A stretch of DNA of 63,987 nt, counting the filler, from Dirinaria sp. TL-2023a (lineage: Eukaryota), in the NCBI GenBank assembly GCA_051941275.1. It is 15 parts of 15 records of this genome, joined end to end, with 100 filler letters (N's around TTAATTAATTAA, not from the genome) between each part and the next. Parts side by side here need not be neighbours in the genome. Positions count along the whole stretch, not along the records: positions 30,207 to 34,396 come from JAVEBF010001890.1; 14 more parts are not named here. The stretch is one strand, 5' to 3'. Shown in pieces: positions 1 through 63,987 of this stretch (positions are counted from its first letter, which is position 1; each line of letters opens with the position of its first letter). Under the pieces are notes generated by a model. That model was given only the letters and a program-made list of their open reading frames with translations, did no database searches and was not told where the DNA came from. Made by a program: the position numbers and the translations under genes.

Positions 1-1193
1 AGTAGTAAGTAGTAACGGTGCAGCCACCAAGTACATACGAGTACCTTATCTTTTCCCTGTATTATACGTACATAGTCCTGTACCTTACCACTCTTCTCTG
101 CCAGGTGCAGGATACGGTACCTTAGGAACCGGAATGACGGTGGCAGATAACGGCGTGTTTGGGGCACAACCTCGAGATGTGCAACCGCACTGCCCTGTGA
201 GCCCTGTTCCTTCCATGCCAATATATGTCATGATGAGCGGTGATATTGTTTCAGGCAGGCATTGATGACAGCCTTGCTGCATCGGGATTCGGGGAGAGGG
301 GTGATGATATGGGAAAGATGACGCAAACGCAGTGGTCACGATATGGGAGGGGAAAGGGGATGTGTTCATGTTCTTGCTTCTTTCTCTCTCCCGAATGAGG
401 TGGATGCGGGGAGGTGCATTTGGGTGCATTCGGCAGGGGGGTTGATTGGCTTTGAAAGCTTAGCATGCCGATTAGTGCCTCCTTTTAGTGGCACTTGAAG
501 GGCACTTGACTGCAGCAAGAGTGCAAGAGTGCAGCAAGAGCCGTGATCACCGACGCCAAGGCTCAGCCATCAGTCCCTAGGGGAATTCTGGAAGGAACGA
601 GGGAAAATGGGGCAAACTAGTACAGTCTTAGTGCTAGTGCTAGTGCTAGTGCCAGTCGTACCTTAGGCAGTACTGAAGTCTGGCTGCTGCCCGGATTGCA
701 TTATTTCATTATTATTATTCTGCTTCCATTCTTTTTGCTTGTCAGCTTTCGCTCGCCCTACTCCACCTTCTCTCCGCCTCTTTCTTGCCTTTTACTACTC
801 CGCACCTCATTATTACTTTCCTTCCTGTTCCTGTTTAATACCGCTGTTCCCCCCCCGACATTCGTTGCCATGTCGGTCTAAACTCTCCACGATCGATCCG
901 AATTCTCCGAAAACCGCGCGAAAAAAAAAACCCCCCTCAACAATAATCAACACGCTTCCCTAATCACATGCATTGAGCTTGTGCTCCTGCTCCCACCATC
1001 GAAGTCATCAATGACCGGAAGCTTTTATGCATCTGCCGAGCAAACACTTTAATCAAGCAATACTCAACGTCTCCTTCACTCCACTGCTACCAATGTGAAT
1101 CTTGCACTTCGCCAACCCAAACACCTACGATTCTCCTGCCCCAGCTAGCAAACTTCATCGGCCGGTCCTACAGACGTATCACCAGTCTGCAAA

Positions 1194-3233
1194 ATGGCCA
1201 CCCTCACCATGGCTCCAGGCCCGTCGATCTCGCGCTCGCGTAGCGACCTCAATCCCCTTAGTACCCTACCAGATCCGAGGAGTCGTAGTGCCACGCCAAA
1301 TCCTCTGTCAAGAAGCAATTCTTCATTGCATCACCCAGACCTCAGCAATGAAGTAGCCTCTCTCAGTCACAAACTCATCACTGCTATCAACCATCAGACC
1401 GATCTGGACGACACTCTTTCAGAGACTCGGCACGAGCTTGACGCGGCTCACGATCGTGTGAAGCAGCTGGAAGCTCAAGTTCAGCAACATGACGCCTTGG
1501 TCGCTCATGGAGTTCTTGTCAGTCGAAAGCATATAGAGGACAACACGATGGAGCTAATGGCCGACCTCGCTACCGAAAGGAAGAAGAGGGCTGTGGTGGA
1601 GAAGGAGAAGAAAGGCATCGAGGTGGAGCTAGAGAATCTGACCACTGCTTTGTTTGAAGAAGCGAATCAGGTAGGCAGGCCATCACTGCTTCGATGGGCT
1701 TGAGCTAATTTCAAGTAGATGGTCGCCGCTGCAAGGAAGGAACGCGAAGCTGCGGAGAAACGCAACGAGCAGTTACGGTCACAGCTCAAAGATACAGAGC
1801 TGCTTTTGGCCTCCCACCAAGAGCAGCTGGCCGAGCTCAAGAGCGTCATGCACAGCATATCTGAACGTGACGACGCAGAGTCGAATGCTAATGGTTCCAC
1901 TGCTCCTCCTACTCCGGCTATGCAACAGCAAGAGCATCTACATCGGGTGGTGGATGCACTGCACATATCTACCGACATCCCCAGCGAAGAGATCCCTCCC
2001 GCTCCCCCTACCAGCTTCACGCATCTGCTCAGTCCTGTTCTTCGCACGGATTTGGTGGTCTACGATGATTTCCACTCATTGCTTGAGACCCCGAGGAAAT
2101 CATTACCATCCAGCCGTGTTACCAGCGGGTCATACGGTGGGCTCAGTCTTGCAGGGCTAGCCAATGCTCATCGGGAGCAGATGCAGCATGCAGTGAGCAA
2201 CGGGTCTACTTCTTCTCTTTCTACGGCAACAAGTTATCAGTCGTCGCCCGGTACTCCAAACACCCCGGCATCTACCAATTCCAGCGTCTCTTCTCGAGAT
2301 ATTCCTATTAGTGCTGCGCCGCTCAAAGAGACACGCTATTACAAGCGTGTGCTGATCGAGGATATCGAACCTACTCTTCGCTTAGACGCAGCTCCCGGCT
2401 TGTCTTGGCTGGCTCGGCGAAGCGTCATTAATAGTATGTCCGAAGGCACCCTAATGATTGAGCCTATGCCGACAACAGCGACCCTTCACCATCATGCCTG
2501 CTCGCTATGCGGCGAAAACCGCAAAGGCAACGAATACCGACGGACTCACCGTTTCAGGACGAGCGAGAACGAAAACGCTCAGAAGTACCCACTGTGCGAA
2601 TATTGCTTGAACCGAATGCGGTCTACCTGCGACTTCCTGAGCTTCTTGCGCATGATCAAAGACGGCCATTGGAGGACTGATGGCGAGCAGGCGGCAGCTA
2701 CAGCATGGGAAGAGAGTGTACGACTCAGAGAACGCATGTTCTGGGCGCGCATTGGTGGGGGTGTTGTTCCGACTTTCATGCGTGCTCGAGACTCCCCTCG
2801 AAGCTCGATTGAAGAAGAGGCTGCACCACGCCCTCCTGAGAAGGAGGCGAGCCCACTTGAGGAGTATCTACTGGCTGAGAAGATCCAGGCTAGCCCGATT
2901 CGCGATGAAGAGGATCCCCTCAACGTTGTCAAAAGGAAAACATCAGTAGCAAGCATCTCTAGCTCCTATGAGGACGGAGGCTTAGGAATTCACGCTACTG
3001 CGGACGAAGAGAACGGGTCTCCTGTTCCGGAACCGACGCAATCGCCAGCACCTTCGATTGAAGAAGCCTCAAAGCAGCTTCAGGGTGAACTTCAAGTGTC
3101 TGTTGAAACACAGGCTCAGAGCGACGTTCCTGAAGCGTCTCCCAAACCGCATGCTCAAACCGAAACAACCAATCCCGAAAAGGAAGCTGAGGGCCGGACT
3201 TCATCATCGATGCCAGGTGCATTTGAATTCTAG
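1194..3233 (+). CDS. SEC2: Rab GDP/GTP exchange factor Sec2
   Basis: Exons 1194-1670 and 1719-3233; intron 1671-1718 (GTAGGC..GCTAAT..TAG). The join gives the Sec2 coiled-coil motif ELENLTTALFEEANQ|MVAAARKER. The C-terminal part has EDIEPTLRLD..PGLSWL and CSLCGE..CEYC. An additional upstream exon cannot be excluded. Confidence 0.9.
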
Positions 3234-4232
3234 GTGCTCCGCTTGCTCTTGCCCGTCAACTTTTATCATCTCTTTTGCTGGATTCAACCGCGTCCGTATG
3301 ATTGTATGCTGCTACCTCATTTCGGACGACGACACTGAGGTACGAGTACCTCGCGTCCAAGTGTCGACTATCCTACTTGGCCACAGCAGCTTTCCATTTA
3401 ATTGATCAACATAGAACACTAGACCTCGACTTTCGCTTCTTAGCTTCTTCCTACGACTGACTAATCACGAAATGTACATAACGCACTCTTCTGCGCTGCA
3501 ACCCCTCCCTCCCTTACCTAGATTCTTGAAAGTTCCTGTGTGTTGAAAAATGGAGGAGGGGAGATGAGACGAGTCCGCCACGAAGGGGGAAAAAAAGCAA
3601 GGAAACAGGATAGGCAGCATAACAAAAAAAGCCGAATCAAAGACATGGACCATAAGGTACTTTAGTAGGTCCACGTGTCCGCGAGCGCGCTTGTTGTAAT
3701 TGTAATTAGGAATATTATTGCTAATGCCAAGCTCTTGTTCAACATTCATATTCATTATTTCAGTGCTTTTGCATGGCATGCATGGAATTTCTGTGTTAAA
3801 ATCTGTAATCATTTGATATTATGGAATTTTTTTATATTATATCCCCAGCCATCCCATCCCACATCTCGGTATTATTTCGATTGAACTTGCTTGCTTGCGT
3901 AACATGTACCTTTGTAAAACCTCACTACTAGGTACTTCAATAATGTATGTATATAGATAGTAGAGGAAGGTAAGGTAAGGTAGAGTAAGGTAAGGTAGCA
4001 CCCGGGGGTTCAAAAATTTTTTTGTTCTCATCCAACTATCTCACATATATATGTAGGTACTCTCACATCCATGTTAAAACACCACGCACACAATTCCTCA
4101 CCGAAAAAGCCATGGAAATGGGAAGATTTAATAAAAGTAAGTTGCCTACTACTGTACCTAGCTCTTATACTTCTGATGCAGCTGCCGGATCTGTTCCTCG
4201 ATATTCATCCCCTCGCCTCCCTTCCCTGCTCC

Positions 4233-4332
4233 NNNNNNNNNNNNNNNNNNNNNNNNNNNNNNNNNNNNNNNNNNNNTTAATTAATTAANNNNNNNNNNNN
4301 NNNNNNNNNNNNNNNNNNNNNNNNNNNNNNNN
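4233..4332. other. Artificial contig-joining linker (first of 14)
   Basis: 44 N + TTAATTAATTAA (stops in all six frames) + 44 N. Identical linkers at 8558-8657, 12883-12982, 17196-17295, 21501-21600, 25804-25903, 30107-30206, 34397-34496, 38685-38784, 42970-43069, 47254-47353, 51531-51630, 55806-55905 and 60065-60164. The contigs between them never increase in length (4225 down to 4159 nt). Confidence 0.99.
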
Positions 4333-4729
4333 ACTACCTCAAAAGGTAAATGCGAATCTTTGAAAGGTGACTGGTGGTGGTGGCGTATGAAGTGAGATCA
4401 TCAATCTAATCGAGCGCGGTGATTGCGCGGAGATAAGAACGCGGGGATATTTATGGAGGTGTGGGTGTGGGTGGGTGTGTAAGTAAGGTAAGGTAATTGA
4501 GGGAGGGTAAGGTAGTAGGACGGAGGTCATCATCATCATCTATTTTATTTTCGAAAGGGGGGGATATATATACTTATATGTAAAGAGGCCCATCGTTTGC
4601 GATTTCAATCATAGAAAGGTGATTTTGGATAGAAGGGCTTTTGATAATCAGTGACCTCATACAAACAAACTTCGATTTCTCCTCCCCTCCCCACAAGAAA
4701 GAACACACCAAAAAAAAAAAAAAACTATA

Positions 4730-5806
4730 ATGGCTAGTATCACAGGCAAAGAAATCGGTCGGACTGGGTTTGGGCTTATGGGTTAGTTCTCTTCTTTCCC
4801 AACCTTTCCAATAGCAAAAGGTTTGGCATGAACTAAATCTATCTTTTTTTTTTTTTTTTTCACAGGCTTCACATGGAGGGCAAAGCCATGCCCCACATCC
4901 CAAGCCATCAGCACCATGCGCCACTCCCTCTCGCTGGGCGCCAACTTCTGGAACGCGGGCGAGTTCTACGGCACCCCGTCCTACAACAGCCTGCACCTGC
5001 TGAACCAGTACTTCACGCAGTACCCCTCGGACGCGGACAAGGTGGTGCTCAGCATCAAAGGCGGCTTGGATCCCGTCAAACGGTACCCGGACGGCACCGA
5101 AGAAGGCGTGCGCCGGAGCGTGGATAATTGCCTGGCGGGACTGGACGGGAAGAAGTTCCTGGATATCTTCGAATGTGCGCGCGTGGATCCGAACACGCCG
5201 ATCGAAGTCACCATTCGCGCGCTGGCGAAGTACGTCCAGGCCGGCAAGATTGGCGGGATCTCGCTGAGCGAGGTCAGGGCGGAGACGATCAGGAGGGCGG
5301 CGGCCGTGCATCCCATCTGCTTCGTGGAGGTGGAGCTGAGTTTGTGGGCCACGGATGTAATTGAGAACGGCGTCGCGGCGGCTTGTTCCGAGCTAGGCAT
5401 TCCCATCGTCGCGTACAGTCCGCTTGGCAGAGGGGTTTTGACGGGGGAGGTGAAGAAGTTCGAGGATTTGGCAGAAGGCGATCCCCGGAGACAGCTCCCG
5501 AGGTTTCAACCGGAGGTGTTTGAGACGAATTTTGAGGTAGTGAGGGAGGTGGAGAAGCTGGCCGAGAAGAAAGGTTGTACAACGGGACAGATTGCAATGT
5601 CATGGGTGAGGCAACTGAGCGAGAGGAAAGGCATGCCGGTCATCATCCCAATTCCAGGCGCAACCACTGAGAAGAGGGTCACGGAGAATATGAAAGATGT
5701 GCAATTGGACGAAGATGACTGGGATGAGATTGATGCTATCTTAAAGAAGACCACGGTTATTGGGGCTAGGTATGCTGGGCCATTGGCGCATTTGATGAAT
5801 GGATGA
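4730..5806 (+). CDS. Aldo-keto reductase, pyridoxal reductase (AKR8)-like
   Basis: Exon 4730-4781 (MASITGKEIGRTGFGLM), intron 4782-4865 (GTTAGT..CTAA..CAG), exon 4866-5806. Motifs GLMGFTWR, WNAGEFYG, IFECARVDP, GISLSE, AYSPLGRG and IPIPG. Confidence 0.9.
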
Positions 5807-6372
5807 CATAGAGCGTCTTGCCACAAGTGTTTCCCACCATGAAAGTCTCGGTCTAGACAACAACGTCGTCAGCTGCAGCTCTGAATTTTAGATTATCAAA
5901 TGATAAGTAGATGAACGGATTTTTCAGATCAAGTGTAATTTGGATGGTCGTCAACCGGTTCCAAGTAATTTTGAAATCGTCCGTATTGCAGAACTCTTTA
6001 GCTTGCTCATCATGGTCAGAGAAGGATCAAGAGAAGAAGAGTTCCACCCACAAATTATCTGTGGTTCAGAAGGCTTTGAGATTGTGGCATTTTGTTCCTA
6101 GGTCTTCCCATATGCATCATGTTCGCAAGCACCACAAAACGCGTGACGGACGTCATTTTTAATCTGTGTATTTCGCGATTCCCAGGTGAAGCTTTCAAGA
6201 CGCGACTAAATTAAGGCGGTCGAACATATGGCCGACTGAGCACGCGATTTTAGGCGGCCGTTGATCGCACATGACTACCTCAAGCCCTCGCTTATCAGCA
6301 AGATTGTAGACTTGCCACAGAAGTTCCTTACCACATCTCAAAGTTATTAGCAAGATGCAGAGCTCATCTTGC

Positions 6373-6693
6373 TCATGACTCGGATTTTGCATCCTTTGTT
6401 ACTTCGCCTCCCTTATTAGGTCCATTGACATCCAGTTGGTGAGTTTCCTTAACCAAAGCCTCAACGCGCTCGTTTGCGGACAGGTTTGTTTGAGTGCCTG
6501 GGGCTTTTTGCAGGCGCCAACTAAACATTTCATCTAGAGAGGTCGGAGCAGGCCTGCCCTTTTTAATAAAGTCCTCCTCGGTCGATTTCGGGGGTTCTTT
6601 TTCAGTCTGCTGCAGTAAGTCCGTGTAAGCTGTCTTTTCTTCATAATATTTGTCAATTTCAGCAGCGACGTCCTCGGAATCGAAGCCAGGCAT
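6373..6693 (-). CDS. Hypothetical 106-aa charged protein
   Basis: ATG-initiated ORF with protein-like composition, divergent from the C2H2 gene about 300 nt away. No family recognised. Confidence 0.4.
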   Translation of the reverse strand: MPGFDSEDVAAEIDKYYEEKTAYTDLLQQTEKEPPKSTEEDFIKKGRPAPTSLDEMFSWRLQKAPGTQTNLSANERVEALVKETHQLDVNGPNKGGEVTKDAKSES

Positions 6694-6995
6694 TTCGACT
6701 TGACTGCTCCACAGATAGAGTACAAGCCACAGTCCCTCAGTGTGACTTGATCAATTTATGTGAAAATCAAAAACAAGGTCGATCATGTGAAAAGCCTCAG
6801 ATATCCGTCCACCAAGCTAACGCTTTCAGGACACACCAACGCTAATCGGGCGGCAGAGACGGGCCTACTTCCCGTTTGCCGAGGATGTCCCGGCAAATCG
6901 AAAAGGACTGCATAGTCCGATGCCAAATCCGCCATGGGCGCGTTCATCTGGAGTGTGTGGACGTAGATCCTCAAAGCATCTCCCAGACTGCCGAG

Positions 6996-8211
6996 ATGGA
7001 GGGATCGGACTCTGCAATGGACTCATCACTGTCATCCCATGCCTCAAGCGAATTTGGCGATGAGGTCCGCACCGAGGAGCCCAATCTAAGTGAGGACGTC
7101 GAGGAACCTGCCGATACACCCTCCGCACCACCAGCAAAGAAGCAGCGGCTTGGGCAATACGCATATCGCGCCTCGACAGCTACCACGAACGACTATGACG
7201 CCGGCGAACTATCCTCAGATACCTCAGGGAGCATTCCCAGCTCGCCACGGGCTTCCGGTTCCACTCCTGAAGATGATGTGCAGGAGCAAGTCACAGTCTG
7301 CAGATGGCTGGGCTGTGAGGCTGGCGATCTTGGGAACATGGACACCCTGGTCCAGCACGTCCATGACGACCACATCGGTGTGAGGCAGAAGAAGTACGCG
7401 TGCGATTGGGAGGGATGTCCGAGGTTGGGCCTGAACCACGCCAGTGGATATGCTCTGAGGGCACACATGCGGAGTCATACACGTGAGAAGCCGTTCTTCT
7501 GTGCTTTGCCAGGTGAGATACTTTATGAGCTGTCTACTTTAGGTTGGGAGCTTGGCTAAAAAAAAGGGGTCTACAGAATGCGACAAATCCTTTACACGCT
7601 CCGATGCCCTGGCTAAACACATGCGTACAGTCCACGAAACCGAAGCACTCCGCCCTTCCGACCCGATCCCGCGCAACCACTCTTCAGCCGGAATGAAGCC
7701 GCAGCGTTTGAAGCTCGTCATGAACACCAAGCCTCGGAATATCGAAGAAGAAGGCGGTGAAGGGGACGTGGACGACGACGCCACGATTGGAAGCAACACC
7801 GATACGGACGGCGAACCGAAAATCTCCAAGGAATTCGACCCCCCGGCCGAGTTGGGGTTCACGGCGGACGAGCTGGCGATGCCCATCGACGAACTCTATA
7901 AATTGAGCCGGTACCAAGTGCACTGGTCCGAGGAGGCAGGTAAGGAGCTCCAGAAAGAAGTCGCCGAGCTCGAGGGTAAGTACAAAGCTGAATGGCAGAA
8001 GAAGGAGCTCGTACTCGACAACCTGATGGAGATGGAGGTCGCGAACGCGGACTACAAGCGCCACAAGGACCCGGCCGTGATCAAGGCGCTGGCGGACGAT
8101 CTTCCGAAAACGGTCCTTCCGATCAATGGTCCCGTCTGGTGGCGCGAGGGGAGCCCAATGCGGGAGGATAGTCGCGTGAGGGAGGAAAACGCGAAGCAGA
8201 TGGAGGGCTAA
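6996..8211 (+). CDS. C2H2 zinc-finger protein, INO80 complex subunit Iec1-like
   Basis: Exons 6996-7512 and 7577-8211; intron 7513-7576 (GTGAGA..CTAA..CAG). Fingers CRWLGC..HVHDDH, CDWEGC..HMRSH and FCALP|ECDKSFTRSDALAKHMRTVHE, followed by a C-terminal coiled coil. Confidence 0.85.
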
Positions 8212-9034
8212 GGTGTGGTAGGCAAAAGGGTTCGCGAAAAACGGGGTTGCTTGATTTGGTACTCTGTACCACTACTTCTATTCGTGCGGGGTGTGTGTGC
8301 TTTTTAACCAACGGAGTTTTACGACGGATATTCGTATGGGACAGCGTGGAGTCATGGAGATAGCTCCACTACTGAAGCGGGGGAGAGAAAAGACACACAG
8401 AGAGGTTAGCTGAATAATGTGCCACCAGCAACCGAAAATGTAAACTACTACTGTTAATGGCAGATAAGATCACCATTAAATTGCTTTGCTCAAATAAAAA
8501 AAAAATTCCTTCAACTTCCTCCCACCCCTTCTTCTTTTCAAAACCATGTTCCCCAACNNNNNNNNNNNNNNNNNNNNNNNNNNNNNNNNNNNNNNNNNNN
8601 NTTAATTAATTAANNNNNNNNNNNNNNNNNNNNNNNNNNNNNNNNNNNNNNNNNNNNATTTGGGACGATGGAGGATGGATAGATGGATGAATATCACGAT
8701 GGTAGGACGTGTGAAATACAGAAGGGAAGGGAAGCTGATGCAGGGGGACTATATACAGACGCTGCCTAGGAAGGAAAGTTTCTCTTGATTGAGAAAACCG
8801 CTATGAGCACTACTGTATATACGAGACATCTCTGGGAACGAAATAAATATCGGGCCACCGGGCGGTTTCGCAGCAAGGAACGGGTGGGTGGAGAGCCTTT
8901 CTTTTTTTTTCTCTTCTTCTAAGGGATATAATAGTCCCTGACAGATAGATACTATATGTAGTACGTAATTCAAGCAAGCAAAGCTCCAAAGATTAGAGGC
9001 TCACAAAACCGTCTAGAAAAACAGGTTGACTCTA

Positions 9035-10565
9035 TTATTTCCCCAAAACCTTCAGATCGCCGCCTCCCTTCTTCAACTTCCCGCTCTCGATCAACCGATG
9101 CACTTCTTCGTTCCAGATGTTCGCGACCCCGTCCACGTCTTTGATACTCCCTAGCTTGGCCGCTAACGCGGCTAGTGCTTCGTTACTATCGATCTTGCCG
9201 ATCACGAGCTCGACGTCGTTGAGCACCTCGTCTACGCGCTTCGCGTCCGCGGTTTGCGTGGGAGGTAGTAAGTAATTCACGTCCTTGACACTGCTTTTCA
9301 AGACGCGTTTGTTCTTCTTGACCGCGTTCTTCGCGGCCTCTTTCGCTTTTTTGCCCTCTGCTTTTTCGGCCTTGGCCGCTTCTTCGGCTTCCCTTTTCAG
9401 TCTTTCTTCTTCCTCTGCTTTTCTCTTGGCTTCTTCTTTTTCCCGGCGTTCCGCCAGCTCCCGCTCCTCGCGTTTCTTGTTCTTGCCCGCCCGTTCCTGC
9501 TGCTTGAATTTCTTGATCCGCTCATCGCCCGCCAGGCACTCGTCGACCAGCGCCCGCAGCCGCGCCGTGTCCTCCGTCTTCTTCTTCTTCCGCGCGTTGT
9601 TGTTCTTCCGCTCCACGTGCCGCTTCTGGTCGCGGTTCTCGTTGTCGTCCGGCACGTCCTCGTCCTGGTACTCGAAACTCCGCCACGAATCGAAGTTGTA
9701 CCAGAAATTGTAGAACTCCTCGACATCGGCCTTGGTGCTCGAGTCGTCCCCCAGCATGGGCACGGGCGTGGCCTTGGAGAACCGCGCTTCCCGCTCGAAG
9801 ACCGGCCGCCAGCTTTTCAGCCAGCCTTTCTTCTGCGCCTCCTTTTTCGACGGAGGGTCGATGTCCGCGCCTTCGTCCACGGAATCGTATTGCCGCCGTT
9901 TGATGGGGTCGAGGAGGATCTCGGTCGCTTTCTGGATGCATTTGAAGAAAGAATCGTCTTCCGACGAGCCGGTTGCTGCGCGTTTGTCCGGGTGATGGCG
10001 GAGGACTTTTTTACGATGCGCGGTCTTGATCTGAGACTCTGTAGCTCGATAGCGGTGGCGGGAGAGTCCAAGGACAGCGTAATGGTCTTGTCCCTAGATA
10101 AGTACTTTAGCTATGCGATTGGTATGAAAGGGGAGGGGGGGCGTTGGTTGGATAGCATCAGTGGGCAGAATATAATAGGACGTTGGTGAGAAGTATAGCT
10201 GTAAATTACCTTCCAGTCCTTTGCGTCTCGCTGGAGCATCAGTTGGTTCTCCGGCTCGCTGATCTCGCCCGCATCGTCATCTTCGACTTTCTTAACGCTT
10301 TCTTGAGCTTGGATCCGCTCGTCCTCGGAGAAGGTACGGTGATGGCGTTTCTGTTGGCTCGTTAGCACATTACTTCATGGGTAACTGGATCAGAGAAAAA
10401 TAGACTCAAACGTACTCTCCGGGCGTGAGCAAGGAAGTGAGGGCCCACGGGCTCAATGTTCCTCTGTGTCGGTGTAGAGAGCGTGCCAATTGCTTTAAAA
10501 TCCTTTTCCGCCGACCATCCTTCTGGGAGGACGGGTAGTGGAAGCTGAACTTGAGTTGCTGCCAT
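9035..10565 (-). CDS. ZUO1: Zuotin, ribosome-associated J-domain chaperone
   Basis: Exons 10565-10416, 10350-10210 and ~10093-9035. Contains IEPVGPHFLAHARR|KRHHRTFSE, a J domain (DHYAVLGLS..LRHHPDK) and FYNFWYNFDSWRSFEY..RDQKRHVERKN. Confidence 0.95.
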
Positions 10566-11185
10566 TTTTTTTTTTTCTTTTTTTTTTTTTTGGCAGTAAT
10601 CTAGAGGGTTCGGCTTTGGTGTGAGTAGAAGCAAAGCAAGCTGGATTTTCGTGAATCTCTCCGAACGCTTACGCTAGCCCATTTAGGAGCATCGATTAGC
10701 GCTACAATACCAGCTAATCATCAGGTTCCCGGCGCCAATAATCTGAGTCTAGAACTCAGGAACGACTACTGAACTAGGTGGTTAACCAAGTTCTGATTGA
10801 GGTTTTGGCCTTCTCTGTTGGGGCTCTCGATGCGCAAGACCTTTTGATACAACCAGTCAACCACTAGATGGCGGGTCGGATCTATACACCCTACAATATA
10901 GCCGTTCCGGATGGACAAGGCAACTCGAGCGTATCTTGCCTCACACTGCCGAGCCTCATTTAACTAAGTAGGAACATGGTCAGAGCGTAGAGCGCATTTC
11001 GTTCCACGATTATTCTAGCGAAACGACTATGCACCGTTGAAAATTGGTAGGAAAGAATTTTTGGCGGCCTCGCCATCACTACTGACACCAGCCGAACTAT
11101 ATTCCAAAACCTCACATTTCACGTCTGACCAAACTCCCGACACCACGCTTTGTCCGCAGAGTTTCTCGCGCCTTTCGCCACGGCA

Positions 11186-12088
11186 CTAATTCCTCAATGC
11201 TCTCAACCTTTCCCCAAGCCCCTCCTCCCTCTCCTCTTCGGTGACCTTTCCGCTTGGCGTCGCCTTTTCTGGCGCGCTCATTTCTTGCTGGAGCTCTACG
11301 CCTGCCTCGTCTGCGACCTGTCCGATTAACCGATCGACATCATCCTGCGGTGTGCCAACCGCCGTCGCCGATGACGTGGCATTCTCATAGTATCCTGTCG
11401 CAACGTCCAGATCCTCGAATTGTGTTTCGAATCGGTCCATGACTGCTGAAATCTGTGCCATTGGTCAGCTCAACTCTGCGAAGTTGTGGGCTTTGTTGGC
11501 AGCGTTTTAGACGGGAACGTCAAGTCATGGGCTGGGGCAAGGGTTTGACGTACTTTTTCGAGATCCATACTCTTCATAGCACCTTCCATGCCTCTGACCA
11601 CGCCCGCCATACTCCCCGTCACCTGGCGCATAGTGACTGCAGTTTGCACCCTGCTAGCGACAGCATCTATCCTTGATCCGAGACGAAGGAGGTTCAGCTT
11701 CTCATTCTGTTTTCGGATCGCATTCTGAGCATATATTTTGGCGATGTCTGGGTGGTTTTGTTGAATTGCCTGTACAGAACTCAGTTTAGTCGTAGTAACA
11801 TGGCAAGGATCAAGGGCTCGCAGAGTAGTGAGGCAAAAGACAGGTCGGTAATGATGGACATGAATGAAGCCGGTTGGATTGTAGGTGGAGTAGCCTGAAT
11901 GTTCAACGTACTTTCTTCAGCTTGTTCTTTTCAGCGGCCTCATCTTTGCCAGCCTTTGCAGCTTGTCGATTCAGTTGCTTGGCAGTGAACTACAGAGAAT
12001 TCTGATCAGCCTTGCTTGTCTAAAGACTTTTTTTGGCAGCCGAAGAGCATACCTTGAGGTTGAAGAGCGACTTCTCCAGGCCGGACAT
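11186..12088 (-). CDS. DID2: ESCRT-III accessory protein Did2/Vps46 (CHMP1)
   Basis: Exons 12088-12053, 11989-11912, 11769-11554 and 11452-11186. Reads [54 protein letters not shown]. Confidence 0.93.
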
Positions 12089-14081
12089 TCTGCTTTCAGG
12101 CGAGACACAGGATGTGAAGTTACTAAGAAGGGTTGAGCATTTAATTTGTGGACAAGAGCAGAACTGTACTGTCTGGTAAGTAAGAGAGATAAGGTAGAAC
12201 AGAGGAGAGCTTTTGCTTAGATGGGCAGCGTGTAGCTTTAGATACTCGTACTGTAAGGTACCTTGGACTGCGGGCCTGGACACATCCATGATCTGCGCAG
12301 CATGACGTTGGAGAAGCCAAGACTCCGCTAGCCGCTTTAGGGGTGCAAGTCCGCACCTGCAAAAAAACAACAGCCTTCATACACAAGTCTGGTCCGTCGC
12401 TACCTTCAACTCGCACTTTTTGACGGAACTTTTGGTGGCTTTTCTGCTTTCAATACTGACTCCTAAGCACCAAGTACCCGGACTTCGTTCAACTCAGTTT
12501 AGATCAGAAAGGCACGAGCCGAATTCGTCTTTATATGGAGAGCAAGGCGACCGCCAGAGACAAAGTGGTTGTGATTTCAAGGTCGACAATTCGTGAACAT
12601 GATATCAATATTAATATCGGGAATTGAACACCTGCAGTCGAATCTATCAGCTAGGTATGGTCAAGTACTTTCACATTCCATGGGAAATCATCCCCTTCGC
12701 ACATCGAAAAAGCCCCCTGCAGAATCATCTCGGCCTCGGTACCGAATAACCCAAACATTTATTCATTGAAACACCTCCCTATCTCAAAAAACCCAATCTC
12801 TCTATATCATACTCCCACACAAGTCATAAATCCATCCTCCATACCACTCATCGCCCAGCTATCTGAGCCTCACCCCTCCTACNNNNNNNNNNNNNNNNNN
12901 NNNNNNNNNNNNNNNNNNNNNNNNNNTTAATTAATTAANNNNNNNNNNNNNNNNNNNNNNNNNNNNNNNNNNNNNNNNNNNNGATGAAAAAGAATTTGTT
13001 GACCATGAACGAGAGTAGATGTGACGACAGAGAGATTTCTTAGGAAAAGGTGTCTTGTAGACTGAGTAGATTTTTCCGAGATGGCAAGGTTTTTCGTAAC
13101 ATACATTGAATGCAGACGTTAAATAATATTTTTTATTATTTCTCCAGTATGAATCTTTAGACATATACCAAGTCTTCCACATCCTTAATTTTCCTTTTCC
13201 CCCAAAGAAGCAAACAAATACCTTATATCTCTCCAATACTTATACAGCCCGTATTACATCAATATACCACCGTCCTAAATTAATATATCCAGAATTTCCC
13301 ACCTCCTTTCCTCCCCCCTTTTTATCATAAACCGATGGCTATCAGCATGTCTCGTTCCCAACACCCCATCAACATATGTACATCTACACCTATATTCCAA
13401 AACCTCACCATCTCCCCTTCCCTTCCCTACTTTACACGCACAATCTCCAAGCTAAAAAAAAATTTTTTTAAATAAGAAATCCTATCCCATCTCATCTCTC
13501 TCATTTCAATCAGTATCACCACCTCTTTTTTTTTTCCATCTTCCCCTATCTCAAACTTCCGATTCAATGTCCATACTCACTCGTCTAGCGCTGGCTAGTG
13601 AAAGCACGAAATAAAGTTTCCACGAAAGTGTCAATGATAATGAAAAACGATTCTCCGTGAGTTCAAATCCACAAACCGTTCAGTATTTGTTATAAAAGAA
13701 CGCTAGGGGGAAAAAAAAGATGACTTTTGTTAAAAAAATTTTTGATGCTGAAGTATTGAATGAAGTGAGAAAGGAATATATTGATTAATTTGATGGACGA
13801 TAGTAAACAGAGGAGAGAAAAGGACTTGAGTGCGGTGGGGATAAATGGGAGATTTAAGGTAGAGAAGGAAGAAGCATAAGCAGGTATCCGGGGCGGGGAG
13901 AGTAAATGAGAAGGTTGCGGGTTTCAAACGCAGGTTCTGTGAGGAACAGAAACAAATATAAACAAGATGATATAATGGCAATGGGTAGCGGAGCGTTTTG
14001 ATATGTATATTCTTCGGATGTACTGTTCTCGATATGATCCCCGTCACCGGAGACTGAGGCTAGGAGGTTTATACACCCCTA

Positions 14082-15884
14082 CTACAAGACCACACTACTA
14101 ACACTCAACACGCCACCGCCCTCCACGAGCCCCTTGAGTACGTGTTCCTCGACTTCACCATCCACACCCAAGATCATCAACGCCTCTGTGCTTTCCTTGG
14201 GCGTGCTCGCGTCACTGGGCGTCCGCAGTCTCTGCTGCGCCGTCTTGGGCACGTACAGTTCGTTGTTCTTGTACGTCGCCGGTGCGACGGACATGTAATT
14301 GATGTTGACGTTCTCCTTACCGAGTAGATCCCCCACCACGCCAATCTTGCCCGGGGCGTCGTAGTTGTGGCAGATGAGGAGCGTGCCATCGGCCTTGAAG
14401 GAGGTGCTGAAGCGATCGATGCGCGAGATGAAGGGCAGTCTGTCCGAGCAGTAGCCCGAGATGATGTGCTGCTTTTCGTCCCCCCGCCGGGTGTTCAGGG
14501 CTGTTGTTGATAGTTGGTCTAGACGAGTCGAACTCGTCGCGCGCGAAGGAGGGCGTGCAACGACCGTGACCAGACTTGAGTAGGCCTGAGCAGACGGATC
14601 ACGGGATTTTTGTTCGTTGACGAAGATGCCACGTTCTTTAGCCACCAGTTCGGCATTCACAATGTTGACGTTGAAACCCTCGGCGTCGGAGATGGGAGAA
14701 GTGAGGCCTTTGACAAATGCAGCAAAGAGCGGTTTGGTCGAGGAGATGGCAGAGATCTCGCCCTCGTACGTCAGATCGAAGGTAGTCCGTCCAGATTGTT
14801 CTCTCGGTGAAGTGAAATGCTGCGTGTAGAGGGAGCCCATCTTTTCAACTAATGTGACAAAGGGTTGCAAGGTCTTGTGGTCTGCGGGTAAGATTATGGG
14901 AGCATTGACTGCGCTGCGAGGAAGTTCACCGGCCAAAATCTGCAGAACTTGTTCACAAACATCGATACTTACATTCTCTTGCGCCTCGACTGTCGATGCA
15001 CCAAGGTGTGGTGTACATACACATCGAGGATGCGCAATAAGCTTGGCCGCTGCTGATTCAGGATCTTTGTTTGGCGGCTCGCTTGTGAAGACGTCAATGG
15101 CAGCACCAGATAGCTGACCTGCGTCCAACGCAGCAAGCAACGCTACTTCGTCGACAATACCGCCTCGCGCAACGTTTAGTATCCGAGCGCCTTTCTTCAT
15201 CTGTCCGATCTCTGTATGCGAGAGCATGCCTTTCGTCGACGCAAGCATTGGTGTGTGAATGGTGAGAAAATCGGCCACCGGAAGCAGCTCGCCCAGTGAC
15301 GCAACGAGCTTGACATTGGCTGCTTCAGCTACTGATGGGGAAGCGTAGGGATCAGCTGCCGCAACCTCCATCCCCAACCCACGCGCCATGCGTGCAACGA
15401 TCAGTCCGACTTTGCCCAAGCCGATTATGCCCAGAGTCTTTCCTTTCACCTCGACACCCACCAGCCTACTCCTCTCCCATTTTCCTGCCTTTAGGCTCGC
15501 ACACGCATCGGGAACATTCCTGGCCATTGACAGCAGCAAAGCAACAGTATGCTCGGCTGCAGCTTGTATGTTGCCACTCGGGCTATTTACAACGATTATC
15601 CCTTGCTTTGTGGCCGCCGGTACATCAACATTGTCAACACCCACGCCAGCTCTTGCTACCACTTTCAGCCTCTTCGCTGCTTGCAAAAGCGCGGCAGTGA
15701 CCTTGGTCTCGGAGCGTACCAGAAGTGCATCGTAGGCCGGGATGAGCTCGATCAATTGATCTGCCGTGAGTCCTTTCTGCTCGTCAACATCGATAGTTGC
15801 ACGAAGTAGTGCAAGACCGTCAGCAGAAAGCTTCTCCGGACATAAGACCTTCGGCCGTACAACATCGCCATTAGCCGCTTCCAT
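14082..15884 (-). CDS. D-3-phosphoglycerate dehydrogenase (long form with C-terminal regulatory/ACT region)
   Basis: Motifs VRSETKV, RAGVGVDNVD, AAAEHT, GIIGLGKVG, LNVARGGIV, TPHLGAST.EAQ and an ACT-like NYDAPGKIGVVG. The likely ATG is at 15884. Confidence 0.93.
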   Translation of the reverse strand: MEAANGDVVRPKVLCPEKLSADGLALLRATIDVDEQKGLTADQLIELIPAYDALLVRSETKVTAALLQAAKRLKVVARAGVGVDNVDVPAATKQGIIVVNSPSGNIQAAAEHTVALLLSMARNVPDACASLKAGKWERSRLVGVEVKGKTLGIIGLGKVGLIVARMARGLGMEVAAADPYASPSVAEAANVKLVASLGELLPVADFLTIHTPMLASTKGMLSHTEIGQMKKGARILNVARGGIVDEVALLAALDAGQLSGAAIDVFTSEPPNKDPESAAAKLIAHPRCVCTPHLGASTVEAQENVSIDVCEQVLQILAGELPRSAVNAPIILPADHKTLQPFVTLVEKMGSLYTQHFTSPREQSGRTTFDLTYEGEISAISSTKPLFAAFVKGLTSPISDAEGFNVNIVNAELVAKERGIFVNEQKSRDPSAQAYSSLVTVVARPPSRATSSTRLDQLSTTALNTRRGDEKQHIISGYCSDRLPFISRIDRFSTSFKADGTLLICHNYDAPGKIGVVGDLLGKENVNINYMSVAPATYKNNELYVPKTAQQRLRTPSDASTPKESTEALMILGVDGEVEEHVLKGLVEGGGVLSVSSVVL

Positions 15885-17853
15885 TGTGTTTGGGTCACGA
15901 CAACGACAGGTTTTTTTGCTTGCACGGTGGAGAGACAGCTCGTGTGGTATGTTGGACAGGCGTGGCAGAATCACACAGCGCCAGACAGCATAGAAGAAGG
16001 TTCGATTCTATGCGCATAAGGAAGGTATGTACTGCATTTGTTCTTGTCGTGCTTGCATAGCCAGCCCCGCGCTTCCCCCACACGATTATGCGGATAGTCT
16101 TAGGTTCCGAGTCAGGCTGATTGGATGCTCTTTTCATATCCCCTGCCCTAGTGAAGTTAAAATGGTGAGATATTGCACCACTTTCAATATGATGGCTGCT
16201 GGCGGCATCCAGCTGTTGTGACATGGTCGTGTATTTTGGATATCTGTGAATGCACAAAGGAATAATTAATGAATCGGGGGACTGTACGCGAGCTCGGCGA
16301 GATATGCCAAGAAGACAGAAAACTGCCTCGGCCGCACCCTCGATCGGGCTTCCCGTGAATGCCGCCTTAAGGTCGCGCGACCCCGGGTGATCTTGGGTGG
16401 CTGCGCCCCCATTCTATCCGATACTAAGGTAAGGTAGGTCAGCAGGTCTTTTGTGTGTCGTGTTGCTGTTTTCGTTCTATTGTGTTAGCGTCTCCGGGCC
16501 GTGTATTGCCCGAACCCTCTCAGTTTCCCACGCCCCTTGTATTTAGATTTCTTTCCTTCTTTTCTTCTTCATAGTTAAGATCCTAGTCTAGTATTACCCA
16601 CATGCTATGTGCGCTGTGCAGGCCCTGACATTCTTCCTAACATTCAATCGAAAATTGAGACTCTCATTGCGATTTTATATTGCTTTGAAATCATCACTGC
16701 TAGACGCAAGAAGTGTAAAGAGGTCTGAGTTGCTAAGATCCAGAAGGACCGCCTAGGTAAGAGTATACGTGCTAACTACGCTAGACTAAATGTAGGATGG
16801 TGCTGGACTACAGAGGGTAAGGTAAGGTAGTCACCGAAAGGGCAGTCGCTCGGGACCGTGGACCATGGGAAAGGGTTCCCAAATGCTATGCTATGTAAGG
16901 TATGCTATTGTACCATGACAATCACTCTATATAAGGTACTCTCAAAACACGATCAGGAGAATCGAAGCGCAAGTTCGCTGAGATTATTATCTCTGGCTAT
17001 TTCGCGGTTATTGAGCTTTGGTACTCCTATTCGTGCTTTTTTTGTTTTTAAGTTTGCTTTTTATGGAACTTGGTGACCCAATTGGACTTCGCATACCGTC
17101 TATTGTTATTACTTCTATGTGTAGAGGTTGTTATCTAAGTAGGTGTTTTACATATGTGCGGAGGTCTATACCCCGATTGGGCCTAGTGCCCTCTCNNNNN
17201 NNNNNNNNNNNNNNNNNNNNNNNNNNNNNNNNNNNNNNNTTAATTAATTAANNNNNNNNNNNNNNNNNNNNNNNNNNNNNNNNNNNNNNNNNNNNTTGCT
17301 TTTCCATTTACCCTTGCGATCATAATTTCTCTGGACACGCGGTCAACAATCCTGGCAATGACGATAAATCTACTGAAGGTTTCATGCACAAGGTCGACCA
17401 CAGTTCATTGATAGCCCGACGAGCCAACGATTGATCTGATTTCGATTATTATTACCTCTCCACCACAATGTGTTAATTATTGGCCTACATTCTTGATAGC
17501 TCCTTCTTTTTCTCGTTCGTTTTCCGTTGGACCTGGAGTTCAAGAGTAAGCGATTCTTTGTTCCAAGGCGCCCCAATCACCCCATTACCACGATTGAGCC
17601 GGAGCTATACCAAGCCCCTTTGTCCCCCATACAATGCCATTGTCCCAAAACAAGGGTCAGCGCTGTTATCACAATCCTGACTGTGTATCACCAACATCTC
17701 CATCTCCGTCTATAAATCCCATTCTCAGGCTCAAAGTTAGACAACCACTCTAAAACTCCCATTAACGCCCTCTCTTCATTCCTCACTGCCTAGCTCCCGA
17801 ACCCAAATATCCTCTTGCCTCTTCAAACCAAAATCTCAGTCAGCCAAACCCCA

Positions 17854-18156
17854 ATGGCATTCTCCTCCCACGAATCCCCCAGCAGCAGCTATCCCGCGCC
17901 TTCCCGTCCACCTCCACCGCCTCCCCGCTCGCCGGCTTACTGGTTCGTCTCTCGAAACCATATGCAAGCGCCGGAAGGAAATCTCCCAACGAATCCTTCC
18001 AAGGTCAAGAACTTTGGCGAGGCAGCTTTCAAGTTGGATTATATAGATTACATGTTGAGTGTAGAGCAGGCTAAAGCGGCAGGTGGGCAAGAGAGGGAGT
18101 TTTGGGGAGGGAGGAGGTTGATGACGAAAAATAGGGCGGAGAATTGGTGTTGGTAG
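17854..18156 (+). CDS. Hypothetical small proline-rich protein
   Basis: ATG ORF of 100 aa. No family recognised. Confidence 0.3.
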   Translation: MAFSSHESPSSSYPAPSRPPPPPPRSPAYWFVSRNHMQAPEGNLPTNPSKVKNFGEAAFKLDYIDYMLSVEQAKAAGGQEREFWGGRRLMTKNRAENWCW

Positions 18157-19779
18157 TTTGGGTTTTGGGAACCGCTGGGTACCCGTCAAGAGATATTGGT
18201 GAAAGTAGTTTTGGAGGGCTTATTATCTGGATTTAGATCCGTCCATGTTGTGCCATCGACTCATAGAGACACAACTATAGGGTTTTTTAAGCCAATAGAG
18301 ATCTACCCAAAAGAACAATCTTGATTGTCTATTTTCATTTGTGGAGCTAGCGATATTGGCGAATGTTCGTCCTCGATTAAAGGTTTGTTCAGAGTGTAGT
18401 CATATCCGAAATAATATGCAACTTACCGCATTGCCTAGTAACGAAATTCCGTGTCTTCGCAATGATAAAATAAAAACTAAATGCGACGTATGAATGAATA
18501 GTTCGACAATTATAAGATTTTAATATATGCTAAGAAGGCGTGGTAAGCGATCACAATTCGTACTAGCTCAGCACCTCCCATCTCTTCATGGGGGAAAAAA
18601 AAAAAAAAAAAAAAACAGGTAAAAATTATCATGTAAGAGGTATAATCACAGCGACTGTCAGCCTTCAATCTTCACACAACTACTGCTTTTCTTAGAAAAC
18701 CGCAAAACACAAATGATTTCGAACATCGGTTGTGAAAAAAGGCATATCCCCGAGTAGTGTGACACTGGAAGTCTCCCCTGCCAAGACACGGTTTAACCGA
18801 TGGTCGATGACGTAAACCTAGCGACGAGCCGCTCTGTCTCAGATTGTCTCGGACATCATAAATGTCTAAAGTAGCCTATCTTTAGTTCCTTCTTTGAATG
18901 GGGAAGCATAATATGGAAGTTGCTTTGAAACGCAGCCCGCCTTCATCTCGATACCTCTCCTCGTTATGACGCACAGTGGTCGAATGATTCCACTCACTAT
19001 TCAACACAGCAGAGACTTATGACTGAGCTGAGGAGAATATGATTCCAACACAGGATAGCTGTTTGATTCAATATGCTATAGCCACACTAAGGATGTCTTT
19101 CTTTCAAGGAATCGCGGGAACGACGATCAAACGGCGCTACTCAGCAGATCCACTCGCAGAGCGTGCCGTTACGGCAGAGCGCTCCATCAGCGTGGCATCT
19201 GATGCAATAATGATCGACGAGCATGGCCCGTTTGAGCGCCTTATAATAGCGCGTTGCTAAAAGCCGTCATCCACGTGGAGATGAGCTTCAATGTGGGGTG
19301 GTGACATGACTCAATATGGAACCGTCATTCCACGGACATCCTACTGAAACAACGAACTTCATGACGCGAGATGCTAAGACCGAGTGGGGATTCCTGATCC
19401 TATTGGCTCATGGTCCCAGCGATGGACTCGATGGTCTCTCCGAAATCTCTTTGATGTATGCACAATAGGTTAAACATGAATATCTTCCACTGGTACGACG
19501 GTCGACGTCAAACACGGGACATCTTGAGAGTGGGGTCCGGATCTACGTGCGAAGTTTCCGTCTCATGACTCTCGATACCCATCTCGATACCCATAAGTTT
19601 CGAAAATTGTGCTTGGGCTTTATATTGTATATATAACGAGTGGAACCTTCAAGACGGATGGTTCCCCAGAATACTCCTACTTGAAAAATTTTGACTCTAG
19701 CTGCAATAAACTTCCGCTTCTGAAGAGAATCCTGTTAACAACCGAAAAACCTATTTGAGTCTGATCAGAAGCTTTGAAA

Positions 19780-20467
19780 ATGTTCCTAGCAGTCGCTCTT
19801 GTCGCATTAGGCTGTCTGCTAAGCGCAGTCGCACCTTTGCCACAGCAATATACCAATAACAGCATCACGGGTGCGACCAGTGGATCAGGCAGTGACAATG
19901 TGCCTAATGGACCTTTCAGAGCTTCTTTCACCCGGTGGGTGCTACTCCTCGTCCCTCCTTAGCCCTTGATTCTTCTCCAGACCCTTCAGATGTTACTTAC
20001 TAGTCCGGGCTTCTCTGACTTCCGCTAGATACGGCACTGGAGACATCATGGGCTCACAGAACTGCGTAACCAGCAGCAACGCTTGCGGTGTCCCAGGCAC
20101 TGGTGGCCCTACAGCCGCGGTATCCCAGAACCTTTACAACGTCACTGCTGGTGGAGGGGGCCGAGCCTGTGGTACCTGCTGGTCTCTTACTACTGACGGG
20201 GGATCGAATCTGGTCGTCCGCGTCAATAATGAATGTCCTGCCGAGGGAAACTCTATGTGCAGTATGCAGACTCTGCAAGATGCCAATCAGGATGGTATGT
20301 TCGTTGTTCATCTTTTACAATGATGATATATGCGTGCAGGCTGATAATGTGCTGTCTTAGGTGGTAATGTAAACTTCGATTTATGTTCGGATAGTGGGGC
20401 CGCGGACTCATTAATGGGGAGCGGAGTTGGTTTTGCGATGGGAAATGCTGTTAAGGCTACTTGCTAA
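19780..20467 (+). CDS. Secreted GH45 (subfamily C / expansin-like double-psi beta-barrel) endoglucanase-like protein
   Basis: Exons 19780-19934, 20029-20294 and 20361-20467 with GT-AG introns. Has a signal peptide, then ASFTR|YG..NACG..TAAVSQ..RACGTCWSLT..VVRVNNECPAEGN..C..ANQDG|GNVNFDLC. The pattern resembles Phanerochaete Cel45A as recalled. Confidence 0.8.
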
Positions 20468-22699
20468 ACGAAGGAGGTAAAGTGGTTCATGGTGCGTTGC
20501 TTGGCCGAGTAGTGTATTGCCCATTTCAAAAGTCTAATGAAGAATAGTTCTTTCGCCTGGTTTTTGGAAAGCACTTCGGCAAGGATCATTCTTTCGTCAT
20601 ATCTCTCATTTTACGTCCCCTCTCCACACCTATATCAGGTCTCCTTCCCAATATCGTTCTAGAGATCCTTTTTTCCTCTCTCTCCATCGAACAAAGCTAG
20701 TACAAAGAATAGCAACAACTCGCATTCCCGCAAGGTCCCTACGCTCATGCCCAAGAACAAGCAAAGCCTCGAACGCAATCAGGCAAAACCAACCTGCAAT
20801 AAGTTTCTCAAAGACTAAACCTGATGAATGCATGGATCTGATGACCACCCATCTCCTAGAAAGGCCAAGTAAGTATTTACGCAAGCTTCAATTGCGCCTC
20901 TACGTCCGCAGGATCTAGCTAGATTTTTGAAGCGAGAGGCACAGCAAGCCTACTTCAAAACCTCTAAAGACCATGCTCATGATGCAGCATGCTGAAGATC
21001 ATCAGAGCTCGCTGCATCGAATTCATCTTAGAGTATCAGGCGCTTGAAAACCCATGGAAACCTACTTGTGGTGCTGTTTCCGATTGGGACTTCCGGTTAT
21101 TCATATCTCGTTCTAAGCATTAAGTGCTTACACAACTGAATTAAACCAAGGCCATGGCTGAGCAAGTATCCAGCAACTAAACATGGAATCTCACACCCTT
21201 CTATCCCTCCTATTCCCCTTAGGTTGCCAATGAACTAGACGCAACGCATTAGCTTCTAGTACCTTCTCCTAATACACCAAAACCTATTCAATTGAAATAT
21301 GACCTACAATCACCGCAACCCTTACCACCATCCCAAATCCTCTGCATAATCTCCAAAACCATCTAGCACCAGTGCTTCATAATTCTAACCACCAAATGCA
21401 TCCACCGTAGCGCATCGCACCACCAAAGAGAGAAAAAAAAAAAGAGGAAACACCTACCTCCCCCGGCTCCAAACAACTTCATCATCCAACATCAACCGCC
21501 NNNNNNNNNNNNNNNNNNNNNNNNNNNNNNNNNNNNNNNNNNNNTTAATTAATTAANNNNNNNNNNNNNNNNNNNNNNNNNNNNNNNNNNNNNNNNNNNN
21601 GGATGTTTATGTGCACTAATCCGGAAGCTGCAAAAGCGATCAGAAAGGTCTTTGATGAAGATATTCTTGGCCAAGGCGGTATCGACGGCTTGGGGACGAG
21701 GTGGGTTGAGGATGTTTTTTGATGAGATTGAAATGACGAGAAGCTTCACCGGGCGAAACAGGTGAACTTTCTAAGAGCGGCACGGCTTCAGGTAACTTGA
21801 ATTTGTGCGAACATAAGACGACCATGCTCAGGCAACCCTGGAAAGGTCGATCATATGGGTCAACCCCTCAACTGGATTCCTCCTGGGAATGTCTTGCACA
21901 CTGTGCTCTATCTGCATAGACGAGTAGTTCTAGATTCTAACGGCCTGACTGCTGCATTATGAGCCTGTGAGGCCACTTATACAGAATCACCAATTTTTTC
22001 GATCGAGATTCGAGCAGTCAAAACTTCTTGTCCAAGCAATATAACTCGAAGACTCTTATATCATGTTGTCTTTACGTCTCACCTATACTTTATAAATCCA
22101 TTATCTCAGTGATTACAAGCAAAGTATAGACTTTAGTGCTAATTGAAATCACGATGATTACTTCATGAGATTTTATGTTATTTGGCCGCCGGCAAGCAGC
22201 TCTCAACTTTACACAGCTCAGGCACACTATTCCAGCCTCCAAAATGCAGCGGCAAGTCGAGTGGAATGGCTCGTTGACTTGAAATCTGGAAGTGGGAAAG
22301 ATGAAATGTTTATCTATCGACAACAGATATCGTTAATTCATAAGCTCATGAGGAGTTCCTTACGGCTATACAACGTCCGTCCTCAACTATTGCTCATAAC
22401 CTCCTGCATGCGGAGCTTCGAGGACCACAATCAATGATATCCTCTATTTTAATTCCGCTCTAGTGGCTGAGTCGATTACAGCTCTGAGAGCGGTGCCGTG
22501 AGGCCTTTCACTGGAAAGGCGAATCTCAAGATCCGGAGTTATAGAGTAAAGCAAGTAACTTAAGTTCATGTTCTCCGCGCTTGCTCCTCACTTCTCTTTA
22601 CAGCTGGCTATAATTAAAATCAATATGTAAACTCCGTTCATTGAACTCAAACCCCATTCACCTTTGAAAATTGTGGTTTGTGTTTACTTGAAGTATTAT

Positions 22700-25600
22700 C
22701 ACTTATCTCCCGACCTATTGATCTGTGTAAAAGAGATGGCTTTCATTCAGGTTCACCACTTATACTGCACCCATGTCGTGGGTCGTGGGGAAGAACTTGG
22801 ATGATCTGGATCTCTTATAAATTATTACGGTAGCTAAGTCTCACTGAGTTTTTGAGCGCAGGCAGCGATATTTGATCAGTGAACATGTCTCAAGGATTTT
22901 TGAGCGGAATGATTTTTATATTCGTTTATCTCATATTCTGCACATTCTGCGCGGACTCATTTTCTGAATTTCTGCATGCCTACACATTCTTCAGACATGT
23001 CAACAAGCATGTGGAGAAATTTCTCGAAACTGGGTATTAAGGCACTAGCGTCGCAAATACTTGTTCATGATGGGCTTTCTCTCTGGAGGTAGTATCATAT
23101 GTTAGACACGTTGCTAACGCTCAGACATATTTTGAACAAAATATCCGACGCCATCTCAAACGGTCATCGTTGTCTCTATCAGGTAGGTCATTTGGGTTAA
23201 AGCCATCGCACAGACAGTTTTCAAAATCTCGGTTTGGGACTGTGCGCGCATGAGAGAAGTCTGAGATTGAAAGATAGAGCATCAAACTTGAACCTTTTCC
23301 TCAACTTTTGCAAAAGAAAAAATGCGTCATTTTCTTTAGTTCCTTTCTTTTTCTTTTCAATTCAGCTGTTGGGAATGTTTAGTTACCAACTTACCTCTGC
23401 TCCGGGAAACACTGAATAGGAGGTTTTCACCTTTCGGACCACTCGCTTCCTGCAAATTTCAGCATGGAACTAGTCCACGAAGCACATTGAGATGACTAAC
23501 GTTCGGCAAGGTCAAGAGATGAGCTCAAAAATCGATGAATAACTAGAGTCGAAACTTGAATATTGACGGACAGATCCTTTTCATCACTCATTCTAGCATA
23601 TTAAACAGAGTATCTATCAACGTCGGCTAGCAGAGTACAGCTGAAGCAGCAGTGCTAAGCATTGTTGCTCCAGAGGCAAGAGAAGGTCAGACGAACGCTT
23701 AAACGGCGGATCATTCTATCAGATGGGCCATGTGTTGACGAAATTAAAACTCTCAGCCCTATGCTCCATGTATATAACCCACACACCTCCATAGTTCTTA
23801 CAAAACCAGTCGTCAACTTCAACACCATGAACAAGGGAAATCTGTTCTTGAAGTGTTCGAAGCGAATGAAAGAATAGCTGATTGATGATTTATTTAAGAA
23901 AGCAACTTCTCGAGGGCTTATGCATCGGTCATTCAACGCACGCGAATCGAGGGACACTATAGGGAGCGCAAATGGCTATCGATGTGACTTTAAGGTTGAG
24001 TGAGTCTGCTGATATACGAGTAGAGACATCTGATACGGCTGTACAGCTCGCTTGACTGCGCTATTAACCTATTTGTTGTTTTCTGATTTTTACGCTACAT
24101 TTGCAACATCTTCTGCAGATAGCTCCTTGTCGAGCTAATACGACCCATTTGCTGTCTCGGAGACAGCGAGATCTGAGGCTTCGAGATTCGGTTGGACGAA
24201 AATGAATCTAATCTCTGATCGTCAATACAAGACTATGGCAAGCGAGTTTAATCAGTGAGATCGATCTCATCAGTATCCTGAGAATATGTCTACGAAAATA
24301 AGAATTCTTCTAAATCAAGATCATACTCTTATATACTTGTTGAAAAGCGACTTTGCAAATCACTGCAAATCGAAGCGAGAAAGAAAGAGAGCTACAATGA
24401 TGAATATCTGTCGGTAGGCATCCAGGAATTATTTTGCGCAACCCGAAAGAGCTTCACTTCAAGGAGGGATCCAGATTTAGAGAGAAAAAAAGGGGCGGAA
24501 AATGCGCGATATGGATGCAAAATTTAATGCCGGCGCCTTATACTGAAGCCTTCATGATTTGCTTCATGAAAAGAATCTGTAATTAGACTCAAAAAGCCAG
24601 GACTGCTTCACTGGGAGAGTCGCTGAGGCGGGGAGCTTTTTCGTGAGCAAGGACACTTATCGTGTCTTCTCAGTTCAAGCACGCAGCGCTCACGGGCTCG
24701 ACCATATGACTCGGATTCAAGTTTCAATTTGACGCGGAGGTAATTTTTGTCCTCTTTCACTAAAGCGTGGGAGCTGGTCATAGCAAAGAATGTCGAGACT
24801 CTAGCTTCTGCACTGATGGGACCGATGAGGAATTCACTCGGCAATGAAAGTCTATTTGACTTCGTCGACAAAGAGGAATCGGGTATTTCGTTAGAACCCA
24901 TATTCAACGGCATCCAGGGGGGCCGAGCACCCATGATGGTGGAGCTTTAAATGAAAATTCAGAGACTTGAATACAAAAGACAATTCGATGCTCACTGAAT
25001 TCTGACTTCTTCTATATTCGAAAATATCAAAGAATACTAATCGTCTCTTTCTTTGCACAGAAGCATCACGAAGTTCGATTTACTAGAGTCAGTCTCACTT
25101 TTGCTCGTTAAATCTTTCTATTTCGTTGATCAGATGTTTTTTTAGAGACAACAATAAATTCTTGCCCAATGAAGTCAATTTCATTTTTGTTCGCTCAAAC
25201 GTATTAAGATTTTTTAAAATGAGAACGATTCATTTTTTGCTTTTTGAATTTTCTCCTTTCACACTTAATAAATCGAAATACGAAACGTGACGTATCAAAT
25301 CTTTAGGACGCTATCATTGCAAATAGAAATCGTACGTATTGAGAAAAGACGATTTGAGTAATCGACGAGTTTGATTATTTATTTTCATACGATAGCGACT
25401 CTTGATAAACGTTATCGACACAGAAAATTATGATGCAATATTAAATTAATAACTATGTCAACGTCGAAGACTACGTCGATCACGCGTATAATTTTCTGCT
25501 GCAAAATCTCGAGATTCAATTAAATTTCGCAAATAACGAACCGTGAAATCAAATAATCAAAATATTCAAACGTGCACGAAAAACACGAGATCGAGCAGCG

Positions 25601-25803
25601 AAAAAGAGAAAACTTGCTGAATATTGATTTGAAAATGCAATTCAAATGCTAACGATTGAATTGAACATTTATTATGCATTAATCGAAACAAGTCGTCTTA
25701 TTTCAAAATTTCTCGCTGTGAGTTTAAAAAAAGAACAAAAGAATGTCAACTTGAACAAAACACAACAATTAATTAATTTAACGATATTAAATCGTCTAAG
25801 AAC
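22700..25803. other. Decayed, mutation-eroded region (pseudogene or transposon relic)
   Basis: No intact long ORF. A minus-strand frame at ~22845-23085 looks protein-like but is broken by TGA stops. The right end is AT-rich and nearly lacks CC/GG. Confidence 0.5.
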
Positions 25804-26022
25804 NNNNNNNNNNNNNNNNNNNNNNNNNNNNNNNNNNNNNNNNNNNNTTAATTAATTAANNNNNNNNNNNNNNNNNNNNNNNNNNNNNNNNNNNNNNNNN
25901 NNNATGATTACCTTACACATACACGACAACTCCCTTGGGTAGTATTTCCTCGCCCCCTCCCCCCTCCTCTTGAGAAAAGCCGGATCATATCTTCTTTCCT
26001 AAAATACATGTGGGCGCTTTTT

Positions 26023-29000
26023 TCAGTCCCCAAGATCCAATCCCCTCATGTCCTCTTCCGCGCTCAATATGCCCATGGCCCAGTATACCCGTGTGCCGGG
26101 ATTCACATGGACGAACCTGCGATCATTGTTGTCCTTGGGCGGGCCCTGATTGGGGTCCCTGCTCCTGCCGGCCACGCGGTCGTCCTTAGCCGTCTTGTTC
26201 ATGGTCCGCTCGTACGGCGGGCCTTTGCCGTCTTCGTACGCCTTCATCCACGCTCTTTCACAGCCGCTGGCGATCAAGGCTGACGTCTGCCATCCGGTCA
26301 GGCGGGCGACGTCCCGTAGTTTGGTGATGGTCCAGCCCCGCTGGGCTGCGTCGCGGTACTGGACGCCAGCGTGGAAGAGGCCCATGCATGCATCCATGAG
26401 GGCAGCCCCGTGGGCAGGGTGCAGCGGGACGCTGGTGGAGGTGGGCTGCAAGCCGCCGTTGATCCGGCCAATGGTGTTGGCCCATTGAGCGGTGCGTTGG
26501 GCGGCGATGCCTGCAGCAGCCATGGCTGCAGGTGGCATAGATGGGTGGACACGCAAAGATATGATACGGCCACAATAGTAGAGTGTCCAGATGTTGGCAA
26601 TGCCGTGTGTGCGGTAATATAGGGCGGGGCCGAAGGGGGTGGATAAGGGAGGCATATGCTCTGGGGAGAGCGCGGCGAATGGGGGACCGAGAGATTCCTC
26701 GAACAAGTCGAGCGCGCGAGATATTTCAAGCCATTCGGACTCAGCAGTATAAGTAAGACTTTGAAGATCATCGTCCGCAACCGATGTATGGTTGTTGCTT
26801 GGGATGGGATTGAACTGGCCGTCTGGAGGCATCCGGTAAAAGCTTGACGGCTGCACTGGAGGCGTGCTCTGATTGAGGCAATTGGCTGCAGCTTATGAGC
26901 TCGGAAAATCTGTGCGCGAGATCGCGGATCTTACCGGGCAATTGAGACTTCTTTGCAAAAACTTTTCGCTTTCTGGGTGAGTCTTTGCCAGCAAAATCAG
27001 CGATCCGAGCCATGAGTAGTATCAGATGATCCATCGTTCCATAGACGGCATCAAGTCGGCTGAAGGGCGCTCGAGGAGGGCAGTGGCTCCAACGTTCGTA
27101 AGGTAGCCTAGGACCTCATCAGCAAAATTCCCCAGACAAAGCTTTACTGACAACCTACAGTAGGCGATTGCCACTAATGATACTCTGGTACATATCTTGC
27201 TTCGCATACCACCAGAAGAGATCGCAGTGGGCTTCATAATCTTCTATTTCCTTCTGAGACACCGGTTTTATCGATGGCGGAATTGGTACCCCGTCCCCTT
27301 CGATGATCTGCCCGTACTCGTTGTATCGAGTCTTCCAGCCCATGAAGATGCTAATGAGGTTCTCGTCCGGCGCCTGATCGTTTTCCGGGTAATCCCAATG
27401 CCGCTGCTGCTGTTGTACATAAGATTGTCCGAACCCATTGGTATATCCATTGAATTGGCGCTTATCTTTACTGGCTTGTGATGCTCGTTTCCAAGCATTG
27501 ATGCGGTTTGTCGTCCCACTAAAATCTATCTCCATGATCAATTGTTTCGCACCAGCCAGGTGACTGTTCCATTTGTTGTGCTCGGCGGTCGTGACTTCAT
27601 AAAATCCAAGCAGCAGCGTAGCGGCCAGAGTCGCAATGTTGTTTCTTTTGGCGGGATTGCTCAAAGACTTTGCCACTTTACGAAGGGCAAAATGATAATG
27701 CTTGAGGGACGGGGTGGGTGAAGCCTTCTGGAGCTTTGCAATATGTAAGCTAGCCAAAGCTAGCATAGCATGAAGCAATCCTTGATGGTGCAGGGCCAAC
27801 ATCGGCATCGTATACGTCCAAAGCCCTCGCTGGGACTTCGGGACGGGATGACCGGAGAACATGGCGGCGGAATTGAGAATGTGCCGCTCCGAGGCGGAAA
27901 TGGTAGGGGCAGTCGCTGTGATAAAATGACAGAAAATCAAGGCCGTTTGGGAATCCCGGAGAGGAGACGCTGCGTACATAGGCCGATACGACGCAAGCAC
28001 ATTTGGTTCCCCCAAAAAATTCGTAAGCGATCTGAAGCTCTTGCCATGCTGATTTGCAGACATGGCTATCATCAATTCTAAATCAGCAGGAGCAGTCTCC
28101 GCACTATTTTGAGCAACCGCTGTCATTTCCTCGTCTGAGCTAACATCCCAGTAGTCGTCTTCGGGCTCCTCCTCATGAGCAAGTTTCTGCTGAGCGTCCA
28201 GCGAAGCGGGCAATGACCCTAAGTTCTGTGTATTCGCGGTAAATTGCGTATATAGATTGGGACTGCTAAGTACGTCAAAGGTAGAAATGCCTGTAGGGCA
28301 GAGCATCAGCACACTTAGATATTGACAAATATCAATGGCATCTGACCACTTACCGGCAATATCCCGCACGTCCCTGTGAACATCCTGATGGGAGGTAGGA
28401 CTGACGTTATGTGGCTGTGCTGGACTAGTACCTTGATCATAGTGGTAAGTGCTGTTTTGGGGCGGAATTGGTTCCCACTGCGCACGCTGGTAGTCTTCAT
28501 GGCTCTGACTTAGCCAGTGCTCGGGAAACTGTTGATGGGAATATGGTGGAAAGAGTGCTTGTGGCAGCGATCCGAGACGCTTGCGTGGAGAAGGGTCGTT
28601 ACCCGTAAGGCTGACTCCAGGTTGTGCTTGATCAAGTTGTGGTACTTGGGGTGGAGCCGCAGACGAGATTGGGCTATGGGACCATTCAGAAGGGTATCCT
28701 GGATGGCCCATGTCACGGCCATTGCCGCTTTCTGGAACGGTAATGGCTGGCTCATTCGGGTGATGCAAGGATTGAAAATGATTCTGGCTAGGCCTTTCCT
28801 CATCTGCGGTGGTTTGATTATGGCTGTAGTGGAGTTCTCGCTGGCCGGTCTGTGGTTGACGCATTCTAGGAGGTAGGTCACTCTCGGCAAAAGCTTGACC
28901 ATCAAAAGTATATCCAAAGAGGCTATACTGGTCGGCGAGTGTCCCAACCGCATCTATAGCAGAGGAGGGAAAGGTTCCATTTTGGAGTATGGGAGGAGAA

Positions 29001-29558
29001 GGACGGGGCGCTATAGGCGGAAGTACAACTTGGCTGGCTGGACCAACCTGTATGCGACCAGAAGGCCCTCCCAGTCCACCATGAGAGGATAGGTTCTGAT
29101 AATGAACGCCATTTCCATGCGCCGCCCCTATGTCAGGCCGATAAGCACCCAAGGGATCTTTGAAAATGACTCGGGGCGTGTAGCCCTCACAGTTCCTTTT
29201 GGACTTGACACAATTGCTGCATATGGGTCGCTCTTCGCCGCATTTGATCCGACGTTTCCGGCACGCTGTGATCCATATGAGACTTATTTCCCTTTCAAGC
29301 TCTAGGTCTTGGGGGCTTACTGAGACACCCAGTCTTGGTTCTCTTCCTGGTCTTTGCTGAAGATGGCTCTTTCCCCGGACCAAGCGGATCAGCTGGGTCG
29401 ACTTTATCTTTAGAGGATCCGTTCTTCTGCGTTTTGGAGCCAGTTCCTTTTTCTTCTAGAGCTTTTACGCCGGTCTCGTCTGGTGCCCCTTTGGTCTCGG
29501 AAGCCCTCCTGTTTGGACGAATGCCCTCAACCTGGACGGCCATGATAGGATTCTCCAT
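26023..29558 (-). CDS. Zn(II)2Cys6 transcription factor with C-terminal fungal-specific TF domain
   Basis: KRTKTGCL|TCRKRRIKCGEERPICSNCVKSKRNCEGY across intron 29320-29266. Later LLHAMLALASLH..ATLLLGFYE..WNSHLAGA. Further introns near 28350-28293, 27160-27100 and 26935-26870 (approximate). Confidence 0.9.
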
Positions 29559-30206
29559 TGCACCACGGTCCTGAGAAGCTTTGCGCGACAGGGAATTAAG
29601 GCTTGCCAAACGTAAAGGGATCCTCGGAGTACGACTAGTCTCCACTTCGCATTCACCAAGTATCCATCACTTCCACGCAGAAAGAACGAGCAGGCATTCG
29701 TTGCCTCAACCAGAACGCAACAGCAGCTGTAGTTGGGAAAGGTGGGCTGGTTTCTTTTTACCTGGGTCAGAAGTATCTAAATGCTTTGGACGTTCACTAG
29801 GCACTGATTCCTTGCACAACCGGTGCGCAGTGGTGTAGAGGGACGTGTTTCCGGGAAGCTGCCGAGTAAAGAGATATTTTCGAGGTTCTAGAACAGGAGA
29901 ATAGCAATTGGGACAGAGGACGAGAATATCAATGAGGTGGAAGACAAAATCCTTGAGACGCTAGGGCAGGATTGGGGTCGAAAACATAGCACTGATAATG
30001 GCCCTAAGGTACTATCTGACGTGTGGATGGGGGTGAAAGATACAGCATTTCGCGCCCAATCTCGCCACTCTTGGGGGGAGGGGGAGGGGGATCTCCTGAG
30101 CGTGAGNNNNNNNNNNNNNNNNNNNNNNNNNNNNNNNNNNNNNNNNNNNNTTAATTAATTAANNNNNNNNNNNNNNNNNNNNNNNNNNNNNNNNNNNNNN
30201 NNNNNN

Positions 30207-30620
30207 ACCGTTGTTGGACTTTGTGGAAGCCTTGTAGAAGGGGGACGGGGACGAAGATGACGATTGCTTTCTTGCCATGGCCGACTTCGAGCTGTGAGAC
30301 GTTCGGTTAGTTCTGATTTATTTCTTTTGCTTCTACAGAATGCTCAGGTTCTTGGTAGGGTGGCTGCCATGTTAAGAAAGAGACACGGCCCTCGCTGCAG
30401 TGCGTGGTTGAAAGGAAGTCTTATAGGTTGCATTATGTGAAAAGTCCGTGGAAGTTGCGCTTACCTCGCGGGCAGAAACGAATTGCAGAGGTCGAAGGGC
30501 ACTCTTCATGTCTCCGATGTTCGTCTCGAGATCGTAGAGGGCACTGGCGATGCTTGACTCGAGCTCCGAAGGTTTATGCCTCGAAGGGCTATTGGGCGCA
30601 ATCTTGTTTATCGCGGCCAT
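30207..30620 (-). CDS. RPS7: 40S ribosomal protein S7 (eS7), 3'-truncated by contig end
   Basis: [48 protein letters not shown]; intron 30464-30292 (GTAAGC..CTAAC..CAG). Confidence 0.95.
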
Positions 30621-31123
30621 GATTGCGGTGGTATGGTTGGTGAAGATGGGAGTTGTCGCGGTGAGCTTCAGTACATTTGAGGTGAAATTCGAGGTTTCGG
30701 ATCTCGAACTTGTGGGAGGCGCTTATGTAAGCAGACGAGCCCTAAGCGCTAGCTGCTTCCAGCTCGCTTGACGATGGGAAAGTGAGCAGGCAGGCTGGTT
30801 TCATATTTGATCGCCTTCTTGCGAATCTTTGATCAGTCTATGTTGCGTCATGTATTGCAGAGCTAGCGATACTTTCCGATCGTGTCTTTTTCTCATCTTC
30901 TACGATCTTTTGGATCGATATTAGAGAATGTTATTCCCTGCGTAGCTCGCAGGATCACTACAGGCCTCGCCTGCTATTGATTGAGTGGTTTGCAGCTGCT
31001 TTAAGTACACTCTTATTCTATTGCTACGAAGATGTAGGGATCTAATATCGTTCAATGTTCACTCGTAAATGGCTAGCCTACGCCGTTACAGTATTCCTAT
31101 GTTTGAGAATTTTGTTCCTCCTT

Positions 31124-32278
31124 CTAACCTGTGGTAAGCGGCGCAATACGATCAAGATTCCCGGGCCTTTCCAGCAAAGGATGTGCGTCGATATGTTTAG
31201 AATGCATGCTTGCCACTTCCGGCACGATCAGAGACTCAATCTCGATCACGGGCTCACCTGCACCTTCGATTTCGCTCACTTGCGACTCAGCTACAAGTGT
31301 AGCATTCGTAGGCCGCTGGGTGGAAGGATTTGCGTCGGAGATGCTCTTGACCCTTCTGTGCAAAGGCACCCTGATCCAATACTCCTTCCTCCCAGGGGCA
31401 ACAAAAACCACCTCCCACTTTCTTGTTGATAGCAGGTTGCCTATTACCAAGTGATGCGAATATTTTGCGAGCGCACTCTGTGATTTCGAAACGAGGATTG
31501 AGGGATCGGTCTCAAGCTTGAAGCTGACTATCATGCCTTGCGGCGCCCAGCCTTCAACCAGCTTTTTTAGAAATTTGGGCACCGGGTCTAGGTCGATCAA
31601 CAGTCTTCGCGGTGGGGCCGAGGCAAGTTCCGATCGCAAGTAATCATCTTTTTGGGCGTCATTTTGTCCTGACGACTGGATTTTGTGCTCTGACATCCGA
31701 TCGATAGGGATGAAGAAGTCCGAGACTGCCGCAGCTAGATAGAATAAGGCAGATGGTCCTAGAGGCCTCATCAACGTGGCAATCTCCTTGAGACCCCATA
31801 GATATTCTGAGACGGAGACAAATGACAAGGTCAAGAGGGTATTGTCGCTCTTGGCGGCGTTGTACTTCCTGGAGACTTCCCTCATGTGTTCTTGATGTTC
31901 CTGCTTTGCAACGACTTGGCCATCCTTGTTCTCCTCTAGATAGTCGAGGAAGCAATTCGTCGTATGGCTGTAATGCCGCGAATACGGGAGGAGGGAAAAT
32001 TGGCGATGAAGAAAGATAACAGCATATCCATTCTCGAGAAAGTACTCGGCAGACGTCGCACCTCGAGTACCAGCCGAGAAATTATCGATAAATCGCACTG
32101 TCTGGTTTTCTAATGGAACAGTAGTACCGCCGGAGGTGATAAGCACTACTCGACGTTTCATTTCGACATGCTCTTGAATAAAGGCCTTAGCCAATTGAAC
32201 ATAATTCTGTAGATTCTTGGGCGGTGGATTGTTTTCGAAGTAATTGACTCTACCTGGCCCATCTTCATCTGAGACCAT
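31124..32278 (-). CDS. CAB2: Phosphopantothenate-cysteine ligase (CoA biosynthesis)
   Basis: Motifs VLITSGGTTVPLE..VRFIDNFSAGTRGATSAEYF, FYLAAAVSDFF, SEHKIQS, VSFKLETD and VIGNLL. The likely ATG is at 32278. Confidence 0.95.
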   Translation of the reverse strand: MVSDEDGPGRVNYFENNPPPKNLQNYVQLAKAFIQEHVEMKRRVVLITSGGTTVPLENQTVRFIDNFSAGTRGATSAEYFLENGYAVIFLHRQFSLLPYSRHYSHTTNCFLDYLEENKDGQVVAKQEHQEHMREVSRKYNAAKSDNTLLTLSFVSVSEYLWGLKEIATLMRPLGPSALFYLAAAVSDFFIPIDRMSEHKIQSSGQNDAQKDDYLRSELASAPPRRLLIDLDPVPKFLKKLVEGWAPQGMIVSFKLETDPSILVSKSQSALAKYSHHLVIGNLLSTRKWEVVFVAPGRKEYWIRVPLHRRVKSISDANPSTQRPTNATLVAESQVSEIEGAGEPVIEIESLIVPEVASMHSKHIDAHPLLERPGNLDRIAPLTTG

Positions 32279-32485
32279 GGTAGCCAGCCAACTGTACGCC
32301 TGCTCTGTAAAGGTACTCACGTATTCTCGGAACGATTTAGTATATGTTTCGTCCTGGAAAATTGTATTCACAATCTTCCACAGCTCTACACTTAATTCAG
32401 GGAAAGAAGTAGTGTCGAAGTGTTTATTTAACTCGATTTTAGCAATGTAATATATAGAGGTGTAGGGATGTGAAGAAAACCAAAC

Positions 32486-32494
32486 AAAAAAAAA
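32486..32494 (-). terminator. Pol III oligo-T terminator of the tRNA-Arg gene
   Basis: T9 run on the minus strand immediately after the discriminator base. Confidence 0.8.
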
Positions 32495-32625
32495 CACTCT
32501 CGGTGGGGCTCGAACCCACAACCCCCAGATGCCGTTAATAGAAGTCTGATGCGCTGCCCTGTAAAATGGTTAATCGAATTTTTTTTTAAAGATTTAAGGA
32601 CAAACGAACATTGCGCCACGAGAGC
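32495..32625 (-). tRNA. tRNA-Arg(UCU) with two intervening sequences: a 51-nt GT-AG intron in the D-loop and an 8-nt canonical intron after position 37
   Basis: Exons 32625-32610, 32558-32539 and 32530-32495 join to GCTCTCGTGGCGCAATGGCAGCGCATCAGACTTCTAATCTGGGGGTTGTGGGTTCGAGCCCCACCGAGAGTG (72 nt). Stems: acceptor GCTCTCG/CGAGAGT, D GCGC/GCGC, anticodon TCAGA/TCTGG around TCT, T-arm GTGGG-TTCGAGC-CCCAC. The discriminator is G. Confidence 0.93.
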
Positions 32626-32643
32626 TGGATCTATGATCTGCGC

Positions 32644-32659
32644 TTAATTAAATAATATA
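32644..32659 (-). promoter_or_regulatory. Upstream TATA-like element of the tRNA gene
   Basis: TATATTATTTAATTAA lies about -34 to -19 from the mature 5' end, where TFIIIB is expected to bind. Confidence 0.5.
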
Positions 32660-35298
32660 CTTTAATTTGTATATTTTTTTCAAAATATACAACAAACATT
32701 CCACTCTGCCTCGGTGTACCTTAAAGTACTGCCGGTAAACGCTAACCTGTGTGCGGGCCGGAAGCCTCAAACCATGAAGTCTTAGTCAGCAACCACTGGA
32801 GAATTTCCGAGCTTCTCTCCCTGAGAATGTGTGATTGAAGCATAATGATACATCATACTTATGATATTCAACATCGAAAGGTCTCACAGATAAAAGGTAT
32901 GGCGGAGTCGATGGATGGTTGAGGCAATGTAGGGGAGGACTGGATTATTCAGATGACTGCTGCTGCTTAAGCGGAACGATGCAATGTAAAGGAGACAGAC
33001 TGCAAGCTCGATACTCTGCGCGATTAACATTGGCTCTCCCAGTATCTTTTGGAAACCCATTTGGAGTCCTGCGAAAGGTACTAGAAGACGATCATTAATT
33101 TTTTGAAGGCTACGGGGATTCAATCTCAGCGATTCTTCAGATACAGTACACATACAGTGTCTCGAATTTTCATCACGAAGTTCAAGCACGGAGATCGATG
33201 TGCTTCCAGAAGAGTCAATAGAGATATAACTGTATTTGAAAGACTTTAGATTGGAAACACGTCTATCAGAGAAATTGGCATATCATCTTTGTGTTTTGCT
33301 AAGAGTAAGCCCGTCGCTAAAAGCTTTTAGGGAGACGGTAAATGTTGTGGTCAGGAATCATCTCGTCTGGTTAGTGCGTGTTGAATTTTCCCTGGAAGCT
33401 TTCACTCGGATACTATACTGCCTCGGCCTACAAGCCCGGCATTGTCATCCAGAATGGTGATCTCGGTCTCGAACTACCCTCGAAGACCATCATCCACCGA
33501 GTCAAATTGTATTCATCAGGTGATCGACTGATCGCGACCCTTTTTGGACGAGACAATAGTGTTCGACAGTATGGGTCCGTCACCTTGTGCGGTGCTAACC
33601 GCTTGAACGGTGCGGTATTGTGCTTGGGCGACCAATTCGAGCAGTGTCTGAAAGTGTATTAGAGACCCCTATGTTAGAAATGTATGGTTTCAGGTAACTC
33701 ACAATTGGTACTGATTTGCTCCGGCCCCCACGGATCTCGTCCGCGCAGATATGGATGCTCTACCTCGCCGTGAGAAAACTGGGCTGGAATATGCGAGTGT
33801 CAAAGTTATCGGATATAAGGAAGGAAATGAGACCCCCGTCATGTATGCTCGTGGGCATGATATGCACACACGGAGCCTTATGGCAGCCCAGGATCTGCTT
33901 CAGGCCGCAAGAAGAAACACGGATGATATGAGCAATTCGGCTTCCAACATCATGTAATAATGTCATGCTAGCCGTATTTTCATATCTTTTTAAGCAGAGC
34001 CACACAGGTCGCCGGCATACTTCTATATTCGATGATTGGGAGCTCCTCTCACGTTTATCTCAAGTATCTGCTCATGCCTGGTTTCGTACCAAAAAGCCGT
34101 GCTGCTCCACTCTACTACATCTGAACACTTTTACAGCTTCATATCCCACCAATTTCGTTTGATAAATGAACTATATCCAATCTTCTTCTTCACGGGCTCA
34201 CACTCTTCACCTTCACATTCGTAAGAGACGTCTCCTAAATCGTATCTCTTGCTTACGCCCCCAAAAAGCCCGCGAAATTTATCAGCGGACGCTTCTATTC
34301 CATCATCCACCTCCCCCTCCCAAAAAAAAACTAACAAAATTCCGAGGTTTTATTCTTCTCTACATGGCACGGACGTTGGAAGAGATATCAGAACCTNNNN
34401 NNNNNNNNNNNNNNNNNNNNNNNNNNNNNNNNNNNNNNNNTTAATTAATTAANNNNNNNNNNNNNNNNNNNNNNNNNNNNNNNNNNNNNNNNNNNNCACT
34501 TGGGTCGGGGGACGTCGCATTGCACAAAACGTGCGAATCAAGATCGAGGGGTAGATACATGTAATCAAGGTTGATGACTATCAATCATGCTGCCTTGCGA
34601 CTTGGTGCGGAAGGGATGATCCCTAAACAGGATCCTACGAATATTCGTGGAGGCGCTTGCCAAGGATGACCTCCCGCGTCGGCATGCTTCTTCTAAACTT
34701 GTGCCCCCCAGTTCCATCCTCCAATGTAGTTGTGTAGCTGTGTAGCTGCTTCCACATTTCTGCGTTCCGAGGCTCAGCTTCCTGGGCAAGTATGCGTCAC
34801 GCTCCTTTCGTTGCAGCCTCGTTAGGAAAAAGTCACCGAACCTTTGCTGGATGGAAGATGGAAGATGCCGTGCTCGTCCCCCATTTGCGGTCAGTAGCCC
34901 GGGGCTGAAAAGTACGTTATCTAGGTCATGGATTTGTTGAAACAGGTAGAGAACGCTGTGCCACATGCGTGGTCGTTTAGCAAAGCGCATCTGGCGAGAA
35001 AAGCACAAGACCACAGCCTGCTGCAAGAAAGTATCGACCATTGATGAATAGTAAGTGCCCTGCTTCCCATCAGACTGCATTTCGCTCCAAGTCATCCTGA
35101 GGCTGTACTGACGCTTGAAAGGACAAGGCTCGACGTAATTCTGGACCTGCAGTCTCGGCGTTCAGATCGACAGACTGGGTCCGTGGAATCGGTCCCGTCC
35201 AGTCATAACGGTCTAGGGGCGCTTGATATTGATTGCTCCTTGCTCCAAGAAATTATGAGCGTAGGCATTGTCTGAACTATCAAAAAATTCCGGTAACA

Positions 35299-36207
35299 AT
35301 GGCTCAACGCGCATCCAACAACAATGGCCCTGCTGGCTATAAGAAGCACCGGGTTTCTGCCGCATCCAGAGAGTACCTCGCTATGTCACCTGAACAGCCA
35401 CTGTTCAATCGCAGTACTACTAACGAGATCCCTTACTTTTTTGTCCAAGACGTTGGGCCAAGCTTTGGCGGCGTAGCCCAGCAGACTGGCCACTACACAG
35501 TACCTGCAGCCCATGAGGTCTCATCTTCGACGGCATTCGGTCAACCGCCTTTGGCCGGGACACCTTCGGGCTTTGCTGTACCGAGGGAGTACCCGATAAA
35601 GGGAGAGCCGGGATTCATGACTCCTGTGCTCAAAGATCATTATCCGCAACAGGATCCGAGCGCACATAGCCATTCTGTACAGAGCTTTTCGCCATCGCTG
35701 AGCAATGATTGTACATTCCAGCTCTCTCCCCGATCGGAAGAGAATAGCAACGCTCCGAAAAGAGCGGCGAGTGCACCTGGTGAAGGGAGAAAGAAACCCA
35801 GGAGAAAGATGCACAATGCCATTGAGAAGCGCTATCGTACTCGATTGAACGACAAGATAACGGAGCTACGAGATAGCATACCCAGTCTTCGAACGCGGGG
35901 TTCCGAGAACTCTGGTGGAGAGACTGATCCGAACGCGCAGAAGGTCAACAAAGCCAACATCCTTGAAAAGGCCACCGAGTACGTCAAACACTTGGAAGAG
36001 TGCAACAGACGCCTTCAGATGCAGCTCCACTATGCCTTACATAGACCGAACGGCCGAATTTGGGAGGCTCCAGCATCACAAGCAGCCAAGCTTACTAACC
36101 TGGAAGGCAGTGGCTCGGCACCATCTTTTGACAGAGATCGGTATACGGAGGCTCAGTCTTATAGCGTCCATGACCTCATACCTGACGATACGGCAACAAT
36201 TCTCTGA
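35299..36207 (+). CDS. bHLH-Zip transcription factor, SREBP type
   Basis: RKMHNAIEKRYRTRLNDKITELRDSIPSL..KVNKANILEKATEYVKHLE. The Tyr in the basic region is the SREBP signature. Confidence 0.88.
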   Translation: MAQRASNNNGPAGYKKHRVSAASREYLAMSPEQPLFNRSTTNEIPYFFVQDVGPSFGGVAQQTGHYTVPAAHEVSSSTAFGQPPLAGTPSGFAVPREYPIKGEPGFMTPVLKDHYPQQDPSAHSHSVQSFSPSLSNDCTFQLSPRSEENSNAPKRAASAPGEGRKKPRRKMHNAIEKRYRTRLNDKITELRDSIPSLRTRGSENSGGETDPNAQKVNKANILEKATEYVKHLEECNRRLQMQLHYALHRPNGRIWEAPASQAAKLTNLEGSGSAPSFDRDRYTEAQSYSVHDLIPDDTATIL

Positions 36208-37656
36208 AGTGGGGCAGCATTACCTCGGACGCTCGAAACTGCTTAACAGCGACTCAGCCTCTCTGCCGGACAGCTACGCAGTACCCTCGAGATATATACA
36301 CGGTCACATAACCTATCTTCGGCAGACAGATGCACAGTGCATCTGCGCAAGTCCACAAATCTGGAAGCTAGTGAGCTCCACTTGCTTGCTCATTCTAGCA
36401 TTGGGATATAGAACGAGTCTCCAATCTCCAGTCTCCAGTCCGAATCCTATGCATTTGGACCTGTATCCTGCGAACCTGCTCGCTTAAGGAGACCATCGGT
36501 CTCTCAGCACAAGCAGCGAATCCATCACTTCGACCCTGAGCACCACTTCTTAGCACCTGCAGGGTTCGTTTGACTACCAAACCGTCGAACGGCCTTTCTG
36601 ATGACTTCTTGAACGGGATAAAGAAACCGTAATATTGGCCCATACGGTCTTAGGACGCATTGGCATCGCGTTATGAGCTCCTGTCTCAGTAGCATTGGAG
36701 TTGATCTGCCTTCTGCCAACTATGAGCAGCAGCGAGGTTATGATTAGCAGGGATATGCGCTCTCTCAAGGTTTGGTCGGAGCCGGTGCAAGCTGTGTAGA
36801 GGATCACCTCACCAACGGGGTCAATCAATTCATCTCTATAAACTCCTTAGGGGGCTTTATCATTCCACTGATATGAATGGGATTCGTGAACTCCCTGATC
36901 TGTTTTCGCGGTGTCTAAAAGCGCCCGTTGCCCAAGACGCCACCGTCTCCCACTGGATACACAAAGTTGTCATGCACCACAGCACTGTTCGGAGATATAA
37001 GAGAGGAAAGTGGCTGTCTCAATTCTGGGGCCGGACCACATCATGGCCATGCATGGACCCTCATTAAAGGGTTTGCCAATCCGGAAGCCACGTCTGCGTC
37101 CAAGGCGAGAGATTACCTTGTCCGTATATCAGCATTGAAATCGACGATCCGATATGCTTCCATCTTTTCAGTAGGTAAAGCTGATGAGCACGTCATCACA
37201 CTTATGACATGACATGTAACGTTTTGAGCCTCTTTACGAACGGGTACCCGACTTAGGAGACAATCTCTTTACTTTCTATACATGACCACGCTACAACAGA
37301 AACAAGGCTGAGAGGCTAAGCACCCCTGGGCAGGTTCCACCCAAATTTGGATCGACTGAGTGCTTCGAATCTATCGTATTCGGGGTCGACAGTGGTCACT
37401 TCTGAGCCAGCCTGATTCCTTACCGTCCTACATGAAACCCCTATAGGGAAGTGTAGAGACGTTGAGGATGCCCCACCATCCCACCTTGCGTTACATGTAA
37501 GGTATATTGGCCACAAATTTGAGCGGTATGGAGTGACAGGCTTCCCTTCGTTCGGAACATTTCAGTGGCAAGGAGTCTAACGTTATGATAGCCACAGGTA
37601 CTGGGGAACCTCGGTCGAAGGCAACAGTTCGAAACATGGGGATGGCGACCTGGGCA

Positions 37657-37745
37657 ATAAGGTAAGGTAAGGTACAGTACATTAAGGTACAATAAGGTAA
37701 GGTACGAGTACGCACAGTACTTTTTCCTAAGGTACCTTAAGGTAC
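37657..37745. repeat. TAAGG/GGTAC low-complexity array
   Basis: TAAGGTAAGGTAAGGTAC..TAAGGTAC..TAAGGTAAGGTAC..CCTAAGGTACCTTAAGGTAC. Confidence 0.8.
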
Positions 37746-39451
37746 TCCGTACACTTTCCGAGTTCTAGCTGCAGGAGCCAAGGACTCGGCGGCTGCACAT
37801 GACCCGCACGAACAAGGGCTGCGAGTTCTATGACCGTAGCGGGGGGGCAGGAACGCTCGCTTAGACGAAGAACTAAATGCATGGCGATTGGCAGCAAATG
37901 GTTTTGATCGATGCATGAGGTACAGGTCACGGGGGAAGACATGGAAAATTAAATGCGTTTCATGCGTGGGATGAATCCACTGCTCCCCCAACAATTCGTT
38001 GGGGTACCTCTGAAGCTGTTCTCAAAGCGAAGGGCGTGAGGTACTCCGTACTTGTACTTGACCCTAAAGATGCTCGGCAGAGTACTAACAATGTACCTCC
38101 ATGAGTAGTGTAGGGAGATATATAGATTGGCTTCCATTTCTTTGGGGGCCGTCGGCGCACGATGCAGACGATACTTAAAGTAGCAATGCGGGGTGGTGGA
38201 TGTGGGAAGGGAATGGCATTTCTCTGCAATTGCGATTCAAGCAAAACGGGCTCAAGACAGTCCCTTACCCTCGTACCTCTGTACCTACATACTTACTTAC
38301 AGTACATTTCTATCTTGCCAGCCCAAAAGACGCAGGTTCGTTATCACTTATCTGGCCCACTTGACACAAGCGGCATGTGTCTGGAAGCTGGCAAGTATCG
38401 ATGTATCACCAAGTGCCAAGCGTGGAATGAGCACCAATCATCTCTGCTCGTTGCCCTGGATCATGACGCAGGGCTTGGCAACACGAGCGTGAATCGGGCA
38501 TAGCGAAGAGTGATTGCGGGGTTGAGCGAATCAAGGCCGATTCCCAGTCTTGGGCGCTAAATTGCTTGGGGCGATTGAGGAGCTTCCGAGCTTCATCCTC
38601 TCGATTCCTCTTCTACCCTTTTCCGCCTCTCGGTCTTTCTCTCCTCCTTCTTCCCTCCCCCCCCCCCCACCTACAGCTACAGCTNNNNNNNNNNNNNNNN
38701 NNNNNNNNNNNNNNNNNNNNNNNNNNNNTTAATTAATTAANNNNNNNNNNNNNNNNNNNNNNNNNNNNNNNNNNNNNNNNNNNNCTACTATGCGGAGGGA
38801 AACCTTCCACGCCGTCTCAACAAAAAAAACAAATGGGAAAAAAACCCTTTTCTGAACGAACACCGAAGACCGGCTGATGGTATAGCCTAACCCCCCCCCC
38901 TCAAGATCTTCTTCTTCTTCGGGCAGTGTGACAATACTAAGAAATTCGAACGGGTAAGGGAGACGCTGATGAAAGATCAAGGAAGGAAGGAGGGTATGTT
39001 ATGTTAGGATTTGAGGATAGTATTGGGAGAAAGAAAGAAAGGGATTTTTTACTTGAAAAAGTTAATTTTTGGGGGGGGAGGGGTTAGGTTGATTTATATT
39101 CTGTAATCTGTCTTTTTAAGCACGAACATCTGTCTTTCGGTTTTCTTTTTTTTTTTTTTTTTGTTTTGGAGGATTTATATATAGAGAGGAGTCTCGGTGA
39201 GAGTCACAAGAACAAGGGGGGGAACTATATACACTTCACCTCATTTATTAATTCATTTTTTTGGATCTCTACTTACCTTACTCTCGCATTCCAAAAGAAA
39301 AATTCTCTTCAAACAGAATAATATTATAAAACAAAGACCACCACTACTCTACTATGCCGATATACTACTACCTTTATTTTGAACTGCCCATACCACCACT
39401 CCGCCACTTTTTTTTTTTTTTTTTTTTTTTTTTCTCTCTTCTTCTTCACCT

Positions 39452-40072
39452 TCACCTTCTTCTTCTTCCCGCTGCACCAGACCCCGATGCCTCTGCGTCC
39501 TCGGGACATTTCACATGCTTACAGAGCCGGGTCGGATCCGCCACCATGAACAACTGGCCCCGGTTCGCGACCTCGACGACGAAGAACGCTGTCGACTTCG
39601 TGCGCCAGTCGACCTGCATCGAGAGGATCTTCGAACCGGGGGGCACCAGCCGCTTGGCCCAGTCGGCGTCGCTCTCGCCTTCGTTCGGCTTCACGTTCAC
39701 GCGCGCGCCGCCGTCCTTCACCTGCTCGGCCGCCTTGTTTGTTTCTTGATAATTTCGCGATGGCGGCACGTCTCTCTTCTGAACGGTTTTCCCGGGGGCC
39801 GGCGGGGCTGCGGGCGGTGGTGGTGGTGCGGCGGGTTTCGGTTCCACGTTCACACTCCGCTTGGAATCGTGCATCTGCGCCGCAAACGTTTCCCACATTG
39901 TATCATCGGGATGCACCTTCGAGTGCCAGTCCGCGCTCAACGGTAGGATCCATGGGGCCGGAAGTTTCGGTGGGGAGCGCTCTTGGAGGGAAGGAGAGGT
40001 TGGGGAGGCGAGCGCTAGGGGGGAGAGGAGGAGGAGGAGAAGGGAGAGGAGAGTGGTTAGTACGAGATGCAT
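39452..40072 (-). CDS. Small secreted protein of unknown function
   Basis: Leu-rich signal peptide MHLVLTTLLSLLLLLLSPLALA, KR dibasic sites, a Pro-rich linker and GC-rich coding composition. Confidence 0.7.
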   Translation of the reverse strand: MHLVLTTLLSLLLLLLSPLALASPTSPSLQERSPPKLPAPWILPLSADWHSKVHPDDTMWETFAAQMHDSKRSVNVEPKPAAPPPPPAAPPAPGKTVQKRDVPPSRNYQETNKAAEQVKDGGARVNVKPNEGESDADWAKRLVPPGSKILSMQVDWRTKSTAFFVVEVANRGQLFMVADPTRLCKHVKCPEDAEASGSGAAGRRRR

Positions 40073-42342
40073 GATGGTGCTATACAAAAGTTTGCTTTAT
40101 GTGAAGAATAGATAGAGTGTATAGATATTAGGGCAGTAGATGGGGTAGAGAGTGTATGATAGATGATAAAGTGAATCTGTAGAAGCGTTATGCAAATGGT
40201 AGTATGCACGAGACTTTTTCAAATTCAGCTGATGGTGAGAGGGAACAGGAAGTAGGAACGGGGAAGTTTCTTATATACCTAGGAAGGGAAGTTTTCCCTT
40301 TTGTTGAGACCGGTGGCTCACATTTGAGAAAAGTTAAGGAACAGAGGTACCGTGCTCTACTCTCCTGAGAGGGAAGGGTGACTGCCAATCGCGGTCTAGA
40401 GATTTTGAAGCTCGAGCTTTCAGTGTGTGATTCATACTTACGTTGACATGCTGGCTTCGGTGATGAAAAACAGGATTTTTTTGGTTGAGTTGAATTGTAC
40501 CGAGCCGAACCAGGGTTCCGTCTTATATGCTTGAAAAAGTCTTTTTTGGTTCTTCGAAAAGTTAAAACGATGATGGGGATTTTTTTGGCGTGGATGTGGC
40601 GCGAAGGAGGGTGAAGAGTGAGAAAAGAAAAAAAGTGGAGTGACTCAATGAAGTGAGGGGATGATGTTGAGAAGTACATAAGCTGAATTGTGCTCGGATA
40701 GTTGAAAGTCACTAATTGACTGTGATTTGTTTTTATCACCTTTTTTTTTTTCCTCTCTTGAAGAGAGACTTTGAATGTGAAGTCAGAGATTCAAATGAAT
40801 GAATGAACGAGATTGTATTGAAAGAGCTACTTCCCCTTCTAGATCTCGTACTGCCGAGAAGAAGAGATTATATTCATTTATCTCATCGTCAGGGAGCAAA
40901 GACGGAGATTCTATGCTCAGAAAATCGACTGGTCAAAGCAGGATATTCAGATATAAATCATAACTCAACCCAAATCTCAAATTTCACTCAAAAATATCTT
41001 TCTCTGTATTTCTTCCATTCAACCAAAAATACGAGCATCAAATTACACATAACATACTTTCAAAGTGGAAAGTGCCTTGCGTGGCCCCATCATGGTTACC
41101 TCATCTTGTTAGTAAGCAGACGGCTACATGTAGCCAGAGCTTCTGCTCTGAACAATTTATTCTGCTTCTACAGTACCTACAAGAACGCTCACCCTCGTAT
41201 TCCACTTTATCTGTCGACCTTCGATGCGATCAAGTAGTCCTAAGCAGTGGTCGTAAGTCCTTAAGTCTTACGTGTCGATGACTTTGCAAGGGATCGTTTA
41301 CTTGCAATAGACCGTGTGTTCTCAGAGAGTATCGTCGTACACCGAGCTCCCGTTGTTCTTCATACTCCTTTGACTCGCCTGCTCTCTACCCTCATCAACA
41401 TTCGACCGTGTTCATTCTGACCCACAAATCCTGAACTCAACCTCGTCAGCACACACTCCAAAGCCTCTGGCCGTGGAGCTGGCTGAAATATCCGAAGAAT
41501 CCGGTTTTACACCTCTTCTCTAGACTCCCAGAACACCCCGCTTCTAGCTCGAACAGCAATTCTGCATCGTTCGGTTCTGTGAATCTCTGGACTGAATTAT
41601 CTTACAACCACCTCGAAATTTATCATCATCGTTCACATTCCCTGGAACTAGCGAAGAGCCTGTCAGGATTTGTCACCAGCTTCGGATCTGAACCCTGACT
41701 CGACAGATACTACCTCACCCTGTTACCCAACGCCCATCACCCCAGCTGTGGTGGGACCACGGAAGGCACCTTTCCACTTCGTCTAATCTAACTCTAACAT
41801 GTCTTCTTAATCAGCGCCATGATCCGATCCAGAGGTGATTCCGCAATGCAATGCGTCTCAACACAAAGCTTGGTTCGAGATGGAATCAGTAACGCCACAC
41901 CCAGAGAAATCAGGTACGAAGGATATCGTACTTTCCTTAGAGGAGAAGAGACGGCTGCCAATCTCGGCCTGAAGATTCTGAATCTTGGTGGTTTGGTTGT
42001 GTGAGTCATAACATAACATTTTAAAAATATGCTGAGCTTCGGCGATCTTAAGAACATGGAAATTTTGTTTGTTTTGTTGAGCCGAAACTCAACAACAACG
42101 ATCGCGAATGAAAGAGCCGAACCGCGGTTTCCACTCCACGAAGCCAAGGCATGAAGTGAGCCGTATACAAGAAGAAGCATGCTCGCAGTTATTGGGATCA
42201 GATTTTTTTTTCTGCATTTCGTGTGAATTTGAATTATCTTTCGAAATCTCTTGGACTTCTTCTTTGACACATAGATTCCAAGAAATATACCTAAGCAAAG
42301 AGACCAAAAGAAAAGAAAGAAAAAACCACACAAACAAGAAAA

Positions 42343-42969
42343 ATGCACTCACCTCTCTCCTTCCTGCTCCTGCTCCTCCTCACCTTCTTCTCCTCAAGCC
42401 TCGCCCTACAACAACCAGTGTACCCCCTCTCTGGGGCCCTCGGCCCGGACAAAGCACCTAAACCCGCATCGATCCCATCGCTTGGGAACGAAAGATCTCC
42501 AAAAGCGTCTCATCATTATTACTCGGAGCCAAAGATCCAAATGGCGAAGCGTGGTCCCCCGGCATGGATTGCGTCGTGGATCCTTCCTCGTCCCGGAGCG
42601 CCCGTTACGGAGGTATCGACGGCGATCACGACGTCAACTTCTCTTGTTTTCGTGACGGGCACGGTTGGGGCTGGTGATACGACGTTGAAGACGTCGACGA
42701 CGAGGGCAGGTTCAGAAGCGCAGGCGACGACGATAACCACGTCTGCGACTTCTATCGTTGTAGCGACCTCAACCGTGAGCCCGAAGACGTCCTCAAGTAC
42801 CACGCCACAGTTAACGACGTTCACCTCGACGATGACTTCTGTCGTTGTCGCCACGCAAACCGTGGATCCGAAGACGTCACCAAGTACGATCTCACAATCA
42901 ACGACGTCCACCTCGACGATGACTTCTGTCGTTGTCGCCACCCAAACCGTGGATCCGAAGACGTCACCA
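42343..42969 (+). CDS. Secreted Ser/Thr-rich tandem-repeat (mucin/adhesin-like) protein, truncated by contig end
   Basis: Signal peptide MHSPLSFLLLLLLTFFSSSLA and 29-aa Thr-rich repeats. The ORF is open to the linker. Confidence 0.78.
42742..42969 (+). repeat. 87-nt coding tandem repeat (~2.6 copies visible)
   Basis: ACGATGACTTCTGTCGTTGTCGCCAC..GTGGATCCGAAGACGTCACCA at 42829 and 42916, with a diverged copy before them. The unit is TMTSVVVATQTVDPKTSPSTISQSTTSTS. Confidence 0.85.
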
Positions 42970-43150
42970 NNNNNNNNNNNNNNNNNNNNNNNNNNNNNNN
43001 NNNNNNNNNNNNNTTAATTAATTAANNNNNNNNNNNNNNNNNNNNNNNNNNNNNNNNNNNNNNNNNNNNCCACCCATCCATCCACTCCAACCCGCCGCAA
43101 CAATCTTTGCCCAAAAGAAGAAAAAAGGGGGGGAGAGGGGAAAGTCACCC

Positions 43151-44329
43151 TCAAACCTCCATCTGCCCCGCGACATCCTCGTCCCCGGACCCGAAACTGC
43201 CTACGGAACTCATCTCGTCCTCCGACTCGTCTTCGTCGCCGGCTTCATCGGCTGCGTCTTTCGTGGCGAATTTACTCACGTATTCTGTTTTTCATTTGCA
43301 GGTATGTTAGTGTTAGTGTTCTTGGATGATAAGGATAACGGTCATAGGATGAGCCGCGGGGGGGGGAATCAGAGAACCTTTCACTCTCAATTCGTAGGTT
43401 TTGGGATCGCGCATCAGCAGCGCAGCGGCTTCCCCGTTCAGCGGATCGGTCGGGTTCGGGTACCGCAGGAGTTGCGGCAGGAAGACTTCGAAGATGTTGA
43501 TCATGTCGAACATGGGCGACCAGGTCTGGTTGATGACGTCGAGGCAGACGGAACCGGATCTGGATCGGTGGTTAGTCTTTTTGTAAGGGCCTTTTTTGGG
43601 GCAAGGGGCAAGGTTGGGAATGCGAAGGAATAGATGAGCAGAAGATAATTTTATATGAGTGTGTGAGTTTGAGTGTGACAAGAAAGGGGAGCAGAGCCTA
43701 CAGCTCGTCGATATTTGGGTGAAAGATTCGGTTCACAAAGCCAATGCTGGGGCTCTTGTAGGGATACTGGTCGGGTAGCTCGACGTGGATTTTCCAGAGA
43801 CCGCCTTTGAAGGGTGCTAATGAAAAGGAAATGTGAGCACCAGTGGTAGGCATACAGGAAAAGGCTTGTATACTTTCTTCAGGACCCTTGAAGCGGACGT
43901 AGAACTCTTGCCTTTCTCTTTACGTTAGCGAGAACTACCCGGTTGTCGATAAATAACGATTTTCCACCCGCAGCGTACACTGTGCTGCTGTCAATTATTG
44001 ATCCAGTAGTTTCTGTGTACAAGGAGCCACTTGCTGTTATCGTTGACCAGGGTCACCTCGTAGTCGCTCATCAACCTGCACCAACGCTCAGCCACAGTTC
44101 TTTCTTGACGTCTTATGCTCCACCACGGCTCTTCCAAGGGGTGGTATACATCCTAGCTCCTGATCAGTATACGAACAAGCATGAGCAACAGCTTCAGACT
44201 CACTTCATGACCTGTCCACAAGCAAGCGACCTGTATCAGCATGCATTCCTGCTATTTCCCTTCCACGATTGGGTATGGGTTGTGCCAGAGACCTACGTCC
44301 GTCTCTATCCTCCTCTTTGGACTACTCAT
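43151..44329 (-). CDS. UBC8: Ubiquitin-conjugating enzyme E2 Ubc8 (UBE2H) with microexons
   Basis: Proposed exons 44329-44297, 44211-44204, 44152-44150, 44075-44035, 43979, 43911-43874, 43816-43702, 43559-43378 and 43284-43151. These give [79 protein letters not shown] plus an acidic tail. Confidence 0.93.
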
Positions 44330-45335
44330 TGTGCCGCGTGCGGCTTCCCCGCTTTCTTGCTCAACGTTGGATAGGGTTCAGGACGCAGGTGGGCAAGGTT
44401 ATTCGTCTTCGAGTATTGTATCACTGACGAGGTGACCAACAATACACTCATAAACAGAATATGCTTCAACCGCTCTTGTTTTGTTCAAGTAGAACTGGGG
44501 CTGGTATAATAAGCGTTCACTTGGAGTCGTGGAGGCAACAATGTTGAGAGAATACAGCTGGTGTAGAGCAGGCCTAAGCTTCTGACATTGTCTGGATCAA
44601 TATAATGCTGCTTGTTGTTGTTGCCCGATCGACACCTTTTGATGGAGTGTAGAAGTCAGGGTGTGTAGAATATGTACTACTGCTTGGTCAGAGGATTGCA
44701 TGCAGAATGAATGACAAAGGCGTGACCCTGTATGACTCCCAGTGACCTGTGACCACCCGAGCCCGGAAGCTTATGGCGAGCATAAGCGCGAGAATTGTCT
44801 CAACCCCTTATCCCAATCCCCAGATAATGGCCGCCTAGAAGTACCGAGAGTACCTACCTTACTATAGGTACCTAGGGCCGAGGGGGCCCAGGTACCGAGG
44901 CGAGCGAGGGTACCGCCTAGAAGGTGCTCAATATGTCATCGATCACGTGATGCCGAAATTTCCCTGATCGGGCAATTCTCTTCTATCCATCGCACACTCG
45001 CACTGATACGATAATTCACTTCAAACCCCTGGATAACCGTGGAACAAATATCAATAATGGTAAGTACGTATTAAAGATATATTACTCAGGGACCAGAGCT
45101 GCGATGCCTTAGCGGCCGGACTCGCCGGACTACCTTATCCACCCGATCAGAGCCACAGATAAAATCGTAGCCGATTCTCAAGACTGCGCTGCACTCACCA
45201 TCACGAGCTGATTCTTACAAAACTCCCAAACCCCTTCACCGCAACAATGGATCCGGCGTCATCACTGCCATCTGTCTCCTTGGTGGATTTATCTCTACCA
45301 TCTCAAAATTTTCCGAACGAGCCTGGTTGAGTACA

Positions 45336-46505
45336 ATGGCTCAAGTGGTCACTTCAACCCGGCCGCTGCTTCAACGTGCTCTATGTAATAAGCAAAGTCT
45401 TCGAGGATCTGTAGCCGTGCGCCCGGTGACTGTCCCGACCGGTCAGACTCGCCACAGCTCGCACTCCCCCTTGGGCTCGCCGCCGGCGACTCCCAGAAAG
45501 AAGACTACCATCAACACTTTACGCTCGCTATGGCAGAAGCAAGAGCCCATTACGATGATCACGGCACACGACTTTCCTAGTGCACACGTTGCCGACCATG
45601 CTGGCATGGACATGATCCTGGTCGGAGACAGTCTGGCTATGGTAGCTCTCGGCATGGAAGACACAAGCGAGGTAGTACTTGAAGAGATGATATTGCACTG
45701 TCGGAGCGTATCGCGGGCTACTAAGTCGGCCTTTACGGTATAGAGCGCACCTCTATGGGCCAGTCTTCCTTCTCAGGCTAACGTCTGGTCCTAGATTGGT
45801 GATCTACCTATGGGCTCCTATGAGATAGCCCCTGAGCAAGCCCTCGAATCGGCCGTCAAAATTGTCAAAGAAGGCCGAGTCCAAGCCGTCAAGCTCGAAG
45901 GTGGCCTTGACTTCGCACCGACGATCGAGCGTATCACTAAAGCCGGCATACCTGTTCTGGGTCATGTCGGCCTGACCCCACAACGACAGAATGCATTAGG
46001 TGGATTCCGTGTCCAAGGAAAGACAACCGACGGAGCTCTCAAGGTTCTCCAAGACGCTCTCGCGGTCCAAGAGGCAGGCTGCTTCGCCGTCGTTCTGGAG
46101 GCCGTCCCGGCGGAGGTAGCATCCCTGGTCACCAGGAAGCTAAGGATACCGACTATCGGCATTGGTGCTGGTAACGGCTGCTCTGGGCAAGTCCTAGTGC
46201 AGGTTGATATGTCTGGCAATTTCCCTCCAGGCCGCTTTCTACCTAAATTCGTGAAGCAGTATGGCGACGTCTGGAGTGAAAGTATGAAAGCCATCCAAAG
46301 CTATAAAGGTACGTCTATCTATCGTTCTCTTCTATCCTGTCCTACCCTACTTTGACTGTGCTAACATACAATAGATGATGTCAAAAGCCGCGCCTACCCC
46401 GCTCCTGAGCACACCTATCCGATGCCTGTAGAGGAGCTTAATGAATTCGAAAGACTCATCGGCATGCAGCAAATCTCTACATCGCGTGCAGTCGATTCAG
46501 CCTGA
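45336..46505 (+). CDS. ECM31: 3-methyl-2-oxobutanoate hydroxymethyltransferase (PanB), with probable mitochondrial presequence
   Basis: Exons 45336-45737, 45795-46308 and 46375-46505. Motifs ITMITAHD, ILVGDSLAM, GDLPMGSY, VKLEGG, GHVGLTPQ and PTIGIGAG. Confidence 0.95.
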
Positions 46506-48946
46506 CGATCCTAGCACCCATGATTTCAATCTCTAGCTGATGCATCTAACGATCACCATTCACGAAAGCACCTTAGACGCATTGGGCGGCGCGAATCTCT
46601 CGGCATCAACGATGGGTAGGATGGCCTTTTCTTTGCATGTTGCAGTGGCGCGTTTTTTTCACAATCATGATTATCAATGATAGATGAACATTATGAGCAA
46701 TAGCAAAGATCGATAGAAGGATATCACAGCAACTCACACCTATTCACCAGCATTATTGCCTTTTGCATACACCTTCCCCACTTGCGGACCCTTTTATCAT
46801 AATATTTGTATGCCTCCCTTTCTAGGCTCCATTAGCGAGAAACTCATCGAATATTCCACCGTGCGCAGAGAGAAAAAACTCTAGACTCAAATCTCGATCG
46901 AGCCAGTCAGTCAATCACACAGGGTAAGTATATCTCGATCCCTGACTCTCACACTCAAATCTAAAAACGAAATACCTTCCATTCTCCTTTACCTTAGACT
47001 CAATTTCTGGATCGAATCAGAATCAGAATCACACAGTATTATCTCTTGACCCCTCTGACTCTCGGCCCCCTACTCACAATGAGAAACATGAAACCCTTCT
47101 CTGCTCCTTTTAAATCAACACCCTTGAATATCTCCGTTACCTCCGCTGAGGAAAGAGCCTTCCTTTCCCTTCCGCTCATCCATCCCCAAAAACCCCCTTC
47201 CGCCTCCAAAAAAAACTCGCCACTCTTATTTATCGTATTCTCTCCCCGAAAGCNNNNNNNNNNNNNNNNNNNNNNNNNNNNNNNNNNNNNNNNNNNNTTA
47301 ATTAATTAANNNNNNNNNNNNNNNNNNNNNNNNNNNNNNNNNNNNNNNNNNNNGCTCGGGGTAGGCGACCTGGTCGAGAGGAATGAAAGTAAAGTCTAGT
47401 AGGGGATGGTGTCGAGAGGTCTCATCGTATCTCAGATCTCAAAGTGAAGTAGGTCACAGAAGATCTCGTTTGCAGCGTTTTCGCCTTATCCTCGCTCTCT
47501 CCTATCTCTATCTCATGCCGATACTCTTCTTCTTTCGATGCGTCGTCTCCAAGAGTGATAAAATCAAGGCCTAAGCCTTCTTCCCAAAAGGAATGTCTCC
47601 TGGAACTAATCTGCATTAGCCATGCCGGTGAGATCTGAGGATATGTTGCTGACCCATGATCTGGGTCATAGCTCATCTACCACTCAGCATAGCTTCGAGC
47701 TGGAAGCGCAACTCTTCAAATTCAACGCTTGCTTATAATTGTGGTGAGGCGAATATTAAAAATAAGTTCGAGGTAACCTGAACCCGATAGCCGAAGGACG
47801 AAAAAGTGAGGGAGAAGCTGCGGAGAACATGACTCAGCGTACATTCTCCTCTATACATTTGATAATTACGACTCAGTTGCTTCGACGATCGGCAGAAGAG
47901 TAAGATTGCGGTTTTATTCTGCCGTTGCCCGGAGAACCTCTTGGAAGGTGATTGCTGGCATGTCTGTGGTTGCTTCAGGAACCGAATTCGGCCTGGGCAC
48001 ATTGAGCTGTACGAAAACGGAATAGCGCTGGAGTAGGAGTACGCCCGCACATGGTTTGGCGCGCAAGACACTTCTCGACTGCTGGAGGTATGAGGTACCT
48101 ACGATGTCAGTACTTTAAGGTCCATAATGCACTGCTTTGCTAACTTCGCTTTTGGTCCTGACCATTTCCATGCCAGTGTACCTGTAGCCAGCTAGCAGTC
48201 CAAAGAAAACTCTTTAAACCAGCCAGCGCTGCTGGTTCGTCTTTGCCAGAAATCATCGTGGCAATCACTACGAGTTGCGGTTCAAACTACCTCGAAAGGT
48301 CGCCGCTATGATCTATGGTCTATGTTCCGTTAATCAAAGACGCGGTACCTTACGACATCTTGGCTTCATAGGTTTTTGTGTGATTTGTGCTCAATGAGCG
48401 TAGCCAGGTTCGAGCTGTTAAGCAGCTCGTAGACCGCAGTTGTGAACAGCCGAAACTGCCCGTTTACTTTATGGATGGACTAGATCGCTGAATATCGAAA
48501 AGTGCACATTATGATCCTCAAGAGTCTGGAAGTCTTGGTGTCCCCAGCCATCTCTACCAAGGAATGTACGCTGTGGGAATAGCGGTTCGCACCCCTTGCA
48601 GCACGCACGAGGTCCCATTGTAAGAGCTCGTTTCTTGCCATTGGCTCTTGCTATAGTGGTTGCATATGGAGACGAAATTTGCATTCTACCAAAAAATGGC
48701 AGAGCTGGGAAACTTCAAGGGCAGAGGGCATCGAGAGGCTTTCTCTCTACTATTCTCTCCTACTAGGACTCTCTCGCCTCAATGATTGACTGCTCCAAAA
48801 TCAACCTATGTGGCAATGAAAACTATCATACAACGGAAAAAGCACGATCAGACTTGTGATTAATCCTCCCTTGCGAACTTCGTCTGCAGTAGGAGCTTCC
48901 TGAAAAGCTCTGCAGCTGGTGCAAAAGCAAGGATAGATGCACAAGC

Positions 48947-51530
48947 ATGGTTCTTTGGTTTCTGGCTCTTCCTCTGCTAAGGACCGTTGCAGCAGCACCT
49001 GGTATAGTCTTTCCCGTCAACTCGCAGGTCCCACCGGTCGCTCGGGTATCGAAAGCGTTTCAGTTCACATTCGCACTTTCAACATTTTCTTCCGATGCAG
49101 GGAGTACCAACTATACCTTGTCAGGCGCACCGAGATGGCTACAGCTCGACAGTCTAAGCCGGTCTTTATTCGGGACACCGGACCCACAGGATGCTGGGGC
49201 ACCTACATTCAACCTGGTTGCTTCGGACCCCACGGGATCCTGTGCAATGGCCGTGACACTGGTTGTTTCTGCAGAGCCCGGACCGAGCTTGGGCAGACCA
49301 GTAGCAGATCAGCTGGCAGTATTTGGAGGGTTCTCGAGTCCCCAAAGCTTGATTATGGCCTATGCTAGTCCGCTCAGCCTTTCCTTTTCGCGAGACACAT
49401 TTACCAACACCAACGGAAATACTGTATATTATGCGCTTTGCGCCAACAATACCCCTTTACCTTCTTGGATAAGTTTCGACCCGGCCAATCTTGCATTCTC
49501 GGGGACCACTCCGCAATCGACATCGCCCGGGGAGCTATCCCAAATATACAACATATATCTTACAGCATCTGACGTTGTAGGCTTTGCTGGAGCCATTGCC
49601 TCGTTCCAAATAGTGGTGGAGACCCACATATTTGAATTCGGGCCGGAACCGAAACAGGTAGACACAACACCAGGAGTCTTTGTCAATTATTCGGGACTTC
49701 AAAATAGCCTTACTCTGGATGGCATACCAGTCAATATTAGCGAGCTTAGCCAAGTGGCGACCAATGCGCCTTCCTGGTTATCTCTAGATAATGAGACGCT
49801 TATTCTTTCAGGCTCTCCGCCTGATGATGTGTCCTCCACTAATTTCACGATATCCGCTACAGATAAGTATGGGGATCAGGCAGACACCACCGTTTTCATT
49901 CAGACATCCAATAGCACCACATGCTCCCTATTACCAAATACACTGGGACCTGTCAATGCCACAATTAATTCGGTGTTTGCCTATTCCTTAGGGGGTGCGC
50001 TGGACTCGACTCCGGATCTCCTAGTTGCGGTGGATCTCAGTGATACCCCTTGGTTGAAATTTGATCCGACTAGTAGAACAATAGAAGGAAACGTACCAAA
50101 TAATATCAAGCCGGGGGAAGTACGCTTAGGGATCACGGCAACTGAAGGGGGCAGAAGTCAAAATGCGACGCTTACGATCGATATTATCCCGCGAGCAACC
50201 ACTAGCAGTGCTCCGAGTACGAGTGGTCCCTCTTCAACAGTTGGTGGTGGAAGACCTGCATCTCCATCTTCCACAAGCGGTACACATGATTCCGCAGCTG
50301 GCTTGTCAGTCAACGGAGCGCATACAAAGAAGTGGATAGCCGCCGCAGTTGTCGTGCCCTTGCTCGCCGCTCTTGGTGTTTGCATCATGCTATTATGCTG
50401 GTGTCGGAAAAGAAGGCGGATCTCTAAACAGGGCTATATGAAGCCTTCAAAGGAGCAAGTTTCAAGGCCAAGACCGATTTCGGCATTCAATATGACGTCT
50501 TTCATGCCCCCTCGAAAGCCATCGTCCACGCCAAGGCCACCATCAAGCATCATACAAGGCGAAGCACTCCGTAGTCGTATCCCGGCTTTCCAGCATCGGA
50601 GTATCGACAGCATACTCCAAGAAAAAGCCTCTTCAAACCCACCCAAGGTTGACCTCAAACGTCAATCTCGAAGTCTCTTCTCTGCCGTTGGTTTGCCTCA
50701 AGAGCCTTACGCAGCGTTACTAGCAGCGGAATCAACACCCACGTACGAATTAGCGCCCGAAGATCAGCAGAGGCTGTCACAAAGCTCGAAAGGGACTTCA
50801 AAAAAGACCCGATTGTCGAGAGTTCCGGATATCTCAGAGATATCGCACGGCTGGCGCCCACACCAAACTTCTGTGCAGACAAAGCGCCGTTCTGCAGTAA
50901 GTATCGGCAGCTCCGCAACACCGTTCATAAGTTGCGTAAGTGGCTTCGGACACGGTCGCAATGGTCTCAGCGGTAGCAGTGTGGGCCGTGGCCGAAGCAT
51001 AGGCTTAGGCCACGGCAATGGCGGTCCGCCAGGCCACGGCACTGTTCGAGATTCGTGGCGGAGCCCGTCGAAACCAGCATCAGGCAGCTGGGCGACCACA
51101 ACAGACAGTTCTTCGAGCAAGCATCCTAGAAGCGAACGCTCGCAGACTTTGGCGTCGAATCTACGCTCTTTTCCTCGACCGCCAACCTCGAATACCATAG
51201 ATCGTCTCTTCCAACCACAAGCCATAAAAGAAGCTTCAGAGAACTGGGCCAGGAAGCGACCCACCATTCGAAGAGTGTTCTCAGGTACAAATGACCTTTG
51301 GCCGGCGCGCAAAGAATATCTTGAGAAGCGTGCCCGCCATCGTGACAGGGATAATACCCTCTTCGCAGCCAAAACCTCCTCTCGCACCTCATCCCAGCTG
51401 CTCTCCTCCCAAAAATCCATCCACGAAAGTCCACCGCCCCTCCCCTTCTCTACCTCCAGCTACTCATCGAACAACCATCACCCCCTTGATTCCGAACCCA
51501 CCGTCGAGAGAAACAACAAGCCAACGACCC
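48947..51530 (+). CDS. AXL2: Axl2/Bud10-like polarity landmark membrane glycoprotein, 3'-truncated
   Basis: Signal peptide, FPVNSQVPPVARV, repeated cadherin/Ig-like units (PRWLQLD, PSWISFD, PSWLSLD, PWLKFD), an S/T stalk and a single TM segment (WIAAAVVVPLLAALGVCIMLLCW) followed by RKRRR. Confidence 0.88.
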
Positions 51531-51630
51531 NNNNNNNNNNNNNNNNNNNNNNNNNNNNNNNNNNNNNNNNNNNNTTAATTAATTAANNNNNNNNNNNNNN
51601 NNNNNNNNNNNNNNNNNNNNNNNNNNNNNN

Positions 51631-54600
51631 GTAATGGGGGTGGCCAAGTTTGCGGGCGGTTTGTGTGGAGGGTTTCTTCCTACTTTTCATCTTCCCCATA
51701 TTTCGAATCTAGCTTCTTTCATCTCTCTCCGAGCTATTTCAGCCTCTACTTTGTATATACTTTTTGCAGTAATTAGCCAATAGAGATGCTATGACAGCAA
51801 TGATCTCCCTTGCTCTTTGCTTTTTGGAGACCGCCTTTTCCTTCTGCTCCTTTATGACATTTCATTGCTTCTTCAGCTTTTTCAACTGCTCGCGCGTTGA
51901 TTCATTTCATGCAGTCATCTCGTTTTCTCTCTGCTTTGACGTCGATCTCAGACGGAAGTCGGCTGTTCTTGGAGAGTGATTGAAGCTGATAAAAAGGGGA
52001 ATATAGCTGCGTACGACGATTGTTAAAAGGAACGCGTCTGTTGAGACGCGAGATTGTTTCAAAATTCTGCTGTACTCGTATCAGCTGTAGCTACCAAGCT
52101 GTCTGATCGTAAGCAGCTGAAGAAATGGTTGCTATTTGCGCAATAGAGTTCATATGATCGTCAAAGAATCTTTCTAAGTAGATGTAAATGCCGACAATTC
52201 CGATTCTTACTCCATGAACGAACCACCGTTGAACTCTAGTTCTAGTTTTCTAGTAGCGCTCAGAGCTTAATTTCATCTTGAGAAGTCAGCAGCAGCTTAA
52301 GTTAGCTAGATGATTTTTCTATGAGAAAAAAAAAAGATGAGAAATTGTGTTTTATTCCTTTGCTTTGTGTAAGATATACTAATCTGTTCAATGATGAAAC
52401 ATAGAGTTTTAGTGTACGGGAAACTGAATTCTAATGAGAAGCCCACTATCTGTCTAAAATCCGAGAATTTGATCTCTGATTTGCAGCTTAAACAGAACCA
52501 AATAAATAGACTGCAGCGTTTCTTTTGAATGTTTTTGGATGAATCAATCTACTCGATCATACTAAAAAAGAGCGCGAAAGGCTGTTTCTTCATCTATCAG
52601 CGAGTTATAGTGCGTTTGCATTGTAAACTTATTGTTAACTATCCTTCACAACTTCTTAGCTTTAATCAACATATAAATTGTTAATCGTAAAGTAATAGAT
52701 TTCCTAGAAAGCATCATGAATGTTGAGAATTGAGGATTGAATCTCGTTCAGATGCACTCGAAAGCCGTGAGAATGCTGCACTTAGCGCTTTTCGCCAATT
52801 GCTCAATGGTCCTCACCTTAGAACTAGATTCTCGTAGTCGATATCATGTGCAAAACCGACTTAGACTCAATGATGAATAATAAATTTGAAAAAGATAGTT
52901 TCGTATTATATCATGATCGGCAGGAGGAGAACCAGAATCTCAAGATCTAAATACCTGAATTTTTAGTCTCATACTGAGCACATTGAAATTCCAGAACACG
53001 GACTGTGTCAGTGCTAGTCTAATTGTCGTGTCTGTGGATGCAGAAATCTGTCCTTAGTGCGCTGTGTACTGGCTGTGACTTGATAAATACAGACCCGTAC
53101 CACACAGATAAATCGTCATCTGATACGTGTTTGACATGCTCGGCTGCATTGTCCGGATTCACGATGACTCGAGTTCTTGCATTGAGGTAGAAATGCACTC
53201 GTTTATGTGCTCAGCCACGAATCGTTTTACTCTCGACGAGCGAGCACAGTTGATTCAGCGTTTCGCAGTCGTGTTTCTTTTTTCTGAATGGAAATTTCCA
53301 GTACGCACGTCAGAGGTATTCCGTCCCTTTTTGCATAATTTGTGCAAACGGGTACGCTGCACACAGAGATATTTCTCTTGACCTCTATTACCGCGAGGTT
53401 AAACAACTTTTATGAAAAGTTTGTGCGGGGTCTTTCAAGATTGTGTCCATCGATATGGGATTTTCCAGTCATTATCAGGAAATCGTGCTGGGACTGAATT
53501 GTTTCTTCTCACTCTGTTGTTTTTCTAAATTTTTTTTCAGAATTTACTGAAATTTTTACTGTGGCTTTCACTTGGCAAATCATACAAGTCGCGCGTAATC
53601 GTCGCGGATATGTGGAGACAGTTACTCCGTACGGAGTCTGAAGCTGCGTCGGTCCATTCTCCTTTATGACGTTACAAGAAAACCCTCTGAAATGACATTC
53701 AGTTCACGCACGATCTGTCGTATTTCGGATACATGAGATGTCTTTAAGTTTTTGTATTACGAAAGTGTTAAAGTCTTTTTGATATCATTTCCGCCAATCA
53801 AATAACACTTTTGTCAATCTCATTCGATTTCTTGATCTATTCGTTAATATGCAATTGCAACCGCCGAGGGTAATTTGAATTGAGAAAGAGACATCGTGCT
53901 TCACGAAACTAAGTCTTCGATTTGCGCTTTGCTGCAGTTCAAAAATGTGGCTGATTAGTCGATCTCCTGAATGTCAGCATCATCAATGAGTCTCAGTTAT
54001 TTTCGATCAAATATCGAGACACTCGAACTTGGTGTCTAGCGTTGGCTTTCGGGTCGAGCTTGATCCTCAGAGCACGTATTGAACGAAGTTATCTCGTCGC
54101 TTAACGCGTCCATTAGATTGTCAGGGAGCGTAGAGGGGTTCAGAGTCTTCAAGAACTCCTTGAGTGAGTTCGTTATCCTGACTTAGCCTGCTCTTACAGC
54201 GTCAATTTTATGCTATCTATTGAGCTGCTTATCAGCATTGTCTTGACCTTGCTGGAAGCTGTTGTCTGTTTTTTTCCTTCGCTGATCGGTACGAGAATTT
54301 GTGAAACTCTCTTTGAGTCTTTCAAACGACTTGAAAAACTTTTCGCACGATTAGCCAGCTAATCTCTCTGTTCTTTTGCTCCCTCTGCTTCATTGCTTCT
54401 TCTGATTCGACCTTCGTTCTAGTCTTCGCAGCTTATGCGTAAGAGTTTGTAAAGACTGCCGTAAATCTTTTTTACTTTAAAGTAGCATTGGTGGTTCACA
54501 AAAAAGACGCCGTTCTAAACACGTTCCATCAATTTTCGTGTGCCAATGGGGATTCGGAAAATGATCATGGTCAGTGTAGTTGTGATTGCATGAACGCGCA

Positions 54601-55805
54601 GTTCCATTTCTTTGATTTGCATTATTAAAGCGGATAATGTCGAACTCTTGCTGTACCAATTTCCTAGTCAGTCTTCTCATTTCTGATTTTAAATTCTCTT
54701 TCATTCATTCCGCGTATTGCGTTGTCGAGTTCTTCTTATGAGATAGCGTGAGTGTGATTTTGCTTTCGTCTGTCGCTCCTGAGCGCTCTTGTTCATGGAT
54801 TTAACCAGCAATCTGCTGATGCTCCTCAAGTGATAGGGTATAATAGAGGGACATCGCTGCTTATTCTACAGCCGAAACGGCAATATCAATTACCCGACTC
54901 ATTCTAAGGATCTGGGATAGCCTTCGAGCTGCCACCACGAGGTTGTGAAATAAGAGCTTTAATCTGCTTGAATCACTGTGAACTTATATCTATCCGAGCG
55001 TTTGACGCTGAATTAATAGAACCATCCCACTGCGTCAATGGTGTAGCTGTACGGGAAACCAGCTACTGCGCCAATAATGTCGGCTTGTAGAGACAAGGGG
55101 TAGGTATCCACTTCCGTGATGTCGTTTAGACCTCGGATGTCTATAACGGCTCTGCCCTTGCGGCATTCGGGGGGATCTCGCCGTACGACGAAAACTGGAT
55201 AGCTAAATGGCGTTGGCTGCGTTGTAAACGCCATTTTACCCTGCTCATAAAGCTTATCGAATGTCCTATTCACTAGAGATGTGGATAGGTGAGTATCTGT
55301 CGTGACTCAATCAGAACCTTGCACTCTCCCTGTGCTTCGAAATTTTCATTTGCGTATTCGCGTTTTTGAATTGTTTCTCAATGATATCGATCGTTCGATC
55401 TGACTCAGTCTTAAGAATCGTACAGTGCTTTTGCATCTCGTACATGTTTTCAAAAGTCATTGACCACTTCATAATCTTGCTTGGTTGAATGTTGGGACGC
55501 TTTTAGTCCACAATCAGAAAGAAGTTCTAGCTAGGGATCAAAATTTCAAGTTCTGTATCTTGGCAAGAGTTGAGGTCGGTGGCTGGAAAAGCTCATGACA
55601 AAAATTTCTCAAGCTGGCGATCAGAATGCAAGACATAATTTTCACCGCTGAGGGAACAGATGGCATCCAAGGAGTTAAAAGAATGAAACAAAACAGAATT
55701 AACATCATCACCGCCACGTTCGCCTTGATGTAACTTATTCTCCTGATTATCAGTTGTTGTGTTGATAAATTCTGAAGGATTCGATGTAGCGTACAAGTAT
55801 ATAGA
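51631..55805. mobile_element. Contig of degenerate repeat/transposon-derived DNA
   Basis: No intact gene, AT-shifted with CC/GG depletion over much of its length, and contains a retrotransposon RT fragment. Confidence 0.55.
55013..55273 (-). mobile_element. Ty3/gypsy LTR-retrotransposon reverse transcriptase fragment
   Basis: FDKLYEQGKM..TPFSYPVFVV..KGRAVIDIRGLN..DTYPL..IDAVGWFY matches the N-terminal RT motifs of fungal gypsy elements. It ends at TAA. Confidence 0.85.
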
Positions 55806-55905
55806 NNNNNNNNNNNNNNNNNNNNNNNNNNNNNNNNNNNNNNNNNNNNTTAATTAATTAANNNNNNNNNNNNNNNNNNNNNNNNNNNNNNNNNNNNNNN
55901 NNNNN

Positions 55906-55937
<32 letters not shown>

Positions 55938-56442
55938 GGTTTACAGAACCTTGATAATAAAGAAGACCGGAAGAATAGAAGGAATACATTGATTCTCATG
56001 ATAACGTTCAGCTAAGACTACATTTATTTTAAGTAAAAAGACATCCGAAAGACAATAGTGGTCAATCCGATGGATGGAGATCGAAGGTTACGAAAATGAG
56101 TATCGAGTATCATTCTTGTCCCCATACAAGGTAATATTAGGATTTTTGTTAGCTAATGAAAGCGATAGATTGAGAATTAAAAACCCATTACACTAACCAT
56201 CTACGTATCATTAATAAACTAAGCCGAAATCCATGATCTATGATACGTACGTACAGTAATACTTGACCACCCGCCTGCTCTAAGGTAAGGTAAGGGATGC
56301 CCCATGAAGGTTACCTACCTACCTTACCCTATATATACATTGAAAGCTACCTTAAAGTATCGAACATGCCATGTAAAAACCTCAAAAACCGCTTCTACCT
56401 TAGTATATGTATGTACTCGTACGTCCTACTTACTTACTTAAC

Positions 56443-58380
56443 TTACATCACGACTTTCGCTTCAGCGGCCACATTCTTCCATCCAGAGGACAGGGTACTA
56501 CTCCTCTTGCGCGCCAGATCGAGTTCCCTCAGCACCGAATCTTCCACGCGCGAGAACGGGCGGTTTTTCATGTTATTCTCATTATTATTATTATTGCCGA
56601 CGGTTTTCGAAGAAGGAGGAGGCTGCAGCGCAGGCTGATTCTCCTTATCCGAGTCATCATCATCATCATCGAACACCAACCCAGATGTGCTTCGCTGCAA
56701 CCTCGGTCCGTAGATATCGAGTGACGTCTGAGGCCTCGACGAGGTAGGCCGCATAGCCCGTGTATCTGCGGTGGTGGTATTATTCGTGCTTCGCGAACCG
56801 AGGACCATGTGTGATCGTCGGTGCTGGACTTTTCTTCGTCGCGGGCTTCCGTCGAGTTGCAGCGCGACGTCTCGAAGCTCGGGTGATGGTAAAGTGCTGG
56901 CTTTCACCCTGTCGTACGATCGTTCACGAGCGGCGGCGAATGCTCGGCCGGCAGTGTACCTGTACGGAGAACCGGTCTTGAACAGATGATCCCTGTGCTT
57001 GTGTTCCACGGCCGCGGCGACCTGAGCTAGCGAATTGGGAGGGATGTCGACCGAACTCGGGTGGATGATGGTGATGGGGAGTTCGACCATGAGCCGCTTC
57101 GAGAACGAACAGGATATGCGCACGCTCAGGAAGAAGCGGACACCGAAGAATCGACCGGTTTCAACGGAAACAAGTCCAATTGGAAGCTCGAGGCGGCAGG
57201 TTCTGATGACCTCTGAGTTCGGAAAGACTGCATCTTGGGGCCCTTTCATCGTTTTCCGAGTAACAACCTCCTTTATGCATTGATCTGGTAGACGTAGCGA
57301 ACCTGTGATGCCACTTTGACTCGAGGCAGCGGATTTGTACAAGAGGGTCGCTTTCTCCAAGAGGATTTCGATCTTGTCCACCTTCTTATGGCTGCCGTTA
57401 ACGACTAATATATCGACGAAGACAATATAGCCACTGATCCACGTCTGACGATGAAGGCCTGCAGTGAGTTTGATCGAAGCCGAAACCCCAGCACGCGGAA
57501 TGTGGAGCTCATCGGAAGCAACCAAGGGACTGGAAAGGTTAACCAGGGCTTTTTCAGCTGGTCGCATGTCAGAATGAACTGCCGTCGTTACATTTAGACA
57601 CATACGGTCATGTACTGTCAATACCGCGATCTCCTGAGATACGCGCGCGAAATGGATCTTCTCATCAACACGGATCTCGACAGTGGTGCTCAACAAGTAT
57701 TTGATCCCTAGCTTTCTCGCTTTGTATGGCGCCGGACCCACATAGACAGGCAAATCCAAACGGAATGGCAAGGAAGAAACAGACGGACGAGCTTCCCAAA
57801 CAGTATCAGACGCTGAGAATCCTTCTGCCAGCATTTCCGCTGGGGGTGGATGGTCTTCATCAATCAGGTCCGTGGCCAGAGTTTGAAAAATCCACTGCCT
57901 TCCATTACAGTACTCCACACCGATGAGGCTTATCACCACCCGCCCCATTGACATTGGCGTACGCCCCTTGTTTCGTTCAATGGGCTTGCCGCCATCGATG
58001 GTGAGGTGAACATCACCCTCGACGGTGGCGCCGCCAACACACAGTGGAGCCGAAAGTCCGATCGCAACCGCGATGCGAGGGTGATGTACGCGGGGGAATT
58101 CCAGGATGTCTGTTGGAAGCACCGGCGGGACAAACGTCCTCGAAGGGGCTCGGCGTAATCCGACACGTCCATGTGGGCGTATAGGGGATGTTGATCGTCC
58201 ACGCGATGGGATGGTTCTGGATTGCCGTTGCTGGGAGCTGGAGGGAGTCGTCAATCCTCTCGCTGAAGCAGGGCGTGCTGTTAAGGCGTTTTGCGAAGAT
58301 CTTCGCTTAGGCACATTCAACCTTCGCCGTAGTGATGGATCAGCAGGCACAGAGCCGGTTGGAGGATGGCGCTTCCCCAT
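56443..58380 (-). CDS. Arrestin-domain protein
   Basis: Arrestin-fold strands (VEGDVHLTI, SLIGVE, LPFRLDLP, LHRQTWISG, VELPITIIHP). A probable in-frame 48-nt intron at 57605-57558 (GTATGT..CTGAC..CAG) gives LTVHD|PEKAL. The start is uncertain. Confidence 0.78.
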   Translation of the reverse strand: MGKRHPPTGSVPADPSLRRRLNVPKRRSSQNALTARPASARGLTTPSSSQQRQSRTIPSRGRSTSPIRPHGRVGLRRAPSRTFVPPVLPTDILEFPRVHHPRIAVAIGLSAPLCVGGATVEGDVHLTIDGGKPIERNKGRTPMSMGRVVISLIGVEYCNGRQWIFQTLATDLIDEDHPPPAEMLAEGFSASDTVWEARPSVSSLPFRLDLPVYVGPAPYKARKLGIKYLLSTTVEIRVDEKIHFARVSQEIAVLTVHDRMCLNVTTAVHSDMRPAEKALVNLSSPLVASDELHIPRAGVSASIKLTAGLHRQTWISGYIVFVDILVVNGSHKKVDKIEILLEKATLLYKSAASSQSGITGSLRLPDQCIKEVVTRKTMKGPQDAVFPNSEVIRTCRLELPIGLVSVETGRFFGVRFFLSVRISCSFSKRLMVELPITIIHPSSVDIPPNSLAQVAAAVEHKHRDHLFKTGSPYRYTAGRAFAAARERSYDRVKASTLPSPELRDVALQLDGSPRRRKVQHRRSHMVLGSRSTNNTTTADTRAMRPTSSRPQTSLDIYGPRLQRSTSGLVFDDDDDDSDKENQPALQPPPSSKTVGNNNNNENNMKNRPFSRVEDSVLRELDLARKRSSTLSSGWKNVAAEAKVVM

Positions 58381-59984
58381 GGCATGCCAGCCCAATGGCC
58401 AGGTCCACGTCGCCTCGGTGCAAGTGTGAAGACGTTGTTGGGGGTGTCAATCATTGTAACCATAGACGGAAGGAATCGGAATGAAGGCGCGGCGGATGCG
58501 CCATTACCACCGAAACTGCTGATCGAAAGGAAAGTGCGTGGGACCCGAGCAATAGGCTAATAGCAGAGCAGACAGAGCAACCCACGAGCAGCTTCTTGAA
58601 TCCATCGCTCCACTACTTTACTACCTAGGTAGGTAGGTAGGTAGTGTTCTCCGAACCATGGCTTGCTTGCCTTAGGCATCCACAATCATGGAAGCAGGGC
58701 ATTACCTCACCCTACCCTACGCTGTCCACCAAAATGTATCCACCATGTAATCCCACACAATACCTAGAAGGTATCTAGGATAGAGGGATGATTACCATGA
58801 TTAGGTCCCACCGGTACAGTGACGTTGGAAACCCGAGGGAGGATCCTGTGCGTGTCACCTGCCCCAGTGCGCCGGCAAACAGGAATGAAACGGTGCATGC
58901 AGTGGCGATCAATGCTGCAATGCACTGAATGCATGCTTGTCAGGATCTTTCATTTGAGATTTGATGCTAAAGTCGATATCGCCACGTGAGTTGCGGGCAC
59001 TAGTGTACGCTTACTTGCACCCCCGTTCGAGCCTCGCCAGTCGAGCACCCAAAGGGACGACGTCAACTCCTGTCTTCTACTTCTACTGGATGGGCATCGA
59101 CATGTGCAGCTTCCGAGGATATGTAAGATGATGTCCCAGTCAGTCAGGTATAGCCAGGAAAAGATTTTCATTCGTGTCCCATTGGACGCTTCAAAAAGTG
59201 GAGCGACCTAGGTTGCGCCTTCTAGGTTGCGCCTTTTGCATCGGCGAGCTCCATAGCAATCATAATAAGGTACTGTACGAGTAACAAATTGCGACCCAAG
59301 GGGGGTGAAAAAATTTGAACCAACACGACTACACGAGCCCGCCAAGGATGGACCTCCCCCCGCTTTCAGTAAGATGAACCCCGTCCAGTTGGAGCTCTAC
59401 TCCGCTGCTAACAACAACAACGATCCCATCATACCTGGCTGAGGTACTAAGGTAGGTAAGGTATCTTACTATTGAACATGCTTTCAATCTCATCTGCAGC
59501 CTTGTCAGGGGAAAAAGGTCAGAGCCGGGGGGAGTGGGTAGGGGTAAGGGCGAGAAGGCATGAAGATCTACTTGAAACTTACAAGGCTTGATATTGGAAT
59601 AATATGGATTATGGAAAACCTAAAGAAGGCGGAGATTGAATCTGGAGTTGGGGGGTTGGTAACTTTGGTGGGAGGTTCAGTGGGTGGTTCAGAGTTTTCC
59701 TCGGAGAAGGTCGACTGGTCAAGCTGGTTTGAACGCCTCCGACGTGAGCGCAGGAAGCGGAAGTCGCCAGTCCTTCTCTTTCTCCACTCGCGCTACGCTT
59801 CTAACGGCACTCCGATCCACTAGTGCGGGCTGGTCAGGCCAATGACACCATCATCTTCCCATTAAGCGAACCATTCCTTCAAACCAGCCGAATTGCTTGT
59901 CCGCCCCAAGGCCAAGGGCCAAACTTCAAATCTAGCGAACCCTTCACAGCAAACTGGAACTGCGCTGCTCGCTTTTCCGGCCTT

Positions 59985-60063
59985 TTACCCTTACCTTACC
60001 TTAGGTACCTGACTTTACCTGACCTTCACTACCTTACCTACTACCCTTACCGTACTTACTACC
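59985..60063. repeat. CCTTA/CTTAC low-complexity array at contig end
   Basis: TTACCCTTACCTTACCTTAGGTACC..TACCTTACCTACTACCCTTACC, the reverse complement of the TAAGG motif. Confidence 0.8.
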
Positions 60064-60164
60064 CNNNNNNNNNNNNNNNNNNNNNNNNNNNNNNNNNNNN
60101 NNNNNNNNTTAATTAATTAANNNNNNNNNNNNNNNNNNNNNNNNNNNNNNNNNNNNNNNNNNNN

Positions 60165-61067
60165 GACTCTCCTCCTGCAGAACATTCTAGAGCTGAGCTG
60201 CCAGTGATTCCTTTAAGTAGAACAAGAGAAAGACTTTATTCGTCGAAATCGCAAGCTTTGACTAGTCCACGATCATTGCTCACTGTCGAGACGCAAAGCA
60301 CCATATCTTCCTTCAGGCGTACATCCTCATCGTCATTTGGCTCTGAGCCGATAACAGCCCAAACCTCACTCCTAGAGCCCAGTACGAGTATATCTATCAA
60401 CCTCCTTACCCAGGTCCAGAACGGCGCTTACCACATGGTGGAATTCTTGCTCAACCGAGGCGAGGATATCGAGCAGATCGAAGAACAGATCGACATGACT
60501 CTCTTGCTGGTTGCCGCCAAGCTGCACAACAAAAACATATGTCGTCTTCTATTGACAAATCAAGCAAACAAAGCGAATATTCATGCTCAGTGCTCAGAAG
60601 GCCGAAGCGTTCTGCACGCCGCTCTTTCAGGATATGGAGGAGAAGACATGATCCCTCTGCTCCTAGAACACAAAGCCGATCCGAACGTAGTCGACAAGAA
60701 TGGAAAAACCCCTCTCCATTACTGCGCCGAACAAGGAAAGAAAGATGCGGCGCAAGAACTACTCGCTGTAAACGCGGCAATGGAAGCCAAAACCCACACG
60801 GGAGAAACACCCCTGCGCCTGGCAATCCGGCGGAAGAAGGGAGACGTGGTGGAAGTCTTACTAAACGCCGGAGCAGAAGTGGATGATACGAGCCAAAGGA
60901 CACCGACGACTCCGCACATCGACTACCTACTGAAGAAACATCTCGGACAGCTTTCGAGCCCACGCCGGAGATCAGGGACCGAAAGAATCAGTCGACAGAA
61001 TTCGGCAGGTACCCAAAGTTCACTGTTTTCTTTTTCTCGCCTCCGTCAGCAGCGCCGCGATAGTTGA
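60165..61067 (+). CDS. Ankyrin-repeat protein, C-terminal part (5'-truncated)
   Basis: Ankyrin repeats GRSVLHAA, GKTPLHYCA and GETPLRLAI..VVEVLLNAGA. The frame appears open from the contig start. Confidence 0.85.
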   Translation, partial: DSPPAEHSRAELPVIPLSRTRERLYSSKSQALTSPRSLLTVETQSTISSFRRTSSSSFGSEPITAQTSLLEPSTSISINLLTQVQNGAYHMVEFLLNRGEDIEQIEEQIDMTLLLVAAKLHNKNICRLLLTNQANKANIHAQCSEGRSVLHAALSGYGGEDMIPLLLEHKADPNVVDKNGKTPLHYCAEQGKKDAAQELLAVNAAMEAKTHTGETPLRLAIRRKKGDVVEVLLNAGAEVDDTSQRTPTTPHIDYLLKKHLGQLSSPRRRSGTERISRQNSAGTQSSLFSFSRLRQQRRDS

Positions 61068-61601
61068 GTCACGCGCCCTTTTTTTTAACTGCTCGAACGA
61101 AGAAGGTTCCCTCGGCATACCTCTGGGGATTCGGACAAGATCAAGAATTATGTATGTATGTAAGTGTGCTGGATCATGATATTAGGAAATGAGGGATTTA
61201 GCAAGGTGTTTGGGAAATCCATAAGCGTAACGATTTGTGGGGGACTGACGAGTTGGCATTATTGGTATATAATTCATGAATTTCTCATGATTGACTTGGT
61301 CTGTTAAGTGTTGGGGATAGACTGTTGAAGGGATTTGAAACTTCTCTTAAGTGGCGACACTGGTTTATTAGCCGCGGGCCGGTCGGTATCCAATCAGGAT
61401 TTTTTGATTTTTTTTTTTTTCCAAAGAGAGCAAATTTTCGAATAAATATTTTGAAAATTGTTGATCGTTATATAGCACCACTATGACTACATACATTTAT
61501 TAACATCAGCCGTAAAGACAAACAGTAGCAGATTTAAAACCCGGAAAGGAAAAAAAAAAAAAAAAAAACAAGGTGCTACCGCGGTTAAATAAGTCCGTAG
61601 C

Positions 61602-63987
61602 TCATATCGGTGTGATTGCGTCATCTCTTTCATCAGGCATAGTTTGATCCGAGTAGTCGTCCTCCTGATGACGTGGCTCGAGGTTTTTCTGCCGGTTCCA
61701 AGTGTACAAGGGAATTGGTTCATCGGCATAGAGGCCGGGAGTATAATGGCGCAAAGTCCACGGGAGGGATTCCTTGATCTGGTACTGAACGTGCCTCGCG
61801 GTGAGGACACCGAATATGTAATTCATGTCCTCGAGCGTGGTGATTTGGGCGGTTCCAGAGACAAAAAGCCATGCCAATATCGCGGCGATGATGTCGAGGC
61901 CTGCAAACAAGCCTAGCAATCGTGTCGGGCCCAGCGCGTGATTGAGCTGCGGCACGGTCAAAGCTAGCAGGCCAGCGAGCAGGTAGTTGACGGAACAGGC
62001 GAAGGACATCCCTGCTTCTCTATTGATTAAAGGGAAGACCTCGCTAGAGTATCTGTTGAAGCGCGGAGTTAGCGTTGCGTCGGACCGAGAAAGGTTTGCT
62101 CTGCGGATTAAGGTAGGCTTACTGGAAAGGAACAACACCGGCGCCTGGTGAATAGGCTGCTGTGTACAGGATAACGAAGAGTTCAACTACTGCGAATTTT
62201 GCTGTCGACTGCGGGATCTTAAAACTGAAGGCCGTAGCAAGCAATAGTGGCACCATCGCAACAAGTGATGCCAGAAGCAAGAAACGCCTGCCTTTGCTAT
62301 CGATGAATCAATAGACGATGAGCGAAAAGACCGCGTTAGATGTGACGAAGCCGAAGCTCAGCCAGAGGCTCTTCATAGGGTTGATAGTGCCGTAGTTGAA
62401 GATTGTGATGAACAAGAAGGCAAAAATATTGATACCGAATAGTTGCCTACTCCGAGTCAACACCAAGAAACTTTTCGGAGGGCATTCCTGACTTACTGAG
62501 ACGCCATTATCGTGCCAGCGACTAAACTCGCTCTGCCATTGCGGAAAACTGTGAACAGTTGAAGAAACCGTGTACCGTAGCTCGAAGCCGCAGCCTCTCG
62601 CTCATACAAGACGTAATCGCTTCAATCTTCGAGATGTCTTTCAATCTCCGAATCCTTGGAGAAGAGAAGGGTCTCGACTCGAAGCTGAGCATAGATATAG
62701 TACAAATCCCCTAAGGTCTGTTTGAGTACGAGTGCATTATCAAGCTATATGATCTTACGGACAGCTTGTAGCGGCGTTTCCCTTAAGCCACAGAGAACTC
62801 TGAAAGCCTTAGCATACTGATTTTTCTTCGCAAGCCACCGAGGTGATCTAATGACAGAGAAGCTTAGCAATTATTAGACATCCGTAAGCATTGATGTTAC
62901 TCACTCGGAACACAGAAAGGTCAGACAGAGCAAGAGAATGATGAGAATAGCACAGCTAGCGATTTGAAGTCTTCAGACAACCTTCTGCCGCCAAATGTCG
63001 CTAGATTCTGTAAATTCTAGACCACTGAAGCCGGAGGTCGTTCCGATGTGCGGCTCATGAAACACGAGGTTGAACGCAGCGCCAAGCATGATACCAACGG
63101 CAGCTCCGTGAATTAGTAATTGAACAAAAGTCGTTGGTCCGCGGATACTCACTGAACGTCTGTCAGGATACGAGAAGGCGTCCTCGAGTATTTGACGAGC
63201 ATCTGCCGTCGAAGTACGGCGTCAGCATTGTTTGACCGAAAATGGGGGCTCCGCAAATAGCCTTACACCTCAGACTCAAATATCGGCACTACAGAAGCTT
63301 TGGCACCATAGCCGATCCCTAGAAAGACTAGTGAAGTGGAGAGTTAGCATCGCTGAAATGAGAGACATATCCTCAGCTGATGGACTTACGTCGACAGACG
63401 AACAGTGTCTTTCAACTATACGTGAATGCGGATCCAATCGACGCCGTGAAGGTGAAGAGACCAGCAATGAATAGGGCACCACGTCTGCCCCAGAAGTATT
63501 CGTTTAGAGGATCACTCAACCAGCAGCCAATGAAACCGGCGGCGAAGTATGTTATCGCGTTCACTCCCCCGAAGATCCAGAAGTTGATGATTGATTCAGA
63601 TATGCCTTCGTTCGTCTGCAAACCAAAAGCGTATGGCCATTGAAGATTGACCCCAATGATGAATGACTGTGACCACCCTTGAACAAGAGCTGCAATGCAG
63701 CATGTCAAAAGGATGGTATTGAGCTCTCTACTCTGGTTCTTCAATCTAGAGTTCTCCTCTCTCTCAATCGCCCTTTTCTCCACGCGGTCGAGATGACCGT
63801 ATTCTTTGAAAAGAACATCGTCTTGCGCGAACCGAGCGCCACGAAGGAGAAGTCGCTCATCCAGGACATCCTCAAGCTCATATCGGCAGTAGAAGGCATT
63901 GACGTCTCGCTTGAGATCATCGTTGTCTCGATAAATCAAGGGGTTATCAACCCTGATGGAGGCAATGTCAGTCGCTCGGTCGAAGGC
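61602..63987 (-). pseudogene. MFS sugar/inositol transporter pseudogene (5' end beyond the window)
   Basis: Sugar-porter motifs AALVQGWSQS, LSDPLNEYFWGRRG, ESPRWL, QLFGIN, IDSKGRR, YSSEVFPL..REAGMS and TLEDMNYIF, with intact GT-AG introns. In-frame TGA stops at 63412, 63163, 62973, 62622 and 62308. Confidence 0.85.

Follow-up and report, generated by a model that had tools for sequence, protein, structure and literature searches.

A candidate spliceosomal intron in the D-loop of a tRNA-Arg(UCU) gene of the lichen-forming fungus Dirinaria

A tRNA-Arg(UCU) gene of Dirinaria, a lichen-forming Lecanoromycete (ascomycete), is interrupted twice, by an 8-nt intron at the canonical position of eukaryotic tRNA introns and by a 51-nt insert in the D-loop. 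We are fairly confident, judging by its sequence, that the D-loop insert is a spliceosomal-type intron. The fuller reading that we prefer, in which the insert is a U2-type GT-AG intron and the gene that carries it is most likely in use, is put forward with evenly balanced confidence, and its basis is a single locus. In the textbook view, tRNA introns lie at position 37/38 and are removed by the endonuclease TSEN and a ligase, and GT-AG introns are a property of Pol II transcripts, a division whose known exceptions are snRNA genes and lichen-fungal rDNA.

The gene lies on the minus strand at positions 32495–32625 of the window, by which we mean the whole stretch of DNA that was analysed (63,987 nt), and it measures 131 nt with both intervening sequences, as delimited with Rfam family RF00005 and ARAGORN. 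All of its parts are given here in the minus-strand direction. Direct reading together with cloverleaf pairing places the 5′ exon at 32610–32625 (16 nt, with the 3′ end GGCGCAAT); it contains the 5′ strand of the acceptor stem, U8, G9, the 5′ strand of the D-stem, and A14, A15 and U16. The candidate intron follows at 32559–32609, between U16 and G18. Within it, direct reading identifies a candidate 5′ splice site, GTTCGT (32604–32609), and a candidate 3′ splice site, CAG (32559–32561), and TTAAC (32569–32573) is a candidate branch site, the presumed branch A lying 11 nt before the insert ends. The middle exon (32539–32558, 20 nt), placed by the same two approaches as the 5′ exon, runs from G18 to A37 and holds G18, G19, C20 and A21, the 3′ strand of the D-stem, A26, the 5′ strand of the anticodon stem and the loop CUUCUA up to A37, which includes the anticodon UCU. 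Between A37 and A38 lies the 8-nt element TTAACGGC (32531–32538; i(37,8) in the ARAGORN output), which by its position at 37/38 is a canonical eukaryotic tRNA intron. The 3′ exon (32495–32530, 36 nt; ARAGORN and cloverleaf pairing) comprises A38, the 3′ strand of the anticodon stem, the variable loop, the T arm, the 3′ strand of the acceptor stem and the discriminator base G73. A run of nine T residues, which resembles a Pol III terminator, adjoins the discriminator base at 32486–32494.

None of this is apparent to the usual search tools. ARAGORN reported no tRNA in the untouched window, either in default mode or with its intron option, and a default Rfam run at the gathering threshold did not detect the locus. 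When the 51 nt were removed in silico, so that GGCGCAAU is joined to GGCAGCGC, ARAGORN called a tRNA-Arg(tct) and placed its 8-nt intron at position 37. The untouched locus was matched by RF00005 with permissive filters only, with a score of 41 bits (gathering score 29) over model positions 1–71 of 71, in an alignment that absorbs a 54-nt insertion in the D-loop and a 10-nt insertion in the anticodon loop. In the 72-nt product that remains when both intervening sequences are taken out, all 21 stem pairs of the cloverleaf are standard (19 Watson-Crick and 2 G-U), and the conserved U8, A14, G18, G19 and U33 and the T-loop GTTCGA can be read. An earlier note on this DNA had described a tRNA-Arg(UCU) gene with a D-loop insert in addition to a canonical intron, a fully paired 72-nt cloverleaf after excision, a T9 terminator with no sign of decay and a gene that standard finders would miss. 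Direct reading and ARAGORN bear out this layout and the cloverleaf, the exons are intact with the T9 run directly behind the discriminator base, and the failure of the finders extends to both ARAGORN modes and to the default Rfam filters.

The internal promoter elements are retained to different degrees. A motif scan located the B box, GGTTCGAGCCC, at 32506–32516, and this is the sole exact match to GGTTCGANNCC in the window. The A box (32608–32618) is split by the insert and reads TGGCGCAATGT as compared with TGGCGCAATGG; it keeps 10 of its 11 positions despite the interruption because the insert begins with G. The distance from A box to B box is 102 nt in the gene, as against 43 nt without both introns, and a spacing of roughly 102 nt also results from the longest intron in natural yeast tRNA genes. 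Base composition separates the parts of the locus, with 61% GC in the exons, 25.5% in the insert and 28% and 31% in the two flanks. T runs within the insert reach four residues at most, and the absence of a longer one is uninformative because only 20,295 of 100,000 shuffles of the insert hold a T run of at least five.

Two further observations concern the window at large. At 5922–6018 on the minus strand, the sequence matches the C/D-box snoRNA family Afu_191 (RF01499) at 45 bits, below the gathering score of 60 (E = 0.00077), and probably represents a diverged snoRNA gene. The window also contains 28 blocks of N, 1,232 N in total, among which paired blocks of 44 N recur about every 4.3 kb (for example 4233–4276 with 4289–4332, and 34397–34440 with 34453–34496). 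Their regular spacing suggests masking and not assembly gaps, and none of them touches the tRNA locus.

The identification of the insert as a spliceosomal-type intron comes from its own signals. It starts with GT and ends with CAG, has G at +5 and T at +6 of the donor, and carries the TTAAC motif at its branch distance. The excision register is ambiguous by one base (G/G), and one of the two registers is GT-AG. The weight of this combination was measured with 2,000,000 composition-preserving shuffles of the insert, both registers being allowed. GT..AG arose in 4,847 of them, and the fuller set of GT..YAG, G at +5, T at +6 and YTRAY located 8–20 nt from the 3′ end in 18, a figure that is optimistic, the true one being less extreme, because this fuller criterion was set after the sequence had been seen. 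The insert holds only five G residues, and three of them stand at +1, +5 and -1. Its removal recreates the D-arm TGGCGCAATGGCAGCGC, which occurs unchanged in 10 uninterrupted tRNA-Arg(UCU) genes of other eukaryotes, recovered from metagenome contigs. On the shuffle counts, chance is not a serious explanation for the splice signals of the insert.

Comparison with the mRNA introns of the same window gives a more mixed picture. The comparison set consists of 13 candidate introns, six of which were validated: four because a Pfam profile breaks off at the donor and is taken up again at the acceptor (in genes for Sec2p, a C2H2 finger protein, ketopantoate hydroxymethyltransferase and a sugar transporter), and two by an annotated protein of the same genome. 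The 13 candidates are 48–116 nt long with a GC content of 38–59%, and nine of them have YTRAY 10–13 nt from the 3′ end, so that the insert, with its 51 nt and a branch distance of 11 nt, falls within the local pattern. At the donor, G occupies +5 in 11/13 and T occupies +6 in 8/13. Position +3 is A or G in all 13 and T in none, and the insert has T there; similarly, the first branch position is C in 10 of the 11 candidates with YTRAY and T in just one of the 13, and it is T in the insert. Four more candidates that would join open reading frames and start with GTT had no Pfam support. The extended donor of the host genome is GTRNGY-like, and the usual branch motif is CTRAY-like. The spliceosomal-type signals claimed in the earlier note (GT, a branch-like TTAAC and CAG) are all present, and the description of the insert as sized like the mRNA introns of the window holds, though their range is wider than the 48–67 nt it gave. 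GTTCGT, which it named as a fungal 5′ splice site, is an atypical donor for this window, G at +5 and T at +6 agreeing with the local introns and T at +3 not. The low GC content of the insert next to that of the local introns marks it as something other than a recent copy of a typical one, and a search of the 64-kb window for insert-like sequence elsewhere returned matches to A runs only.

The validated introns display some peculiarities of their own. The 57-nt intron of the ketopantoate hydroxymethyltransferase gene (45738–45794, plus strand), across which the Pfam profile continues from positions 1–78 to 80–248, has the unusual donor GTATAG with A at +5. Other validated donors read GTAATT and GTGAGA, and the donor sites of this genome appear to be loose. 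The validated 64-nt intron of the C2H2 zinc-finger gene (7513–7576, plus strand) has an A8 run right after a CTAA branch-like motif, which recalls the A9 run in the tRNA insert.

Spliceosomal introns in genes for structured RNAs have been described before, and the identity of the host is relevant because lichen fungi are known for ectopic spliceosomal introns in rDNA. In a protein search, the zuotin open reading frame of the window was 100% identical to a protein labelled as coming from a Dirinaria metagenome-assembled genome, and the next named matches, to further lichen-forming Lecanoromycetes, came from Stereocaulon, Psora, Teloschistes, Ramalina, Physcia and others. Among lichen-forming ascomycetes, ectopic spliceosomal introns occur in nuclear rDNA (Bhattacharya et al., 2000, as cited in PMC6652019 and PMC8527467), and a 57-bp rDNA intron of Cladonia grayi was correctly spliced from Pol I transcripts in yeast (PMC8527467). 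The lichen rDNA introns resemble the insert in their host group, in being short (57 bp as compared with 51 nt), in residing in a structured-RNA gene that is not transcribed by Pol II, and in their richness in AT, since a hand count from the primer table of the same paper gives about 26% GC for the ends of the C. grayi intron, next to 25.5% for the insert. They differ in belonging to a Pol I rRNA gene instead of a Pol III tRNA gene, and the donor of the intron described there, GUAAGU, is stronger and the branch site matches the yeast consensus, in contrast to the GTTCGT and TTAAC of the insert (PMC8527467).

The second precedent is the U6 snRNA. The intron of Schizosaccharomyces pombe U6 (Tani & Ohshima, 1989, 1991), a Pol III transcript that is spliced by the spliceosome, and the many introns of fungal U6 genes (Canzler et al., 2016) are summarised in a review (PMC5855946). 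As described there, these are short GT-AG introns with a 5′ splice site, a branch site and a 3′ splice site in a small structured Pol III RNA, as would be the case here, and are otherwise unconserved in sequence and thought to arise via reverse splicing. U6 is hit by introns because it sits in the catalytic centre of the spliceosome, and tRNA lies outside it; the gene described here differs further from U6 in having a second intron, of another class, that would be removed by TSEN. The earlier note had invoked both fungal U6 and lichen rDNA, and the sources agree with it on each (PMC5855946; PMC8527467). The list of hosts given in that review names U1, U2, U5, U6 and rRNA, and tRNA is absent from this list (PMC5855946). 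A literature search in full text, with subscription papers outside its reach, found no spliceosomal intron in a tRNA gene.

According to the preferred reading, a U2-type intron would have been gained by a nuclear tRNA-Arg(UCU) gene in its D-loop, between U16 and G18. For U6 and rDNA, the textbook proposal is that such an intron is reverse-spliced into an abundant RNA, with reverse transcription and recombination as the later steps. Pol III would then transcribe the 131-nt precursor, directed by the near-intact A box and the intact B box, up to the T9 run. The unstructured insert would loop out where the D-loop is variable, so that the tRNA body may still fold. Working in the nucleus by intron definition, as on the fission-yeast U6 intron, the spliceosome would then remove this AT-rich insert, and TSEN and ligase would next remove the 8-nt intron at 37/38. 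In yeasts the TSEN step is cytoplasmic, and therefore the spliceosome would act first. A different reason for this order had been offered, namely that TSEN needs a folded body, and it is not compelling: because the insert is unstructured and located in the variable part of the D-loop, the body could fold around it. As a whole, the earlier interpretation stands as regards the sequence-level signals, the fit of the excision, the failure of the finders and the precedents, and is less well supported as regards the donor GTTCGT and the reason given for the order of splicing.

The main rival to a live, spliced gene is a dead copy, which we regard as a real possibility on the doubtful side. It would mean that an intron-derived or intron-like insert stays in the Pol III transcript or that the gene is silent, the locus being a recently inactivated paralogue with exons still free of decay and AGA being decoded by other, intact copies. 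As tRNA-Arg(UCU) genes are normally multi-copy in fungi, one loss would be tolerated. The two bases of the insert that depart from the local intron pattern, the T residues at donor position +3 and at the start of the branch motif, also count in favour of a dead copy, as do the split A box and the more than doubled spacing between the A and B boxes. A further argument comes from other tRNA-Arg(UCU) genes. A pattern built on the middle exon matched 49 loci in metagenome contigs, 38 of them tRNA-like and 11 chance matches, and a D-loop insert was present in none of the 38 tRNA-like genes, which say little about close relatives because they belong mostly to yeasts and other non-lichen eukaryotes. 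One of these, an ordinary metagenomic tRNA-Arg(UCU) gene (L048), shares every base of the interrupted gene between U8 and position 48 except in the intron, which is of 11 nt instead of 8 nt at the same 37/38 site; like the other 37, it has an uninterrupted D-loop. The same pattern gave four matches in contigs of prokaryote genomes and two in viral contigs, none of these six being tRNA-like, and a scan of the metagenome contigs for the 3′ junction (AG followed by the middle exon) gave no match.

Against a dead copy stands the integrity of the gene. All the stem pairs, the B box, the T9 run, the conserved U8, A14, G18, G19 and U33 and the GTTCGA of the T-loop are intact. The AT-rich, flank-like insert nevertheless keeps G at +1, +5 and -1, which fits selection on splice signals over time better than a newly made disabling insertion, and an insertion that arose by reverse splicing would be a spliceable intron by construction. 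The signs of life are the exact B box, the A box with 10 of 11 positions, the T9 run and intact exons of high GC content, and those against it are the division of the A box and the spacing of the two boxes. From its sequence the gene looks alive, the exons having stayed intact while the insert would have drifted to the composition of the flanks, although, for a recent insertion, exons that are intact would be weak proof of this.

A spliced gene might also be transcribed by Pol II, and this alternative we hold to be quite improbable. The tRNA would in that case be carried in a Pol II transcript of the downstream gene that starts upstream of the tRNA, the insert would be a 5′-UTR intron, and RNase P and RNase Z would cut the tRNA out. 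The arrangement of the locus is in its favour, since the tRNA gene lies 217 bp upstream of the ATG (at 32278) of a phosphopantothenate-cysteine ligase gene on the same strand (31124–32278, minus strand, with a DFP domain), and so is the fact that co-transcriptional splicing is normally tied to Pol II, as stated in the lichen rDNA work (PMC8527467). Against it, the exact B box that belongs to the tRNA gene itself and the T9 run that adjoins the discriminator base make up a standard Pol III unit, and we infer from these and from the near-intact A box that the gene is transcribed by a polymerase other than Pol II. Moreover, Pol II is unnecessary because removal by the spliceosome has been documented for Pol I and Pol III transcripts (PMC8527467; PMC5855946).

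The tRNA gene itself is also crossed by open frames. One of 71 aa (32431–32643, minus strand) spans the whole tRNA gene, the insert corresponding to 17 codons, and another (31124–32569, minus strand) leads from the insert's end into the ligase gene downstream, so that naive ORF callers could extend the N-terminus of the ligase into the tRNA. A search with the 71-aa frame for mis-called orthologues among 1.84 billion protein representatives gave three weak matches, of which P0121 and P0123 were rejected as orthologous loci, being repetitive proteins unrelated to the locus. A ketopantoate hydroxymethyltransferase gene (45171–46500, plus strand) lies about 13 kb from the ligase gene in the window; both belong to the pantothenate/CoA pathway, and their proximity may be a coincidence.

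That the insert is a chance AT-rich insertion or a fault of metagenome assembly, its GT-AG ends being coincidental and the insert unrelated to introns, we consider highly improbable. The source is indeed a metagenome-assembled genome and the composition of the insert equals that of the flanks, but the shuffle frequencies given above speak against coincidence. A misjoin at a repeated tRNA would be expected to swap the flanks and not to add 51 nt in the D-loop, and by direct reading any target-site duplication is limited to one G, and terminal inverted repeats are absent.

Removal by an endonuclease and a ligase, with TSEN acting on a relaxed bulge-helix-bulge, is scarcely credible. Introns outside 37/38 and in the D-arm region do exist in Archaea, in Cyanidioschyzon merolae and in nucleomorphs (PMC3978253; PMC10485636), and they resemble the present case also in being missed by standard eukaryotic finders and in occurring more than once per gene. 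They are distinguished, however, by a bulge-helix-bulge and a splicing endonuclease, in place of which the insert has GT, a branch motif and AG. Folded alone, the insert reaches 0 kcal/mol and 200 of 200 shuffles fold at least as well. In the minimum-energy fold of the precursor, the 5′ junction lies in an unpaired stretch of 10 nt and the 3′ junction inside a weak helix, and no bulge-helix-bulge (a 4-bp helix between 3-nt bulges) was present across the junctions. According to a 2023 review, TSEN as it occurs in fungi and animals, with four subunits, can remove introns at 37/38 only (PMC10485636), and the endonuclease route is unlikely because the bulge-helix-bulge is missing, the insert is unfolded and TSEN is limited to that position. 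A group I or group II self-splicing intron was rejected, since the Rfam intron families had no match in 32300–32800 at E values up to 10 and an unstructured 51 nt is too small.

If the preferred reading is correct, a known oddity of lichen fungi and of U6 would be extended to tRNA, as a further class of exceptions to the division between the two kinds of intron, and two splicing systems would act on a single 131-nt precursor. The gene would be the second natural Pol III substrate of the spliceosome, after U6, and would allow the idea that reverse splicing is directed at abundant structured RNAs in general to be tested directly. Even if the gene is dead, it would still document a datable case in which a non-coding gene gained an intron. 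In practical terms, eukaryotic tRNA finders would under-count the tRNA genes of such genomes. A wider idea, which we consider unlikely, is that lichen fungi hold a hidden class of spliceosome-dependent tRNA genes, short, AT-rich and unstructured GT-AG introns having spread by reverse splicing into rRNA genes and Pol III-transcribed tRNA genes. Were this true, standard annotation would miss these genes systematically, and some tRNAs, here the decoder of AGA, would need two unrelated splicing machineries. The supply of tRNA would then be tied to the capacity of the spliceosome, along the lines of the slow-growth and stress logic that has been proposed for the rDNA introns of lichens.

Follow-up and report, generated by a model that had tools for sequence, protein, structure and literature searches.

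Evidence that a single thymine is a constitutive exon of an ascomycete UBC8/UBE2H-type gene

Introduction

Can one nucleotide lying between two complete introns be retained in mRNA as an exon in its own right? This question is raised by a gene on the minus strand of JAVEBF010001893.1, a record of the genome of Dirinaria sp. TL-2023a (GenBank assembly GCA_051941275.1). The window (i.e. the whole stretch of DNA that was analysed) comprises 63,987 nucleotides, filler included, and joins 15 parts of this genome end to end; positions 43,070 to 47,253 derive from JAVEBF010001893.1. A preliminary description, made from the sequence, read this gene as UBC8 and proposed that a single methionine codon is split A/T/G over three exons, of which the middle one consists of the T at 43979. 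Most gene predictors and spliced aligners are blind to one-base exons. The proposal was examined using RNA contigs of related fungi, orthologous loci in metagenome contigs and published gene models.

Results

Structure and identity of the gene

An intron-rich gene of UBC8/UBE2H type, with nine exons, occupies 44329-43151 on the minus strand. The features are listed below in the direction of transcription.

44297..44329, minus strand: exon 1, coding part, with the ATG at 44329; the RNA contig piece covers 44295-44450
44212..44296, minus strand: intron 1, 85 nt, GTAGGT..ACAG; absent from the RNA contig
44204..44211, minus strand: 8-nt exon, GTCATGAA; supported by extra letters in the RNA contig and by conservation
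44153..44203, minus strand: intron 2, 51 nt, GTGAGT..CTAG; from gene reconstruction
44150..44152, minus strand: 3-nt exon, GAT, supplying the G of a Lys codon and the AT of a Met codon
44076..44149, minus strand: intron 3, 74 nt, GTATAC..GCAG; from gene reconstruction
44035..44075, minus strand: 41-nt exon, ending with the A of the Met codon; RNA contig piece with 0 differences
43980..44034, minus strand: upstream intron, 55 nt, GC-AG, GCAAGT..CACAG; branch-like TTGAC at 43994-43990, RNA joint CT..GC (+ strand)
43979..43979, minus strand: one-nucleotide exon T, second base of the Met codon A/T/G; from RNA contigs, a unique AG-N-GY site and presence in 43 of 43 sequences
43912..43978, minus strand: downstream intron, 67 nt, GT-AG, GTACGC..GAAAG; branch CTAAC at 43928-43924
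43874..43911, minus strand: 38-nt exon, starting with the G of the Met codon and ending in A; RNA contig piece with 0 differences
43817..43873, minus strand: intron 6, 57 nt; from RNA contig and gene reconstruction
43702..43816, minus strand: 115-nt exon (exon 7), HPN motif region of the UBC fold; from RNA contig and Pfam UQ_con (E 1.4e-12)
43560..43701, minus strand: intron 7, 142 nt; from RNA contig and gene reconstruction
43378..43559, minus strand: 182-nt exon (exon 8), conserved Cys of the UBC fold; from RNA contig and Pfam UQ_con (E 5.2e-14)
43285..43377, minus strand: intron 8, 93 nt; from RNA contig and gene reconstruction
43151..43284, minus strand: last coding exon, acidic tail, stop TGA at 43153-43151; from RNA contig and gene reconstruction

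As the other six introns are 51-142 nt in length, the 55- and 67-nt introns that flank the T are of ordinary size for this gene. The core fold of the UBC family was detected by Pfam model PF00179 (UQ_con) in exon 8 and exon 7 at the E values listed, and the FHPNIDE stretch is present in the predicted protein. The best named matches are annotated as 'Ubiquitin-conjugating enzyme E2 8' or 'E2 H' (93-98% identity over exon 8), and many of the best named relatives are lichen-forming fungi; judging from the closest protein matches, the gene probably belongs to a lichen-forming fungus. On the basis of orthology and the acidic C-terminal tail of its predicted product, the gene is assigned to the UBC8/UBE2H type of E2. 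The full product of 184 aa aligns over residues 1-184, with 91.3% identity and 0 gaps, to a Psora testacea protein of the same length (P0008; 184 aa).

The lone T in the genomic sequence

The minus strand reads ..GATAACA/GCAAGT..TTGAC..CACAG/T/GTACGC..CTAAC..GAAAG/GCAAGAG across the interrupted codon. Both flanking introns are of workable length and complete in their signals for donor, branch site and acceptor (GCAAGT/TTGAC/CAG upstream; GTACGC/CTAAC/AAG downstream), with the putative branch A at 43991 in the upstream intron (11 nt from its end) and at 43925 in the downstream intron (13 nt from its end). Among the 28 T's of the 123-nt interval between the 41- and 38-nt exons, the one at 43979 alone has AG before it and GT after it, lying directly between acceptor and donor; it is also the sole AG-N-GY site of the interval. 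No removal of a single intron (i.e. joining any genomic prefix to any genomic suffix) can generate A-T-G at this position. The T is required for the reading frame: when it is included, the nine exons encode the 184-aa protein with VNDNMQEFYV, and when it is omitted the frame halts at a stop after 68 aa.

These results agree with the main structural claims of the preliminary description. On re-reading of the minus strand, all of its coordinates hold (introns at 44034-43980 and 43978-43912; T at 43979), the separate branch site that it assigned to each intron was located as the TTGAC and CTAAC motifs, and its statement that the T restores VNDNMQEFYV and that skipping it causes a frameshift is borne out by the 184-aa and 68-aa translations. 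The designation of the upstream intron as GC-AG stands for the window, where a GC donor is indeed present (GCAAGT; consensus at +3 to +6), but does not extend to the relatives, as the GC is unique to the window among 43 sequences and all 42 distinct relatives have GT (42/42). Judged from sequence, it is plausible that the GC at 44034-44033 is used in splicing. The C at this site may be a true variant or may stem from an error of assembly.

RNA contigs of related fungi

A run search returned 14 sequencing runs, of which four, from one lichen-metagenome sample, are on record as RNA (0.14-0.16 of words); runs X6-X14 had a share of 0.04 of words each. The contigs compared to the window came from X1, X2 and X3 (one lichen-metagenome sample) and from X5 (another study and organism). 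X1 and X2 yielded spliced contigs of 1020 and 955 nt, respectively, each 95-99% alike to the window and covering 44450-44295, 44075-44035, 43911-43874, 43816-43702, 43559-43378 and 43284-43100. In both, the joint 43911/44035 omits 123 nt with the ends CT..GC (+ strand) and contains exactly one letter in their place, an A on the + strand (i.e. T on the gene strand). The pieces on either side of this junction (43874-43911 and 44035-44075) exhibit 0 differences between the RNA contig and the window. The mature RNA of this near relative, as represented in X1 and X2, hence carries one base that is contiguous with neither neighbouring exon in the genome. From this joint, the near-relative mRNA reads ..AACA-T-GCAAGAG and is therefore not the form expected from an alternative donor. 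Both ..AACAT and TGCAAGAG are absent from the window sequence, so that two excisions around a retained T are the sole route from the DNA to the observed RNA.

The contig from X5, which is <90% alike to the window, has 39 letters between 44035 and 43816, equal to 1 + 38 nt. On the gene strand these letters start TG CAA GAA and encode Asn-Met-Gln-Glu at the same junction. X3 gave a single contig (43705-43802; <90% alike) that ends short of the junction. The preliminary description had predicted that RNA would retain the T at this junction, and X1 and X2 do read exon 4, T and exon 6, with X5 in concordance. It had also named an outcome that would contradict it, namely use of the donor AA/GTGGCT to give NDNSKQEF; this donor is unused in the X1, X2 and X5 contigs of the relatives. 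The X1 and X2 sequences are assembled contigs from one sample of a near relative, not of this strain, and assembly drops rare isoforms; a minor NDNSKQEF isoform may exist besides the ATG form.

Neighbouring 8-nt and 3-nt exons

The RNA contig contains nine extra letters between 44295 and 44075, which are matched by the 8-nt and 3-nt exons. The 3-nt exon at 44152-44150 is the sole GAT of its interval with AG and GT flanks. Both small exons are kept in 34 distinct orthologous sequences as well as in the window; they are merged into an 11-nt exon in six sequences and merged with exon 1 in four. The transcript-like locus L019 carries the bases that the 8-nt and 3-nt exons of L022, a relative, would contribute. 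Since the gene also has these conserved 8-nt and 3-nt exons, the one-nucleotide exon may be viewed as the extreme of an intron-dense 5' half.

Conservation of the arrangement in other fungi

Metagenome contigs were scanned with the 60-aa peptide of exon 8, giving 80 loci. Both flanking exons were located by script in 76 of these, the other four being without the upstream part. Two introns with AG/T/GT at this Met codon were found in 50 of the 76 loci, i.e. in every one of the 50 two-intron loci; the preliminary description had proposed that the conservation of AG-T-GT be checked in UBC8 orthologues. These 50 loci represent 42 distinct sequences and 31 clusters at >=70% identity. In all 50, the interval is 103-175 nt in length, starts A/GT, ends AG/G and has at least 46 nt on either side of the T, with upstream introns of 46-87 nt and downstream introns of 50-95 nt. 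The median pairwise identity of the intervals is 0.59, indicating that the intron sequences themselves are not conserved.

A shuffled control was performed for the 43 orthologous intervals. An AG-T-GY site with at least 40 nt on both sides occurred in 504 of 8600 trials (5.9%), as compared to 43 of 43 real sequences, the window counted, under the same criterion. The splice signals around the T are also regular: a pyrimidine precedes the AG of the upstream acceptor (position -3) in 42/43, the downstream donor has G at +5 in 41/43, and a branch motif of the CTRAY type lies 8-19 nt before the AG in nearly all upstream introns (27 nt in L072).

A contiguous ATG was present in 25 of the 76 loci, all of which encode a single M. 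Fifteen of these have an uninterrupted CDS, most being short and transcript-like and one lying on a 41-kb contig; the other ten are genomic, with introns elsewhere and none at this codon. The remaining arrangement was found in L017, on a 10.9-kb contig, in which the upstream intron alone (47 nt) lies between A and TG (A/GT..AG/TG). The presence of only the upstream intron in L017 indicates that the two introns can be lost independently.

The taxonomic breadth of these loci was estimated from the similarity of contigs to named proteins and from the break points of named gene models; the names applied to metagenome contigs are thus putative ones based on protein similarity. Best named protein matches placed only the Tuber-like (L019, L022) and Hyaloscypha-like (L010, L028/L030) loci, the E2 core being too conserved otherwise. 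The genomic locus L022 has a product matching a Tuber protein at 155 of 160 residues and carries the 8-nt, 3-nt and 1-nt exons, from which the arrangement appears to span Tuber-like fungi to lichen-formers. Pairs of transcript-like and genomic loci (L019-L022, 86%; L010-L030, 91%) are relatives only, and support the junction at genus level rather than at species level.

Published gene models at the junction

The best 120 relatives of the UBC8 protein were surveyed for how their gene models treat the junction. Among these best models, 28 read it correctly (..ND[NS]-M/L-QEF), 26 have ..EVTLVND[NS] followed by something else, nine start or resume at QEFYV and 57 are without both motifs, most being truncated at the N-terminus. 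By name, the broken models belong to Lecanoromycetes, Leotiomycetes, Pezizomycetes, Geoglossomycetes, Sordariomycetes and others.

Two models could be set beside transcript-like loci. The Tuber indicum model P0099 is identical to L019, including in the variable tail, except at two places: it is without one Leu, at the 3-nt exon, and has SE for M, at the 1-nt exon (NDNSEQEF). In the Hyaloscypha finlandica model P0075, disagreements with L010 likewise fall at the 3-nt and 1-nt exons and include a frameshift over the 38-nt exon; three further substitutions lie in the C-terminal tail.

Two other readings of the models were discarded. Pseudogymnoascus models with 'NDNMYA..' had been taken to indicate absence of the upstream intron; this was withdrawn, as an identical peptide results if a predictor takes out the upstream intron and reads on through the downstream one. 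For Pyrenodesmia, a GC donor suggested by 'NDNSK' (P0013) was rejected because AGT and AGC both encode Ser, leaving GT and GC indistinguishable.

Weighing of alternative explanations

The most direct competitor of a one-nucleotide exon is a single GT-AG intron that uses the donor AA/GTGGCT with the same acceptor. This donor is in frame and would generate a 185-aa protein, one residue longer, with SK for M (NDN-SK-QEF); it is a form that gene predictors pick, as in P0099, and 40 of the 43 sequences have a GT or GC at the matching offset, 4 nt inside the upstream intron. The recurrence of this dinucleotide is explained by the normal donor, whose G at +5 and T at +6 form a GT, and the 'donors' so produced continue into unrelated sequences (GTGGCT, GTCGGA, GTCAAC). 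The residue pair that a single intron would insert is variable (SK, SE, SM, ST, SQ, SW and others), whereas a single M is invariant in 25 of 25 intron-less or cDNA-like loci. The RNA contigs X1, X2 and X5 all read M, and L019 has M where P0099 has SE despite being the same over the rest of the protein bar the missing Leu. Furthermore, in none of the 43 sequences does removal of a single intron leave exactly one residue (0/43). Use of this donor as the regular form is therefore considered very unlikely.

Secondly, the copy in the window might be a pseudogene with a frameshift, or its assembled sequence might lack one base by error, the RNA then originating from an intact copy elsewhere or from a relative with a normal single intron. 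Two points would fit such a scenario: none of the other 42 sequences has a GC donor, and the RNA contigs are not from the same strain. However, the nine exons are intact and encode a full-length protein once the T is counted, the exon pieces by the junction match the RNA with 0 differences, and the same 'defect', with its AG/T/GT rescue, would have to have arisen again in each of 42 distinct sequences, although their introns cannot otherwise be aligned (median pairwise identity 0.59). A defective copy or sequence is regarded as extremely unlikely. We conclude with high confidence that T 43979 is a genuine, constitutive one-nucleotide exon of an ascomycete UBC8/UBE2H-type gene, flanked by two separately spliced introns. 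The Met codon of the VNDN-M-QEF hairpin would then be assembled from the end of the 41-nt exon (A), the lone T and the start of the 38-nt exon (G) after excision, by two intron-defined reactions, of two ordinary short fungal introns (55 nt GC-AG; 67 nt GT-AG), and the mature mRNA across the junction would read ..AACATGCAAGAG.

Order of splicing

Intron definition is usual for short fungal introns, and ordered, intron-defined splicing is a reasonable inference for this pair. Each UBC8 intron would be recognised across itself and the two would be removed one after the other, because the AG of the first acceptor takes up positions -3/-2 of the second donor, from which the first branch point lies only ~12 nt away.

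Removal of the upstream intron first is tentatively favoured. Joining ..AACA to the T would shift the exon side of the downstream donor from AGT to CAT, as in recursive splicing; on upstream removal, this AGT would become CAT in 33 sequences and TAT in ten. All 43 sequences (43/43) show a gain in how well the downstream donor fits a generic donor consensus, the consensus being a textbook one and the gain largely geometric (YAG/T versus CAT/TAT). A pyrimidine at +3 occurs in 18/43 downstream donors as compared to 6/43 upstream donors. It is this improved context of the downstream donor after the first ligation, together with the greater number of +3 pyrimidines downstream, that tips the preference to the upstream intron. 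A genuine one-nucleotide exon could equally accommodate removal of the downstream intron first, or no fixed order, which is judged somewhat less probable but still a serious contender. The Arabidopsis APC11 paper proposes removal of one intron after another and cites a second-intron-first case (PMC4674806), namely the 9-nt exon of potato invertase, in which, as cited there by Guo & Liu, the second intron goes first. The +3 pyrimidines of the downstream donor and the gain in its exon-side context only after upstream removal speak slightly against a downstream-first order for UBC8.

Discussion

One-base exons are already in print, and the fungal UBC8 case adds an unusually widespread one in a housekeeping gene. 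The preliminary description had called such exons rarely documented; they are indeed rare, with the caveat that cases have been published for a plant (APC11) and for fungi (CYP621A and Coprinopsis). A paper linking UBC8/UBE2H with a micro-exon in fungi was not found in a search that covered few subscription journals.

In Arabidopsis APC11, a 1-nt exon was proven by base substitution in minigenes (Guo & Liu 2015, PMC4674806). Like the UBC8 exon, it is constitutive, flanked by AG and GT, required for the frame and mis-annotated in databases, and its authors also proposed intron definition and sequential removal by the same reasoning as is applied here (PMC4674806). It differs in that the gene is a plant one and the exon is an A located 333 nt into a formerly annotated 422-nt intron (PMC4674806). 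The type of evidence also differs: minigene substitution for APC11, RNA contigs of relatives together with sequence for UBC8 (PMC4674806). Conservation of the APC11 exon is narrow, the rice paralogues being without introns, whereas the UBC8 site is found in 31 clusters (PMC4674806).

A 1-nt exon in Fusarium CYP621A, covering 20-24 genes and supported by SRA reads, was presented as the first fungal case (Nelson & Syed 2026, PMC12940212). Both CYP621A and UBC8 are fungal nuclear genes in which the exon supplies the central base of one codon within a conserved motif, AG-N-GT is conserved among orthologues and automated gene models are wrong (PMC12940212). In CYP621A the exon is a G (AGGGT) in a rarely expressed P450 of one genus (PMC12940212); in UBC8 it is a T in a housekeeping E2, ranges from Tuber-like to lichen-forming fungi and stands beside 3-nt and 8-nt exons. 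The claim of a first fungal case is preceded by a count in Coprinopsis (PMC12940212, PMC12230235). For Coprinopsis cinerea, a long-read annotation counted 13 exons of 1 nt, spread over 13 genes, and likewise points out that gene models break if micro-exons are omitted (PMC12230235). It differs from the present work in being a genome-wide count in a basidiomycete, the available text of which leaves individual genes unnamed and contains no conservation analysis (PMC12230235). Neither 'UBC8' nor 'ubiquitin-conjugating' occurs in five supplement files of that paper (PMC12230235).

Related systems were also compared. One-base exons are also reported between organellar introns, which are introns of another type than those of UBC8 (PMC5436844, PMC12308204). 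Stwintrons resemble the UBC8 pair in requiring two consecutive reactions at one place and in occurring in Pezizomycotina (Fekete et al. 2017, PMC5587772). Some stwintron orthologues have introns 1 nt apart after loss of one partner (PMC5587772). This recalls the phase-1 intron of L017, in which loss of one partner has left a canonical intron displaced by 1 nt from the site of the other. In a stwintron, however, the internal intron sits inside a splice signal of the external one and no base is kept (PMC5587772); the signal concerned, whether donor, branch point or acceptor, is complete only after the first excision. Both UBC8 introns have complete GC/GT..AG signals when unspliced, and one coding base is retained between them. 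The zero-nucleotide ratchet points of recursive splicing in Drosophila share a juxtaposed acceptor and donor, with reuse of the 5' splice site after ligation, but serve the stepwise removal of very long introns and leave no base in the mRNA (10.1101/006163); the UBC8 introns are 55 and 67 nt in length and one base is kept. With every splice signal intact and a coding base retained, the UBC8 pair is neither a stwintron nor a ratchet point.

We favour, with some reserve, the view that the lone T and the 3-nt and 8-nt exons are ancestral to Pezizomycotina and that selection has preserved them across Tuber-like Pezizomycetes, Leotiomycetes and lichen-forming Lecanoromycetes. If so, no one-base exon known would be older or more widely conserved. 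The UBC8 exon would provide a natural test bed, within a housekeeping gene, for how the spliceosome handles an exon that cannot be 'defined', and UBC8 would be systematically misannotated in a large share of published ascomycete genomes. A curated UBC8 rule would fix a conserved housekeeping protein in many fungal genomes, and the exon could serve as a benchmark for micro-exon-aware annotation.

For the biology of splicing, a conserved, constitutive and highly expressed 1-nt exon would be a tractable case for the study of splicing order and of the steric limits of neighbouring spliceosomes. Lying between introns of ~60 nt and near 3-nt and 8-nt exons, it would test the reach of pure intron definition. 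Loci with both, one or no intron at the Met codon offer material on intron loss and apparent 1-nt shifts; independent loss of either flanking intron, as suggested by L017, would be a simple route to the 1-nt 'sliding' of introns.

Short exons of UBC8

Two further very short exons were identified in the UBC8 gene:

44150-44152, minus strand: 3-nt exon, GAT; extra letters in the RNA contig, conserved in orthologues
44204-44211, minus strand: 8-nt exon, GTCATGAA; extra letters in the RNA contig, conserved in orthologues

These exons are separated in the window by a 51-nt intron, and nine extra letters of the RNA contig, a spliced contig of a near relative, support both of them. Each exon is kept in 34 distinct orthologous sequences. 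The two are merged into one 11-nt exon in six orthologous sequences and are merged with exon 1 in another four.

The deposited public models of two UBC8 relatives were compared with transcript-like metagenome contigs (i.e. P0099 of Tuber indicum with L019 and P0075 of Hyaloscypha finlandica with L010). The Tuber model is identical to L019 outside of the 3-nt and 1-nt exons, and the Hyaloscypha model carries three substitutions in the tail in addition to errors at the 3-nt and 1-nt exons. Judged against these contigs, both deposited models are wrong at the two exons. Among the best 120 hits, 26 UBC8 models were broken directly after VNDN.

Genomic surroundings of UBC8

Pairs of 44-N runs repeat approximately every 4.3 kb across positions 4233-60164 of the window, and have the appearance of a mask applied on purpose, not of gaps left by the assembly. 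The nearest pair to UBC8 (42970-43013 and 43026-43069) lies immediately 3' of the stop codon and interrupts a neighbouring open frame:

42295-43017, plus strand: open frame with a signal-peptide-like start followed by Thr/Ser-rich repeats, reaching into the N runs

The repeats contain ..TSTSTMTSVVVATQTVDPKTSP.. twice, and the frame may encode a mucin-like wall protein that is secreted.

Introns of the split Met codon

The upstream intron of the Met codon starts with GC in the window (44034-44033, minus strand), whereas each of the 42 distinct orthologous sequences has GT there. The GC may mark a true GC-AG intron, or it may be a variant of the assembly or of the strain.

In one orthologue (L017:2623-2712, on a 10.9-kb metagenome contig), the downstream intron is absent and the sole Met-codon intron is the upstream, phase-1 intron of 47 nt (A|GTCAGT..GAGCAG|TG), which sits 1 nt from the position of the missing one. 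The Met codon is intron-free in ten genomic orthologues (L009, L033, L034, L040, L045, L051, L057, L067, L069 and L071, the last on a 147-kb contig), all of which retain other introns. As L017 is a natural variant that keeps the upstream intron only, it shows that each of the two Met-codon introns can be lost independently of the other.
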